Shown: piece after piece, positions 1 to 64,000 of the stretch
Position numbering within the stretch: position 1 is the stretch's first letter
Layout of the letters: each line of letters begins with the position of its first letter
Assembly (NCBI GenBank): GCA_963847445.1
Contig: CAWJZV010000023.1
Span: forward strand, 1-64,000
Direction: 5' to 3'
From: an uncultured delta proteobacterium
GTDB lineage: Bacteria; Desulfobacterota; Binatia; UBA9968
Length of the DNA stretch: 64,000 nucleotides
Program-made: the position numbers and the translations under genes
The notes under the pieces: generated by a model
The model's database searches: none
Seen by the model: the letters and a program-made list of their open reading frames with translations, nothing else
Told to the model about the DNA's origin: nothing

Positions 1-1069
1 AGCGCGATGCCATCTGCCGCGGGTTCGCCAGCGGCTGCCACTTCCCATTCCGCTTCCGTGGGCAGGCGCCGGCCGGCCCAATGGCAGAAGGCTTCAGCTT
101 CGAACCAACTCACATGCACCACCGGCAGGTTTTCGTTCAACGGGACATAGCGGTCGTAGACGCGCTGCTGCCAGCGGCCGTTATCGAGCGGTTGCCAGTA
201 AACTGGATGATCGAGTTTTTCCTTGTAGGCGGCAATTTCCATCGGCTCAGTGACGTTCTTGTTGAAGAACTTGGCAAAGGATTTTTCCAATTGCGGCGCG
301 CCGCCTGATTCGAGCCATTGCCAACCTTCGTCGCTCCAGTGCTGGCGCTCACGATAACCGCCTGCTTCGACGAATTGCAAAAACTCACCGTTGGTCACCG
401 GTGCGCGGGCGATACGGAACGGTTTCACGTCAGCCTCGTGCGCCCACTTCTCGTTGTCGAAAATAAACGGCATGTCTCTGGTCGCGCCGATGGTGAACTT
501 GCCGCCGGGAATCTCGACATCGCCGGGACAAGCGCGCGGATTCTAGTCTCGCCCACAGCAGACGGTTGAAGAAACGACGGAGGCGGATAGCCGAGAGTCT
601 GGCGCGTGTAGGCGAGCGCCTCGTTATGCATGGCTTCGTGAAATGTCGTCAGCCAGTAAAAATAGAATTCTTCCGGTGAAAGTTCGGCCTTGCCATCGAT
701 GCGTGAAACGCAGCGCTCGATCACTTCGTTAACATAGGCCAAAGTGTTTTCCCGGCTTGGCAGCAGTAATTCCCAACGGGTGTCGTGGGCAACTTCGGTG
801 GAATTGTAGAGCCGGTCGCCGTCCGGCAGGAGCGGTTTTTCACCGCCCAGGTGTCGTCGCGCCCAAAATTCCTGAGTCCAGGCGACATGGCCGATTTCCC
901 AAAGCGGCGGATTGACGATCGCCAGGCGCGGGCCGATCATCTGTTGGTCGTCGAGATCGGCCACGAGACCCAGCAGGCGCGCGCGGAACTCGCGCATGGT
1001 GGCGACTAGTTCGTTGACGCTCATGGTGGCTATTGGTCCGGCTGCTGGGCTTGGACTCATCTTCGGCAT
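1..1069 (-). CDS. senA: SenA-like selenoneine synthase / EgtB-family non-heme Fe sulfoxide synthase (DinB + FGE domains); frameshift near 540, runs off left edge
   Basis: NPPLWEIGHVAWTQEFW, VAHDTRWELLLP and H-x3-H-x-E (HEAMHNE) motifs; after the frameshift the alternative frame reads FIFDNEKWAH...PVTNGEF...[25 protein letters not shown] (FGE-sulfatase fold). Confidence 0.8.
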
Positions 1070-1155
1070 TGGTAGCGAAAAATTCTTGACCGATTCAATT
1101 AAGCAAGTTTACAACGGGGAATTTCTTGTATTGATCTAACGCATATCTCCGCGCA

Positions 1156-2296
1156 TCACAAACCTGCAACCAATTGAGCGATGGCCTTGGTCCACGGCGC
1201 TAATTCTTTCGCCCAGCGCCGACCGCGATTTCGTTCAACGTAGGCGCACGCGGCCTGCAGTCGGCGCGTGTCGGCTGTTGTCAGTGGCAGCGGGCGTTTC
1301 TCCTTTTTGGCGACGATGCTCGCTTCAGCAAACCTCCTGAGCGCACGCCAATCGGGTATCGCCTTGGCGCCGAAGCGCTGACGAACGATCTTCGTCCAGG
1401 ACGATTCCGCGCGGTATTTGGCCGGCGCCCGCGCATAGTCGAAGCAAGTCGCCAATGGAACGAAGCTCAACTGTTCTTGGAGCAATGGATTGTTAAGATA
1501 GCCATAAACAGCTTCGGGCAAGCGCAGATCGCGTCCGGTAAGCGGCCCGATATGCAGTTCGTCGCTCATGGACAGGTCGTTTACCGGATAATTGTCCCAC
1601 AGGAGCAGGGGTCGCTTAATCTTCTTGGCGATGCGCCGTACGTGGGCGAGCGTGATGCTTTTTGAAACCACTGACGGCCCGGTCCAAAAGCAGGGGATGT
1701 TTGGCGGTAGATCTTGCGCCAAGGTTTCTAGAAAATGCGGTTCAAATTTGCCGAAGACCCTTTCGAGCAGGGCATCTTCGCTGTAATAGCTCGGACAAAT
1801 CCACCACTCGACAGCGCTCCAACTCGCCGGCTGGGCGGCGATGATGGTTGCCATCCAGGTTCCTTCGGCGCGCGCCAGACTGTTCTTGAATGCGCGGCGG
1901 TCGCGCGGGTCGCTCAAGCGCGACGGTATATCGTCGAACAGGACTGTGAAGGTGCGCACGCCGGCATCGTAGAAGCGCTGCGCTTTGCGGAGAAGAACGC
2001 GAACGGCGCGATCGTCGCCAAAGTACAAACCCTCGCCGGGATGAAAACCGTAGACGAAGTCAATTTGAGTTCTTTGCGCAGCTCCAATCAACCGCAGTAG
2101 CTCGCGCCATTGCGCATCGGGGTAGGGCCGTCGCCAAAACTTTCGATGATACGGATCGTCTTTTGGGGCATAGAGATAAGTATTCATCCCCCGCGCCGCG
2201 CCGAATGCGAACATTCGCTGCCGATGCGCCATCGACCATAGTGGACCGAAGAAGCCTTCGGACGATGCCGCGGCGGGGGAAGTCGGCGGGCTTCAT
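1156..2296 (-). CDS. GH84 beta-N-acetylglucosaminidase (O-GlcNAcase/NAGidase catalytic domain), no signal peptide; frameshift near 2260
   Basis: Removing one C gives MKPADFPRRGIVEGFFGPLWS; YLYAPKDDPYHR, catalytic LFDDI, FWTGP and LWDNYPVND are GH84 signatures. Confidence 0.88.
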
Positions 2297-2459
2297 GCCG
2301 CGCTAATTTTGCCCAGCAAACGCTGGAGGAACATGATTGCGGCTGTTCATCGGCGTGGGGCGAGGAATGATTTAGCGATTTGGTCTGAGACTAGGGAGAC
2401 CTGCTGTCGAAGAGTCAGGTGAGTAGAAACGACCACGCGCGGTTCTCCCAAGCTTCTCC

Positions 2460-3317
2460 CTAGCTTTTTAAAAACGGTACGCCCAAGCGCATCAGGTCGT
2501 CGAAAGCATCCCAATGCACCATGTGCTTGCAGCCATTGACAATGTGGAGGTTGAGCTGTGGTTGCTGTTTTTTCAGCAATTCGGCGCGTTCACCGGCGTG
2601 GGCGCGATCTTCGCGGCCAAACATCATCAATAGCGGCATCTTTAGGTCGGCGAGTCTCTCCCATAACGGTTTGGCCGGCGCCGATGCCCCGGCAGGAGCC
2701 GCGGGGGCGTCGTGACTCTGGCGGTCCTGGTGTGCTTTGAAATTGCGGCCGATCATGCTGCGGTGGCGTAGGGCGACGTCTTCATCGGAGATCAGCGAAT
2801 GGTTGAAGGTGTCCGCCTGCAGGAGTTTGCGGGCGTCCTCCAGCGTCGGTTCCTTTTCCGCCATCTCCTTGTCGACCCGCGCCTGTACTGCTTCGTACCT
2901 GCCGACCTGCGCTTCGGTCTGCAGCGGCAGTAGTGAGCCGGTGCCAAGAATGACCACGTGCGAGTAGCGGCTGGGGTCTTCCAATGCCAGCTGAATCGCG
3001 AAGCCGCCCGAGCGTGAGTGCGCCATCAGCGCGGTCTTGCCCAGGCCCGCGGCATCGATGAATTTCGGGATGGAATTACGTTGCTGGGCCGTGCTTTGCT
3101 TGGCGGGAATGTCGGAGAGGCCAAAACCTGGATAGTCGAAAGCGACGGTGCGAAATCCGGATTTGGCAAAAGGGCCGAGATTGCGCAGAAACACATCCGC
3201 CGAACTCCCGAGCGATGCGCCGTGCAGAAACAGCACAGAGGGTCCCGAGCCTTCTTCGATATAACGAAGCTTCAATCCATCGACGCTGACGAATTTGTCT
3301 TCCGGTTTGGCTGTCAT
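2460..3317 (-). CDS. alpha/beta-fold hydrolase
   Basis: VLFLHG, D-x-PGFGLS, nucleophile elbow AHSRSGG, C-terminal HMVHWD. Confidence 0.88.
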   Translation of the reverse strand: MTAKPEDKFVSVDGLKLRYIEEGSGPSVLFLHGASLGSSADVFLRNLGPFAKSGFRTVAFDYPGFGLSDIPAKQSTAQQRNSIPKFIDAAGLGKTALMAHSRSGGFAIQLALEDPSRYSHVVILGTGSLLPLQTEAQVGRYEAVQARVDKEMAEKEPTLEDARKLLQADTFNHSLISDEDVALRHRSMIGRNFKAHQDRQSHDAPAAPAGASAPAKPLWERLADLKMPLLMMFGREDRAHAGERAELLKKQQPQLNLHIVNGCKHMVHWDAFDDLMRLGVPFLKS

Positions 3318-3797
3318 GTCATAATCTCCCTATTAACTTAGAATATAATTCTAATCTGCCTGTGCGTGGCCATAGGCCGAGTGTATTTGCTCCATGGCCA
3401 CCTCGTTCAAGTTTAGGAAATCTCTACAGGAAACACCCTCAAGGTGTCAATCGCAAGAATGATTCGTCACAATCGCGGGTTTGCTTCTGTTGGGATCAGT
3501 ACTTATCCCTTGCGCCGATTTCGAACAGCTGCCGCTGATGGGCTGTCTATCAGAGGGGATCGAAGAAACTTTCGGCGATGCTGTGGTGCTTAAATGTTTT
3601 GGCCTCGATAATGACGGGTTAATCTTCCATAGCTTCGCTAACGGAACAAGTTTGGCGTAGCCTGAGATGGCCAATACAGTCGAGTCGATTGCGTTGGAAG
3701 AGAGGGGTAGGGGGAGGCTTAGGTGGTTCTTGGTATGAAGTCGACAGGATTTACTCTAAGCAACAGCGTTAACTGCCGAGTTGACGTCGAGTCGTGA

Positions 3798-4334
3798 TTA
3801 TTTTTGCCGCGTGCCCCGCCGCCGTTTTTCGATTTCAATATCAACCTGCCGTGATTTTTCGATGGTGTATTTGAGCTTGTCTTTTTCCTGCAACAAAGCC
3901 TCCCGTTCCTTATTAAGGCTTCGCTTCTCGTCGGCGATTTTTTGATGTTCCTCAAGGACCGTAATCCAAGTCTTGGCGGAATCTACCATCGGACTCTGAG
4001 GGTGTTCTTTGACGAGAGTGCGAAACGACGAAAGGGCGCGAGGATAGTTTTTTTTCGGATTGGTCGGATGGGCCGAAATCATTCCCATATTGAAAAGCGC
4101 TGTGTCGGGAGAGCCCCTGCCGTCGTGAATAATTTTTTGGTTCTCAAGGATAGCGGCTTCGTACTGCCCCTGAGAGAATAGCGCCTTGCTTTGCTCGAAG
4201 GGGTCGGTCCGATGTTCCACCATGGGAACCGGCGGCGGCACTGGCCGGTCGTTGATGGACGAGCATCCGGACAGGCAGACTCCCAAAAACAGCGTTCTCC
4301 ACCACAATGCACTGCTTGACACCCGCGACTTCAT
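3798..4334 (-). CDS. TPR/coiled-coil lipoprotein, QseG/YfhG-like
   Basis: Lipobox LSGC, TPR-like ALFNMG...ALSSFRTLVKEHPQS, coiled-coil tail; ATGA overlap with the upstream gene. Confidence 0.7.
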   Translation of the reverse strand: MKSRVSSSALWWRTLFLGVCLSGCSSINDRPVPPPVPMVEHRTDPFEQSKALFSQGQYEAAILENQKIIHDGRGSPDTALFNMGMISAHPTNPKKNYPRALSSFRTLVKEHPQSPMVDSAKTWITVLEEHQKIADEKRSLNKEREALLQEKDKLKYTIEKSRQVDIEIEKRRRGTRQK

Positions 4335-5050
4335 TTCGTGGCACCGTGACCTTTCCGCCAAAGCTGAAAACGCAAGAATTTCTTTATCCCGGCCCGGCCC
4401 ACGCCCCACGACCGTCCGCCTTCTTGGGATATATTGGCGCCGAGATAGCAGGCAAAAAATATCCCCATCACGACCAATACCAAAGTGGCCGCTAGAGTGA
4501 TCTTTTGGCTTTTCATTGCCGCGTGTTCAATGTATTCGATTCTTTCCTGCAGGCTTTTCTGGACATCGCTCTTAAACGCCTCATGTTCCCTCAGCAAATA
4601 ATCGACGAGGCGTTCCTTTTCTTCGCGATAGCGCGTTTCCGCATAGGGCTGCTTGGTCTTGATGTAAACGACTTCTTTCTCGAACAATTGACGATATTGG
4701 GTATGGTACTCCTCAGCGCGGGTAAGGCGCTGCACCGTGCCGCTTGCGCCGGCGAGTGGTTTTAATTGAGCGATGTACCGGTCGAAGTCGGATCTGAACT
4801 GGAGATATTGCTCATGATGCTGGGCGGCATGGGTGACGTTGAACTGGCCCGCGTATCTGACCTCGGAAAGGAAAGCATCGGCAAGTTTTTCCGAGTAGTC
4901 GATCATACGCTGGTCAACCTTGAGCGCAATGTTCGCCGCATTGCTGAGCTTTCCCAGCTGAATTATCGAATAACCCGACACCGCGACCATCAGGATCAAC
5001 ATCGATGAATAGCCAATAATAAAACGGTGGAGCGTGGATCGCGTAATCAA
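4331..5050 (-). CDS. Two-TM protein with periplasmic four-helix-bundle sensor domain and no kinase domain
   Basis: TM at N-terminus, helical periplasmic region, second TM (ITLAATLVLVVMGIFFACYL), short cytoplasmic tail. Confidence 0.65.
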   Translation of the reverse strand: MITRSTLHRFIIGYSSMLILMVAVSGYSIIQLGKLSNAANIALKVDQRMIDYSEKLADAFLSEVRYAGQFNVTHAAQHHEQYLQFRSDFDRYIAQLKPLAGASGTVQRLTRAEEYHTQYRQLFEKEVVYIKTKQPYAETRYREEKERLVDYLLREHEAFKSDVQKSLQERIEYIEHAAMKSQKITLAATLVLVVMGIFFACYLGANISQEGGRSWGVGRAGIKKFLRFQLWRKGHGATK

Positions 5051-7462
5051 AGGTCAACCTCCATGGATGGGCGCGGAGTAACGACAGCGATGGATGAAGT
5101 GCCGGCGAGACGATCCTCTTCGAGAAAGCCCATCGACGAACTAATGGGGAGGCGTACGGTGAACGTCGTCCTCTTCTCCTAGCTTGCTGTAAACGTTCAC
5201 CGAACCGCCCATCAGTGCGACGAAACTCTTGACCAGGTAAAGCCCGAGTCCGGCGCCGGAATAATCGCGCGTGGTGGCGCTGTCGATCTGATTGAATTTG
5301 TCGAAGATGTGCGGCAAAAACTCCTCGGCCATGCCAATGCCCGTGTCCGATACGGAGAATTCGATAAACGGCTCGTCGGGCACAGAGCGAAATAATATAT
5401 CCACCGAACCTTGATCGGTGAATTTGATCGCGTTGTTTACCAGGTTGATCGCCACTTGGCGAAGCTTCATGCGATCGGTTACGAGGTTTGGCAGATCGGC
5501 CGCTATCTGCCAGTTTATCGCCAAATTTTTTTCTATGGATGCCATGATATAGTCGGATTCGAGCTCGCGTACGAGTTCGTTAAGATTGATGGGTTCCGGG
5601 TTGACGGCCATAGCGCCGGATTCAATCTTGGTTATTTCCAGAATGCTGTTGATCAGCGACAGCAGATGGCTGGCCTGCACGCGAATTTTTTCCGTGCCTT
5701 TGCCATGTTCCGGGGTGATGTCGCCGAATACGCCCATGTTCAGCGCTTCGGAGCAGTTCATGATGATATTGAGCGGCGTCCGCAGTTCATGGGAAATGAC
5801 TCCAAGAAATTCGTCTTTAATCCGATTCGACTTCTCCAGCTCCACCGCTTGATTTCTGGTCTGTTCAAACAAGTGTGAATTATAAAGTGCGATGGCAGCC
5901 TGGTGCGTGAGGTCCGCTAAAAAGGTTTCTTCTATCCGTAAGTCGATTGTTGCCGTGGAGTAACAGGACAGGACGCCCAATACTTCGCCTTTGACAACCA
6001 TCGGTAGACCCAGGTAAGTGACCAAGCCCGCGGCGCGCAAGGATTCGGGATCGGAAGCGCGGGGATCCTTTTGAGCATTTGATATCAGCAAGGGAGATTT
6101 GAGTTTGAAGACCTCCAAAGGAAAGCCGCTTTCGCTCTCCGCGCCAGCTAACTGGCCCACGTGGTCGATTCGCGGTGACTGTGCGATAGGCTCGAGCCTG
6201 CCGCTTTGCTGATCCAGCCAGCGGATTGATACACAGGAAGAGGGAAACAGCGGGGCGACTCCCTCCGAGAGAGCAGTCAAAACATTGCCGACGTCGAGAC
6301 TGGAGGTCATCGCTGTGCTGATTTCGTGGATGGCGCTCTGACGTAGGTGTTGCTTTTGAATCTCAGTCTCAGCCACTTTGGCGTCGGCGGCGCGTTGCTC
6401 TAAGGTTTTAGCTAAATCGTCGAATGTCCGCGCCAGATGGCCGAGCTCGCTCGCGCCATAGGGTAGGCCAGTCCGCGCCTTCAAGTTACCACCGGCCAAT
6501 TCCTTAGTTGCACCCACCAGATCGGACACACGGCGCAGCACGAAGAGATCCGCGCCGAACCAGGCTGCGATCAAAGTCAACGCCGTCAGGACGCTAAGAA
6601 TGATTAGGTTTTCCCGAAGTATGTGTTCGGATTCGGCAAACGCTGCCCGCGCCGGTATGTCGATGCCGGCATACACAACCCTTCCGCCGATCCGGTGGTC
6701 TAACTGCCGGTAGGTGAAGAGCTGCGCAATTCGGTCGACGCCTGTGGACTCTATATTGCCCTCGACACCTCGAATCAATTTGGTTTTGCCGGCACTGTCC
6801 GTGTGAACTCGCTTGCCAACTGGCGCGGCTTCGTCGGGGTAGCTGAGAAATGTCTTGCCATTGTCATCGAAAAGCGTAAATGAGGCCCCGGACGGAAGAT
6901 GATTCTTTGCCGTGATTCTGACGATCCAGGAATAGTCTAAGACTACGAAAGCGATGGCGCGCAGACTACCGGTTGATTCGCCGATGGGGAATCCCAGCTC
7001 GACGACCGTCTTGCCGTTGGATGCATCGCGTTGAATCTCACCCACAGCGATATCCCGAGATTCGACAACCCGGCCAACGTAGGAGTTCTTCAGGCGTCGG
7101 CTTTGGAAGATTTGTGACCCTAAAGCATTGCACAACAGATTTCCCTTGGCATCGACTACGCCGAGATCGACGTAAAGCGGCTCCAGGAGGCCGGCGAGGA
7201 TCTTTGCGCATGCAGCGGCATTGCCCTCGCGGAGTTGTGGTAGTCGCGCCAGAGTAATTAGGAGTTGGTGCGCGTTGTCAAAAATTCGGCGCTGTTCGGT
7301 GGCGATGACACGCGCCGATCCGAGCGCGCTTTTCTGTACCTGGTCGGCAATTGAGGCACGGTGTCGTTGATCGGTAAATAAAATGACCCCAAAAGCGGGG
7401 AGAACCGCGAGCAGAACAAAGGCGATCAGGCGAGCCCGAAGGCTTGAGGCGAACCGAATCAT
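5047..7462 (-). CDS. Sensor histidine kinase (Cache-HAMP-GAF-HisKA-HATPase); frameshift near 5172
   Basis: SHELRTPL H-box, NLVNNAIKFT N-box, DTGIG, GAGLGL; corrected end TTFTVRLP...EVDL* abuts the next start. Confidence 0.9.
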
Positions 7463-8046
7463 GTCCCGTCCGTTTTTAAGAATCTCGCTGTAACTTTCTG
7501 TCGGTATTTCGACGGATTGGTCAAGCAAATGCTGCACCAGACCATTCGGCAGCGCTCAAGCAAGATTCTGAACATCTAAAGAACTTCTGGGAAGGGTTGT
7601 CACAGGAGGGCAATGTCAAGAAGCTGCAAGTGTATCGTTGGATGATCAAAACCGCACACCAGCGGAGTACGCGGGAGGTACCGAAAGATTTGCCATGTTG
7701 CGTGGGCACGACGGGCCATCAATCGGGTCGACTCGATTGATCTTGCGGCGCAGGGACAGACAAGCGATGGAACTCAAGCCGCCCAAGGACATTTGGTTAC
7801 GATGCCACTTTCTGTGCCTGTCGCCGGGCGCGTCGCTACGGCCAAGGTCCACGACAATTCCATGATATTTCTTTGAATAGCGGTTGGACGGAGCCGCTAA
7901 AGATCTTGCAGGCAACGGTTTCTTTTCTCAATGTCGATCGGTCGCAACCCGTGAGCGTATTCGCTGACGAAGTGGTGTCGCGCCAATCGTTTACTTGCCA
8001 AGACCAATGGCTTTGCGTAGGATCACGGCGAGAGTTTACTACCGCG

Positions 8047-8854
8047 ATGAAGCCGCGATTCATAATGCTTTTTGTTCCAGCCATAGTTACTGTTTTGGCG
8101 ACTGTCGTGGCAGTGTTCGCTCAGTCCAGAGAGAGCAGCGAGCTGATCCGCATTCCTGCCGGGTCGTTCCCAATGGGCAGCAATGACGGCCCGGAAGACG
8201 AACGGCCGCAGCATCGCGTCGACGTGGCGGAATTTTTCATCGATCGCACCAAGGTGACGAATTCCCAGTTCGGCTTATTCTTGAACGCCATTGGACCGGT
8301 CGGTCCGCAGGGAGAAAAATTATTTCGACATCGACGACAACGACGCGCGGGTGCATCGGCGTGATGGTAAGTGGTCGGCGGATGCGGGTTTCGAGAATAA
8401 TCCGGTGGTCGAGGCATCTTGGTACGGTGCCGTTGCCTATTGCCGATGGACTGGGAAGCGCTTGCCGACGGAAGCGGAGTGGGAGAAAGCCGCGCGCGGC
8501 ACCGATGCCAGAAAGTATCCGTGGGGAAATGAACCTCCTGATCGCTCGCTCGCGCACTTCGGAGGCGGTTGGAACGATCTCAAGCCGGTCGGCAGCTTTC
8601 CCAAGGGGGCGAGTCCTTACGGTCTTCTCGATGCGGCGGGTAACGGTTGGGAGTGGGTGAGCAGTGGCTATCTGCCCTATCCCTACGATTCAAAAGACGG
8701 TAGGGAAGACTTGAGCAAGGATCTGGTGCGCGGCACTCGCGGCGGCGGCCATGACGTTGGCGCCGACGAATTGACCACGACCCACCGCGGTCGTCATGTG
8801 TCGCGTAATCCGCGCGGCGGTCATCACAATATTGGCTTTCGCTGTGCGCGCTAA
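8047..8854 (+). CDS. Secreted FGE/SUMF1-sulfatase domain protein; frameshift near 8320
   Basis: Signal peptide, [41 protein letters not shown]. Confidence 0.88.
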
Positions 8855-8879
8855 CGCGCGCGGAGCGCGAAGATATTTA

Positions 8880-9524
8880 ATGCCAATCTCTTACGTCATC
8901 CAAGGAATTCTCATCGGTTTAGCGGTCGCCGTGCCGGTGGGGCCGCTCGGTTTACTCTGCATCAATCGCTCGCTGATGCTCGGTGCTCTCGCTGGCCTCG
9001 CCTCCGGGTTGGGTGTCGCCAGTGCGGATGCGCTTGTCGCCGGCATCGCCGCGCTGGGGATTTCATTGGTTTCTGATTTTCTTATTGAACAGCAGTTTTT
9101 GCTGCGTTTGATCGGCGGCATCTTTCTGTGCGTGCTCGGGTATCGGATTTACCGTATCGAACCGGCGGTGAAAGTCCCGACGATTTCTACCAATGGGTTG
9201 CTCGGCGCCTACGCGACGACATTTTTTCTGACCGTTTCAAATCCGGTGACGATTCTATCGTTTATCGCGATCTATGCGGGTTGGCATGTGCCAAGTCTGC
9301 GTGGCCACTACCCGGCGGCGGCGCTGTTGATGGCCGGGGTCTTCATTGGCTCGGCGCTGTGGTGGGTAGCATTGTTCGCTGGGCTGACTTTGTTCCGGCT
9401 CAATATCAGTAATGGATTTTTGGCGATGGTTCATCGGGTCACCGGCATCGTGATCGTCGGTTTCGGAGTTGCTGTGCTGCTAAGTCTGTCGCCTTTGAAG
9501 CACGCCGTGAATTTTACCTTCTGA
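8880..9524 (+). CDS. LysE/RhtB family translocator
   Basis: AVPVGP...CINRSL, GLGVASAD, LTVSNPVTILSF; about 6 TM segments. Confidence 0.88.
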   Translation: MPISYVIQGILIGLAVAVPVGPLGLLCINRSLMLGALAGLASGLGVASADALVAGIAALGISLVSDFLIEQQFLLRLIGGIFLCVLGYRIYRIEPAVKVPTISTNGLLGAYATTFFLTVSNPVTILSFIAIYAGWHVPSLRGHYPAAALLMAGVFIGSALWWVALFAGLTLFRLNISNGFLAMVHRVTGIVIVGFGVAVLLSLSPLKHAVNFTF

Positions 9525-9526
9525 CT

Positions 9527-10501
9527 ATGGTTCGCCAGGCTGAAACCACCGTGCAACGCGGCACTGGAGGGCCGGATGCGATCAACTGCGGTCTCGCGCT
9601 CTTTTACCTCGGCGTTAATCTCTTGGAGTTTTTCCTATTGCCATTATTGCTGTTGCCCCGTGACCCGCGATGGGCTTGGCTGCTCTTGCCGCTGGCGCTT
9701 TTGACCAATCCATTCTGGAGCCTGCTTCACGAAGCGATTCACGACCTGCTGCATTCGACTAAATCGGTGAACCTGGTCATCGGGCGAATGCTGGCGATCA
9801 TGTTCGGCTCGCCGTTTCGCATCCTACGGTTGAGTCATTTGCTGCACCACAAGCTCAACCGCATGTCTGTTGAAGGCACGGAGTACTACGATCGGGACAA
9901 GGGCAGCAAGTCTGGTGCGGCGCCGGGATATTATTTTCAGATTCTTATCGGCCTGTACTTGGTCGAAGTCATCAGCCCGCTTTATTTTTTCTTGCCGCGG
10001 CGTTGGCTCGAGCGATGCCGCCAGCGCTATCTGCCGGCGCAAAGCCTCAGCAGTATTTTAATGCAGAGCTGGCTGGGTGCCGAATCGCTGCGCGAGATTC
10101 GCCGCGACGGGGCGTTGACGATGGGATGGTTGGCCTTGGCATTTTACTCATACGGTCCGCACTGGCCGTTGCTGCTTGGTGCGTTGGCGGCGCGCGCCTT
10201 GTTAATCTCGTTTCTCGACAATGTTTATCACTACGAGACCCCGGTGAGCGATGTGTTTTTTGCCAAGAATTTGAGCCTGCCCGGACCATTAGCGGGTTTG
10301 TTGTTAAATTTTAATTTGCACGGCATTCATCATATCAACCCGGCGATCTCGTGGATCGATTTGCCCAAGGCGTTCGACGCTCAGGCGGGCAAGTACCATG
10401 GCGGCTATTTCGCCACGGCACTGCGCCAACTGCGCGGTCCCATCGCCCTTCAGGATCTCCCCCAGGGGGCGCCGGTACTGCGTGTGCGGCCTTATCTCTG
10501 A
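9527..10501 (+). CDS. Membrane fatty-acid desaturase family di-iron protein
   Basis: Three His boxes HEAIH, HLLHH and HGIHH with TM segments. Confidence 0.85.
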   Translation: MVRQAETTVQRGTGGPDAINCGLALFYLGVNLLEFFLLPLLLLPRDPRWAWLLLPLALLTNPFWSLLHEAIHDLLHSTKSVNLVIGRMLAIMFGSPFRILRLSHLLHHKLNRMSVEGTEYYDRDKGSKSGAAPGYYFQILIGLYLVEVISPLYFFLPRRWLERCRQRYLPAQSLSSILMQSWLGAESLREIRRDGALTMGWLALAFYSYGPHWPLLLGALAARALLISFLDNVYHYETPVSDVFFAKNLSLPGPLAGLLLNFNLHGIHHINPAISWIDLPKAFDAQAGKYHGGYFATALRQLRGPIALQDLPQGAPVLRVRPYL

Positions 10502-11526
10502 GCTGATTTGCGCAACAAGAGCACGGAAAACCATTCTTGCGGATCGGTGTAGTGGGCGACCGGCTGTAAGCCGAGGAAGCCCAATTGCTCCTGCAAGCGG
10601 TTGGGTTCGAACTTGCGGCTGATTTCTACCAAGATGCGTTCATTCCGATTCCAGGTAAAAGCTGCGTTGGCGCTGGGGAAGCTGATGGTCTGGTCTTCGT
10701 TGGCCACCGCGTACATCTCGATCTGCTGCCACTCGGGATTGAACCAGGAGTGATAGCGCATTTTGGCGCGATCGAAGTTAGCGCCGAGCAGCCGGTTGAT
10801 GTTGCCGAACACGTTCAAAATAAATGCCGCGGTGATGCCGCGGCTGTCGTTGTAGGCGGGTTCCAGAATAGTCTTGTCTTTGACCCGGTCGGCGCCCAGG
10901 AGCAAATAATCGTTGGCTCCCATCGCGTCCGCGAGGGCGCGGAAGAAGCGCGGGAACTCGGTCTGATTGAAGTTGCCGATGGTGCTGCCGAGAAAGACGA
11001 AAAGCGTCGGCAGATTCTTGTCGACGGCGGAGAAACCTTCTTGGTAGCGCGAGTGGATGCCGTGGAACTGGATTTGCGGGAAATCGCGGCGCACCGCCGC
11101 TTGGGAGGCGAGCAGACCGGCGATGCTGACATCGATGGGCGCGAACTGGCAGCCGCCGCGCTGGCGCAATTGTTCGGTGAGCAGGTGGATGGTTTTTTTG
11201 CTGTAACCGGCGCCGAGCTCGACGATGCACTCTACCGGTGCGGCGGCGATGATGTTTTTTGCCTGAACTTCTAGGATGCTATTCTCGGTGCGGGTCAGAT
11301 AGTATTCCGGCAGTTCGCAGATATCTTCGAAGAGTTGCGAGCCTTGGTCGTCGTACAGGTGGTAGGCCTCGAGCCAGCGCGGGTGGTCCCACAGCGTGGT
11401 CAAAATCGACAACGTCGGCACCGAGTCGAGATCGGCGCCGCGCAGCGACCAGATTCCCGCAGGTTCGGAGGACCAGCGTGATGTTTCATCGGCGCTGAAA
11501 ATAGTCGGTAAGGTTTGCTGTTCCAT
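10492..11526 (-). CDS. egtD: L-histidine N(alpha)-methyltransferase (hercynine synthase)
   Basis: YDDQGSQLFEDICELPEYYLTRTE, VELGAG, FLGSTIGNF, AYNDSRGITAAF, IEM, EISRKF. Confidence 0.9.
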   Translation of the reverse strand: MEQQTLPTIFSADETSRWSSEPAGIWSLRGADLDSVPTLSILTTLWDHPRWLEAYHLYDDQGSQLFEDICELPEYYLTRTENSILEVQAKNIIAAAPVECIVELGAGYSKKTIHLLTEQLRQRGGCQFAPIDVSIAGLLASQAAVRRDFPQIQFHGIHSRYQEGFSAVDKNLPTLFVFLGSTIGNFNQTEFPRFFRALADAMGANDYLLLGADRVKDKTILEPAYNDSRGITAAFILNVFGNINRLLGANFDRAKMRYHSWFNPEWQQIEMYAVANEDQTISFPSANAAFTWNRNERILVEISRKFEPNRLQEQLGFLGLQPVAHYTDPQEWFSVLLLRKSAQR

Positions 11527-11693
11527 GGCCCGGGTGACTATAAAAGAAATCAATTGAATTCGCGAGCCGGGTTTGAACCCCGCTCGCGCCCAAAGGGGAT
11601 GCTCGCCCCCTTTGGAAACTCCATTTAATTGTCTCCGCCTCAAGAGGCGGAGTTAAATGTCTTCTAGAGCGGATGCGACCGGGCGCCATCACC

Positions 11694-12463
11694 ATGAGCA
11701 ATAAATGAAATCGCCATTGAGTTTCGCGATGTCAGCTTCGTTTTGCCGGGCGGCAAGACCCTGTTGGCCCATCTCAATTTGCAGGTTGGCCGGGGCGAGA
11801 CCTTGGTGCTGCTTGGGCGCAGCGGCTCGGGCAAGACCACGACGATGAAGTTGATCAACCGCTTGATCGACCCGACCGCCGGACAAGTAATCATCGACGG
11901 CAAGCCGACCGTGGACTGGGATCCGATCCAACTGCGCCGGCGCATCGGCTATGTGATCCAGGAGATCGGCTTGTTCCCGCACCTGACTATCGAACAAAAC
12001 ATCGGCGTGGTGCCGCGGCTGGAGGGTTGGCAGCCGGAACGAATTCGGCAACGAGCCTATGAGCTGTTAAATCTGGTCGGTCTCGACGCCGAGCGCTTTC
12101 GCCGGGCGCATGCCGCGTGAGCTTTCCGGCGGCCAGCGCCAGCGCGTCGGAGTGGCACGCGCGCTCGCCGCCGATCCGCCGGTGATTCTCTTGGACGAGC
12201 CCTTCGGCGCCCTCGATCCGATCACCCGGCGCGGCATTCAACAGGAGTTCAAAGCCTTGCAGCAAAACCTGGGCAAGACCATGGTGTTCGTCACCCACGA
12301 TATCGCCGAGGCGTTCGTCCTCGGCAGCCGCATCGGGCTGCTCAAGGACGGCGAGATGGTCTTGCTCGGCGCGCCCGCCGATCTGCTCCAATCGTCTCAT
12401 CCGGAGGCGCGCGCCTTCGCCGCCTGCTTTCACGACGGCCAGGCAATCGGGAGACCGGCGTGA
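11694..12463 (+). CDS. OpuA/OsmV/EgtV-type ABC transporter ATPase; frameshifts near 11702 and 12105
   Basis: [47 protein letters not shown]. Confidence 0.9.
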
Positions 12464-14019
12464 CACTGTTGGAATTCTTCACCCACAATCGCGGCGAGCT
12501 CGGCGAGCTGGTCTTGGAGCATCTGTTTCTCGTCGTCATCTCCACCGGTATCGCCGTGCTGATCGGCGTGCCGCTGGGCATCTTGCTGACGCGCCGGCCG
12601 GCGCTGAGCAAGCCGATCTTAGGTTTCGCCAATATCATGCAGACGGTGCCCAGTCTGGCGCTGTTCGGTTTTCTCATCCCGCTGAATATTTATTTATTCC
12701 AGGTTAAAATCGTCGGCGGCATCGGCGCGCGCACGGCGATCGTCGCCTTGGTGCTCTACTCGCTGCTGCCGATCATCCGCAATACTTTTACCGGTATCAG
12801 CAATGTCGACCCGGCGATTCGCGACGCCGGCCGCGGCATGGGCATGACCGACCGCCAGTTGTTGTTGCAAGTCGAGCTGCCGTTGGCGTTGGGCGTGATC
12901 ATCGCCGGCGTGCGCGTCGCCACGGTGATCTGCGTCGGCACCGCGACCATCGCCGCGGCCATCGATGCCGGCGGCTTGGGCCGCTATATCTTTCGCGGTT
13001 TGCGCGCCAACGACAACGTGCTCATCCTGGCCGGCGCGGTGCCGGCGGCGCTGATCGCCATCGCCGCCGATTTACTGCTTGGCTATTTCGAGAAAACCAT
13101 TCAACTCGGTGCGGCGGTGCGCGGCAAGTCGAAGAGCTTGCTGTGGGCCAGCGCTCTGGTCGTTTTGGCGGTGCTCGGCGGGGTGTACTTTTTCAACAGT
13201 AATAGCGGCGGCCGCATCGCCGTCGGTTCCAAAGATTTCACCGAGCAAGTCATTCTCGGCGAGATCGTCGCCCAAGCGATCGAGGCTAAAGCTGGCCTGC
13301 AAGTGGTTCGTCGTTTCGACCTGGGCGGCAATCTCGCCCATGAGGCGCTCATCGGCGGCGAGATCGACGTTTACGTCGAATATACCGGCACGGGGCTCTT
13401 GGCGATCTTAAAAGAAAAGCCCTTGGCCGATCCGCAGGAAGTCTTGCGCCGGGTGAAATCGGCCTACGCCGCGCGCTTCAAACTCGAATGGACCGAACCG
13501 CTGGGGTTCAGCAATACCTTTGCGATTCTCGTCCGCGGCGACGATGCCAAGAAGCTTGGCTTAAAGACTGTCAGCGACGCGGCGAAAGTTTCGTCCCAGT
13601 GGCGTGCCGGTTTCGGCCAGGACTTCATGTCGCGTGCCGATGGCTATCCGGGTTTTTCCAAAGCCTACGGACTGCACTTCGAGGCCACCCGCGAGATGGA
13701 TTTGTCGCTGACCTATCGCGCGTTGGCGGAGAACCAGGTGGATCTCATCGCCGGCAATTCAACCGACGGTTTGATCAGCCGCTACGGCTTGTATCAATTG
13801 GCTGATGACCGGCATTATTTCCCGCCCTACGATGCCGTGCCGGTGGTGCGCCAGGCGACGCTGGAAAAATATCCGGCGCTGCGCGCGGTGCTCAAACAGC
13901 TCGGCGGCATTCTCACTGTCGATGAGATGCGTAAGCTGAACTACGCGGTGGACGGCGAGAAGCGCCAGGCGAAGGAGGTCGCGCAGGAATTTTTACGCGG
14001 CAAGGCAGTGTTGCGTTAA
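12460..14019 (+). CDS. Fused permease + substrate-binding protein of a quaternary-amine ABC importer (OpuBC/OsmF/EgtU-like)
   Basis: QTVPSLAL and EAA-like DAGRGMGMT permease motifs fused to [15 protein letters not shown] and YFPPY binding-domain motifs. Confidence 0.9.
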
Positions 14020-14157
14020 TGTACGCCGGCACCGATTGATCGAATCGGCGTCGTTGGCCACGGTAACGGTTTTTCACGGGTTGGTTCTCACGTCGTTGTT
14101 GAAACTTTCCCGCCGCAGTTGTTACATGAATTTTATCAAGGTTTACGGAGGTGCGTT

Positions 14158-15210
14158 ATGGCGAAAGTAACTGGTTTCATCGATGCCGATGGCCATGTGG
14201 TGGAAGCAGACTCCGAGCTGCTCGATTTTCTCCCGGTACCGTTCAAAGGGCGGGACGATCTGATGGCATTCCCATTTTTCCCGACGCTCGACGGCTTTCA
14301 CCGGCAAGCGCGGCGGATTCTTGATGGCAAAGGGCGTTCCATCGCTAAAGCCAGCCTGAAGGAATGGCAACAATTTCTTGACGAAGACGAGATCGCCTGG
14401 TCGGTGCTGTACCCGACGACCGCACTAACCTTCGGCCTAGTTCGCGACAAGGACTGGGCCTGCGCGCTGGCGACCGGCTACAACAATTATCTCTACGAAA
14501 GTTTCACCAAATCGGAGAAGCGTTTAAAAGGCATGGCACTGTTGCCCCTGCAAGATATTCCGGCGGCGGTAAAGGAGCTGCGTCGTGCGGTTAAAGAGTT
14601 GGGTTTTGTCGGCGGGGTCTTGCCAGCGGTTGGGTTGCGTCAGCCTTTCGGCGATGAACGTTATTTCCCTGTCTATCAGGCGGCTCAGGAGTTGGACGCG
14701 TTATTGGCCGTGCACGCGGCGCCGACCCAGGGCATCGGCGTCGACGGCTTCGACCGTCTCATCGAAGTGCGCACGTTGAGCCATGGCTTCGGCCAGATGA
14801 TTCAGATCACCAGCATGATCTACAGCGGCGTTTACGACCGGTTTCCCAAGTTGAAGGTTGCCTATGCCGAAGCCGGCTGCGGCTGGGTGCCCTATCTGAT
14901 GGAACGTTTGGATTTGGAATACCAACATCGCCCCAACCAAGCGCCGGATTGCCGGAAGCCGCCGTCGGAGCATTTGAAGAGCGGCCAGATTTTTATTCAC
15001 TGTGAGTTGGAAGATCGCGGGATTGCGCAGGTGGCCGGGGCGCTGCGCGACGATATTTTGTTTTGCGCGAGCGATTTTCCCCATGAGCCACGCAACGAAT
15101 TTCGCGAGAATCTCGAAAGATTCATGGCGCGGGAGGATGTCGGCGCCGACACCAAGCGCAAGATTTGTTTTGAGAATCCCAAGCGGATGTATCCGTTGGC
15201 TTTGCAGTAA
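14158..15210 (+). CDS. Amidohydrolase_2 family protein
   Basis: IDADGHV, LYPT, EAGCGWVP, ASDFPH, ENPKRMY. Confidence 0.88.
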   Translation: MAKVTGFIDADGHVVEADSELLDFLPVPFKGRDDLMAFPFFPTLDGFHRQARRILDGKGRSIAKASLKEWQQFLDEDEIAWSVLYPTTALTFGLVRDKDWACALATGYNNYLYESFTKSEKRLKGMALLPLQDIPAAVKELRRAVKELGFVGGVLPAVGLRQPFGDERYFPVYQAAQELDALLAVHAAPTQGIGVDGFDRLIEVRTLSHGFGQMIQITSMIYSGVYDRFPKLKVAYAEAGCGWVPYLMERLDLEYQHRPNQAPDCRKPPSEHLKSGQIFIHCELEDRGIAQVAGALRDDILFCASDFPHEPRNEFRENLERFMAREDVGADTKRKICFENPKRMYPLALQ

Positions 15211-15301
15211 GCTTGATGTTTTCCACGAGCCCATGATTCGACAGTCGTCTTCAGAAAGTGAAATTGGAGTAAAATCGCCACCAATGCGTCTCAACTCGAC
15301 T

Positions 15302-15379
15302 CGTCATTCCCGCGCACGCGGGAATCCAGGTTTGTTCTTCGCGGAGTTCGCCTGGATACCCGCCTGCGCGGGTACGACG
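15302..15379. repeat. Inverted pair of GTCATTCCCGCG-type REP palindromes
   Basis: cgtcattcccgcgcacgcgggaatccag ... ctggatacccgcctgcgcgggtacgacg. Confidence 0.8.
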
Positions 15380-15387
15380 GACCATGG

Positions 15388-15415
15388 GTAGGGGTGAAAG
15401 ATTTTTCGCCCCTAC
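15388..15415. repeat. GTAG-type REP palindrome
   Basis: gtaggggtgaaagatttttcgcccctac. Confidence 0.75.
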
Positions 15416-15427
15416 GGCGTAGCCTTG

Positions 15428-16648
15428 ATGAATGATGCAAAAACCTACGGCGCGTTTCGCGCGCTGCGCTATCCCGACTATTTTTGGTTTTGGTCAAGCT
15501 ATTTTGTCTCCAACGTCGGTTCATGGATGCAGAGCATCGCCATGGGCTGGCTGCTTTTCGATATGACGGCGTCGCCGCTCTATCTTGGCCTATTCAGTTC
15601 GCTGCGCATGGTGCTGTTGCTGAGTTTTTTTATTATCGGCGGGATCATGTCGGACCGCATCGACCGGCGCAAAGTAATGCTCTGGATTCAGTTCATCGCC
15701 GCAGGCACCTCACTCGCTTTGGCGCTGCTGGTCTCGAGTCATACGATCCAGGTCTGGCATATCTTCGTGCTCGGCGCGGTCACGTCGACTACCTGGGCGT
15801 TCGAGCAGCCGGTGCGCCAGGCTTTGCTGCCGCAACTGATTCCGCGCGATGTCCTGGTCAATGCTCTGGCGCTGAACGCCGTGACCTGGAACGGCGCCGG
15901 CTTGCTCGGGCCGAGCTTGGTCGGGATTTCCGTCGGCACGATCGGCATCGACGGATGTTTCTACGTCAACGTTGTCAGCTACCTGGCGGTAGTGGCGGCC
16001 TTGCTCCGGCTACGCGTCCCGGCCAACGTCCAGGAGCCTGGGCGCGGCACGGTGCTGCAGAGCTTGCTCGGCGGATTTCGTTACGTGCGCGCCGAGCCGG
16101 TCATCTTCAACTTTCTGGCGGTCTCGGCGATTTTTAATATCTTCGGCCGTTCCTATGCGACGCTACTGCCGGTGTTCGCCAAGGATGTCCTGCGTGTCGG
16201 TGCCTCCGGCTTCGGCTTTCTCGCCGCGGGTCCGGGACTGGGAACGATCTTCGGTTCGCTTACCTTGGCAAGTTTGGGACGAGTGGAGGCCAAGCGCTGG
16301 CTCATGGTCTCCATGCTGCTTGCTTTCGCCGCGGCATTGTTCGGTTTTGCCGTGAGCCGCAACTTTTCCATCGCCGTCGCGCTCTTGGTTGCCATCGGCG
16401 CCTTGAGCACGGTATTTGAGACGCTGCTCAACACGTCGATTCAGCTGCGCGTCGACGAGGCGTTCCGCGGCCGGGTCTCCGGGTTCTACGGTTTAACCGG
16501 CGGCGGCTTGCGTGAGTTCGGCGGCATGCAAGCCGGTTTCGTCGCCGAATGGACCAGCGCGCCGTTGGCGATCGCCGCCGGCGCCGTTGTCCTAGCGATT
16601 GTCGGTTATGCGTTTTTGGGCGCGCGCCTCAAGCGCATGGCTTCATAG
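15428..16648 (+). CDS. MFS transporter (MFS_3/DHA3-like)
   Basis: FRALRYPDY, SNVGSWMQ, SDRIDRRK, FRGRV; about 12 TM segments. Confidence 0.9.
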   Translation: MNDAKTYGAFRALRYPDYFWFWSSYFVSNVGSWMQSIAMGWLLFDMTASPLYLGLFSSLRMVLLLSFFIIGGIMSDRIDRRKVMLWIQFIAAGTSLALALLVSSHTIQVWHIFVLGAVTSTTWAFEQPVRQALLPQLIPRDVLVNALALNAVTWNGAGLLGPSLVGISVGTIGIDGCFYVNVVSYLAVVAALLRLRVPANVQEPGRGTVLQSLLGGFRYVRAEPVIFNFLAVSAIFNIFGRSYATLLPVFAKDVLRVGASGFGFLAAGPGLGTIFGSLTLASLGRVEAKRWLMVSMLLAFAAALFGFAVSRNFSIAVALLVAIGALSTVFETLLNTSIQLRVDEAFRGRVSGFYGLTGGGLREFGGMQAGFVAEWTSAPLAIAAGAVVLAIVGYAFLGARLKRMAS

Positions 16649-16673
16649 CAACTTTCCGATGCCGAGGTGATGC

Positions 16674-17669
16674 ATGGGTTATAGTCATTGTTTGCTAGTC
16701 GTTGCGGGGATGCTGATCAGCTTCATTGCTGCGCCAGCGCCAGCGCAAAAGCTCGATCGCGCCGTGCTGGCCTTCGGTTCCACCGGGCCAAACCTGACGA
16801 CGTTCTGGCTCGCTCGCGAAGCTGGTTTGTATAAACAATATGGATTGGATGTCGACGTGGTGTTTTTCCGCGGCAGCACGATCGCGATCAATGCGCTGGC
16901 GACCAAGGATGCCCATTTCGGCGCCTTCGGCGCCAGCTCTTCCGTGCTCGCCAAGTTGGGCGGCATGGACACCGTGCTGATCGCCACCGCAACACCCGGG
17001 TTGTTATTCTATCTGGTGACAAAAAAAGAAATTCGCAACGCCGCCGACATGAAAGGCAAACGGATCGGCGCGAGCCGGCCCGGCACTGATTCCGATCTCG
17101 CGGCCCGGGTCGCGGTGCAGAAATTGGGACTCGGTGAAAAAGACGTAACCATCATCGCCATGGGCACCGACAGTGAAAGACTGGCGGCGATGACTCAAGG
17201 GGTGGTCGATGCCACGGTGGTCACCATCGGCGGCTATGTGGCGGCGCAGAAGATGGGCTTCCATGCCATATTGGACCTTTCCCAAGCCAACGTTCCCTAC
17301 GAAGCCGCGTCGATGATCACGACGCGCGCTTTGATCAAGGAGAATCCCGATATGGTGCGCAGCTTCACCAAGGGTTTCGTGGCGGCGATCCAATACGCCC
17401 AAACCCATCGGGAATTTACCTTGAAAGTTCTAAGCAAATACATGCGCACGGATGATAAAGATGTGCTCAACGCCAGTTACGATTATTACGTCGGCCGGAT
17501 CATTCCACGGGTTCCCTACGTCAGCGAAAAGGGCTTGCAGGGCGTCATCGATTTCATCCGCCAGCGCAATCCGCAGACGCCCAACGTCAAAGCGTCTGAC
17601 TTCATGGATAACCGGTTTATTAAAGAGTTGGACGACAGCGGTTTTATTAAAGCACTCTATAGCCGTTAA
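16674..17669 (+). CDS. NMT1/SsuA-like ABC substrate-binding protein
   Basis: Signal peptide, GLYKQYGLDV, DMKGKRIG, C-terminal DFMDNRFIKELDDSGFI. Confidence 0.88.
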   Translation: MGYSHCLLVVAGMLISFIAAPAPAQKLDRAVLAFGSTGPNLTTFWLAREAGLYKQYGLDVDVVFFRGSTIAINALATKDAHFGAFGASSSVLAKLGGMDTVLIATATPGLLFYLVTKKEIRNAADMKGKRIGASRPGTDSDLAARVAVQKLGLGEKDVTIIAMGTDSERLAAMTQGVVDATVVTIGGYVAAQKMGFHAILDLSQANVPYEAASMITTRALIKENPDMVRSFTKGFVAAIQYAQTHREFTLKVLSKYMRTDDKDVLNASYDYYVGRIIPRVPYVSEKGLQGVIDFIRQRNPQTPNVKASDFMDNRFIKELDDSGFIKALYSR

Positions 17670-17677
17670 GATCTAAG

Positions 17678-17734
17678 GGAGCGCGGACATTCTTGTCCGC
17701 GTCTTTCAAACGCGGGTTAGAAAACCCGCGCTCC
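17678..17734. repeat. GGAGCGCGG-type double-hairpin REP-like element between convergent genes
   Basis: ggagcgcggacattcttgtccgcg ... cgcgggttagaaaacccgcgctcc. Confidence 0.7.
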
Positions 17735-17761
17735 TGTGCGGATAAACAACGCTGGACGTGC

Positions 17762-18328
17762 TCAAATGAAAATGTCTTTTGCGGCGAGTTTGAATTCGCC
17801 AAATGGCGGCACGAGGGACGGGGCCTCACCCTGAAGAGTTACTTCCAAGCGATAACTATCCACGTTTAAAAGATAGACATCGACGGTTTCTAGCTCCGGA
17901 TCGACGATCCAATAGGCCGGTACTTTGTGGCGCGCATAAATCTGCGCTTTGGTGACGCGGTCGGTCCGGCTTGTGGCCGGCGACAAGATTTCGACTACGA
18001 GATCGGGTGCGCCCACAATCCCCCGGTCTGCGAGGATGGCTTGACGCTCTTGCGAAACGAACAATAGGTCCGGCTGTAGAACCGACGTGGACTCGAGGAT
18101 GAGATCGATGGGGGCGTGATAGAGTTTACCTAGGTCTTTCGCCCTTATGTGTTGAGCTAGAAGGAAAAAAAGGTTTCCCGACGCAGTTTGGTGCTTCAGA
18201 TTCGGAGCTGGCGTCACGGCGAGTTCTCCTTCCAGAATCTCGTAGCGGTTGCCGTCGTTGGGTATCGCCGCGTAATCCTCGTAGGTGAGAATGATTTTGC
18301 CTTCGGGAATGCGCATCGGTATGGACAT
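17762..18328 (-). CDS. Uma2 family (PD-(D/E)xK) endonuclease
   Basis: RYEILEGEL, QPDL, APDLVVEILSP, YWIVDP. Confidence 0.9.
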   Translation of the reverse strand: MSIPMRIPEGKIILTYEDYAAIPNDGNRYEILEGELAVTPAPNLKHQTASGNLFFLLAQHIRAKDLGKLYHAPIDLILESTSVLQPDLLFVSQERQAILADRGIVGAPDLVVEILSPATSRTDRVTKAQIYARHKVPAYWIVDPELETVDVYLLNVDSYRLEVTLQGEAPSLVPPFGEFKLAAKDIFI

Positions 18329-18376
18329 GCTAGCCTCGCGTCTGTGGAGTATTTTTACCACCGTGGCGGCATAGCG

Positions 18377-19861
18377 TCAATGAAAGCAAGAACGGCGCGG
18401 TTTAGGCTGGCTGTTTCTGATCAGCCGGGCGTAGAAGTTGATGCAGCGCAGGTAGTCGGTGAGCGAAATTCGCTCGTCGATGCCGTGATACCGTTTGGTG
18501 TCCGCCGCCGTAATTGTGATCGGCAAGAATCGCAGAATATTCTTGGTCAGACCGGCGTAGTGGCGCGAATCGGTGGCGGCGACTAGGAGTGCCGGAGCGA
18601 CGATCGCATCAGGCGCGGTTTGGCGTATGGTGCTTTCTACGAGTTTAAAGCTTGGGCTCGCGATGTCCGTCACGGCCGACGGTTCTATGCGAATCGGCAG
18701 CGGTGTGAGCTTGACTTGGGGGTCGTCGATCGCTTTGCGCACATGCTCCAGCGCAGTGGCGGTACTTTCGCCCGGCATGACGCGCAAATTGATCACCGCG
18801 TGGGCTTGTGTCGGCAGGACGTTTTCTTTGACACCGGAGCATGAAAAATGGTCGGCGCGATGGTGGTGCGCAGGATCGCATTGGTCAACGGCGATTTAGA
18901 CAGCCGATTGGCAGATCAACGGTTCAAATAACCAGAGGTTGGCTAACACCAGTTTTTGCGACCAACGCCATTTCGGGGCCGAGGTAATCAAACATCGCAC
19001 GGGTCGGGCCGCGGAGTCTCGCCGGGAATGGCGTCGCATCGAGTCGCTGCAAGGCTCGGCTGATGCGGTCGATGGCGTTATCGCGGGCGGAATCGAGCTG
19101 TGGCCACCGACTGCGTTCGCGCTCAGTTGGACACTCAGGTAGCCTTTCTCGGCGACGCCGATTAGCGCGACCGGTGTGTTAACACCTTCGATGACGCCGC
19201 TGAGAATATTCATCCCTTCGTCGAGGACAAATTCCAGTTGCACGTTGCGCGCCGCTAAGGTCGCGGCGATCTTGGCGGCGCCGTTTGCACCGCCGATCTC
19301 TTCGTCGTGGCCGAAGGCGAGATAGATGGTGCGTGTAGGTTGGAATCCTTCGGATAGCAGGCGTTCGACCGCTTCGAGTATTGCCGAGGACGCTTGCCTT
19401 GTCATCCATGGCGCCGCGGCCCCAGATGATATCCGTCGGCGAGCTGTCCGGCGAAAGGCGGGTAGGTCCATGATTTCTCACTGGCAGGATCGGCGGGCAC
19501 TACGTCCATATGGGCAAGCAACAGGATCGGTTTCAAGTTCGGTGCGAGTGCCTTGCCAAGTGTAAAGCAGACTGTGCTGATTGACGGTTTCTCTCGCCAA
19601 GCGCTTATGCAACGCGGGAAATGACTCGGTAAGAAAAGCATGAAAGCGCTCGAACTCGGCCTGTGATGCCGAGTCGACCGGCGAGACCGTCCGATGGCGA
19701 ATCGCGCGGCTAAGTCGTTGCACAGCGGCATCGACATCGATTTGAATCGGCGTTGCGGGGGCAACGTCGATCTGACGCGGCACAAAGCGCTGAACGCCGA
19801 TCACGAGCGCGCCGCCAAGGACAGCGGCGACCAGGGCGAGCACGCCAAAAAGCTTATTCAT
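18377..19861 (-). CDS. M20 family metallopeptidase (PM20D1/yscS-like), several frameshifts
   Basis: Fragments LLLAHMDVVPA, IWGRGAMDDK, FGHDEEIGG, VLDEG, GGHSS, ATDSRHY, HGIDERI. Confidence 0.85.
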
Positions 19862-19917
19862 GCAGCTCCGGGGTAGCAACTTTGGCTAGGTGACGGCAAG
19901 TCGCTTGATCAGCCAGA

Positions 19918-20109
19918 GAATTACTTGGCAGAGCCCGAGGACGAGTAGAGAATCGACTAAGAGCGGCGCCGGCCTATGTGGGTCGTGAGATAGGCGGGAT
20001 CAGCCTGACGGTGGCCGCGAAATATCTGAGGCGAGATCTGAGCACGATATTGTCCGCGCTGAAGGCATTGAATGATGGGCTAGCAACGGACGGCGGTCGG
20101 CGCAAGTAG
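19918..20109 (+). mobile_element. Remnant of the C-terminal HTH of a RAYT/Y1-type transposase
   Basis: Startless frame ELLGRARGRVENRLRAAPAYVGREIGGISLTVAAKYLRRDLSTILSALKALNDGL...* resembles the DnaA-C-like HTH tail of REP-associated tyrosine transposases. Confidence 0.55.
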
Positions 20110-20224
20110 ATGGCGCAGCCGGGCACGCGACTTTGCCAGGGACGGCTCATTACCAAGCTTACAAAGCCTGAACATCAAGATGGTCCTGAAACCAAGGTCG
20201 ATGAGAACAGCGGAACCATTTCGA

Positions 20225-21241
20225 TTAGTAGGAGCGCTCGCGTTTACGCGTGATCCGGCCTGCTTCAATCGGGTCGCCTTCATCGTTATAGATGCGCGTG
20301 CTGGTAAAACCTTGGGGCCAGATTGACGTGATCCACTGGCGGATATTGAAGCCGATACGAAGCTGGGTAATCGAATTTGGATTTTCGTTAATGTGCTGGT
20401 GTTCCCACATGGCCGGCGGCACATAAAGAACGTCGCCAGCTTGCCAAGCGATACGCTTGCCCTGCATATCGGTGTACCCCTCACCCTCAATGGCATAAAC
20501 CACAGCCTCAAGATGCTTGTGCCTGCCGCTCTCATGGAAGCCCGGCTCAATCCAGCGATTGGTAATCGCGACGCTGATGGCACGGAAGCCATTTTTAGGC
20601 ACAATGAGATAGTTGGAGAAGTCGTGCTGGTTTTTGGTCGCGGCGATTGCCCCCTGGGGATTATAGCTTTCCCCGTCAGGCAACTTTTCTTTATTGGTCG
20701 GCGCCTGCTCAAGATGGATAATCGCACGAGTGCCATCGGGGTAATACTGTGACGTCTCCTCAGGCACGGCAGCGATCATCGAGGGCTCATTGGGGCCGCA
20801 GCTCTCGATCTGCTCAATGCGCGCAACCCGGAGGTAGGACTCGAGATCGAAACACATGCCGTGGATGATTAAGACCGGAACCTTGCCGGTATTGAAATGT
20901 TGATGCTCAGCCCAAAATGGAATCTGCAGCGTGCTGCTTTGGTGCCAGTTAAAACGCTGGCCATTGATAATGCTAAAACCTTCACCCTCGAGGATGTGCA
21001 TCGACTCTTCGCCGTGCCGATGCTTGCCGGTATGCCAGCCAACCGGAATTTCCGATTTGAGCACATTGCTGCCCATGGTGGCAAAACCGAGATGGTTAGC
21101 AACCATCAGCTTTACTTTGACATCATGAGGCGTTGAAACCCATGGAATGTCTTTGTCCGCGGCTACCAGGCGGCCGAGTTCAAGTTCATCTTGGAGTTTG
21201 TTTGGCGTTTCGAGCCATTGTTCATAGAAATTCTTTGCCAT
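20225..21241 (-). CDS. Bicupin domain protein (gentisate dioxygenase-like fold)
   Basis: Two cupin motifs: HTGKHRHGEE...HQHFN and SGRHKHLEAV...WEHQHIN. Confidence 0.85.
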   Translation of the reverse strand: MAKNFYEQWLETPNKLQDELELGRLVAADKDIPWVSTPHDVKVKLMVANHLGFATMGSNVLKSEIPVGWHTGKHRHGEESMHILEGEGFSIINGQRFNWHQSSTLQIPFWAEHQHFNTGKVPVLIIHGMCFDLESYLRVARIEQIESCGPNEPSMIAAVPEETSQYYPDGTRAIIHLEQAPTNKEKLPDGESYNPQGAIAATKNQHDFSNYLIVPKNGFRAISVAITNRWIEPGFHESGRHKHLEAVVYAIEGEGYTDMQGKRIAWQAGDVLYVPPAMWEHQHINENPNSITQLRIGFNIRQWITSIWPQGFTSTRIYNDEGDPIEAGRITRKRERSY

Positions 21242-21271
21242 AACGATTCCCTTTGTCAGTGTGTTAAATAA

Positions 21272-22123
21272 TTACTCAGCGGCCTGCTGCGCCAGCGATT
21301 CCTTTTTCAGCAACTTAGCGACGAAGTGGCGCATCGCGAAACGTTGGCCATCGCGCATGCTGCGGACGGTGCCATTCTTCACCGCGGCGATCAAATCGTT
21401 TTTCAACGTGGTCTGCTGCGTGCCGGACAATTGCTCAATGGCCGGTATTTGCTGAACCATCTGAAGCAGCGTGTCGAGATCCGGATAGTCTACGACATAA
21501 CTCAGGAAACGGTCGCGAATGGCTTCATCGATCAGATCGGGGCGGTTGCTGGTCAAAACGATCGTGGCGCGGGATGTATCGAGATCGTCTATGGAATGAA
21601 AAAAAACGCTGTCCTGAGAAAAATGCCACTCTTTGGCGTGTTGACTGCCGCGCGCCATGAAAATGGATTCGACGTCATCGAACAGCAGCACTGAGCGCTG
21701 CCCCTGCGCAGTGAATCCCGATCTTGCATGGAGAAAAATATCGCGAATTCTTTCTTCGCTCTCACCATACCGGGAGCGCGAAATCTCACCGCCATCGATA
21801 AAGGCTAAAGCGACTGGCGGCTCATCCTCGGCCTCAAACCTGCGACCGAGTTCATAGGCCAGCCGTTTGGCCAGGGTTGTCTTGCCCGTGCCGGGAGGAC
21901 CGCTGAGCATGAACCCTTTTACCAGGCCTCGGGTCGTTCCGGAGCGCCATTGATATTCGGTGATGGCTGCAATTTCCTGCAGGAGGTCTTGGTAACGGTC
22001 ACCGACCATTTCGCTGCCGCGGACCACTCCGGTGTCGTCGGTACCGCCAAAGAGCAATGACAGCTTTTCGAACGAAATAACGTTTCCCGCGGATAGATGA
22101 TGATGTCCATCGCTCGCTCGCAT
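21272..22123 (-). CDS. Stand-alone single-domain AAA+ ATPase
   Basis: Walker A GPPGTGKT, pore loop RYGESE, Walker B LLFDDVES, sensor-1 TSN, DEAIRDRF. Confidence 0.85.
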   Translation of the reverse strand: MRASDGHHHLSAGNVISFEKLSLLFGGTDDTGVVRGSEMVGDRYQDLLQEIAAITEYQWRSGTTRGLVKGFMLSGPPGTGKTTLAKRLAYELGRRFEAEDEPPVALAFIDGGEISRSRYGESEERIRDIFLHARSGFTAQGQRSVLLFDDVESIFMARGSQHAKEWHFSQDSVFFHSIDDLDTSRATIVLTSNRPDLIDEAIRDRFLSYVVDYPDLDTLLQMVQQIPAIEQLSGTQQTTLKNDLIAAVKNGTVRSMRDGQRFAMRHFVAKLLKKESLAQQAAE

Positions 22124-22278
22124 TTAGTAGAATCCCCCAGTCAAAAGCACAAACCATAATGCTAATCCAACCCACAAAAATATCAAGAGCTCGGTGCCGA
22201 TGAGCCACTTGCATGACGAGCCGGCGACTCGTCGGGCTCGCCTGTTTTTGTGGTTATGGCCGGGTTTACGGTGAAGAT

Positions 22279-22563
22279 GTTTCACCACGAAGTGATCATG
22301 ATCTTACGCTCGCCTGCAGATCATGAAAATGGCTGGCATCCCAGCCAGGATCCTCCTCAGACTCGTCATGCCGGCGCAGGCAGGCATCCAGGGGTGTTCT
22401 CGCGAATGGGCATGGATACCGGCCTGCGCCGGTATGACGGAACACGAGAGCTCGTTATCGATGCGCAGATCATCGCTGCACGGGTATTTTCGAAGGAGGA
22501 TATGAAAGAGCACAAAATTTGGAATCTATAACCAGTCTAACTATTCGTGCTCTTCATGGTGAA
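22279..22563. repeat. Nested repeat: CACCACGAAG-family element interrupted by an insert carrying a GTCATGCCGG REP pair (22364-22439)
   Basis: ttcaccacgaag ... cgtcatgccggcgcaggcaggcatccag/tggataccggcctgcgccggtatgacg ... ttcgtgctcttcatggtgaa. Confidence 0.65.
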
Positions 22564-22631
22564 CAAAACAAATCGAACTTGACCCATATCCACACCGAAG
22601 TCTGCCGAGGCTTTTTTAATTCAACGATCGG

Positions 22632-23180
22632 TCATATCGGGAAATCCACCGGATTGGGCGAGGATGAAAGTTCGAAAGCATTGAGCGTACAGGAGATCAT
22701 CGAATAGTAGCCAATGGTTGCCGTGAGTTCGACGATGCCGGAGACGCCTAAGCGGGCGAGCATCGATTGAAAAGCCGGTGCAGTGACGCGATGGGAATGA
22801 ATGAGCGCGCGAACGTAGTCGACGATTTCAGCTTCGTCCGGGGGAAGCCCGGTGGTGGGCTGGCGCTGGTGGACCGCAACTAGAGTTTCACGGCTAATGC
22901 GGTTCTTCTCGGCGTTTTTCACACTGGCAGCCCATTCGTGGATGCAGTCCAATTCTCGCGAGGCGGTCAGCGCGGCGAGGGTGCGCACCTTTGGTTCGAG
23001 TTTACCGTCGAAACGCAGGTAGCCGCCCAGGCTGGCGGTGTGGTCGGCGATGGTCGGGACATGGAGCAGCGCCGGAAAGCAGCCGCGAACCTCGCCGCGG
23101 CTTTTGACGATGGCGTCATAAATTCCTTGATATTCCGGTGCCAAGCTTTGTTTATTTTCCACCAGTGGTATTCTTGCCAT
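22632..23180 (-). CDS. Carboxymuconolactone decarboxylase/AhpD-like protein
   Basis: LGGYLRF, SRELDCIHEW, VELTATIGYY pattern. Confidence 0.82.
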   Translation of the reverse strand: MARIPLVENKQSLAPEYQGIYDAIVKSRGEVRGCFPALLHVPTIADHTASLGGYLRFDGKLEPKVRTLAALTASRELDCIHEWAASVKNAEKNRISRETLVAVHQRQPTTGLPPDEAEIVDYVRALIHSHRVTAPAFQSMLARLGVSGIVELTATIGYYSMISCTLNAFELSSSPNPVDFPI

Positions 23181-23310
23181 CGTTCCTCCTTACCCCCTTT
23201 GCTTTATGCCACGCAGCGGTGTTGGCGCAAGCCGATGACGGTCCGGCAATTGGAAATTAAACCGTAGGCTTTCTTGCAAGCTGCATGAAGTTTTTCTATA
23301 AATTCCAACG

Positions 23311-23580
23311 ATGGCCGGAATTCCCCAAAGCAAGAGCGATGAATCGAAGATGATGCTCGGTTTCATCGTGCGCCGCTGCGCGGCGGACATCGGCCATATG
23401 CCGTCGCCCGACGAGTTCGCCAAGTGGGCCAATGGCGATAGCCTGAAGGCGAATCGGATGTGCTTGTTCGGCCGGGAGATTTCGCCGACAGCGGCGAAGG
23501 TGATGTTTGGCCAACCGGGTAGACTCGTCACGGTCAGTCCGGAAGGCATGGCGCGGATCTCGAAGGGCAACGGCCGCTAG
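23311..23580 (+). CDS. Small hypothetical protein
   Basis: Clean 89-aa ORF with coding-like composition (LGFIVRRC...CLFGR). Confidence 0.6.
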   Translation: MAGIPQSKSDESKMMLGFIVRRCAADIGHMPSPDEFAKWANGDSLKANRMCLFGREISPTAAKVMFGQPGRLVTVSPEGMARISKGNGR

Positions 23581-23690
23581 AGCTTTCTCCCTCCTGAAAG
23601 TTAATGTCAATTTCGGCTAACCCGAATTTCTTTCTAGACTTCACATTTTGCTGGCAGTATAGCTGGGCCATCGCCGGCGGGAGGATGTTT

Positions 23691-23891
23691 ATGGAAGAGC
23701 AGGTACGTCGACTAAGCGCTCAGTACGGTTGGAATCTGAGTGAGGATGAGATTCACCGCATCGCCGCGGAGGCGGCGGTCCAAGAAAAGGTCCTCGATCG
23801 GCTAAAGCAGATAGATTTGGCGCAGACTCGGCCAGTCATGGGTGTCTTTAAAGCGCATCGATCGAGCCCCGCCAATCGGAGGCGAAAATGA
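23691..23891 (+). CDS. GatC/AtzG-like small partner of the amidase
   Basis: 66 aa, WNLSEDEI...LKQIDLAQTRP pattern, ATGA overlap with the amidase start. Confidence 0.6.
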   Translation: MEEQVRRLSAQYGWNLSEDEIHRIAAEAAVQEKVLDRLKQIDLAQTRPVMGVFKAHRSSPANRRRK

Positions 23892-25333
23892 CGGCGCTGG
23901 ACCTCGAGCGCGCGACCATTGCCGAACTTGCACCGGTCATCAAGGCGAAGAAACTCTCCGTTGTCGACTTGACCAAGCGGTTTCTTGATCGCATCGACCG
24001 TTACAACCCGGCGCTTAATGCCTTTCAGACCGTCACGGCGGAAGATGCGTTGAAGCAAGCGCGCACGCTCGACCGCGACCTGCGTGTGGGGAAATGGCGC
24101 GGGCCGCTGCATGGCATTCCTTTCTCGATCAAAGACAATTTGGCGACGCGCGGGGTGAAAACCACGGCCGGGTCGAAACAACTTGCCAACTGGATTCCCG
24201 ATTACGACGCCACCGTTGTGGAAAAATTGCAGTCCGCCGGTGCGGTGATTCTTGGCAAAACCAATATGCACGAATGGGCGTCCGGCAGCACGACGATCAA
24301 TCCATTCTACGGCACGACGGCCAATCCTTGGGATCGTAATCGTATCTCCGGTGGCTCGAGCGGCGGTTCGGCGGCTTCGGTGGCGGCTAGTCTCTGCCTG
24401 GGCTCCATCGGTACGGATAACGCCGGCTCGGTGCGCCATCCGGCATCGCTGTGCGGTGTGGTCGGTTTGAAGGCGACCTTTGGCCGAGTCAGCCGATACG
24501 GCGGGGTGCTCGGCACGGGTGGATTTTCGACGGATCACTTTGGGCCGTTTGCCAAGACGGTCAAGGATTGCGCCTTGATGCTCAAGGCGATCGCCGGCCA
24601 TGATCTAAAAGATCCGCTGAGTTCGCGAGAGCCGGTGGCGAACTATATCAGCGCGATCGGCAAACCGGTCAAAGGCTTGCGGGTGGGATTGATCAATGGC
24701 TATTTCGATGAATTCATGAGCGCGACGGTGCGCGACGCGTTCGACGCTGCGGTTGGGCAGTTGAAAACCCTTGGCATGAAGGTCGTCAAGCTCGATATTC
24801 CCTATACCGACCTGATCGCTGCGGTGCAGTTGGCGACCAGCCGCGTCGAGAACGTCGCGACCGCTCATGATTATTTGAAAAACTCACCGCGATACTACAG
24901 CGCGCCGCTGTTCTACCGGCATATCAAGTCGTTGCTGATTCCCGCCGATGTTTACGTGACGGCGCAGCGGGTGCGGCGATTGATCTGCGAGGCCTTCGAA
25001 GCGGCCTTCGACAAAGTCGACGTCATGGTGGCGCCGACGGTGGGCTCACCGGCGCAAACTATCGACGAGTGCCGTCAAGGTTTCGCCATCGTCGACGGTC
25101 GGCGCGTCGAGCTGCAAGATGAGCGCGGCACTACCGGAACCCTCTGTACGATTCCCTTCAACGTCACCGGCCTGCCGGCGATGAGTTTATGCTGTGGCTT
25201 TTCGGCCAGCGGTCTGCCGATTGGCATGCAAATCGTCGGCGCGCCTTTCGACGAGGCGCGGCTGTTTCAAGTGGGCCACGCTTACGAGCAGGCGGCTGGC
25301 TGGTTCGGCAAGCGGCCGAATCTCGATGGTTGA
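23888..25333 (+). CDS. Amidase signature family protein (GatA/AtzE-like)
   Basis: GPLHGIPFSIKD, GKTNMHE, GGSSGGS, GTDNAGSVR, GLPIGMQ. Confidence 0.92.
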   Translation: MTALDLERATIAELAPVIKAKKLSVVDLTKRFLDRIDRYNPALNAFQTVTAEDALKQARTLDRDLRVGKWRGPLHGIPFSIKDNLATRGVKTTAGSKQLANWIPDYDATVVEKLQSAGAVILGKTNMHEWASGSTTINPFYGTTANPWDRNRISGGSSGGSAASVAASLCLGSIGTDNAGSVRHPASLCGVVGLKATFGRVSRYGGVLGTGGFSTDHFGPFAKTVKDCALMLKAIAGHDLKDPLSSREPVANYISAIGKPVKGLRVGLINGYFDEFMSATVRDAFDAAVGQLKTLGMKVVKLDIPYTDLIAAVQLATSRVENVATAHDYLKNSPRYYSAPLFYRHIKSLLIPADVYVTAQRVRRLICEAFEAAFDKVDVMVAPTVGSPAQTIDECRQGFAIVDGRRVELQDERGTTGTLCTIPFNVTGLPAMSLCCGFSASGLPIGMQIVGAPFDEARLFQVGHAYEQAAGWFGKRPNLDG

Positions 25334-25340
25334 TCGGTTC

Positions 25341-25736
25341 TCAAACCGCGTCAAAGTAACGGAGCACCAATACGCCGACGACCGTCATGCTGATCATCCA
25401 AAGCAGGATAATCACGACGGCTGCGGCGCGGCTCGCGGACAAATTGAAGCTAGCTTGATGAGCGGCGTGCCGGGCGTCAGCCAGGACCGCGGCGGGGATA
25501 AGCTTGAGCGCCAGATAGATGCCGAGCGGTAGCAACAAGATGTCATCCAGATAACCCAACACCGGGATGAAGTCCGGAATCAAATCAATCGGACTCAAAG
25601 CGTACGCGACCACGAGGGCGATGACCACTTTCGCGGGCCAGGGCGTGCGCGGATCGCGTCCGGCGAGATAGAGGGCGTGGGTCTCGCGTTTGAGCGCGCG
25701 TGCTTGTCCCTTAAAATATTCGATAAATCTGGTCAT
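25341..25736 (-). CDS. YkvA/DUF1232 membrane protein
   Basis: [21 protein letters not shown]. Confidence 0.92.
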
Positions 25737-25851
25737 CTTAGCGCGGTGATTCCAGGTCGTCGTTGCTCCGTGCCTATGGTCTTGTTATTCTTCTCACCAG
25801 CATCTTGTTCTCATGATCTAAGTTCTGCCATAACACACCGGAGGCTCTACC

Positions 25852-26082
25852 TTGAAGTTGTTTGCCGGTTCGATAATTGTTTGCCTTTGCCTAATAGTAG
25901 CGGGTTCGGTCGGAGAGGCGTCGGCACAGGCTAAATCTGACAAGCTGCGCATCGATCATCTAGCGGAAGGCCAGCCCAAGTACGCGCAGTACAAACCCGG
26001 CGACTTCATCGACGCACGCACGCTCAGCGATATCGACAAGAGCGGTTACATCGATAAACTTTACGGCGGCCAGGCGCGATAA
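25852..26082 (+). pseudogene. Internally deleted NMT1-type substrate-binding protein (signal peptide fused to C-terminal 40 aa)
   Basis: Tail IDHLAEGQPKYAQYKPGDFIDARTLSDIDKSGYIDKLY aligns gap-free to the tail of the SBP at 16674. Confidence 0.65.
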
Positions 26083-26094
26083 GATCAACCGGCG

Positions 26095-28139
<2,045 letters not shown>

Positions 28140-28161
28140 TCAAGCTTAGAATTAGTGCCGT

Positions 28162-28572
28162 TCAGTACTCGGAGACGTGGGTGACATCGACCGCTATTTC
28201 CATGGGATCGTGGGGCGCTTTAGGGACTGGTCCTTCGGCGGTGTTGCCGTCCGCTTGACCGTAGCGGACCCAGCGCACTTTGGCGCTGGGGGCGGGATCG
28301 GTGAAAATGGTGGCGACGAAGAACACCGCGATAGCGAGACCGCTGAGCGAATAGAGGACAAAGGGTTGCATGGAGCCGGTGGAGGATAGATATTCGCCCC
28401 ATTGAACCATGAAGCCGAGATAGAAGGTAAACAGATAGGTAACCAGCAGGCACATCTTAACCCGGTCCATGAGCAGGAACGGCAGCAGTGCGGCAATGAA
28501 AAAGAACACCTGCCAGATGGGAATGAGCTGGTTAAACACACCCAATTGCATCAGTGTTTCGATTTCGAACAT
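28162..28572 (-). CDS. Hypothetical membrane protein (about 3 TM)
   Basis: RBS aaggag, hydrophobic segments, upstream sigma54-like site. Confidence 0.7.
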   Translation of the reverse strand: MFEIETLMQLGVFNQLIPIWQVFFFIAALLPFLLMDRVKMCLLVTYLFTFYLGFMVQWGEYLSSTGSMQPFVLYSLSGLAIAVFFVATIFTDPAPSAKVRWVRYGQADGNTAEGPVPKAPHDPMEIAVDVTHVSEY

Positions 28573-28629
28573 GGCGGCTCCTTGGTCCTTGGCCTGTCGT
28601 GAATTCTGCGTGATTAGCCGGATATCTAC

Positions 28630-28644
28630 TCAAGAGTTATGCCA
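28630..28644 (-). promoter_or_regulatory. Possible sigma54 promoter (-12 variant)
   Basis: TGGCATAACTCTTGA = TGGC-N7-TTGA upstream of 28572. Confidence 0.45.
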
Positions 28645-28806
28645 ACGATGCATCGCCGCATCTGTTGTCGTGCCTTGTCGTAATTTGGCAGTGTCGGTGA
28701 TTCAATTCCCCGCCATTGGTTTGTGGTCGCGCGCGTGGTTGTCGTTAATGAGAGCCCGCTTGTGCTTCCGGAACCGATCGTTGGAAAGTAATTGATTGGA
28801 CACGGC

Positions 28807-30663
28807 ATGAATTCGCTAGCAGAAAAACTTACCGGTTTGCCGTCCAGACCGGGCGTCTACCTCATGCGTGAAACTGGCGGCAAGGTCATTTATGTCGGCA
28901 AGGCCAAGGATTTGCGGGCGCGGGTACGGGCTTACTTCAATCATCCCGACGAACGCTCGCAAGTCCAGTTTTTAGTGCGCCGCGTCGCCGATATCGAAAC
29001 CCTGGTGACGAGCAACGACAAGGAAGCGCTAATCCTGGAAAACAACCTGATCAAGCAGTACAAGCCGCGCTACAACATCCGCCTCAAGGACGACAAGAGT
29101 TATTTGAGCATCAAAGTGACCACCCAGCACGCCTGGCCGCGCATCCTGGCGACGCGCAAGATCGTCAAGGACGGCAATCGCTACTTCGGGCCGTTTGCGT
29201 CGGCGCTGGCGGCGCGCGAGACCATCGACTTGATTGAGAAACACTTTCAGCTGCGCAACTGCACCGACCACAACTTTCGCAACCGCAGCCGTCCCTGTTT
29301 GCAGTATCAGATCAAGCGCTGTCTGGGGCCCTGTGTGCTGCCGGTGGCGCAAAATATTTACCTCGAACAAGTGCGCCAGACCATGCTGTTTATCGAAGGG
29401 CGGCAGCAGGAGCTGATCGACGAGTTGAAGCAGCGCATGCGGGAAAAGTCCGATGGTCAAGAGTTCGAGGCGGCGGCGCGGCTGCGCGATCAAATTCAAG
29501 CGGTCGAAAAGACTTTGGAGAAGCAGCGCATGGTCGCGCACTGGGGCAGCGATCAGGATATCTTCGGCTTGTACCGCGAGGGCGGCTTCATCGAAGTTCA
29601 GGTGCTGTTGGTGCGCCAGGGCAAGCTCACCGGCAACCAGTCTTATTCGTTGGCAGATTTGGACTTTCCCGACGAAGAGATCATGGGTTCGCTCTTGACC
29701 CAGTTCTATCAAGGCCAGCGATTCGTCCCCGACGAGATTCTTTTGCCCGTGGATCTCGAGGATGCCGCTGTTCGCGAGGAATATCTTGCCGAGCATAAAG
29801 GTAAGAACGTAAAAATTCTCTGTCCCCAGCGCGGCGATAAACGCCACTTGGTGGACATGGCGGCGGCCAATGCCAAGCAATGTTTCGCCGACCGCCACGA
29901 TCGAGAAAAAACCCGCGACAAGATGCTGCGCGAGTTGCAAACCTCGCTGCGTTTGAAAAATTACCCCCATCGCGTCGAGTGCTTCGATATCTCGATGATC
30001 CATGGCGCCCATGCGGTGGGCTCCATGGTGACGTTCGTCGACGGTGAACCTGACAAAAATCTTTACCGCCATTTTCGCATCAAAACCATCGGCGCGGAGT
30101 CCGGCGGCGATGACTTCGGCATGATGCTGGAGATGCTCAAGCGCCGCTTCAGCCGCGGCAAGGCAGAAGCCGATCTACCGGACTTGATCGTCGTCGATGG
30201 CGGCAAGGGGCAATTGGCCATGGCTTTGGCGGCCATGGCCGAAGTCGGCATCGACGGCGTCGAGGCGGTGGGCTTGGCCAAGATGCGGGTTCAAGCAGCG
30301 CCGCGTAGCGCCGAGATCGAGCGCTCGGAAGAGCGCGTGTTCCTGCCGGGTCAAACCAATCCGGTGATTTTGCGGCGCAACTCCAACGCGTTGTTTCTGC
30401 TGCAGCGCGTGCGCGACGAAGCCCATCGCTTCGCCATCACCCATCATCGGAAATTGCGCTCGCAGCAGACGCTCTACTCCGCTCTCGACCGCATCCCCGG
30501 CGTCGGCGGCGTGCGCAAGCGCGCCTTGCTGCGCGCCTTCGGCAGCATCAAACGCATCGAAGCCGCATCGCTGGAGGATCTCCTGAAGGTGCCGTCGATG
30601 AACGAAAAGCTCGCCCAGCAAGTGCTCGACGCCCTGCGCGGCCGTGCGGATTCGGAGAATTAG
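28807..30663 (+). CDS. uvrC: Excinuclease ABC subunit C
   Basis: GIY-YIG (PGVYLM...YVGKAK), ECFDIS, VDGGKGQL, RDEAHRFAI, HhH. Confidence 0.97.
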   Translation: MNSLAEKLTGLPSRPGVYLMRETGGKVIYVGKAKDLRARVRAYFNHPDERSQVQFLVRRVADIETLVTSNDKEALILENNLIKQYKPRYNIRLKDDKSYLSIKVTTQHAWPRILATRKIVKDGNRYFGPFASALAARETIDLIEKHFQLRNCTDHNFRNRSRPCLQYQIKRCLGPCVLPVAQNIYLEQVRQTMLFIEGRQQELIDELKQRMREKSDGQEFEAAARLRDQIQAVEKTLEKQRMVAHWGSDQDIFGLYREGGFIEVQVLLVRQGKLTGNQSYSLADLDFPDEEIMGSLLTQFYQGQRFVPDEILLPVDLEDAAVREEYLAEHKGKNVKILCPQRGDKRHLVDMAAANAKQCFADRHDREKTRDKMLRELQTSLRLKNYPHRVECFDISMIHGAHAVGSMVTFVDGEPDKNLYRHFRIKTIGAESGGDDFGMMLEMLKRRFSRGKAEADLPDLIVVDGGKGQLAMALAAMAEVGIDGVEAVGLAKMRVQAAPRSAEIERSEERVFLPGQTNPVILRRNSNALFLLQRVRDEAHRFAITHHRKLRSQQTLYSALDRIPGVGGVRKRALLRAFGSIKRIEAASLEDLLKVPSMNEKLAQQVLDALRGRADSEN

Positions 30664-30818
30664 CCGTAACGGTTGCCGAGAGCGAAAGCGAAGGAACTGG
30701 AGCTGCGCAAAGTTCACAAATTCGTATTATTGGGGCAACTCCAGTGGTTGTCCTTTGCAAGTAATCGTTATGAGTGCCTGTCTCAATCGGTGTAGTTCCT
30801 CATGAAGCGAAAGCCAAC

Positions 30819-33297
30819 ATGGCGGAACAGCAAGACGTAGCTGGTTCGCGTTCCGGAGACTTCCATCCGTCGGCTTGGCTGATCGTGCCGACGCTGTTTC
30901 TGCTGCTTGGCCAAGCGATCGCCGCGGCTCCCTGGGATTTGCCCGATAGCAGCGGGTTGGCCGTGTTGCCGTTCGTGCTGTTACCGTTTTACCGGCGCTG
31001 GCGGCGCTGGGTGATGCTCGGGTTGTTAATTACCCTGGCATTCTCGGTTGGCTATGTGCGCCATCGGGAAATCCTTTTCCCGCGATTTTCCGATGATCAT
31101 TTGCGTTCGGTCATGCTGCGCCATGAGCGGGTCTTGATCGAGGGCCGGCTCAAAGCCGAGCCGGAGAACCTGATCAATCGTCATCGTTGGTCGATTCGCG
31201 CAGAACGCATCTGGCATGCCACCGGGGCCGAGGAAGTCAGCGGCGATTTGCAACTGAGCTTGCGCGCGCTGCGGCGCGACTGGCGTTATGGCGACCGCAT
31301 TCGTTTTTGGCTCCGTCCCAACCTGCCGCAGAACAGCGGCAATCCCGGCGGCTTCGAATATGCGACATATCTCGCGCAACGGCAGATCTACGTCACAGGG
31401 TTTCTAGAAAACGATACCGAGATCGAACTGGTCGCCCGCGAACCGGGCCTGATCCGCGGCGCCATCGAGGACATTCGCCGGCAGATCCGCCGCTACATCG
31501 ATGCCAACTTCGCGCCCGACAGCGGCGCTCTGATGAAAGCATTGACGGTGGGCGAGATGGGCGGGATCAGCAAGGAAATTCGTGCCGCCTTTACGGCGGC
31601 GGGCGTCAATCATGTGTTGTCGATTTCCGGCCTGCATGTCGCCATGTTGGGCGTGGTGATCTTCGCGGCGATCCGTTACGGCTTGTCGTTCAGCAGTTAT
31701 TTGCTGCTGCGCTTCAATCTGCTCAAAGCGGCGACTTTTTTTTCTTTTTTGGCGGTGGTGTTTTATACGGCGCTCGCGGGCGGCATGGTGCCGACGGTAC
31801 GCTCGGCGATCATGATCGGAGTTTACCAATTGGCGGTGTTGTTGGATCGGGAAGAAGAGGTGTTCGCCAGTCTAACTTTGGCTGCGCTGGCGATCGCCCT
31901 GGTCTGGCCCGGTGTGGTCGCCGACATCTCGTTTCAACTTTCTTTTCTCGCCGTGCTGTTCATCGCCTGGGGCATGAGCCGGCTCTATCAGGGGCTGGCG
32001 CGGGAACGCACCGAGGCGTTGCCGCAGGAGAAAAGTTGGATCAAGGAGCGAGCGCGGCAGGCGACATTTCATATGGCGGTGCCGCTGCTGGCGACCTTGG
32101 GCACCGGGCCGTTGATCGCGCATTATTTCGGCAATCTCTCGCTCGCCGGTTTCGTCACCAATCCGTTGATCGTCCCGCTGGTCGGTTTCGTCATCGTTCC
32201 CCTCGGTTTGACCGTCGGTCTTGTGACTCTGATCGCCAGCGAGTTTGCCTGGCCGCTGGCCTGGCTCGGCGACTGGCTCGCCGGTTGGACGATTGTTATC
32301 GTTGAGTTCTTCGGCCGTTTGCCGCTGGCGAGTATTCGCGTCGCCGCGCCGAACCTGCTTGAGGTCGGCGCGCTTTACGCCGGCGTGATCGCTCTATTCG
32401 TTCTGCGCAAGCGCAGGCAGTTATTGTTTGCGGCTGGAATTTTCCTGCTTCTACTGATCGGCGATGTTTACTATTGGCGCGTCCAGCGGTTTGACAGCAA
32501 TCAGCTGCGCATTACCCACCTGAACGTCGGTCAGGGCGATGCCGCCGTGGTAGAATTTCCCGGGCGGCAAGGTTCTGGTCATCGATGCCGGCGGTGCCGC
32601 CGTGGGCGATTTCGATACCGGCGAAAGCATCGTCGCGCCCTATCTCCGATCGCGGAAGATTCTCAAAGTCGATTATCTGCTGGTCAGCCATGCGCGCATC
32701 GATCACTACGGCGGCATGCGCGCGCTGGTTCAAGAGTTTTCTCCCAGCGAGTTCTGGTCCGGCGCCGCCAAGGGCGGCACCCGGCGTTTCGAGGAGCTCG
32801 ATGAAACCTTGGACCGGCTTAAAATTGCCCGCAAAGAATTGACCGGCGCAACGCCGTGCCGCGACTTCGATGCGCTGCGACTTTGCGTCCTTTTCGGCGC
32901 GGATGGCGGTGACGCCGAGAGCCCGGTGGTGGTGCGGCTGGAATATGGCAAGGCGTCGTTTCTATTCACCAGCGATGTCGATAAACGGGACGAACTCCAG
33001 CTCATTCAGAGTTCAAGCGCAATGAGCAGCACCGTCGTCAAGATTCCGCGCCACGGCAGCGCGACGGCGAGTTCACAGGAATTCATCGCCGCGGTCAAAC
33101 CGAAGTTGGCGATACTATCGGCGGGCGCTAGAAGCCGCGCCGCAGCAAAGCGTGACGAAATCGTCGAGCGTTATCTTGCTGCCGGTGCCGCGGTGCTGAA
33201 AACCTATGAGGACGGCGCGATCATCTTGGAGACGGATGGGGAAACGATTCGCTATAACGGTTTCAAGAGCGGCAAGGCGGGGAAGTTGGTATTGTAG
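30819..33297 (+). CDS. comEC: DNA uptake competence protein ComEC/Rec2; frameshift near 32565
   Basis: NPGGFEY, HVLSISGLHV, SFQLSF, LNVGQGDA, SHARIDHYGG MBL domain. Confidence 0.92.
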
Positions 33298-33317
33298 TCC
33301 TTGTAAGCGCCACATAT

Positions 33318-33386
33318 TCACCACGAAGGCACGAAGGACACGAAGTTCGGAATTACTTTTAGCCGAACCCTTCGTGTCCTTCGTGA
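33318..33386. repeat. CACCACGAAG-family inverted repeat element
   Basis: tcaccacgaaggcacgaaggacacgaagttcgg...ccgaacccttcgtgtccttcgtga. Confidence 0.75.
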
Positions 33387-33449
33387 TCAAAAAAACTTTC
33401 CCATTTAGGTGCGGCTTTGCCGCGCTAGGCCGTCGCGGTGCCAGAATCT

Positions 33450-34388
33450 CTAGAGAGCTTTAAGTTCGCCGATGTAGTCCTTGAAGCCGTTGACGATGTC
33501 GTACTCGGGAGTCCAGCCGAGAATTTGTTTGGCTTTGTCGATCACCATCGGTTGTTTGGCCGAGCGCGGTTTGACGCCGGGGATGATTTCCACTTGTAAA
33601 TTCGGCAGCAGTTTTTCGGCGGTGGCGACCAGATCGTCGAAGGGAATGACCACGCCGGTGCCGATGTTGAGCGTCACCGGTTCTTTCAGCGGTGTGGTTG
33701 CCGCCTTGTCCAAGGCGCGGCCGAGATCTTTGTAATAGACATATTCGAAATCGCGGGCGACTTCCTGGGCGATCTTGACCACGCCGCCTTTGATGCCGGT
33801 CTGCAACATGTTCTGAACCATCTCACCGCCGCCGGAGCCGCCGGCGAAGTGGCCGACGCCGTAAACGTTGGCCAGCCGCAGGACGATCAACTCAAAGCCG
33901 AACATACGCTGGTAGGCCTCGACCATAAGTTCCTTGGCGACTTTGGAGTTGCCGTAGGCTTCGCCCGGACCGCGGCGAAATCCTTCGTCGATGGGATTGG
34001 GCTCGCCCTGGCGCCGGTCGTAGACGCCGAAGGTGCTGATCTGCACCAGGCGCTTGACGCCGGTGAGGCGTACGGCTTCGGCGACGTTGATCGTGCCCAT
34101 GACGTTGATCTGCATGCCGGCGTAGATCGGGTTGCCGACCTTGCCGCCGATCAGTCCCGCCGTATGGATGACGGTGTCGCATTTATGTTTCTGAATGGTT
34201 TCGATGAGCGACGGTAGATCGCGGACATCGCGCTGGACCACGGTGACGTTGGCGGCGCCGAGCTTGTGCGCCAAAAAATCTTTGCGCGGCGCCACGTCGT
34301 AAAATACCACGCTATCGCCGCGTTTGATCGCATGCTGCGCGTAGGAAGTGCCGACCAGTCCTAAGCCGGTGATCAGTGTTGAGGCCAT
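33450..34388 (-). CDS. NAD-dependent epimerase/dehydratase (extended SDR)
   Basis: ITGLGLVG, YGNSK, LRLANVYG. Confidence 0.88.
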   Translation of the reverse strand: MASTLITGLGLVGTSYAQHAIKRGDSVVFYDVAPRKDFLAHKLGAANVTVVQRDVRDLPSLIETIQKHKCDTVIHTAGLIGGKVGNPIYAGMQINVMGTINVAEAVRLTGVKRLVQISTFGVYDRRQGEPNPIDEGFRRGPGEAYGNSKVAKELMVEAYQRMFGFELIVLRLANVYGVGHFAGGSGGGEMVQNMLQTGIKGGVVKIAQEVARDFEYVYYKDLGRALDKAATTPLKEPVTLNIGTGVVIPFDDLVATAEKLLPNLQVEIIPGVKPRSAKQPMVIDKAKQILGWTPEYDIVNGFKDYIGELKAL

Positions 34389-34558
34389 ATGAACTCCTTT
34401 ATTGGTTGGTTTAGTTTTCACTTAATGCAATGGCTGTTAAATGTCTAGCGGATTTCGCGTTTGCTTCAGTCAGTTGGTTCTCGTCGATTGCAAAACGCGA
34501 TTGCGCCGGTATATATCCCAGGAAGGTAAATGGTCGCGACCCACGGAGGAATAACAGT

Positions 34559-35656
34559 ATGCAAGGAGTAGTCGATGCCGATACCCATATCGCCGAGCCC
34601 GAGGCGATGTGGCAGTTGATTGACGAGCAGATGGCGCCGCGCCGGCCGGTGTTGGTGGAGCTGCCGGAGGATACCTGGTTTGGCGACCGCAACGCCCTGT
34701 GGTTGATCGACGGCCAAATCTTTCCCAAACCGGCGGGCAAGGGTAGTTATCGGCTGGTCACGCCGTCGGCGCAGAAGGCGGAAAAAGTGCGCGGCGATAT
34801 CGCCATTGCCAGCCGCGAAGTCGCTAACGTCGAGGCCCGCGTCAAAGACATGGACCGGCTCGGCGTCTCGGTGCAGGTGATCTATCCGACGCTATTTTTG
34901 GTCTATATCACCGACGATCCTGAATTGGATACGGCGTTAGCCAAAGCCTACAATTCCTGGCTCGGCGCGGCTTGCGGCAAGTCCAACGGCCGGTTGAAGT
35001 TCGTCGCGGTGCTGCCGTTGCGCTCGATCCCGGAATCGCTCAAAGAAATGCAGCGGGCCAAGGAGCTTGGCGCGGTGGGGATATTCTTTCGCGGCATCGA
35101 GGGCGACAAGACCATCGATCATCCCTATTTTCATCCGGTCTACGAGCAGGCGGCCAAACTTGGCATGCCTATCTGCATCCACACCGGCTCCGGCGCGCCT
35201 TGGATGCTGCCGTACTTCGAACATGCGCGTAACCACACCTTCGCCCATGGGCGGGCGCTGCCGATCTTCGCTTTCCGCGACTTACTGGCGAACCGCATTC
35301 CGGAAAAATTTCCCGGTCTAAGGTTCGGATTCATTGAAGCGTCGGCGGGCTGGGCGCCGTTCATGATGCACATTCTGCGGCGACTGTTTAAAGACCGGTT
35401 CGAGTACAAGAACAGCGCCGAGCTGTTGCGCGCCTCCAACATTTTCATTGCCGCCGAGGCCGATGAAGATATTCCCTATCTCGCCAAATGCATCGGCGAG
35501 GATAACATCGTGATCGGCTCGGACTATGGCCACAACGATCCTTCGGCGGAGGAAAAACTGGTCGAGAGCCTGCAAAAGCGCGAAGATATCCCGGAGCCGT
35601 TTGCGAAAAAAATTCTTTGCGACAATCCGCGCCGGCTGTACGGACTCGATAGTTAA
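34559..35656 (+). CDS. Amidohydrolase_2 family protein
   Basis: VDADTH, IYPT, EASAGWAP, GSDYGH, DNPRRLY. Confidence 0.88.
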   Translation: MQGVVDADTHIAEPEAMWQLIDEQMAPRRPVLVELPEDTWFGDRNALWLIDGQIFPKPAGKGSYRLVTPSAQKAEKVRGDIAIASREVANVEARVKDMDRLGVSVQVIYPTLFLVYITDDPELDTALAKAYNSWLGAACGKSNGRLKFVAVLPLRSIPESLKEMQRAKELGAVGIFFRGIEGDKTIDHPYFHPVYEQAAKLGMPICIHTGSGAPWMLPYFEHARNHTFAHGRALPIFAFRDLLANRIPEKFPGLRFGFIEASAGWAPFMMHILRRLFKDRFEYKNSAELLRASNIFIAAEADEDIPYLAKCIGEDNIVIGSDYGHNDPSAEEKLVESLQKREDIPEPFAKKILCDNPRRLYGLDS

Positions 35657-35679
35657 GGCGGTATGTTCCTGAGTGTTCT

Positions 35680-35704
35680 GTAGGGGCGACCGGCGGGTCG
35701 CCCT
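35680..35704. repeat. GTAG-type REP palindrome
   Basis: gtaggggcgaccggcgggtcgccct. Confidence 0.7.
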
Positions 35705-35723
35705 CTTTGGATGTGGTCGGCTA

Positions 35724-36431
35724 ATGTCTGACATCGAAATTTTTGTCGCGACCGTAGCACGGCATTTCGAAAGCCGGCTTGGGGCGTCGCTCGTCGACGC
35801 CTACAAGCTCGGCAGTCTCGCCCACGGCGGCTTCAGCAATGTCTACAGTGACATCGACGTTGGCCTGCTGCTGAACTGCCCGGAAGCTCCTGCGCGGATG
35901 GTAGAGTTGATTGCCGAAGCGAAATCACTGGACGCTGACTACGGCAATAAGCTTTCCGTCTTCTGGGGCAATCCCGAGTTTACGTGGGGACGCTTACCAA
36001 ATCTCGATCGGCTCGATTTGCTCGACCATGGCGTGCCGCTGCTCAACGGCCACAAGCCACAGTTTCGCCGGCCGACAAAACAAGCGATTCGCGACGAGTT
36101 GCTGCGCAGCATCGAAAAAAGCTGGAAACCGCGATTGCCTGAGCTAAGTGCTTTGACTGAGTTGGTGCCGGCGAACCGCAAACCGTACATCCGAGCAATT
36201 CTCTACGCCGCGCGGCTGATTTACAGCTGGGATAATTTCGCGATGGCATCCAACGACAGCGCGGTCGAGTATCTGCACGAGGTAAAACCGGAAGGTCTCG
36301 ATCTCAAACCCATCGACATGGCGCTGGAGTGCCGCAATGGAAGATGTGGCGCGGACGATGTGTTTGCTCTCCATACCGACCTCGTACGGCAGTGCGAATA
36401 CGCGGTTAGTTATATTTCGGTACGGCCTTAG
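35724..36431 (+). CDS. Pol-beta-superfamily nucleotidyltransferase domain protein
   Basis: LGSLAHGGFSNVYSDIDV (GS...DxD) motif plus helical C-terminal domain. Confidence 0.75.
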   Translation: MSDIEIFVATVARHFESRLGASLVDAYKLGSLAHGGFSNVYSDIDVGLLLNCPEAPARMVELIAEAKSLDADYGNKLSVFWGNPEFTWGRLPNLDRLDLLDHGVPLLNGHKPQFRRPTKQAIRDELLRSIEKSWKPRLPELSALTELVPANRKPYIRAILYAARLIYSWDNFAMASNDSAVEYLHEVKPEGLDLKPIDMALECRNGRCGADDVFALHTDLVRQCEYAVSYISVRP

Positions 36432-36440
36432 AGACCCAAG

Positions 36441-36565
36441 CAGGTTGCTAAAAATCCTATCTGAGTCCTTCGACTGCGCTGGACGAACGGAGATGAGTTG
36501 AAATCATTGAATAAAACGATTCATGCTGAGCCTGTCGAAACGTGCTCCACCTTTTTTCAGCAGTC
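36441..36565. repeat. MITE-like element with imperfect TIRs and an internal CTTCGAC/GTCGAA palindrome
   Basis: caggttgctaaaaa ... ccttcgactgcgct ... tgagcctgtcgaa ... tttttcagcagtc; a related half occurs at 63487-63503. Confidence 0.6.
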
Positions 36566-36734
36566 GAATGTATTGGCTTATATCTACAATCCGACTATTT
36601 CGGGTGCTATCATTCTATTGGCTCATTAAGCCTGGGTGTTGAGCGCGAGTCGACGTCAATAAATCGGAATAGGCGATGTTATGAAGATCGCGGATTCTAT
36701 TCGTGGGCTGGTTTGGGTGCCGAAATTCACTGCA

Positions 36735-36869
36735 ATGAGAATAGGTCTGTCAGCGATCTTGCTGATTACTTTGGTATCAGGGTGTGGTTCAGTAGTCGCC
36801 AACAGCGAGAGTTTCTATCAGAATAATCCGCGCCGGCCTATCAATTGGCGCGAGTATTTGACGGATTGA
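36735..36869 (+). CDS. Small putative lipoprotein (44 aa)
   Basis: Hydrophobic leader with lipobox VSGC. Confidence 0.5.
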   Translation: MRIGLSAILLITLVSGCGSVVANSESFYQNNPRRPINWREYLTD

Positions 36870-37042
36870 GGCGTGACGGTTGTTGGGCGGTAAGCCAACT
36901 AAAGACTTCGCAGATTCAAAATTCTAAAGCATGGTCGCAATAAAAGTCCTTAGTTATCCATTTTCCCCGTTTCGTTTGATAGTTTCCGGTGGCGTTGCGT
37001 TGAGATTGTCGCTCTTGAGAACGTCCTTAAAGTGCGGTTTAT

Positions 37043-37157
37043 GATCCATCGCCGGAACAAAGAGCTGATCGCGAGCCTGCAAAAGCGAGAGGAAATCCCA
37101 GAGCCGTTCGCGCGCAAGACTCTCTCCGACAATCCGCGCCGGCTGTACGGGCTGGAT
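37043..37157 (+). pseudogene. Orphan 3' fragment of an amidohydrolase paralog
   Basis: Nucleotide similarity to 35537-35651 (gagcctgcaaaagcg...gacaatccgcgccggctgtacgg). Confidence 0.7.
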
Positions 37158-37242
37158 GCGCAACAAAATTCTCGCGCCAACACTGCCAGTGGCGCAAAAG
37201 TAAGCTAATCGCGCACTTCGCCTAGCGCGCATGGCGCCGCAA

Positions 37243-37587
37243 TCAACCCGTTGCTCTTAGCTTCGCGTGGCTGCAATATCTTTCTTCCTTCCAGCGCAAG
37301 AGCCCCTTGCGCACGTAGCCGGGATTTAACTGTAGGTAGTCGCAGATGTGTTCAAAGGAGAACTCCGAGCCGGAGTCGGTTTCGAAAAACCATTCTTCGG
37401 CGTGTTGAAATAGTTCTTTGCCCTTCCTATCCGGTTGCCAAGACGTATTTCTGATAATCCTCGATGGCGTTTTCCAGCATGGCGTAGAGCAGGCGCTCTT
37501 CGCCCTCGCGGAAGCTCTTGCGTGAGAGCTGCTCGATGATGCCGTCATCGGTGGGGTCGAGCAAGCTGGTAAACGATGCTTTCATTG
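37243..37587 (-). CDS. Hypothetical protein; frameshift near 37432
   Basis: Joined frames read GEERLLYAMLENAIEDYQKYVLA-DRKGKELFQHAEEWFF...FSFEHICDYLQLNPGYVRKGLLRW. Confidence 0.7.
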
Positions 37588-37653
37588 GCTTTATCCCTTC
37601 GGTTAAAGATCGATTTCGCTGCGCTTCACTTGCCGGTCTGGATAGGTTACAAC

Positions 37654-37668
37654 GCAATCACCAAGCCA
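37654..37668 (-). promoter_or_regulatory. sigma54 -24/-12 promoter
   Basis: TGGCTTGGTGATTGC = TGGC-N7-TTGC about 65 bp upstream of 37587. Confidence 0.6.
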
Positions 37669-37929
37669 GTGGCGCTTTTGGGGAAAGAGCCGTAGTCGAA
37701 GTAAGCGTCGGGGAAGAGTTAGGACAGGTAGAGTGGGTGGAGATGCCCGGTGGCAGCGGCTCGATAGCCGGAGTGGGCCATTGCAGACGAGCCGCAGTGG
37801 CGCAGTCGTTGCGCTGGCCGGGCGTAGCGGCAAGGCTGATCGAGCCGCGGCGGTGCGTGCTGACTTGGCCGACGATTTCAGCTCAGCAGGCGCTTGAGAA
37901 TCGTACGCTGAAATGAGATATAGCCGACC

Positions 37930-38148
37930 ATGGCCAACCTATATCACAACGACCGGTTGATCGTCGCCTACGCGTCGATGAATCAGAGCACCAAGGATTG
38001 GAGCGCCGGCGCTGAGATTACCTGGAAGCACGATGGCCAGCGCTTTAGCCACTCCGTCGGCGGTTTGACCGACCGTTTCAAGTCGAGCGATGACGCCGAG
38101 CGCTTTGTCATCAACCTGGCCAAGGCTTGGATCGATTCAAATCCGTAG
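37930..38148 (+). CDS. Small hypothetical protein
   Basis: 72-aa ORF with typical codon usage (DAERFVINLAKAWID). Confidence 0.65.
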   Translation: MANLYHNDRLIVAYASMNQSTKDWSAGAEITWKHDGQRFSHSVGGLTDRFKSSDDAERFVINLAKAWIDSNP

Positions 38149-38215
38149 AACCTTCCGGGGATCGTCGTCACTCCTGGTTTTCAGTTTCTTGTTGCTTAGT
38201 TGGGGGAAAGAAAAT

Positions 38216-38243
38216 CTGGATGCCCGCGTTCGCGAACATGACG
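38216..38243. repeat. Single degenerate GTCAT-type REP
   Basis: ctggatgcccgcgttcgcgaacatgacg. Confidence 0.55.
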
Positions 38244-38337
38244 GGAATCAGAGTCGACGGTAAATCGACTTCTTTCCGTATGAAGGCTATTTTAGTTCCA
38301 ATATCCGCGTTTTCGGCTGACTGAATTCGTTGCCGGC

Positions 38338-38769
38338 TTATCTCGGATGCTTCGCCGTCCCGGCCCAGCCAGTCTCCGAGATGTCGATGATGACACCGTC
38401 GGGGGCGCTGTATTTGACCTCGGCGTTGACATGGGACGCCAGGTTGCGGCCAAGCCCTAGCGCTTGATTGATGTCGTCGCGGATCGGCGCGCCGGCGTCC
38501 GCGAGTTTCTTATCGACCGCTTCGATGCTGTCGACCTCGAAGCCGATATGGTGCAGGCCGCTGTATGCCTTTCCTTGCGGCACGCCGGCGGTCTGGTCGT
38601 TTTTGAACTTCAGCACCGCGAAGTTGATGTCACCGTCGGTAAGGTGAAAACCAGTGGCGCCCGGACTGTTGATCTTGGCGATTTCTTTGAGACCGAATAC
38701 TTCTTTGTAGAACTGCGCTGTCTTTTCCGGATCTTGGGTCGCGATCGCGATATGTTTGATCTTCGCCAT
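38338..38769 (-). CDS. VOC/glyoxalase family protein
   Basis: IKHIAI, FYKEVFGL, GLHHIGF, PDGVIIDI. Confidence 0.88.
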   Translation of the reverse strand: MAKIKHIAIATQDPEKTAQFYKEVFGLKEIAKINSPGATGFHLTDGDINFAVLKFKNDQTAGVPQGKAYSGLHHIGFEVDSIEAVDKKLADAGAPIRDDINQALGLGRNLASHVNAEVKYSAPDGVIIDISETGWAGTAKHPR

Positions 38770-38953
38770 GGAACCTCCATTGCCTATCGGCTGACTTGGC
38801 TTTTACAATAGCACGCCTGCCCATGCAATGTTGGGTTGCAGCGGGTTGGAAAAACCCTGGCAAAGCAGGCAATATAAGCCGAGATCTCAGTAGGGATCCC
38901 GGGAAAATTGTTGGCCTACTCTGGCAGCGCGAAGGCGCGGAAGGTATGACGCG

Positions 38954-41575
<2,622 letters not shown>

Positions 41576-41610
41576 GTGTCGTGTAAAACGGATGCTCGAT
41601 CCAGATCAAA

Positions 41611-41997
41611 CTAAGGGCGATAAAGCTCGATGAATTTGAGTTTCGCCATGCGTGCGAAATCGCCGTCTAACGACCAAATTGCCGCATGATTTTCCGCGCC
41701 AATCCCTGCAATCAATAAATCCCCGACGCCAAACCAGTCGCCTGCGTTCTTGATTGTCCCGAGCCAGGCTTCAATCCGACGCCAGGTTGTGTCCTTCGGA
41801 TAAAAGGTTGGGAGGGCGGAAAGAGTTCGACTCAAGCGCGGCTGCTCCGAGCGGCGAGCGCCGGACAGTAGCTCAATACGTATCGGAATAGCGATTGCGA
41901 CCGCATCACGATCTAGCAATTCGCTTAAGTGGCGGGCTTCGGGACTTTTTTGGTCGCGAAATGCGTTGACCCAGACCGACGTGTCGACGACGATCAT
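41611..41997 (-). CDS. vapC: PIN-domain toxin
   Basis: VVDTSVWV, ELLSG, DLLIA, SLDGDF. Confidence 0.92.
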   Translation of the reverse strand: MIVVDTSVWVNAFRDQKSPEARHLSELLDRDAVAIAIPIRIELLSGARRSEQPRLSRTLSALPTFYPKDTTWRRIEAWLGTIKNAGDWFGVGDLLIAGIGAENHAAIWSLDGDFARMAKLKFIELYRP

Positions 41998-42206
41998 GCC
42001 GCGGATTTTCTTTTGGGACGTCTACGTGATTTTGGCAGGTCGATATCGAGCTGAACCGTGCCCATCAGGGTCTTGAGTTCGTCGATTCGACGGCGGCGAA
42101 TCAGGTCTCGGAGCGAAACGATGACCGTGTCGGTTTTCGACTTAAATCCCAGCAGTTTCTGTGCTTCTTCAATCAATTCTGAGGGTATATCGAGTGTTGT
42201 ACGCAT
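41994..42206 (-). CDS. vapB: VapB antitoxin
   Basis: MRTTLDI...LIEEA...KTDTV; ATGA overlap with vapC. Confidence 0.9.
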   Translation of the reverse strand: MRTTLDIPSELIEEAQKLLGFKSKTDTVIVSLRDLIRRRRIDELKTLMGTVQLDIDLPKSRRRPKRKSAA

Positions 42207-42213
42207 ACGAATA

Positions 42214-42242
42214 AGGCTAGTTTAGATGTATTAATATGTCAA
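42214..42242 (-). promoter_or_regulatory. sigma70 promoter of vapBC, probably leaderless
   Basis: TTGACA-17bp-TAGCCT-7bp-ATG; spacer contains the palindrome tattaata. Confidence 0.6.
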
Positions 42243-42400
42243 TAGATGACTATTAGACGTGCTTGGCTTCCGGGCCTGCAAGACTTTGCCGCGGTTTTTC
42301 TTCTAGAGAGAATTGCTGCTTACGTGCGCGCGAATAATATAGTTTCGCTCAAACTGGGTTTATGCCATGGTACGGGAAATCTCGATTAGACCAAGGAGAC

Positions 42401-43366
42401 ATGATGAGATTTCCACTCGCGGTGATCGTTTGGCTGGTCGTTTCGCTGGGTTTTGTTGTCAGGGCTCCGAGCCAGCCGCTACGCATAAGTTATTCCGGTG
42501 TCGCCGGGCAGAACCTGGCGATCTGGGTGACTTACGAAGCCGGGCTGTTTGGGAAGTATGGGCTTAATCCGGAAATGTTGATGATTGCCGGCGGTGTAAC
42601 CAATCTCCAGGCGCTGATGGCGAGGGAGATTGCGTTCGTTTATCAGGGCGGGGCGTCGCCGGTGCAGGCGATTTCGCAGAACGCTGATTTGACGATTCTG
42701 GCGACCGCTTATGGTTTGATGCCTTACGGCATTGTCACCGGCAAGGGGATTCAAACCGCCGCCGATCTCAAGGGCAAGCGCGTGGCGGTCTCACGAGTAG
42801 GCGGTATCGAGGAGACTGCGATTCGATTCGCGTTAGACAAGTTGGGGGTCGGCGCACGTAACGTCACCTTCGTGCAAACCGGCGCCGATCCGGTGCGCAT
42901 TGCCGCTGTCGAATCGGGCGTGGCCGCCGCCGCGGCCTTGGCGCCACCGGGACTATTCGGCGCGACGGCTCGCGGACTCAAGCTCCTTACCGATCTCGGT
43001 GCGCTTAATATTCGTTACCCGGCATCGGTGATCTCGGCGCGCAAAACCGCCCTGACGACGGAACGACCACTGGCAAAGCGGTTTCTCATGGCGCTGGTCG
43101 AGGGGCTCCATGTCTACCACCAAAGCAAGAGCCTGGCAGTTCGTGCGTTGCAAAAATACACCCATCAGAACAACGGCGAGATCTTGTCCAAGTCGTACGA
43201 TTATTTCGTCAAGAACACGCCGCTGGTGCCGTTGTCGGATGCGGCGACCTTCGAAAACGCAATGCCGACCGACAAACCGAGCGAACGCAAGCCGCAGAGT
43301 TTTTTTGACAACTCGATTTTAGAAGAGTTGGTGCAGGAAGGATTCGTCAAGAAGTTTGGACGTTGA
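42401..43366 (+). CDS. NMT1/SsuA-like ABC substrate-binding protein
   Basis: Signal peptide, GLFGKYGL, DLKGKRVAV, FFDNSILEELVQEGF. Confidence 0.88.
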   Translation: MMRFPLAVIVWLVVSLGFVVRAPSQPLRISYSGVAGQNLAIWVTYEAGLFGKYGLNPEMLMIAGGVTNLQALMAREIAFVYQGGASPVQAISQNADLTILATAYGLMPYGIVTGKGIQTAADLKGKRVAVSRVGGIEETAIRFALDKLGVGARNVTFVQTGADPVRIAAVESGVAAAAALAPPGLFGATARGLKLLTDLGALNIRYPASVISARKTALTTERPLAKRFLMALVEGLHVYHQSKSLAVRALQKYTHQNNGEILSKSYDYFVKNTPLVPLSDAATFENAMPTDKPSERKPQSFFDNSILEELVQEGFVKKFGR

Positions 43367-43482
43367 GCGGCAGCCGAAGGTAGTCGAATGACTAGGCTCA
43401 AAACTTGCCATTGAAACTGTTTTTCCACTGGAGGCCGGGCTTCCCGTTTCTGGGCTAAGTTTTTCCCATGGCCGGCGGTTGG

Positions 43483-44359
43483 CTACTCGAAGCGAAACGA
43501 TGCATCCGTGCCGCTCACCGCGCCCTTGAGCGATGGATTATTCAATGTCCCTTTGAACTTAAGATCTTTGATGTCGTAGATGCCGTCGAAGCGCAGATGT
43601 CTCGGCGTAGCCCTGCGCAACTGTGGCAGGGCGCGGTTCACTTTGCCTAAATCGAGCTGTTGGGCGTCGAGAGCGCCATCGATCGGATAGTCTCGGTAAT
43701 CACGAATTCCCGCGATCGGGCCGATGCGGCTGGTAAACTTCAGATTAGGTTTGGCGGTCATGACCGCGGCGGCAAGGTCGATTTCGATGGCTTCGTCCGT
43801 GCGTCGAGGTCGCTCACTGTCAATTGGATCTGGGCGACGATGAGATCACCGCCGTTCTTCAGATCGCGGTAACGCAGCGTGCCATTGGTAACTTGCAGGG
43901 CTGTGATGGCAAATAACGGGAGCACGTTGGCTACTTTTTCGCTTCGGTTGGTACCGTCCCGGGCGCGCTGCCGCTTTCCTGCCTTGAGGCTCATAGTTGT
44001 AGCGCCCGTCAGCGTCGCGAACAATCGTGACGACCGGCGAGTCGAGGGTGATTTTACCGGGCTGGAACTGGCCCAGGAGCAGGGGCAGAACGCGCAGATT
44101 TATTTGGCTCTCTTTAGCCAGCACAAGCGGGTTGGCGGCATCGGCGGGATCGCCGGCGATGGCGAGATTCGCCAGACGAACGGCGAATGGTTGGTAACCG
44201 ATCTCGATTTTGTCGGCGGTAATAGCGTGGCCGAGAGTCCGGGCCAGCCGGCCGAGCAAATAATCTTTGTTGCGCTCGACGATAAAGTTGACATTGAAGG
44301 CTGCGACAAGGAGCAGGCCGGTTAAGACTAGAGTAGGCGGCGATTATTCGTTTACGCAT
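43483..44359 (-). pseudogene. AsmA-family protein N-terminal part, frameshifted and apparently truncated
   Basis: N-terminal anchor, RTLGHAI, INLRVLPLL, ITLDSPVVTIVRDADGRYN, NGTLRYRD; ends after about 290 codons. Confidence 0.6.
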
Positions 44360-44555
44360 GGGTATCGATGGGATTCTCTTCACAGTTGTGCCGGCGGCAT
44401 TGGCCGCAATAGACAGCTGCGCCAGTCTTCGCCTACTCGACAGTATTCCTTGCCGTAATAATCTGACTTATACAAACGGCGCCGAGAAATTTCGTTTTGG
44501 CGGAATGGCCTAGACCGCAACCGTGCATTCAATTATGTTAAAGTTTCCTTGATTT

Positions 44556-47109
44556 ATGCGACCCGTGGATTTACCGATCTTCGAGATCGAACAACGGCTG
44601 CGCGATACTTTGGCGACGCAGAAACGGCTGGTGCTGACCGCGCCCACCGGCTCGGGCAAGTCGACGCAGGTGCCGCAGATGCTGCTCGACGGCGGTTTGC
44701 TCGGCGCCGGCCAAGTGACGGTGTTGCAGCCGCGCCGCCTGGCGACCCGCATGTTGGCCTCCTGGGTGGCGCAGGCGCGCGGCGTCAAGCTCGGCGGCGA
44801 GGTCGGCTATCGGATGCGCCTGGACAATGTCGCTTCGGCGGCCACGCGGATCTGCTACGTCACCGAGGGCATTCTGTTGCGCCAGATGTTGGCCGATCCC
44901 CAAGCTGAAAGGCGTCAGCGCGCTCATCTTCGACGAATTCCACGAGCGCCATCTCTACGGCGACATCACCCTGGCGCGCGCGCTGCAAATCCAGGAAACC
45001 GCGCGTCCCGATCTGATCGTCATCGTCATGTCGGCGACCTTGGATGTCGGCGCGGTGGAGAAGTATCATGCAGCCCTGCGCGGTGCTGACCTCCGAGGGC
45101 CGGACCTTTCCGGTGGATGTCGAATATCTGACAACAGCCCGCTGGCGACTGCGCCGGTGTGGGATCTCGCGGTTCGCGAGAGACGCAACGGCTGGTGCGC
45201 GAGCATGCCGAAGGCGACATGCTGATCTTCATGCCGGGAGCCTACGAGATCGCCCGCACGGTACAAGCGGCGCGCGACAAGCTCGGCCAGCAGTTTGTCG
45301 TCTTTCCCGCTGCATGGCGAGCTGGCGCCCAGCGATCAGGATGCGGCGGTGGCGCGCTATGAGCGGCGCAAGATCGTCGTCGCCACCAACGTCGCCGAAA
45401 CTTCGCTCACCATCGACGGTGTGCGCTTGGTGGTCGACAGCGGCTTGGCGCGGATTCCGCGCTTCGATCCCTATCGCGGCATCAATACCTTGCTCATCGA
45501 TAAAATCAGCCGTGCCGCGGCGGATCAACGAACCGGCCGCGCCGGCCGTACCGCGCCCGGCCATTGCTTGCGCTTGTGGACGGCCCACGAACAAGAGGCG
45601 CGTCCGTTCCAGGAACTCGCCGAGGTGAAGCGTTTGGATCTTGCCGAGGTCGTGCTCACGCTCAAGGCGAGCGGTGTCGTCGATGTGAAAGACTTTCGCT
45701 GGTTGGAAGCGCCCGAAGCGCGCGCGTTGGACCGGGCCGAGACTCTGTTGGCGGATCTGGGAGCGATCGATAACACCACCGGCGCGATCACCGAGCTCGG
45801 CCGGCGCATGCTGGCATTCCCGGTCCATCCGCGCTACGCGCGCATGCTCTTGGCGGCACAGCAATATGGCTGCGTGCGGCCGGTGGCGGCGATCGCGGCG
45901 CTGACCCAGGGACGTGACTTGCTGTTACGGCAGCCGGGCAAGCCAGCCGACGACGGGCGCGGCGAGCTATTCGACGGTGATAGCGAGTCGGATTTTTTCC
46001 TTCTTATGCGCGCCTGGCGCTACGCCGAACGCAACGGCTTTGACCCCGAGCGCTGCCGGCGCATGGGCATTCATGCTCAGGCCGCGCGCCAGGTCGGGCC
46101 GTTGTTCGAACAGTTCCTGCGCATCGCCGGCGATGAGGGGTTGGACATCAGCGAAAAAGCCGTCGACAACGCGGCGGTGCAGCGCTGCATTCTCTCGGGT
46201 TTTTCCGATCAGCTGGCGCGACGCTTGGATGACAAATCGCTGCGCTGCGATTTGGTCCATGGCCGGCGCGGCGTGTTGGCGCGCGAAAGCGTGGTGCGCG
46301 ATGCGAAGTTGTTTGTCGTGTCCGAAGTGCGCGAGGTGGAGAGCAGCGGCGGCCGCGATCGTAATTTAAACGTCATGCTCAATCTCGCCACGGCGGTGAA
46401 AGAGGAGTGGTTGCGCGAGCTTGTTTCCGCGGGACTTCCAGGAAGCACGAGCCGTTGACCTACGATCCGGCATTGCGCCGGGTGGTGGCTCGGGTCGAGC
46501 GGCGCTTTCGCGATCTGACTGCTAGAGGAGAGTCTCACCGACCATCCGCCGTTGGATGAAGCGGCGGCGATCTTGGCACGCGAGGTCAGCGCCGGGCGCT
46601 GCGTGCTGGAGAACTGGAACGATGCGGTCGAGCAATGGATCTTGCGCGTAAATCGTCTGCGTGAATGGATGGCGGAATTGGAATTGCCGGCAATCGAGCC
46701 GAGGATCGCGCGCGCGATCGTCGAGCATATTTGCCATGGCGCGTTCAGCTATGCGCAGATCAAGGATCGCGCCGTGTTGCCGGTGGTAAAATCCTGGCTG
46801 TCGCAGCAGCAACAAAGATGGATCGACGAATACGCGCCGGAGCGCATCCCGTTGCCGCGCGGCCGCCATGCTAAGGTGGTTTATTCAGCCGACGGTCCGC
46901 CGACGATCTCGGCGCGCATTCAGGATCTGTACGATATCAAAGATGGCATTTGGATCGCCAACCGGCGCGTCCCGGTGCGCATCCAAGTGCTGGCGCCGAG
47001 TAACCGGCCGGTGCAGGTGACTGAAAATCTCACGGTCTTTTGGCGCGAGACGTATCCGAAACTCAAACAGCAATTGCAGCGCAGGTATCCAAAGCATGAA
47101 TGGCGCTGA
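44556..47109 (+). CDS. hrpB: ATP-dependent RNA helicase HrpB; multiple frameshifts
   Basis: APTGSGKST, DEFHER, MSAT, ATNVAETSLTIDG, QRTGRAGR, RYPKHEW. Confidence 0.93.
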
Positions 47110-47276
47110 GCTGAAATTGAGTCGCCTTAGGAAAATTAGGATTCGGAGAGTTTGAACCGCAAAGGGCGCAAAAAACGCAAAAAGGAATCGTACTGGCAGT
47201 GAAGCAACTCTCGGTGGTTAACTCCCTTGCGATGCCGACAGAGAAATTGCCAACGGTCGGGCGAGGAGAATGAGTA

Positions 47277-48118
47277 ATGACGATGACAACTTACAATCAG
47301 GTTTCGGTGCCGTCGTTCATGTATGGCACGGCTTGGAAGAAAGAGGCGACGGCGCGACTGGTTCAACTGGCGGTGGAGTCAGGCTTCACGGCGATCGATA
47401 CGGCCAATCAATTGATTCATTACCAGGAAGCACTGGTGGGGGAGGCGTTGCAGTCGTTGGCGGCAAAGGGCGTGAAGCGGGAAACGTCTATTTCTGCAAA
47501 CCAAGTTTACCTCAGCCGACGGCCAAGACCATCGAACTCCTTACGATGCCTCGCGCCGATCTCACCACTCAGGTGCAGCAGTCTTTCGCTAGCTCGCTGC
47601 AACATTTGCACACTGACTACCTGGATTCTTACGTGCTCCACGCGCCGTTTTCGCGCCGTGGGTTGGGCGCGGCGGATTGGCAAGTGTGGGCGGCGATGGA
47701 AACGTTTTATGCAGCTGGCAAAACCAAAACCATCGGTGTCAGCAACATCACCGCGGCGCAATTGACATTGCTCTGCGAGCAAGCTCAGGTGAAACCGATG
47801 ATGGTGCAGAATCGCTGCTTCGCGGTGACGGCCTGGGACGAAGAAGTTCGCCACATCTGTCGGCAGCATGGAATAATTTACCAAGGATTTTCGTTGCTCA
47901 CGGCCAACCGCGACGTGCTTGCTGAACCGGAAGTACGCGCCATTGCCGCGCGCGAGGGCGTTGGACCGGCGCAGGTGATCTTTCGCTTTGCGCTGCAGGT
48001 CGGCATGTTGCCGCTGACCGGCACGACCAACCCGCAACATATGGCAGAGGATCTCGCCGCGGCACGGATCACGCTTTCCGCCGACGAAGTTCAACGCATC
48101 GAAACGATCGCGCTGTGA
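47277..48118 (+). CDS. Aldo/keto reductase; frameshift near 47490
   Basis: YGTAW, IDTA, YLDSYVLH, IGVSN, AQVIFRF. Confidence 0.85.
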
Positions 48119-48167
48119 GGGTTCTGGAGTTATTTGTGAATTGCCAGCTTGAGAGGAAATTTCGCTC

Positions 48168-48245
48168 TCACCACGAAGGACACGAACACGAAGTTTTCGG
48201 AAAACCAGATTCCGAACTTCGTGCTCTTCGTGTCCTTCGTGGTGA
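48168..48245. repeat. CACCACGAAG-family inverted repeat element
   Basis: tcaccacgaaggacacgaacacgaag...cttcgtgctcttcgtgtccttcgtggtga. Confidence 0.78.
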
Positions 48246-48297
48246 AAACATCTCGGTCTTTGCTCGCGGCAATGCCATTCTAGGCTGTCTGCGCTGT

Positions 48298-49627
48298 TCA
48301 TCGCTTCTGCTGCTTTTTTTTCTCTTCCCAGTATTTCAGTCTTTCTTTGATTTGTTTCTCGTAGCCGGATTCGCCAGGAGTGTAGTAGTTCTTGCCGGCG
48401 AGTTCGTCGGGCAGATGCTGCTGGTCGACAATCTGGTCCTGGTAGTTGTGGGCGTATTGATAGTCTTTGCCGTAACCCAAGTTTTTCATCAGAGCCGGTG
48501 GGAGCGTTGCGCAGGTGCAGGGGTACCGCCAACGCGCCATGGGTCTCGACGTCTTTGGCCGCCGCCAGCATCGCTTGGTAGGACGCGTTGGATTTGGGCG
48601 CGCTGGCGAGGTAGGTCACCGCTTGAGCCAAGGGAATCTTGCCTTCCGGCAGACCGACGAAGTGAACGGCGTCCTTGGCGGCGACGGCGACTTGCAGGGC
48701 ATGGGGATCGGCGTTGCCGATGTCTTCGGAGGCGAAGATCACCATGCGCCGGGCGATGAACAGCGGCTCTTCGCCGGCCTCTAACATGCGCATCATCCAA
48801 TAGAGCGCCGCGTCGGGGTCGCTGCCGCGCAGGCTTTTGATAAACGCCGAGATGACGTTGTAGTGCTCGTCGCCGGCTTTGTCGTATTGCAAGGGCTTCT
48901 TTTGAAGCGCTTCTTGCAGATGGATCAGGCTGATTTCATTTTGCCGGTTGGCTTGGGCCAACGACGCGGCGCTTTCCAAGCCATTGAGCGCCACCCGGCA
49001 GTCGCCCTGAGATTGCTGAATGATAAAATCGCGTCCTTCGGCGGAGAGCGTCAGTTTCATTTTGCCGAGACCGCGTTCGGTATCGCTGAGCGCGCGGTCG
49101 ACGATCGTCGCCATGTTTTCCGGCGATAGAGTTTTAAGCACCAGTACCTGACAGCGCGAGAGCAGGGGAGCGATGACTTCGAAGGATGGGTTCTCGGTCG
49201 TCGCGCCGATCAGGATCAGCGTACCCCGTTCGACATGGGGGAGAAAATTATCCTGCTGCGATTTGTTGAAGTGATGGATCTCGTCGACGAACAAGACCGT
49301 CGGTTTGCCCAGGCGCTGGAGCTGTTCGGCATCCTGAATGATTTTTTTTAACTCTTTGACTCCCGAAGTCACGGCGGAGAAATGTACACAGTGGGCGCCG
49401 GCGGAGCTGGCGAGAATTTGCGCCAGGGTGGTTTTGCCGCTGCCCGGCGGACCCCATAGGATCAATGAACGCAATCTGCCGGCGCCGCTCAGGCCTCGCA
49501 GCAATTTGCCGGCACCGAGTAAATGTTCCTGGCCGACAAATTCGTCGAGCGAGGTTGGCCGCATCGCTTCGGCGAGCGGTTGTGAAGCGAGATTTCCTTT
49601 GGCTGGCACCGTGTCAAAAAGGTCCAT
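48298..49627 (-). CDS. rarA: Replication-associated recombination protein A; frameshift near 48495
   Basis: [51 protein letters not shown]. Confidence 0.95.
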
Positions 49628-49737
49628 GGCCAGTTCATGCTAGCACAATTGCGCGGTTGGATTGTAGTTGCCGAGAATTTACTTTCGCTCGCTGTCAGTC
49701 GGTGCTATGTTGAACGCTACAGCAGGGAAAAACAGCC

Positions 49738-50115
49738 ATGGCAGAAGCTTCGAACAAGGATAATCCATCGTTCATTCAAGGCACGGCGCCGCGCACGGTG
49801 TTGTTCGCCAACTCTTCGATCTCGGGTAAACTGAGTTACAATCTGCCGGTCAAGATCGACGGTCATTTCACCGGCGAAATTAAATCCTCGGAACTTTTGG
49901 TGATCGGCCCCAATGCACAGGTCGAGGCCCATGTGTCGGCGCGCCAGGTGCACCTCGAGGGCAAGCTGATCGGCTCGGTGCAGGCGATGGGTTGTTTCGA
50001 AATTTTAAAAGGCGGTTACTTCAAGGGTGAAGCTCGGGTCGCTGAACTCAAGCTTCACCCCGATGCGGTGTTCGAAGGGACGGGAAACATTCTTGGCAGC
50101 AAGTCGTCGGGCTAG
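49738..50115 (+). CDS. Bactofilin (polymer-forming cytoskeletal protein)
   Basis: VKIDGHFTGEI, LVIGPNAQVEA, AVFEG beta-helix pattern. Confidence 0.82.
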   Translation: MAEASNKDNPSFIQGTAPRTVLFANSSISGKLSYNLPVKIDGHFTGEIKSSELLVIGPNAQVEAHVSARQVHLEGKLIGSVQAMGCFEILKGGYFKGEARVAELKLHPDAVFEGTGNILGSKSSG

Positions 50116-50123
50116 CGTCGGTG

Positions 50124-50469
50124 TTAGCGATCTTGCTCGGTGAGGCGAGCGGCCTTGCCGGACAGCTCCCGCAAATAATAAAGTTTGGCGCGGCGGACTT
50201 TGCCGTGGGACATCACTTCGACTTTTTCGATGCGCGGAGAATGGATCGGGAAAATGCGCTCGACGCCGACGCCGTAGGAGATCTTTTCGCACGGTGAAGT
50301 TGGCCCGGCTGCCGGTGCCGGCCATGCCGATGACGACGCCTTCAAATACCTGAGTCCGCTCTTTTTCGCCTTCGACGACTTTGACATGCACACGCACGGT
50401 TTCGCCGGGACGTAAGTCCGGGGCGTCGGCTTTTAGCTGTTGGGCTTCCAATTGCGCAATAATATTCAT
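50124..50469 (-). CDS. rplS: 50S ribosomal protein L19; frameshift near 50285
   Basis: [35 protein letters not shown]. Confidence 0.97.
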
Positions 50470-50487
50470 GACTGCTCCTATCCGAGA

Positions 50488-51768
50488 TTATTCACCTAGC
50501 AGGCGGTCTAAAATGATCGCCGCGGCGGAACGCACCGACAGGTGGTTATAGTCGGTGCCGCCCTCGACCGCCTCTAAAACGTAATCTGCTTGTGCAATGA
50601 TTGTCTCTGTAAGACCCCATCCTGTGCCGAAAATGACCAGAAAGGGCTGAGTCCTAGTGTGTAACATTTCCTGCAGCGCGACGAAAGAGGTCCGCGGCGT
50701 GTTCCGGTGTCGCGAGCGGAAGTAACGACGATCAAAGGCTTTTGACCGGTCTCTTTTTCGATGTCGATAATCGTATCGTCAAGATTGTCGCTAATCCGCG
50801 CCAGCGCAAGGGCATCCTTGCGCGTGACGTTGTACTGGCTGCCATAGCCGACCTCCCAGTGATCGATGATCTTGAGCGCCAGTTTTTGCAGCGGCTTGAC
50901 CGGCGTGACGAGATAAAACCCTTGGACGCCGTAGGTTTTGCCGGCGCGGCAGATATCGTGGATATCCATGTTGGTCACCGCCGTGGTGACCACCTGGCGG
51001 TTCTTATCGTAGACCGGATAGTGCAGCAGGGCGAGATAGAGCGGTGCTTGACGGCGCCCTTTGGCGGTCCTCGCCGGGCGAGCTAGTTTAGCCCCGGCCA
51101 GCATGTCGGGCCGCCGCTGCCGGGTGATCTCAAGGCTTTTTTCCTGGCGCCACTTTTTGACCCGTTGATGGTCTCCCGACAACAGCACGTCAGGGACTTT
51201 CATGCCGCGAAACTCTTCGGGACGGGTGTATTGCGGGTATTCGAGCAGGCCGTCGCTGAAAGATTCATCTGCCGCCGAGTTTTCGTTGCCGAGGACGCCC
51301 GGTATCAGGCGGGCGACGGCGTCGATGACGATGTTGGCCGCCGGTTCGCCGCCGCTGAGCGTGTAGTCGCCGACGGAGATCTCTTCGTCGATAAACGCCT
51401 TGACCCGCTCGTCGACGCCTTCGTAGCGGCCGCACAGCAAGACAATTTCATCTTCACTGGCCATGCGCTGGGCCACGCTCTGTTTAAAGACGCTGTCCCT
51501 GGGGCGCCAGCAGAATGACGCGGGCCTTGGGACTGCGCTTTCGCGCATCCTCAATGGCGGCCACCAGCGGTTCGGGCTTCATCACCATCCCTTGGCCGCC
51601 GCCGTAGGGATAGTCGTCGGTCATTTTGTGCTTGTCGGTGGTGTAATCTCGCAGGTCTATCAGGTTGATCTTGAGCAGGTTTTTTTCCTGGGCTCGCTTC
51701 AAGATGCTATGACCTAGGGTTGAGGCGAACATCTGCGGGAAAATCGTAACGACGGTAAAGGTCAGCAT
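50488..51768 (-). CDS. trmD: tRNA m1G37 methyltransferase TrmD fused to a second SPOUT RNA methyltransferase (DUF2168-like); frameshifts near 51510 and 50695
   Basis: [33 protein letters not shown], continuing in frame into LLHYPV...TNMDIHDI...GTGWG...YNHLSVR. Confidence 0.9.
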
Positions 51769-51797
51769 GGGCTAAAACTCAAGCGGCGAGTTCGGCT

Positions 51798-52314
51798 CTA
51801 CAAATCGAGCAGGCCTTCCGGCGGATCGACGATCACTCGTGCGGCTGTCGAAGTCGACCTTGTCGACAATTTCTTTCACCGCTGGAATTAAATATTCTTT
51901 CTCGGCTTCCTTGACGACCAGGATGTCGCCCCCGGCGGTCGACATCAGCGAAGCGATGGTGCCGATGCGCGTGCCGTCTTTGTGCAACACTTCGAAGCCG
52001 ATCACTTGGTAGTGATAGTACTGTCCAGGTTCGAGCGGTTCGAGCGCATTCTCAGCCACCGACAGGGTCGCGCCAACCCAGCGCTGTGCGTCATCGATGC
52101 CATCGACGCCGCGTAACTTGATCAAGAACTGTTTCTTGAACGGCTTGGCATCCGCCGCCAACTCTCAAGTCACTTGGCTATCGCCGAGATCAAGATGGAC
52201 CAAGCGTCCGGCAACCAAGATGGCGGTGTCGACGTTGAATGCGTTCAACTTCAACCAGCCGTCGAGGCCATGGGTGGTGGCGATCTCACCGAGGGGAACT
52301 CGTTGTTCTGCCAT
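51798..52314 (-). CDS. rimM: Ribosome maturation factor RimM; frameshifted
   Basis: GEIATTHGLDGWLK, YYHYQVIG, YLIPAV, DPPEGLL; canonical position. Confidence 0.9.
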
Positions 52315-52334
52315 CGGCGCGGCCTGGGAGCGGA

Positions 52335-52572
52335 TTAATTCTCTTCGACGATTTCGAGGATGACTTTGCGGTTGGTTTTGGACGCGGCCGCGTTGAGCAG
52401 GGTGCGGATCGATTTCGCCGTGCGCCCTTGCCGGCCGATCACGCGGCCGAGGTCTTCCTTGGCGACTTTAAGCTCGAAGACGGCGGTGTCCTCGCGCTCG
52501 GCTCTCCTTGACCTCGACGGCGGCGGGATCGTTGACCAACGATTTAGCTAGATATTCAACCAATTCCTTCAT
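52335..52572 (-). CDS. khpA: KH-domain RNA-binding protein; frameshift near 52500
   Basis: [20 protein letters not shown]; between rpsP and rimM. Confidence 0.92.
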
Positions 52573-52598
52573 GCAGAGCAGGTCTTTCCGCGGCAACG

Positions 52599-52844
52599 CT
52601 AACTCGCTTTGCGCTCCTTCTTGATCAGTTCGGAAACCGTTTGGCTCGGCTTGGCGCCTTTTTTGATCCACGCCGCGATCTTCTCGCGATCCATTTTCAC
52701 GCCGCCGGTCGTGGCGCGGGGATCGTAGGTGCCGACCTGCTCGATGTAGCGGCCGTCGCGGGCGAAGCGCTGGTCGCTGACGACGATGCGGTAAAAAGGC
52801 TTTTTCTTGGCGCCATGGCGGCTCATGCGAATGCTTACACTCAT
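52599..52844 (-). CDS. rpsP: 30S ribosomal protein S16
   Basis: GAKKKPFYRIVV, RDGRYIE, GTYDP. Confidence 0.97.
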   Translation of the reverse strand: MSVSIRMSRHGAKKKPFYRIVVSDQRFARDGRYIEQVGTYDPRATTGGVKMDREKIAAWIKKGAKPSQTVSELIKKERKAS

Positions 52845-52865
52845 GCTATTTCTTTCCTTCTCCTG

Positions 52866-54208
52866 TTAGTGGAAAGGGTTCGGCATTTGGCTCAGGAGCG
52901 AACGGACGCCCTGCTTGCTAACCCTTTGCATCATTTTTTTCATCTCTAAAAACTGTTTCATCAAACGATTGATATCGGTGACCGTGGTGCCGCTGCCGTT
53001 GGCGATGCGCTTTCTGCGGCTGCCGTTGAGCAACGCCGGGTTACGACGTTCTTGAATGGTCATCGAGTGGATGATCGCCTCGACGCGTTTGAGCTCTTTC
53101 TCGGCCTTCTCGGCGTCTACCTGTGACGCCAGTTTTTTGCCGCCGGGAATCATTTCCAGCAGGCTGTTCATCGAGCCCATTCTTTTTATCTGCTGCAGCT
53201 GCACGAGAAACTCTTCGAGGGTGAACTGTTGTTTCTGAAACGCTTGCTGGAGCTTTTCGGCTTCCTTCTGCTCGACGTTCTGCTGCACCTTGTCGATCAG
53301 CGAGAGCACATCGCCCATGCCCAGAATACGCGAGGCTAAGCGGTCGGGATAGAAGGGCTCAAGGGCATCGAGCTTTTCGCCGACGCCGGAAAACAGGATC
53401 GGTTTGCCGACCATTTGCCGGATCGACAGCGCGGCGCCGCCGCGGGAGTCGCCGTCAAGCTTGGTCAGAATCACGCCGCTGACACCGAGCTTGCCGTCGA
53501 AACCCAGGGCTTGATTGACCGCATCTTGGCCGGTCATGGAGTCGGCGACGAACAGGATCTGATGCGGCTTGACGGCGTCCTTGATGGCGCTGAGTTCCTG
53601 CATCAGCTCTTCGTCGATATGCAAACGGCCGGCGGTGTCGATCAAGCAGCACATCGCAGAATTTTTTCTTGGCCTCATCGAGAGCCTGCCGGCAAATGGC
53701 CACCGGCGAAGTCTCGGGGTTCGAATCATACACCGGCAAATCAAGTTCTTTACCGAGAATCTTTAATTGCTCGATGGCGGCCGGCCGATAGATATCCGCA
53801 GGCACCAGATAGGGGCTGCGTTTCTTTTCGTTCTTAAGATAGCGCGCCAGCTTGGCCACCGTGGTGGTTTTGCCGGAACCTTGCAGACCGACCAACATGA
53901 TGACCACCGGCGGCGCCGCTTTGAGATCAAGTTCGCTGTAGTCGCCGCCTAGAAGTGTAACCAGCTCATCGCGCACCACTCCGATGAACTGTTGCTCCGG
54001 GCGTGAGGCTCTGGAGCACCTCTTGGCCCATCGCCTTGGCTTTGACCGCGTCGAGAAAACTGCGCACCACTTTGAGGTGGACGTCGGCTTCCAAGAGGCC
54101 GAGACGCACTTCGCGCAGCGCGTCGTCGATGTTGCTCTCGGTGATCTTGCCCTGACCGCGCAGCCGCTTAAAGGTCAGTTCAAGCTTATCGGTTAAAGAT
54201 TCAAACAT
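52866..54208 (-). CDS. ffh: Signal recognition particle protein; frameshifts near 54000, 53978 and 53645
   Basis: MFESLTDKL, GLQGSGKTT, DTAGR, TKLDGD, M-domain SRRKRIANGSG. Confidence 0.96.
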
Positions 54209-54291
54209 GTATTGGGACGCTAAGATGCGATATTTTCAAGAGAAATACCAAAGCAAAGTAATAAAAAACTTTTCTGGAGTCAAGTTCGCTG

Positions 54292-54340
54292 AAAAAACAA
54301 AAGCCCGTTACGCGCATCGGAATCGACGCACGTAACGGGC
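54292..54340 (-). terminator. Intrinsic terminator after groEL
   Basis: gcccgttacg/cgtaacgggc stem followed on the - strand by TTTTGTTTTTT. Confidence 0.75.
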
Positions 54341-54361
54341 CTTGGGCAGTGCAAACCAAAG

Positions 54362-56041
<1,680 letters not shown>

Positions 56042-56053
56042 TTATCTGTTTAA

Positions 56054-56344
56054 TTACTTTTCGATAACGCCGAGGATGTCGTCCTCGCGCATGATCAGAT
56101 GCTCTTCGCCGTCAACGTTGATTTCCGTGCCGGAGTATTTTCCGAACAGGATGCGGTCATTCACTTTGACATCGAGCGGGGTAATCTTGCCGTCGTCGTT
56201 CACTTTGCCTTTGCCGACGGCGACCACTTTCCCTTCCTGCGGCTTTTCTTTAGCGGTGTCGGGGATGATGATTCCACCCTTGCTTTTCTCCTCCTCCTCG
56301 ATGCGTTTGACAATGACCCGGTCCTGTAAAGGCCTAATTTTCAC
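56054..56344 (-). CDS. groES: Co-chaperonin GroES
   Basis: [23 protein letters not shown]. Confidence 0.99.
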
Positions 56345-56449
56345 TGCGCGCCTCCTTTCAAGCGTTTGAATTTAACTGACTGATTTAATAGTAGTTTGCT
56401 GCTAATTGGAGCCGCCGGCGCGGGGCCGGGGACAAACTAGAGCGGGCTG

Positions 56450-56477
56450 AATCTAAGCATCAATCTTTCGATGTCAA
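56450..56477 (-). promoter_or_regulatory. Putative sigma70 promoter of groESL
   Basis: TTGACA-16bp-TAGATT. Confidence 0.45.
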
Positions 56478-56533
56478 GGTTTTTGTTCGAGAAAATTCTT
56501 ATAGATATCAAGCGGATTCGGCCGGTTGGCCCG

Positions 56534-56811
56534 CTACCGGCGATGCTTCCGGGACTCTTCCTCGTGGTACTTGCGGTACAGCACATCCCATTCGCGGCTG
56601 CCCGGTGGCACATGCCGGGATAGGGACGCAATCTTCTGCCGCACCACGTCGTCGAGCTGGTCTTCGAAGTGAAAAAACTCCTGGAGAATTAGCTTGGTCT
56701 CGGTGAGGGCGCGGCCGTCGCTGGGGAATTCGGCCAATTTCGCTTTGCGTCAGGCTCTCGAGCACCAGATGGGCTAGGTGAGAAATGCGGCTCTCCGACA
56801 AGTCGGCTCAT
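56534..56811 (-). CDS. DUF507 family protein; frameshifted
   Basis: LSESRISHLAH...VRQKIASLSRHVPPGSREWDVLYRKY. Confidence 0.85.
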
Positions 56812-57084
56812 AGGATGAAGCCTTTCTTGGCCGCGAGCTTCTGTTTGGCGAGCAAGAACATCTTGTAAGGGTCCATGTCTTTGCTGGCTTGGGCAAAACT
56901 GGCCAGCATCTTGCGCGCTTCTTCCTCAATCGCTTCCTCTTCGGCGAAGTTGCGGCTGATGGCTTCGACGACTCTGGCCTTGAGCTCGGCGTCGCGTGGC
57001 TTTGCTGACGATCAGTTCTTTTTTTCGATAGCTAGCGACGAGCTGCGTTGCCAATCGATCGAGCTGGTCGGGTTTGATCTTCAT
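56808..57084 (-). CDS. DUF507 family protein (first of pair); frameshifted
   Basis: MKIKPDQLDRLA...EEAIEEEARKML...KMFLLAKQKLAAKKGFIL. Confidence 0.8.
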
Positions 57085-57088
57085 GGGC

Positions 57089-57382
57089 TGTGAATAATCT
57101 GTGAGGAACCTGTCGTGGATCGGTGGCTAACCCGGTGTTCGTGCGCGACACCTTGAAAGTTTTACCGAGCTTGCGATTTGATGTCAATTGCCTAGCCGGA
57201 ATTGCCGCTAAGCGCGCGTCGGCGCGGTTAAATTCTTGTATATACGCAGTTTTTTTGCGAAGATGAGCAATCGCAATGGCTACCATCGAGGTTGTCATTC
57301 GGCAGTTATCCACAGGGGGAAGCAGGTTTGTCAGGCGAACGCATCTGTTCAGGTTGTGGAGAACTCCCTTGCCTGTGCATAA
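57089..57382. promoter_or_regulatory. DnaA-box cluster (oriC/datA-like candidate)
   Basis: TTWTNCACA matches at 57089-97 (-), 57306-14 (+) and 57374-82 (-); 1 mismatch at 57355-63; degenerate boxes at 57100, 57111 and 57122 in 11-bp phase. Confidence 0.6.
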
Positions 57383-58277
57383 GCCGGCGCCATTGGCGCC
57401 GGGAGCGCGCATTGGCGTGGTCGCGCCGGCGGGCTGTGTCGAGCCGGCGTCGCTGCTCGCCGGGGTTGCCGCCATCGAAGCCCAGGGCTACAGCGTGGAA
57501 CTGGCGCCGGGAATTTACCAAACTAACGGTTATCTGGCCGGTGCCGCCGCCGATCGTGGACGAGACCTTGTCAACTTTTTTCGCCGTGACGATATTGCCG
57601 CGATCTTTTGTGCGCGTGGCGGCTTCGGTTCGATCCAAACACTCGAATACCTGGGCCTAGACCTCGAAAAACATCCAAAGCTCTTCGTCGGTTACAGCGA
57701 TATTACGATACTGCTCAACTGGCTGCGCTGCCGCTGCGGCATGGTGACGATTCACGGTCCGATGGTGGCGACTGACCTGGCGCGCGGCTTGAGCGACCGG
57801 AGCCAGGAACATTTTTGGGGCATGTTAGCCGGCCGCAAGCGCGCCTGGAAATTGGCTTTGGGTGAAACCCTGCGGCGCGGCCAAGTCGAGGCAGAGATGA
57901 TCGGCGGTTGTTTATCGATGCTCGTGACCACGCTGGGAACCCCCTACGAGATCGACAGCCGCGGTCAAATCCTGTTTCTTGAAGATGTCGGCGAAGCGCC
58001 CTACCGCGTCGAACGCATGCTCATGCACCTCAAGATGGCCGGCAAGCTTGACCATCTGGCTGGCGTAGTGTTTGGTGATTTTACACTCTGTGCGGATCAG
58101 GGGCCGCGCGATGTCCGGGCGGTGATCGGCGACATATTCGGCCATGCTCCCTATCCGGTGGTGATGGGGTTGCCAGCCGGTCACGGTGAGGAGAATTTTG
58201 CCATGCCCTTTGGCGTCAAGATGCGCCTGGATGGCGACGGCGCAACCTTGGAAATGCTTGAGTCGCCGGTTTTGTAG
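57369..58277 (+). CDS. ldcA: S66 LD-carboxypeptidase
   Basis: ARGGFG, FVGYSDIT, HGPM, FLEDVGE, PAGH. Confidence 0.9.
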   Translation: MPVHKPAPLAPGARIGVVAPAGCVEPASLLAGVAAIEAQGYSVELAPGIYQTNGYLAGAAADRGRDLVNFFRRDDIAAIFCARGGFGSIQTLEYLGLDLEKHPKLFVGYSDITILLNWLRCRCGMVTIHGPMVATDLARGLSDRSQEHFWGMLAGRKRAWKLALGETLRRGQVEAEMIGGCLSMLVTTLGTPYEIDSRGQILFLEDVGEAPYRVERMLMHLKMAGKLDHLAGVVFGDFTLCADQGPRDVRAVIGDIFGHAPYPVVMGLPAGHGEENFAMPFGVKMRLDGDGATLEMLESPVL

Positions 58278-58344
58278 CAGCGCTTCGCTCGGCCGTGCGG
58301 CGCGTGTCGACGTCCACGCGCATATCCCGATAATCAAAAATTTT

Positions 58345-59482
58345 ATGGCCATGGATTTTCAACCGGTCGAGAACGCCTTCAACGAAGCGGTGGCTCAAGG
58401 AGTCTTTCCCGGCGCGGTGGTGCTGGTATGCAAGGACGAGCAGGTGGTTTTCGAGAAGAGCGTTCGGCTATCGCTCGTTGTTGCCGCAGAAGAGCCCGAT
58501 GCAGAGCGATACCATCGTTCGATCTCGCCTCGCTGACCAAACCGATGGCGACTACGGTGGCGATCATGTTGCTGGTGCGCGAAGCCAAGCTGCGCATCGA
58601 CGATAAGCTCACCCGCATCCTGCCGACGTTCGGCGTGTTCGGCAAAAGCCTGACGACCTTTCGCCAACTGCTCAACCACTCGTCCGGTCTGGCGGCGTGG
58701 AAGCCGTACCATGAGGAAATCGTCAAAATGGAAAAGGCGGGGCGGATCAACTTCTTGTCGTCAGCCGCGCCGCAAAAAATTATGTGTTGGAGCAAATTCA
58801 CCGCGACAAGCCGCTGAGCGCGCCCGGCGCCCAGACGCTCTACAGCGATCTCGGATTCATGGTGTTGGCCGAAGCCGTCGAGACCATCACCAGCAGTGGG
58901 CTCGACCGTTTCTGCCAGGAGCGCATTTTTAAACCTCTCGGACTTCGTTCCACTGGCTTTGTCGATCTTACCGAGCTGCGCAAGCGCCGGCTGCAACCGG
59001 TCGAAGCGATGATCGCGCCCACCGAGAACTGTCCGTGGCGCAAAAAAATTCTTTGCGGCGAAGTCCATGACGACAACGCCTACGCGATGGGCGGGGTGTG
59101 CGGCCATGCCGGGCTTTTCTCCTCGGCGCGCGACGTGCATACTTTTCTCCTGCGCATGAACCGCTGTCTGCACGGCAAGGACGATTTCTTGCCGCAATCG
59201 GTCGTGCAGGAATTTTTCACTAGGGATACTTCGGTGCCGAACTCGACCTATGCACTGGGCTGGGACACGCCGTCGCCGGCCAATTCGTCGAGCGGCACGC
59301 TGTTTTCGCCCCGTTCGGTCGGCCATCTCGGTTTCACCGGCTGCTCGATGTGGTGGGACCTCGAAAAAAATTGTCATGTCATCCTATTGACCAACCGGGT
59401 GCACCCAAGCCGCAAGAATGAAAAGATTCGCGACTTCCGTCCCCAGGTACACGACCTGATTATGAAAGCGCTTTTTCCATGA
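58345..59482 (+). CDS. Beta-lactamase-family serine hydrolase; frameshifted
   Basis: FDLASLTK (SxxK), LLNHSSGL, YSDLGF, VHDDNA, GHLGFTG. Confidence 0.85.
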
Positions 59483-60898
59483 GCGATTTGCCGCCCGCCG
59501 GCAGCCATATTCATTTGACCGCGATCTGCGGCGTCGGCATGGCCTCCCTGGCGGGGCTGCTGAAGGCGCGCGGCTATCGCGTCACCGGTTCGGATCAAAA
59601 TATTTATCCGCCGATGAGCACCTATCTGGCGGATATCGGCATTAACGTGCTCGCCGGCTTTCGCGCCGAGCATCTCGTGCCGCGACCCGATCTCGTGGTC
59701 ATCGGCAACGCGGTGTCGCGAAACAATCCCGAAGCCGAAGCGGTGTTGGACCAGGGCATCGATTACATTTCGTTTCCCCAGGCGCTGGGCCGCTTTCTCA
59801 TCGGCGCGCGCAGTTCATTGGTGGTCGCCGGCACCCATGGGAAGACCACCACCTGCGCGTTGGCCGCCTGGGTGCTGACCAGCGCCGGACTCGATCCGGG
59901 TTTCTTTGTCGGCGGTGTGCCGCTCAATTTCGGCAGCGGCTGGAATGCCGGTACGGGCGAGCATGTGGTGCTCGAAGGCGACGAGTATGACACGGCATTT
60001 TTCGACAAGGGGCCGAAGTTTCTCCACTACCGGCCGCGCCATGTCATCCTGACCAGCGTCGAGTTCGACCACGCCGATATTTACCGCGATCTCGATCATG
60101 TGAAGAGCGCGTTTCGCCAAGCTGGTCGACATCATTCCCGCCGATGGATCGTTGGTGGTTTGCAGCGATTATCCGGACGGCGGTTGCGCTGAGCCGCGCG
60201 CGTCGAAAGCGCCGTCGGCAACCTATGGCGAGTCCGGCGATTGGACCGCCGCAAAATGTCAAGTTCGACCAGGGGCGAAGCTTCTTCGAACCCTGTTTCA
60301 AGGGCCGATCCGAAGGTGTGATCGAGGCCGCGGTCATCGGCCGGCACAATGTCAAAAATGCTCTGGCGGTCTACGCTATGGGCCGAACCATGGGCATCGC
60401 CGCGCGAAACTGCTCGACGGCTTTCGCACTTTCAAAGGGGTCAAACGGCGCCAAGAAGTGCGCGGCGAAAAGCGCGGTGTAACCGTAATCGACGACTTCG
60501 CCCATCATCCGACCGCGGTGCGCGAAACCATCGACGCGGTGCGCGGTGCTTACGCCGGCCGCCGGCTCTGGGCGATCTTCGAGCCGCGCAGCAATACCAG
60601 CAAACGCAATGTTTTCGAAAATGAATTCGCCGCGGCGTTGGCACTGGCCGATCAAACCATTGTTGCCGGCGTCTATCAGCCCGAGAGAGTGCCGGAAGAC
60701 CAACGCTTGTCGGTCCAAGACCTGGTCGGCGAAATTAACCGCATTGGCGGTGCTGGGCGGGCGCTGACGATTGCCGACTCGGCGGCCATCGCTGAATATG
60801 TCGCGCGCCATAGCCGGGCAGGGGACGTGCTGCTGGTGATGTCCAACGGCGGCTTTGACGCCGTCCATGATAAGATTCTCCAGGCCCTAGCCGGTTAG
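59479..60898 (+). CDS. mpl: Murein peptide ligase; frameshifted in the 60120-60410 region
   Basis: ICGVGMASLA, GSDQNIYPPMS, GTHGKTTT, EGDEYDTAFFDK, DDFAHHPT, FEPRSNT, MSNGGF. Confidence 0.92.
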
Positions 60899-61113
60899 AT
60901 AGCGCTGAGCGCATTCCTCGCTGCAAAAAAACTTTCCCTGGCGCGCCACGGCTGCTGATTTCGCCACATAGGCTTGGCATTGAGGGTCGAGCACCATCTC
61001 TTCGCCGAGGCGCGCCTGGTCCGCCGTTTTCTTACCGCCGCGAGCAGCGGCTTGAGCGCCGCATAGACGATATAGATGACGAGGCAAAGAACCAGCAGGC
61101 GGAGCAGAGTCAT
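60887..61113 (-). CDS. Small membrane-anchored Cys-motif (TRASH/PP0621-like) protein; frameshift near 61025
   Basis: N-terminal TM plus EEMVLDPQCQAYV...FFCSEEC. Confidence 0.7.
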
Positions 61114-61145
61114 GTCGCTCCTAGGTCGATGGCAGAAGTGCTGCC

Positions 61146-61649
61146 TTAGGCATGGTAGAGATGGATCTTTTTGTCGTCTTTGACGTTGATGAGCAGCTCT
61201 GAGATCGTCACCCCGAGTTCTGGATGAATCACCTGCGGCGCGATCTCGCTCAACGGGATCAGGACGAACTTGCGGCTGGCCATTTCCGGGTGGGGAATGC
61301 GCAGGTTCTTTTTCTTCACCACCGCGAGATCGAACAGCAAGATATCGAGATCGATAATTCGCGCGCCCCAGCGTTTCTTCACCTTCTTGCGGCCCATGGC
61401 GCGCTCGATGTTTTTGAATTTTTCGAGCAGCGCCTCCGGTTTGAACTTGGTTTCGATTTCGATGGCGCCGTTGACGTACCAGTCTTTGGAATCACCCAGC
61501 GGTTCGCTTTCGTAGAGCGACGATTCCTTGATCACCCGGGTGTCGGGCAGTTTGCCGACGCGCTCCACGGCCTCAAAAAAGTTCTCCCGCTTGTTGCCGA
61601 CATTGGAGCCGATGCCGATGTAGACTTGATGGGTGATGACGTTGGCCAT
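61146..61649 (-). CDS. folK: 6-hydroxymethyl-dihydropterin pyrophosphokinase
   Basis: YIGIGSNVG, RWGARIIDLDIL, IPHP. Confidence 0.96.
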   Translation of the reverse strand: MANVITHQVYIGIGSNVGNKRENFFEAVERVGKLPDTRVIKESSLYESEPLGDSKDWYVNGAIEIETKFKPEALLEKFKNIERAMGRKKVKKRWGARIIDLDILLFDLAVVKKKNLRIPHPEMASRKFVLIPLSEIAPQVIHPELGVTISELLINVKDDKKIHLYHA

Positions 61650-61672
61650 AGTGCCGTCTGGGATAGGCCGTG

Positions 61673-62845
61673 CTAGAGCTTGACGCGGCGAATCCTTTCC
61701 GCTACCTCCCGGAGTCGTTCTTTATCGACACAAACGGTAAAACGGACATAGCCTTCGCCGGCTTCCCCGAAACCATTGCCGGGAGTCGTGACCACGCCGG
61801 CCTCGTCGAGCAATTTGCTGGTGAAATCGGCTGACGAAAGCCCTTTGGGACAGCTCACCCAGACGTAAAACGTCGCCTTGGGTTTGTCGCACTCGAGACC
61901 GACCGCTCGCAAACCATCGACCAGGATATCGCGACGTTCCTGGTAAATCTTGCGCGACGGCTCGACGATCTGGTCGCCCAGGCGGAGCGCTTCGATGCCG
62001 GCTTCTTGCACGGCTTGAAAGATGCCCGAGTCGAGATTGGATTTCGCCTGGGCCAAACCGCCAACGATTTCCGGATTGCCGACCGCCATGCCGATGCGCC
62101 AGCCGGTCATGTTGAAGGTCTTGGACAGCGAGTGAAATTCGATGCCGACTTCGCGCGCGCCGTCGACTTCGAGAAAGCTCATCGGCCGATAGCCGTCAAA
62201 TCCCATCTCGGTATAGGCGGCATCATGGCAGACGATGACGTTATACTTGTTGGCGAAGGCGACCACCCGCTGATAAAAATCCTTGTCGGCGACTGCGGCA
62301 GTCGGATTGTTCGGATAGTTGATCCAGAGCAATTTGGCCTGCTTGGCCACGTCCGCCGGGATCGCGTCCAGGTCCGGCAGGAAATGATTCTCTTTCCTCA
62401 GTGGGAGAAAATAGTTCGTGCCGCCATTGAAGGCGGTGCCGATATGGTAGACCGGATAACAAGGACTCGAGACCAGGACGATGTCGCCGGGATCGACGAA
62501 GGCCACCGCCATGTTGCCGATACCTTCTTTTGAGCCGATTAACGAGCAGACTTCTTTGCCTGGATCCAGGGTCACGCCAAAACGAGATTTGTACCAGGTC
62601 GAAACCGCCTGGCGGAATTCCGCCATTCCCGAGCTATTGGGATAGCGATGGTTCGCCGGCCGGCTGGCGCCTTCTAACAGTTTCTCGACGACAGTTGCCG
62701 GTGTCGGGATATCGGGATCGCCGATGCCAAGATCGATGAGGTCGACGCCGCGGCTCAACGCTTCGCGCTTGCGGCGGTCGATTTCAGCAAAGAGGTAAGG
62801 CGGTAAATCGTTGATTCGTTTGGCTTTTTTTATGGTGAGGGACAA
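61673..62845 (-). CDS. dapL: LL-diaminopimelate aminotransferase
   Basis: LPPYLFAEID, LIGSKEG, NYPNNPT, SLSKTFNMTGWRIG. Confidence 0.88.
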   Translation of the reverse strand: MSLTIKKAKRINDLPPYLFAEIDRRKREALSRGVDLIDLGIGDPDIPTPATVVEKLLEGASRPANHRYPNSSGMAEFRQAVSTWYKSRFGVTLDPGKEVCSLIGSKEGIGNMAVAFVDPGDIVLVSSPCYPVYHIGTAFNGGTNYFLPLRKENHFLPDLDAIPADVAKQAKLLWINYPNNPTAAVADKDFYQRVVAFANKYNVIVCHDAAYTEMGFDGYRPMSFLEVDGAREVGIEFHSLSKTFNMTGWRIGMAVGNPEIVGGLAQAKSNLDSGIFQAVQEAGIEALRLGDQIVEPSRKIYQERRDILVDGLRAVGLECDKPKATFYVWVSCPKGLSSADFTSKLLDEAGVVTTPGNGFGEAGEGYVRFTVCVDKERLREVAERIRRVKL

Positions 62846-62965
62846 TGCTCGCGGTCCTCCGTTAGAAAATCGAACTGGTTTTACCTGTTTTTTGCCGTTT
62901 TGACAACTGTCTCGATTATTCCCGTTTTTGCCATAGTTGGTAGAAGTGGTTAGGATGGGTTGACT

Positions 62966-63463
62966 ATGGACCTGATTATCGATGGCTACAACTTACTCGC
63001 GCTCGACAAGCGTTTGGATCGCGGGCTGGAACAGAGTCGCAATTCACTGATCAATAATTTAGTGCGCTATCGGCAAGCGAAGCCGATGAATTTGACAGTT
63101 GTCTTCGATGGCTGGCGTTCCGGTTCCGCCAGCGAAACCCGTCTCGCCCAAGATGGAATCGCGATTGTCTATTCACGCCTGGGCGAAAAAGCCGATGCCG
63201 TGGTCATTCGGCTGGCGCGGGAAAAAAACAGTGGCGCAGCGGTGGTGTCGTCGGATCGCGAAATTCGCAACGCCGTGGAACGCTTCGGCGCGGTGGCGAT
63301 TCACGCCCACGAGTTTAGCGAGATCTTACAACAGTTGGACAATCCCGGTGGCGCAGATGCGTTTGACGATTGGCAAGATCGCCCTTCCGATCGAGGCGGC
63401 GCTAATCGATTGTCGAAAGCGGAACGCAAGCGCCAGGACAAACTTAGAAAGCTCCGTCTCTAG
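62966..63463 (+). CDS. NYN-domain (YacP/Rae1-like) ribonuclease
   Basis: IIDGYNL, VVFDG, KADAVV, VSSDREI. Confidence 0.88.
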   Translation: MDLIIDGYNLLALDKRLDRGLEQSRNSLINNLVRYRQAKPMNLTVVFDGWRSGSASETRLAQDGIAIVYSRLGEKADAVVIRLAREKNSGAAVVSSDREIRNAVERFGAVAIHAHEFSEILQQLDNPGGADAFDDWQDRPSDRGGANRLSKAERKRQDKLRKLRL

Positions 63464-63508
63464 ATTGCTAGCGGTCTGTAACAGGCTTTTTCAGCAGTCT
63501 GCTCGGGA

Positions 63509-64000
63509 TCACTTGGTTTCGCGGCGCTCGACCTTGATCAATAGGCCGTTGTGAAATATCAGCACCGAGCCGTCAGCGTAATGCCAATGCTCTTCGGCGA
63601 CCTTGATCGGACCTTGCACTTTTATCACCCGGCTCGGCGCCCCCAACACCTTTTTCACTTCGGCGCCGGTCAATCCTGGAACAGGCTGTCGCTTAATCGC
63701 CGCCTCTTTGACCGCTGGCGACCAAGGCTGAGCGCGGATCCATTCGACCCGTTTTTTGTCGGCCTCGGCGACTTCGGCGATTTTTCGCTTTTCTTCGGCC
63801 GCGGGATCGGTGGTGACAATCGTCAGATTTAACGCCTCGAGAAATTGCTCTGGGCTGATATATCCTTCTTGGCCGTTCTCACGCTTGATTTTGTAGTAGG
63901 GATTTTTGGTTGCTTGTCCCACCAGGGCCGAGATCTGAAAGGATTCAACCGTATCGACGCGAGCCAGTTTGGCATTTGCTGCCGGCGCGGTGGCGAAGCT
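63509..64000 (-). CDS. Hypothetical protein, 5' end outside window
   Basis: Open frame to the edge; SH3-like YYKIKRENGQEGYI and SmpA-like LGAP...EHWHY tail. Confidence 0.65.
   Translation of the reverse strand, partial: SFATAPAANAKLARVDTVESFQISALVGQATKNPYYKIKRENGQEGYISPEQFLEALNLTIVTTDPAAEEKRKIAEVAEADKKRVEWIRAQPWSPAVKEAAIKRQPVPGLTGAEVKKVLGAPSRVIKVQGPIKVAEEHWHYADGSVLIFHNGLLIKVERRETK

Follow-up and report, generated by a model that had tools for sequence, protein, structure and literature searches.

The window analysed here, the first 64,000 nucleotides of a contig from an uncultured delta proteobacterium of the Binatia, appears from its sequence to open inside a selenoneine operon, whose genes would run on the minus strand in the order alpha/beta-hydrolase, GH84, senA and then, as in relatives, senB. 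The GH84 protein is quite plausibly a dedicated accessory enzyme of the selenoneine pathway acting on the GlcNAc moiety, in all likelihood by cleaving hercynyl-SeGlcNAc; we infer its substrate and physiological role from the identities of the genes, the intact catalytic residues, a gene order maintained over the long term and the presence of other pathway genes, all of which were observed directly. Selenoneine biosynthesis as described consists of three enzymes and a spontaneous elimination.

The window begins at the very start of contig C23, with no sequence to its left. The senA gene, encoding a protein of the SenA selenoneine synthase type (non-haem-iron selenoxide synthase), occupies positions 1..1069 of the minus strand; it is truncated by the contig start after approximately residue 369 of about 470-490, leaving the 5' ~80% of the gene, and is split over two frames by a one-base frameshift. 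The first frame (425..1069, minus strand) encodes a DinB_2 domain (Pfam, 44.1 bits) with the iron-binding histidines (GHVAW, HEAMH), and the second (3..548, minus strand), open at the contig start, encodes an FGE-sulfatase (C-type-lectin-like) domain (Pfam, 106.3 bits), to which residues 188-369 of the SenA of a relative (G004) were aligned by tblastn (548..3, frame -1). The shift is located near 542-566 in the variable interdomain linker, with the frame switch between 566 and 548. A spacer of 86 nt (1070..1155), in which no terminator-like site was found on the minus strand, separates senA from the gene for a cytoplasmic GH84 beta-N-acetylglucosaminidase (1156..2296, minus strand), which comprises a TIM barrel and a C-terminal helical bundle; its open reading frame spans 1156..2232, and a conserved ATG lies at 2296. 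Upstream of GH84 and in the same orientation is an alpha/beta-hydrolase gene (2460..3317, minus strand; Pfam Abhydrolase_1, 71.0 bits), and egtD, encoding the histidine N-alpha-trimethylase for hercynine supply (10492..11643, minus strand; TIGR03438, 298.4 bits against a cut-off of 290.9; Pfam Methyltransf_33, 311.7 bits), is found 9.4 kb from the sen genes.

The initial annotation had described two co-oriented genes 86 bp apart, and both lie on the minus strand with a gap of 86 nt; the motifs that it named (NPPLWEIGHVAW, VAHDTRW, HEAMHNE and LFDDI) were all found in the translations. Its "isolated GH84 catalytic domain" holds as far as the NAGidase domain is concerned, but the domain is not a bare one, as the C-terminal helical bundle of ~65 residues is also present. 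The absence of a signal peptide was borne out, since the domain begins at approximately residue 10 in relatives, which leaves no room for one. Taken together, the earlier observation is partly confirmed, being correct once amended for the minus strand, the frameshifts, the cut senA and the extra GH84 bundle. A promoter and terminator scan of positions 1-3800 gave counts not above those of shuffled sequences and was uninformative on co-transcription, and among the runs containing the stretch, 0 of 20 were recorded as RNA.

Judged by sequence, the first protein is of the SenA type and not EgtB. On the NCBIfam SenA profile NF041186, the two window fragments scored 157.2 bits (profile positions 4-160) and 170.5 bits (188-307), compared with 49.5 and 144.1 bits on EgtB; the SenA cut-off of 420 bits applies to a profile of length 382, of which the fragments of this truncated and frameshifted copy span positions 4-307. 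With the intact 489-aa SenA of G004 the fragments share 76% and 89-90% identity, and intact orthologues scored 481-519 bits on SenA, 309-348 on EgtB and 125-168 on OvoA. Both the DinB and the FGE-like domains are present in the window, together with the three iron-site histidines; these histidines and the catalytic tyrosine, whose position lies past the contig start in the window copy, are kept in 63 of 63 SenA orthologues. The residues Y/N/F that determine hercynine/C2 specificity (PMC11030361, section 5) are also found in all 63 orthologues (SenA Y366, N395 and F396, aligned to OvsA-YNF 8ux5), the window copy ending earlier. The assignment to SenA rather than to canonical EgtB is supported by the orthologue scores and the Y/N/F residues, and the fragment scores lean the same way.

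Two other readings of this protein were considered and rejected. For a sulfur (EgtB) reading, the best EgtB match in the genome reached 182.7 bits against a cut-off of 360 and covered the FGE half only; the ergothioneine branch offered by the initial annotation found no support, as there was no EgtB above the cut-off in the genome and nothing indicating a thiosugar source. The terms "thiophosphate" and "thiosugar" are absent from PMC10891094. An OvsA (ovoselenol) reading was raised by the best solved-structure matches of the Binatia SenA (OvsA 8ux5, 347 bits, and 8u41, 337 bits; Variovorax paradoxus SenA 8k5i, 256 bits) and was ruled out by the Y/N/F motif and the nearby egtD. The predicted product is selenoneine and not ovoselenol because of this motif, the nearby egtD and the fact that no OvsM-type methyltransferase was seen in the scanned flanks of the Binatia loci. 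The ovs cluster (OvsA, OvsM, SenB and SenC; PMC11030361) relies on the same selenosugar donor and on the same elimination of a selenoxide, whereas the Binatia enzymes carry Y/N/F where wild-type OvsA has M/Q/A, and egtD lies near the Binatia cluster.

The senB gene sought by the initial annotation was located directly after senA in relatives, and SenB (TIGR04348; cut-off 300) was detected at 339-418 bits in 33 of 41 genomes. When aligned to 8jjq, SenB retains N20, T23, Q131, K158, E231 and E239, with Asn in place of H235; the key SenB residues are those named in PMC10891094. A literal search for the published sugar motif EGGAHV found it absent from 57 of 60 SenB sequences, because the aligned motif reads EGSSNV. 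In the window's own assembly senB was not found (best match 36.8 bits), but the contig starts inside senA, and this result therefore does not show absence. A phylum-wide draw of 201 genomes yielded no SenB at E <= 1e-40, with at most 10 candidates scored per genome, while the same search found it in 34 of 41 relatives. The selD gene, likewise sought, is present in the genome on another contig. SelD occurs in 39 of 41 genomes; no senC (selD paralogue) was found clustered with senA and senB, and in 39 of the 41 SelD is distant from the sen genes. The only SelD in the window's genome is unlinked and selenocysteine-containing, with an in-frame TGA. Thus, compared with the senABC cluster of V. paradoxus, as described in part of its preprint (Kayrouz et al. 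2022, bioRxiv 10.1101/2022.04.13.486033), the Binatia share the SenA type with Y/N/F and the same SenB, and here egtD and selD are in the genome; however, the Binatia cluster is without senC/selD, its SenB has EGSSNV in place of EGGAHV, and it has GH84, often with a second hydrolase, ahead of senA and senB.

The association of GH84 with the sen genes is conserved among relatives. For this GH84 clade, one locus per species was surveyed in the best 80 of 275 relatives: GH84, senA and senB were co-oriented in this order in 61 of the 80 loci, GH84 and senA were followed by the end of the sequence in 6, and GH84 was followed by senB in 4; a sen gene was absent downstream of GH84 in only 6 of 77 informative loci, and the median gap among these best 80 of 275 was 107 nt. 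The full triplet was found on one contig in 26 of 40 relatives from two families, and in a third family (f2) GH84 stays next to senB with senA elsewhere. This gene order is preserved down to 56-60% GH84 identity. The proposed senA-GH84 adjacency is therefore conserved across three GTDB families, taking the form GH84-senB in f2. Among the same best 80 of 275 loci, a homologue of the alpha/beta-hydrolase (>45% identity) was present in 25, separating GH84 from senA where these are at least 900 nt apart, and egtD was located at most 7 kb from GH84 in 25.

Of 41 genomes, 32 showed both GH84 and senB and 4 showed neither, giving agreement in 36; among the five discordant cases, three are located where a contig breaks off or belong to an incomplete MAG. 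G010, G018, G031 and G033 are without GH84 and without senB, and three of these are also without a SenA above the cut-off. In the tree, the GH84 genes without a linked sen gene branch among those that have one; when four published genomes with an unlinked GH84 were tested, two held SenA and SenB elsewhere and a third held SenA only. Because f2 keeps GH84 beside senB with senA elsewhere, the tie of GH84 to the selenosugar side appears to be no weaker than its tie to SenA. With the first protein of SenA type and the adjacency conserved, none of the outcomes that would refute the glycosidase-assisted route and that sequence can address was observed, and that proposal is partly supported. A draw of 201 Burkholderiales genomes contained senB in 79 and any GH84 in 2, unlinked in both; GH84 is thus dispensable for selenoneine elsewhere, 77 of 79 senB-positive Burkholderiales being without it, an observation that counts against the explanation favoured here.

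The NAGidase domain of the GH84 enzyme scored 240.2 bits against a cut-off of 25 (Pfam); the protein is 81-85% identical to intact 380-aa orthologues, and it is the sole GH84 in the window's genome. The catalytic pair D122 and D123 (FDDI) is invariant in 73 GH84 sequences, as are K46, Y172, W234, N236, D241 and N270. A structure model of an orthologue (pLDDT 93.4) has the (beta/alpha)8 fold with a TM score of 0.85 to 5diy, and among solved structures the best matches are O-GlcNAcases of bacteria and humans (sequence match to 5diy, 223 bits). The fold, the Asp-Asp pair and the GlcNAc-binding residues are common to the O-GlcNAcases of Thermobaculum terrenum (5diy), C. perfringens (NagJ) and B. 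thetaiotaomicron (BT_4395); in contrast to these, the Binatia GH84 is minimal (380 aa, without CBM or extra domains), its clade is tied to senA and senB, and the window's genome (91.8% complete) yielded no GT41 OGT partner (PF13844, E <= 1e-5) in a search whose control matched 2 of 14 genomes. The proposed aglycone would also differ, being a selenoimidazole and not a protein Ser/Thr.

By the known steps of the pathway, hercynine would be made by EgtD (egtD is in the window), selenophosphate by the unlinked selenocysteine-containing SelD and the selenosugar SeGlcNAc by SenB, and SenA would couple hercynine and SeGlcNAc to give hercynyl-SeGlcNAc selenoxide. GH84 would then hydrolyze the beta-GlcNAc-Se bond in hercynyl-SeGlcNAc by a substrate-assisted (oxazoline) mechanism, the candidate substrate being either the selenoxide or a dead-end selenoether arising from its reduction by cellular reductants; selenoneine (or its selenenic acid) would be released together with free GlcNAc, which could be used again. 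Human O-GlcNAcase was reportedly found by Macauley in 2005 to cleave thioglycosides without general acid catalysis. Cys-S-GlcNAc, on the other hand, is described in parts of two papers as non-hydrolysable by O-GlcNAcases (PMC8386111, PMC10636738), so that whether a chalcogen glycoside is cleaved depends on its leaving group and cannot be taken for granted. According to part of the published account (bioRxiv 10.1101/2022.04.13.486033), SenA yields the selenoxide and, with reductant, the hercynyl-SeGlcNAc selenoether; the same part presents a pathway that needs no hydrolase and no EgtE-like step, the selenoxide eliminating spontaneously, which speaks against the cleavage of hercynyl-SeGlcNAc by GH84. 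The logic of such cleavage would be like that of EgtE and EgtC in ergothioneine release, where an extra enzyme strips the chalcogen-donor carrier after C-S/C-Se bond formation, although the folds and chemistry are unrelated (PLP C-S lyase and amidohydrolase versus glycoside hydrolase). In addition, the f2 arrangement accords with a role on the sugar side as well as, or better than, with a role on the SenA product.

In its stronger form, cleavage of hercynyl-SeGlcNAc would make GH84 a true fourth selenoneine enzyme and the first natural selenoglycoside hydrolase, with the last step enzymatic rather than spontaneous, and this is possible. GH84 would then rescue the reduced selenoether that is inevitable in a reducing cytoplasm, and would return GlcNAc instead of 2-acetamidoglucal. 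A bolder form, in which the same GH84 allows ergothioneine to be released by a variant of the pathway that uses a thiosugar, is much less likely and scarcely credible.

Alternatively, GH84 may salvage the by-product of the pathway, binding the 2-acetamidoglucal released by selenoxide elimination and hydrating it to GlcNAc, thereby recycling the sugar and clearing a compound that may inhibit hexosaminidases; we regard this as rather unlikely. Retaining glycosidases hydrate glycals, and N-acetyl-glycals bind GH84, GH20 and GH3 enzymes tightly. 2-Acetamidoglucal has been detected as a product formed in the OvsA reaction, and a like elimination has been proposed for SenA (PMC11030361, section 4 and legend of Supplementary Fig. 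5); in f2, moreover, GH84 is linked to senB and not to senA, which suits a sugar economy. However, our literature search found no paper connecting hexosaminidases to the hydration of 2-acetamidoglucal, most senB-positive Burkholderiales manage without GH84, and a glycal that acts mainly as an inhibitor would block the enzyme and not be turned over.

It is improbable that GH84 splits SeGlcNAc itself, or imported selenosugars, into GlcNAc and selenide, thereby buffering the pool or salvaging selenium for SelD. GH84 accompanies senB in every arrangement that has senB, including the one with senA elsewhere, SelD is widespread among the genomes, and an AmpG-like MFS permease, of a family that carries GlcNAc-containing cargo, is convergent to senB in 33 of the best 80 of 275 loci; nevertheless, expressed together with senB it would consume UDP-GlcNAc and selenophosphate in a futile cycle, and the permease is absent from the f3 clusters that retain GH84-senA-senB. 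A housekeeping GlcNAcase for peptidoglycan recycling or protein O-GlcNAc removal, merely travelling beside the sen genes, is very doubtful: the resemblance to O-GlcNAcases of known structure, the AmpG-like permease near many loci and a MAG (G244) with a GH84 of this clade and no SenA or SenB match are in keeping with it, but the gene order kept at such low identity in three families and the joint presence or absence of GH84 and senB argue against it, and it is made less likely by a GH3 NagZ-like gene in the window's genome that is available for muropeptide recycling and by the GT41 OGT not being found there.

The cluster could also be decaying in the source strain, with real frameshifts and both GH84 and senA pseudogenes, as the assembly as deposited does read frameshifted. 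An extra C is present near 2260/2261, placing ATG 2296 and the long GH84 frame one base out of register, and it is absent from six of six aligned relatives. Logan contigs from four runs of four studies, ~98% identical to the window, all have one base fewer at 2260/2261 and one additional base at 542/544. Because near-identical DNA in four of four public runs is without either indel, the GH84 and senA frameshifts are most likely assembly errors. None of these runs is identical to the window, differences occurring at about 1.5-3% of positions, which leaves decay some room; it is nonetheless hard to credit, since no fewer than three further, unrelated genes within the first 12.5 kb (a histidine kinase, an FGE-like gene and an ABC ATPase) change frame relative to intact relatives yet are 86-95% identical at the protein level, the related assemblies are apparently long-read MAGs, and neither GH84 nor senA holds internal stops apart from the shift.

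A literature search found no paper linking GH84 to selenoneine, or SenB or the selenosugar to an N-acetylglucosaminidase, the supplements of bioRxiv 10.1101/2022.04.13.486033 and PMC13674229 lying outside its scope. If the cleavage of hercynyl-SeGlcNAc is true, this would be a GH84 with a small selenium metabolite as its natural substrate instead of a glycoprotein. The pathway is of nutritional and biotechnological interest, and an added step could raise yields in engineered producers. The position of GH84 before senA and senB across three Binatia families suggests that these common soil bacteria control by means of an enzyme what becomes of the sugar, and its conserved placement in most of the related uncultured soil bacteria points to a step, as yet undescribed, that removes or recycles the sugar. 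The sugar could be released from the selenoether, 2-acetamidoglucal could be cleared or the selenosugar could be turned over; in each case the selenoneine pathway would gain a step.

The GH84 N-acetylglucosaminidase gene and the senA-like gene both lie on the minus strand, GH84 in a reading frame at 1156..2232 (NAGidase, 240.2 bits in Pfam) and senA starting at 1069 and running off the start of the contig, with a spacer of 86 nt (1070-1155) between them. The co-orientation, the gap and all four sequence motifs quoted in the initial annotation were recovered. The ATG used by relatives for GH84 corresponds to 2296, in a different frame, and the senA-like gene falls into two pieces, one matching DinB_2 (44.1 bits) and the other FGE-sulfatase (106.3 bits) in Pfam. 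A genome-wide search of this MAG (7.19 Mb, 48 contigs, 91.8% complete, 6.9% contamination) identified the window copy as its sole GH84 member. The window covers the first 64 kb of contig C23 in this MAG.

This adjacency, for which the initial annotation had suggested a comparison with relatives, is conserved. Within a sample of the order comprising the window's genome and 40 relatives from three GTDB families (n = 41), GH84 was present in 35 genomes, SenA above cut-off in 35 and SenB in 34. The order GH84>senA>senB occupied one contig in 26 of the 40 relatives; 16 of these belong to the window's genus and the other 10 to family f3, which has 11 genomes in the sample. Two others carried GH84>senA with senB not found; three, all of family f2, carried GH84>senB and had senA at a separate chromosomal position; and in three GH84 lay on a different contig from both sen genes. 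GH84 was not found in six relatives, four of which were also missing senB, and three of these four were also without above-cut-off SenA. Leaving out one unpublished genome (G005) moves each of these counts by at most one.

When 185,579 species genomes were scanned with a pattern built on a GH84 alignment, 275 relatives emerged, the best 80 of which were examined by tblastn. Most of these loci bear the label Candidatus Binatia or 'uncultured delta proteobacterium'; they overlap the 41-genome sample and are kin, and are thus not independent. Among these best 80 of 275, co-oriented GH84>senA>senB was found in 61, GH84>senA with the locus ending before senB in 6, and GH84>senB in 4; the downstream sequence was too short to judge in 3, and no sen gene lay downstream in 6, one of them from the unpublished genome. 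In these loci senA lay a median of 107 nt from GH84, and where the distance reached at least 900 nt an alpha/beta-hydrolase gene lay in between. In the GH84 tree, the copies unlinked to sen genes nest among the linked ones, and five such cases that were looked up (including G245, which is the unpublished G005) had SenB elsewhere in the genome in three and SenA in four.

The SenA-type assignment made in the initial annotation held, as the NCBIfam SenA profile outscored EgtB both in the window's fragments (157.2 + 170.5 versus 49.5 + 144.1 bits) and in intact orthologues (481-519 bits against a cut-off of 420, versus 309-348 for EgtB and 125-168 for OvoA). The best solved-structure matches were to OvsA, the related selenoxide synthase of the ovoselenol pathway (8ux5, 347 bits; 8u41, 337 bits), followed by V. 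paradoxus SenA (8k5i, 256 bits) and EgtB (4x8b, 212 bits). SenA and OvsA are told apart by three substrate-binding residues, Y366/N395/F396 versus M401/Q430/A431 (PMC11030361). Because the Y, N and F, as read from an alignment to OvsA-YNF, are present together with the three iron-binding His and the catalytic Tyr in 63 of 63 Binatia sequences, these enzymes are predicted to be hercynine-type, C2-selenylating SenA; the window's own copy stops before the Y/N/F residues. No EgtB above the profile cut-off was found in the window's genome. A second EgtB/SenA-like gene is located on contig C30 (51384-52419; 182.7-185.2 bits on the FGE half, with a weak DinB part), and about a dozen genomes within the genus have copies resembling it, at about 215-227 bits.

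The initial annotation had also proposed a search for senB and for senC/selD. In relatives, senB is the gene directly 3' of senA, with 339-418 bits (cut-off 300) against TIGR04348, described as 'selenoneine biosynthesis selenosugar synthase SenB'. A profile search did not find senB in the window's genome, which does not imply its absence, since the contig begins inside senA. The residues named as important in V. paradoxus SenB (N20, T23, Q131, K158, E231 and E239; PMC10891094) are kept in Binatia SenB in an alignment to 8jjq, whereas Asn stands in place of H235, the residue in contact with C-4' of the sugar, so that the motif EGGAHV (PMC10891094) reads EGSSNV; this substitution could shift the sugar-donor preference. 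EGSSNV is seen in a relative's SenB (L042:6911-7867), and beta-proteobacterial SenB has EGGAHV. SelD was found on contig C14 (194887-195726), apart from the sen genes and with one in-frame TGA. It passed the cut-off in 39 of the 41 genomes of the order sample, in none near sen genes; in 38 of these 39 it contains one in-frame TGA, presumably encoding selenocysteine, and is the only SelD present. Selenoprotein synthesis and the sen pathway would have to share this sole SelD.

The frameshifts in the window's GH84 and senA are most likely assembly errors. GH84 has a surplus C near 2260/2261 that is absent from all six aligned relatives, and senA switches frame between 566 and 548, inside a variable linker. 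Logan contigs from four runs of four studies were aligned to window 1-2500, and all four had one base fewer than the window at 2260/2261 and one base more behind 542 or 544. Less probably, the window's strain may carry a truly broken copy, as none of the four runs is identical to the window, the long pieces differing at approximately 1.5-3% of positions. Compared with intact relatives, frame switches were also observed in a histidine kinase (5141-7537; at about 7440-7465 and at the C-terminus), an FGE-like gene (7873-8854; about 8309-8325) and an ABC ATPase (11704-12460; about 12093-12098), all still 86-95% identical to relatives at the protein level. At least five genes, all still close to their relatives in protein sequence, thus switch frame in the indel-prone stretch 1-12500, and the titles of related records point to long-read MAGs. 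Many genes of this MAG will come out split in an ORF-based annotation.

All 73 GH84 sequences compared keep the Asp-Asp pair and the residues that bind GlcNAc unchanged. The confident model of the closest intact orthologue (pLDDT 93.4, pTM 0.92) superposes on the O-GlcNAc hydrolase of Thermobaculum terrenum (5diy; TM 0.85, 30% identity) as well as on further GH84 enzymes, and the match extends to the C-terminal helical bundle. The protein possesses all that is needed for a working GH84; as initially annotated, it lacks a signal peptide, for which there is no room. The pathway offers three GlcNAc-bearing species on which it could act: SeGlcNAc; hercynyl-SeGlcNAc, either as a selenoxide or, where reductant is present, as a selenoether (bioRxiv 10.1101/2022.04.13.486033); and 2-acetamidoglucal, released by spontaneous elimination (PMC11030361). 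Hydrolysis of hercynyl-SeGlcNAc ranks first, since a reducing cytoplasm should shunt part of the selenoxide into a dead-end selenoether. This ranking also draws on selenoimidazole being a good leaving group, and on the cleavage of thioglycosides by O-GlcNAcase without acid catalysis, as Macauley reportedly found in 2005. However, alkyl S-GlcNAc on cysteine is described as non-hydrolysable by O-GlcNAcases (PMC8386111, PMC10636738), selenoxide elimination is said to be fast, and the GH84 of family f2 adjoins senB rather than senA; glycal salvage and selenosugar turnover by GH84 therefore stay live rivals, and the evidence at hand separates none of the three. A substitute for NagZ is not needed, as the genome has a GH3 gene, and a role in protein O-GlcNAc is unlikely, because a profile search of the 91.8% complete genome did not find a GT41 transferase.

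GH84 is joined by a second hydrolase, which in the window's family is an alpha/beta-hydrolase (window 2460-3317; also L059, L062, L093 and other loci) that either precedes GH84 or separates it from senA. In family f3 the second hydrolase is an unrelated Amidohydro_2 gene (L114:5851-6969), the immediate upstream neighbor of GH84 in about 21 loci. As two non-homologous hydrolases occupy the same place, they hint at a further step. In addition, window 7873-14019 holds a conserved neighbor set, parts of which are present in 16-35 of the best 80 of 275 loci: a periplasmic protein that resembles FGE-sulfatase and bears a signal peptide, a LysE-type exporter, a membrane protein similar to fatty-acid desaturases, egtD (10492-11643; 298.4 bits, cut-off 290.9), an ABC ATPase and a permease to which an OpuAC binding domain is fused, the architecture of ergothioneine importers. 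The set may serve as a module that transports and handles hercynine, selenoneine or ergothioneine. An AmpG-like MFS permease (L042:5652-6902; TIGR00901 240.8 bits, below the cut-off of 350) is convergent to senB in 33 of the best 80 loci and, at 66-90% identity, shows stronger conservation than either of the two sen genes.

Our literature search found no link between GH84, or any N-acetylglucosaminidase, and selenoneine; the word stems 'glycosid' and 'hydrolase' are absent from the main text of the 2022 preprint (bioRxiv 10.1101/2022.04.13.486033), and GH84 is not among the 30 families listed in a 2026 census that covered the genes up to 5 kb away from all enzymes of SenA's class (PMC13674229, Table 1). 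Among 201 evenly drawn Burkholderiales genomes, SenB was found in 79 and any GH84 in only two, unlinked in both. Three MAGs labelled Betaproteobacteria or Burkholderiales (L096, L101 and L105) carry a Binatia-clade GH84 unlinked to their own senA/senB, that of L105 with a long branch and odd composition, which could reflect horizontal transfer or mis-binned contigs. SenB was not found in 201 genomes of a phylum-wide draw around the window's genome (E <= 1e-40, at most 10 candidates scored per genome). As the Burkholderiales genomes with sen genes nearly all lack GH84 and this search of the phylum draw did not find SenB, the arrangement, whose parts are all known, is a lineage-specific variant and no general part of sen clusters.
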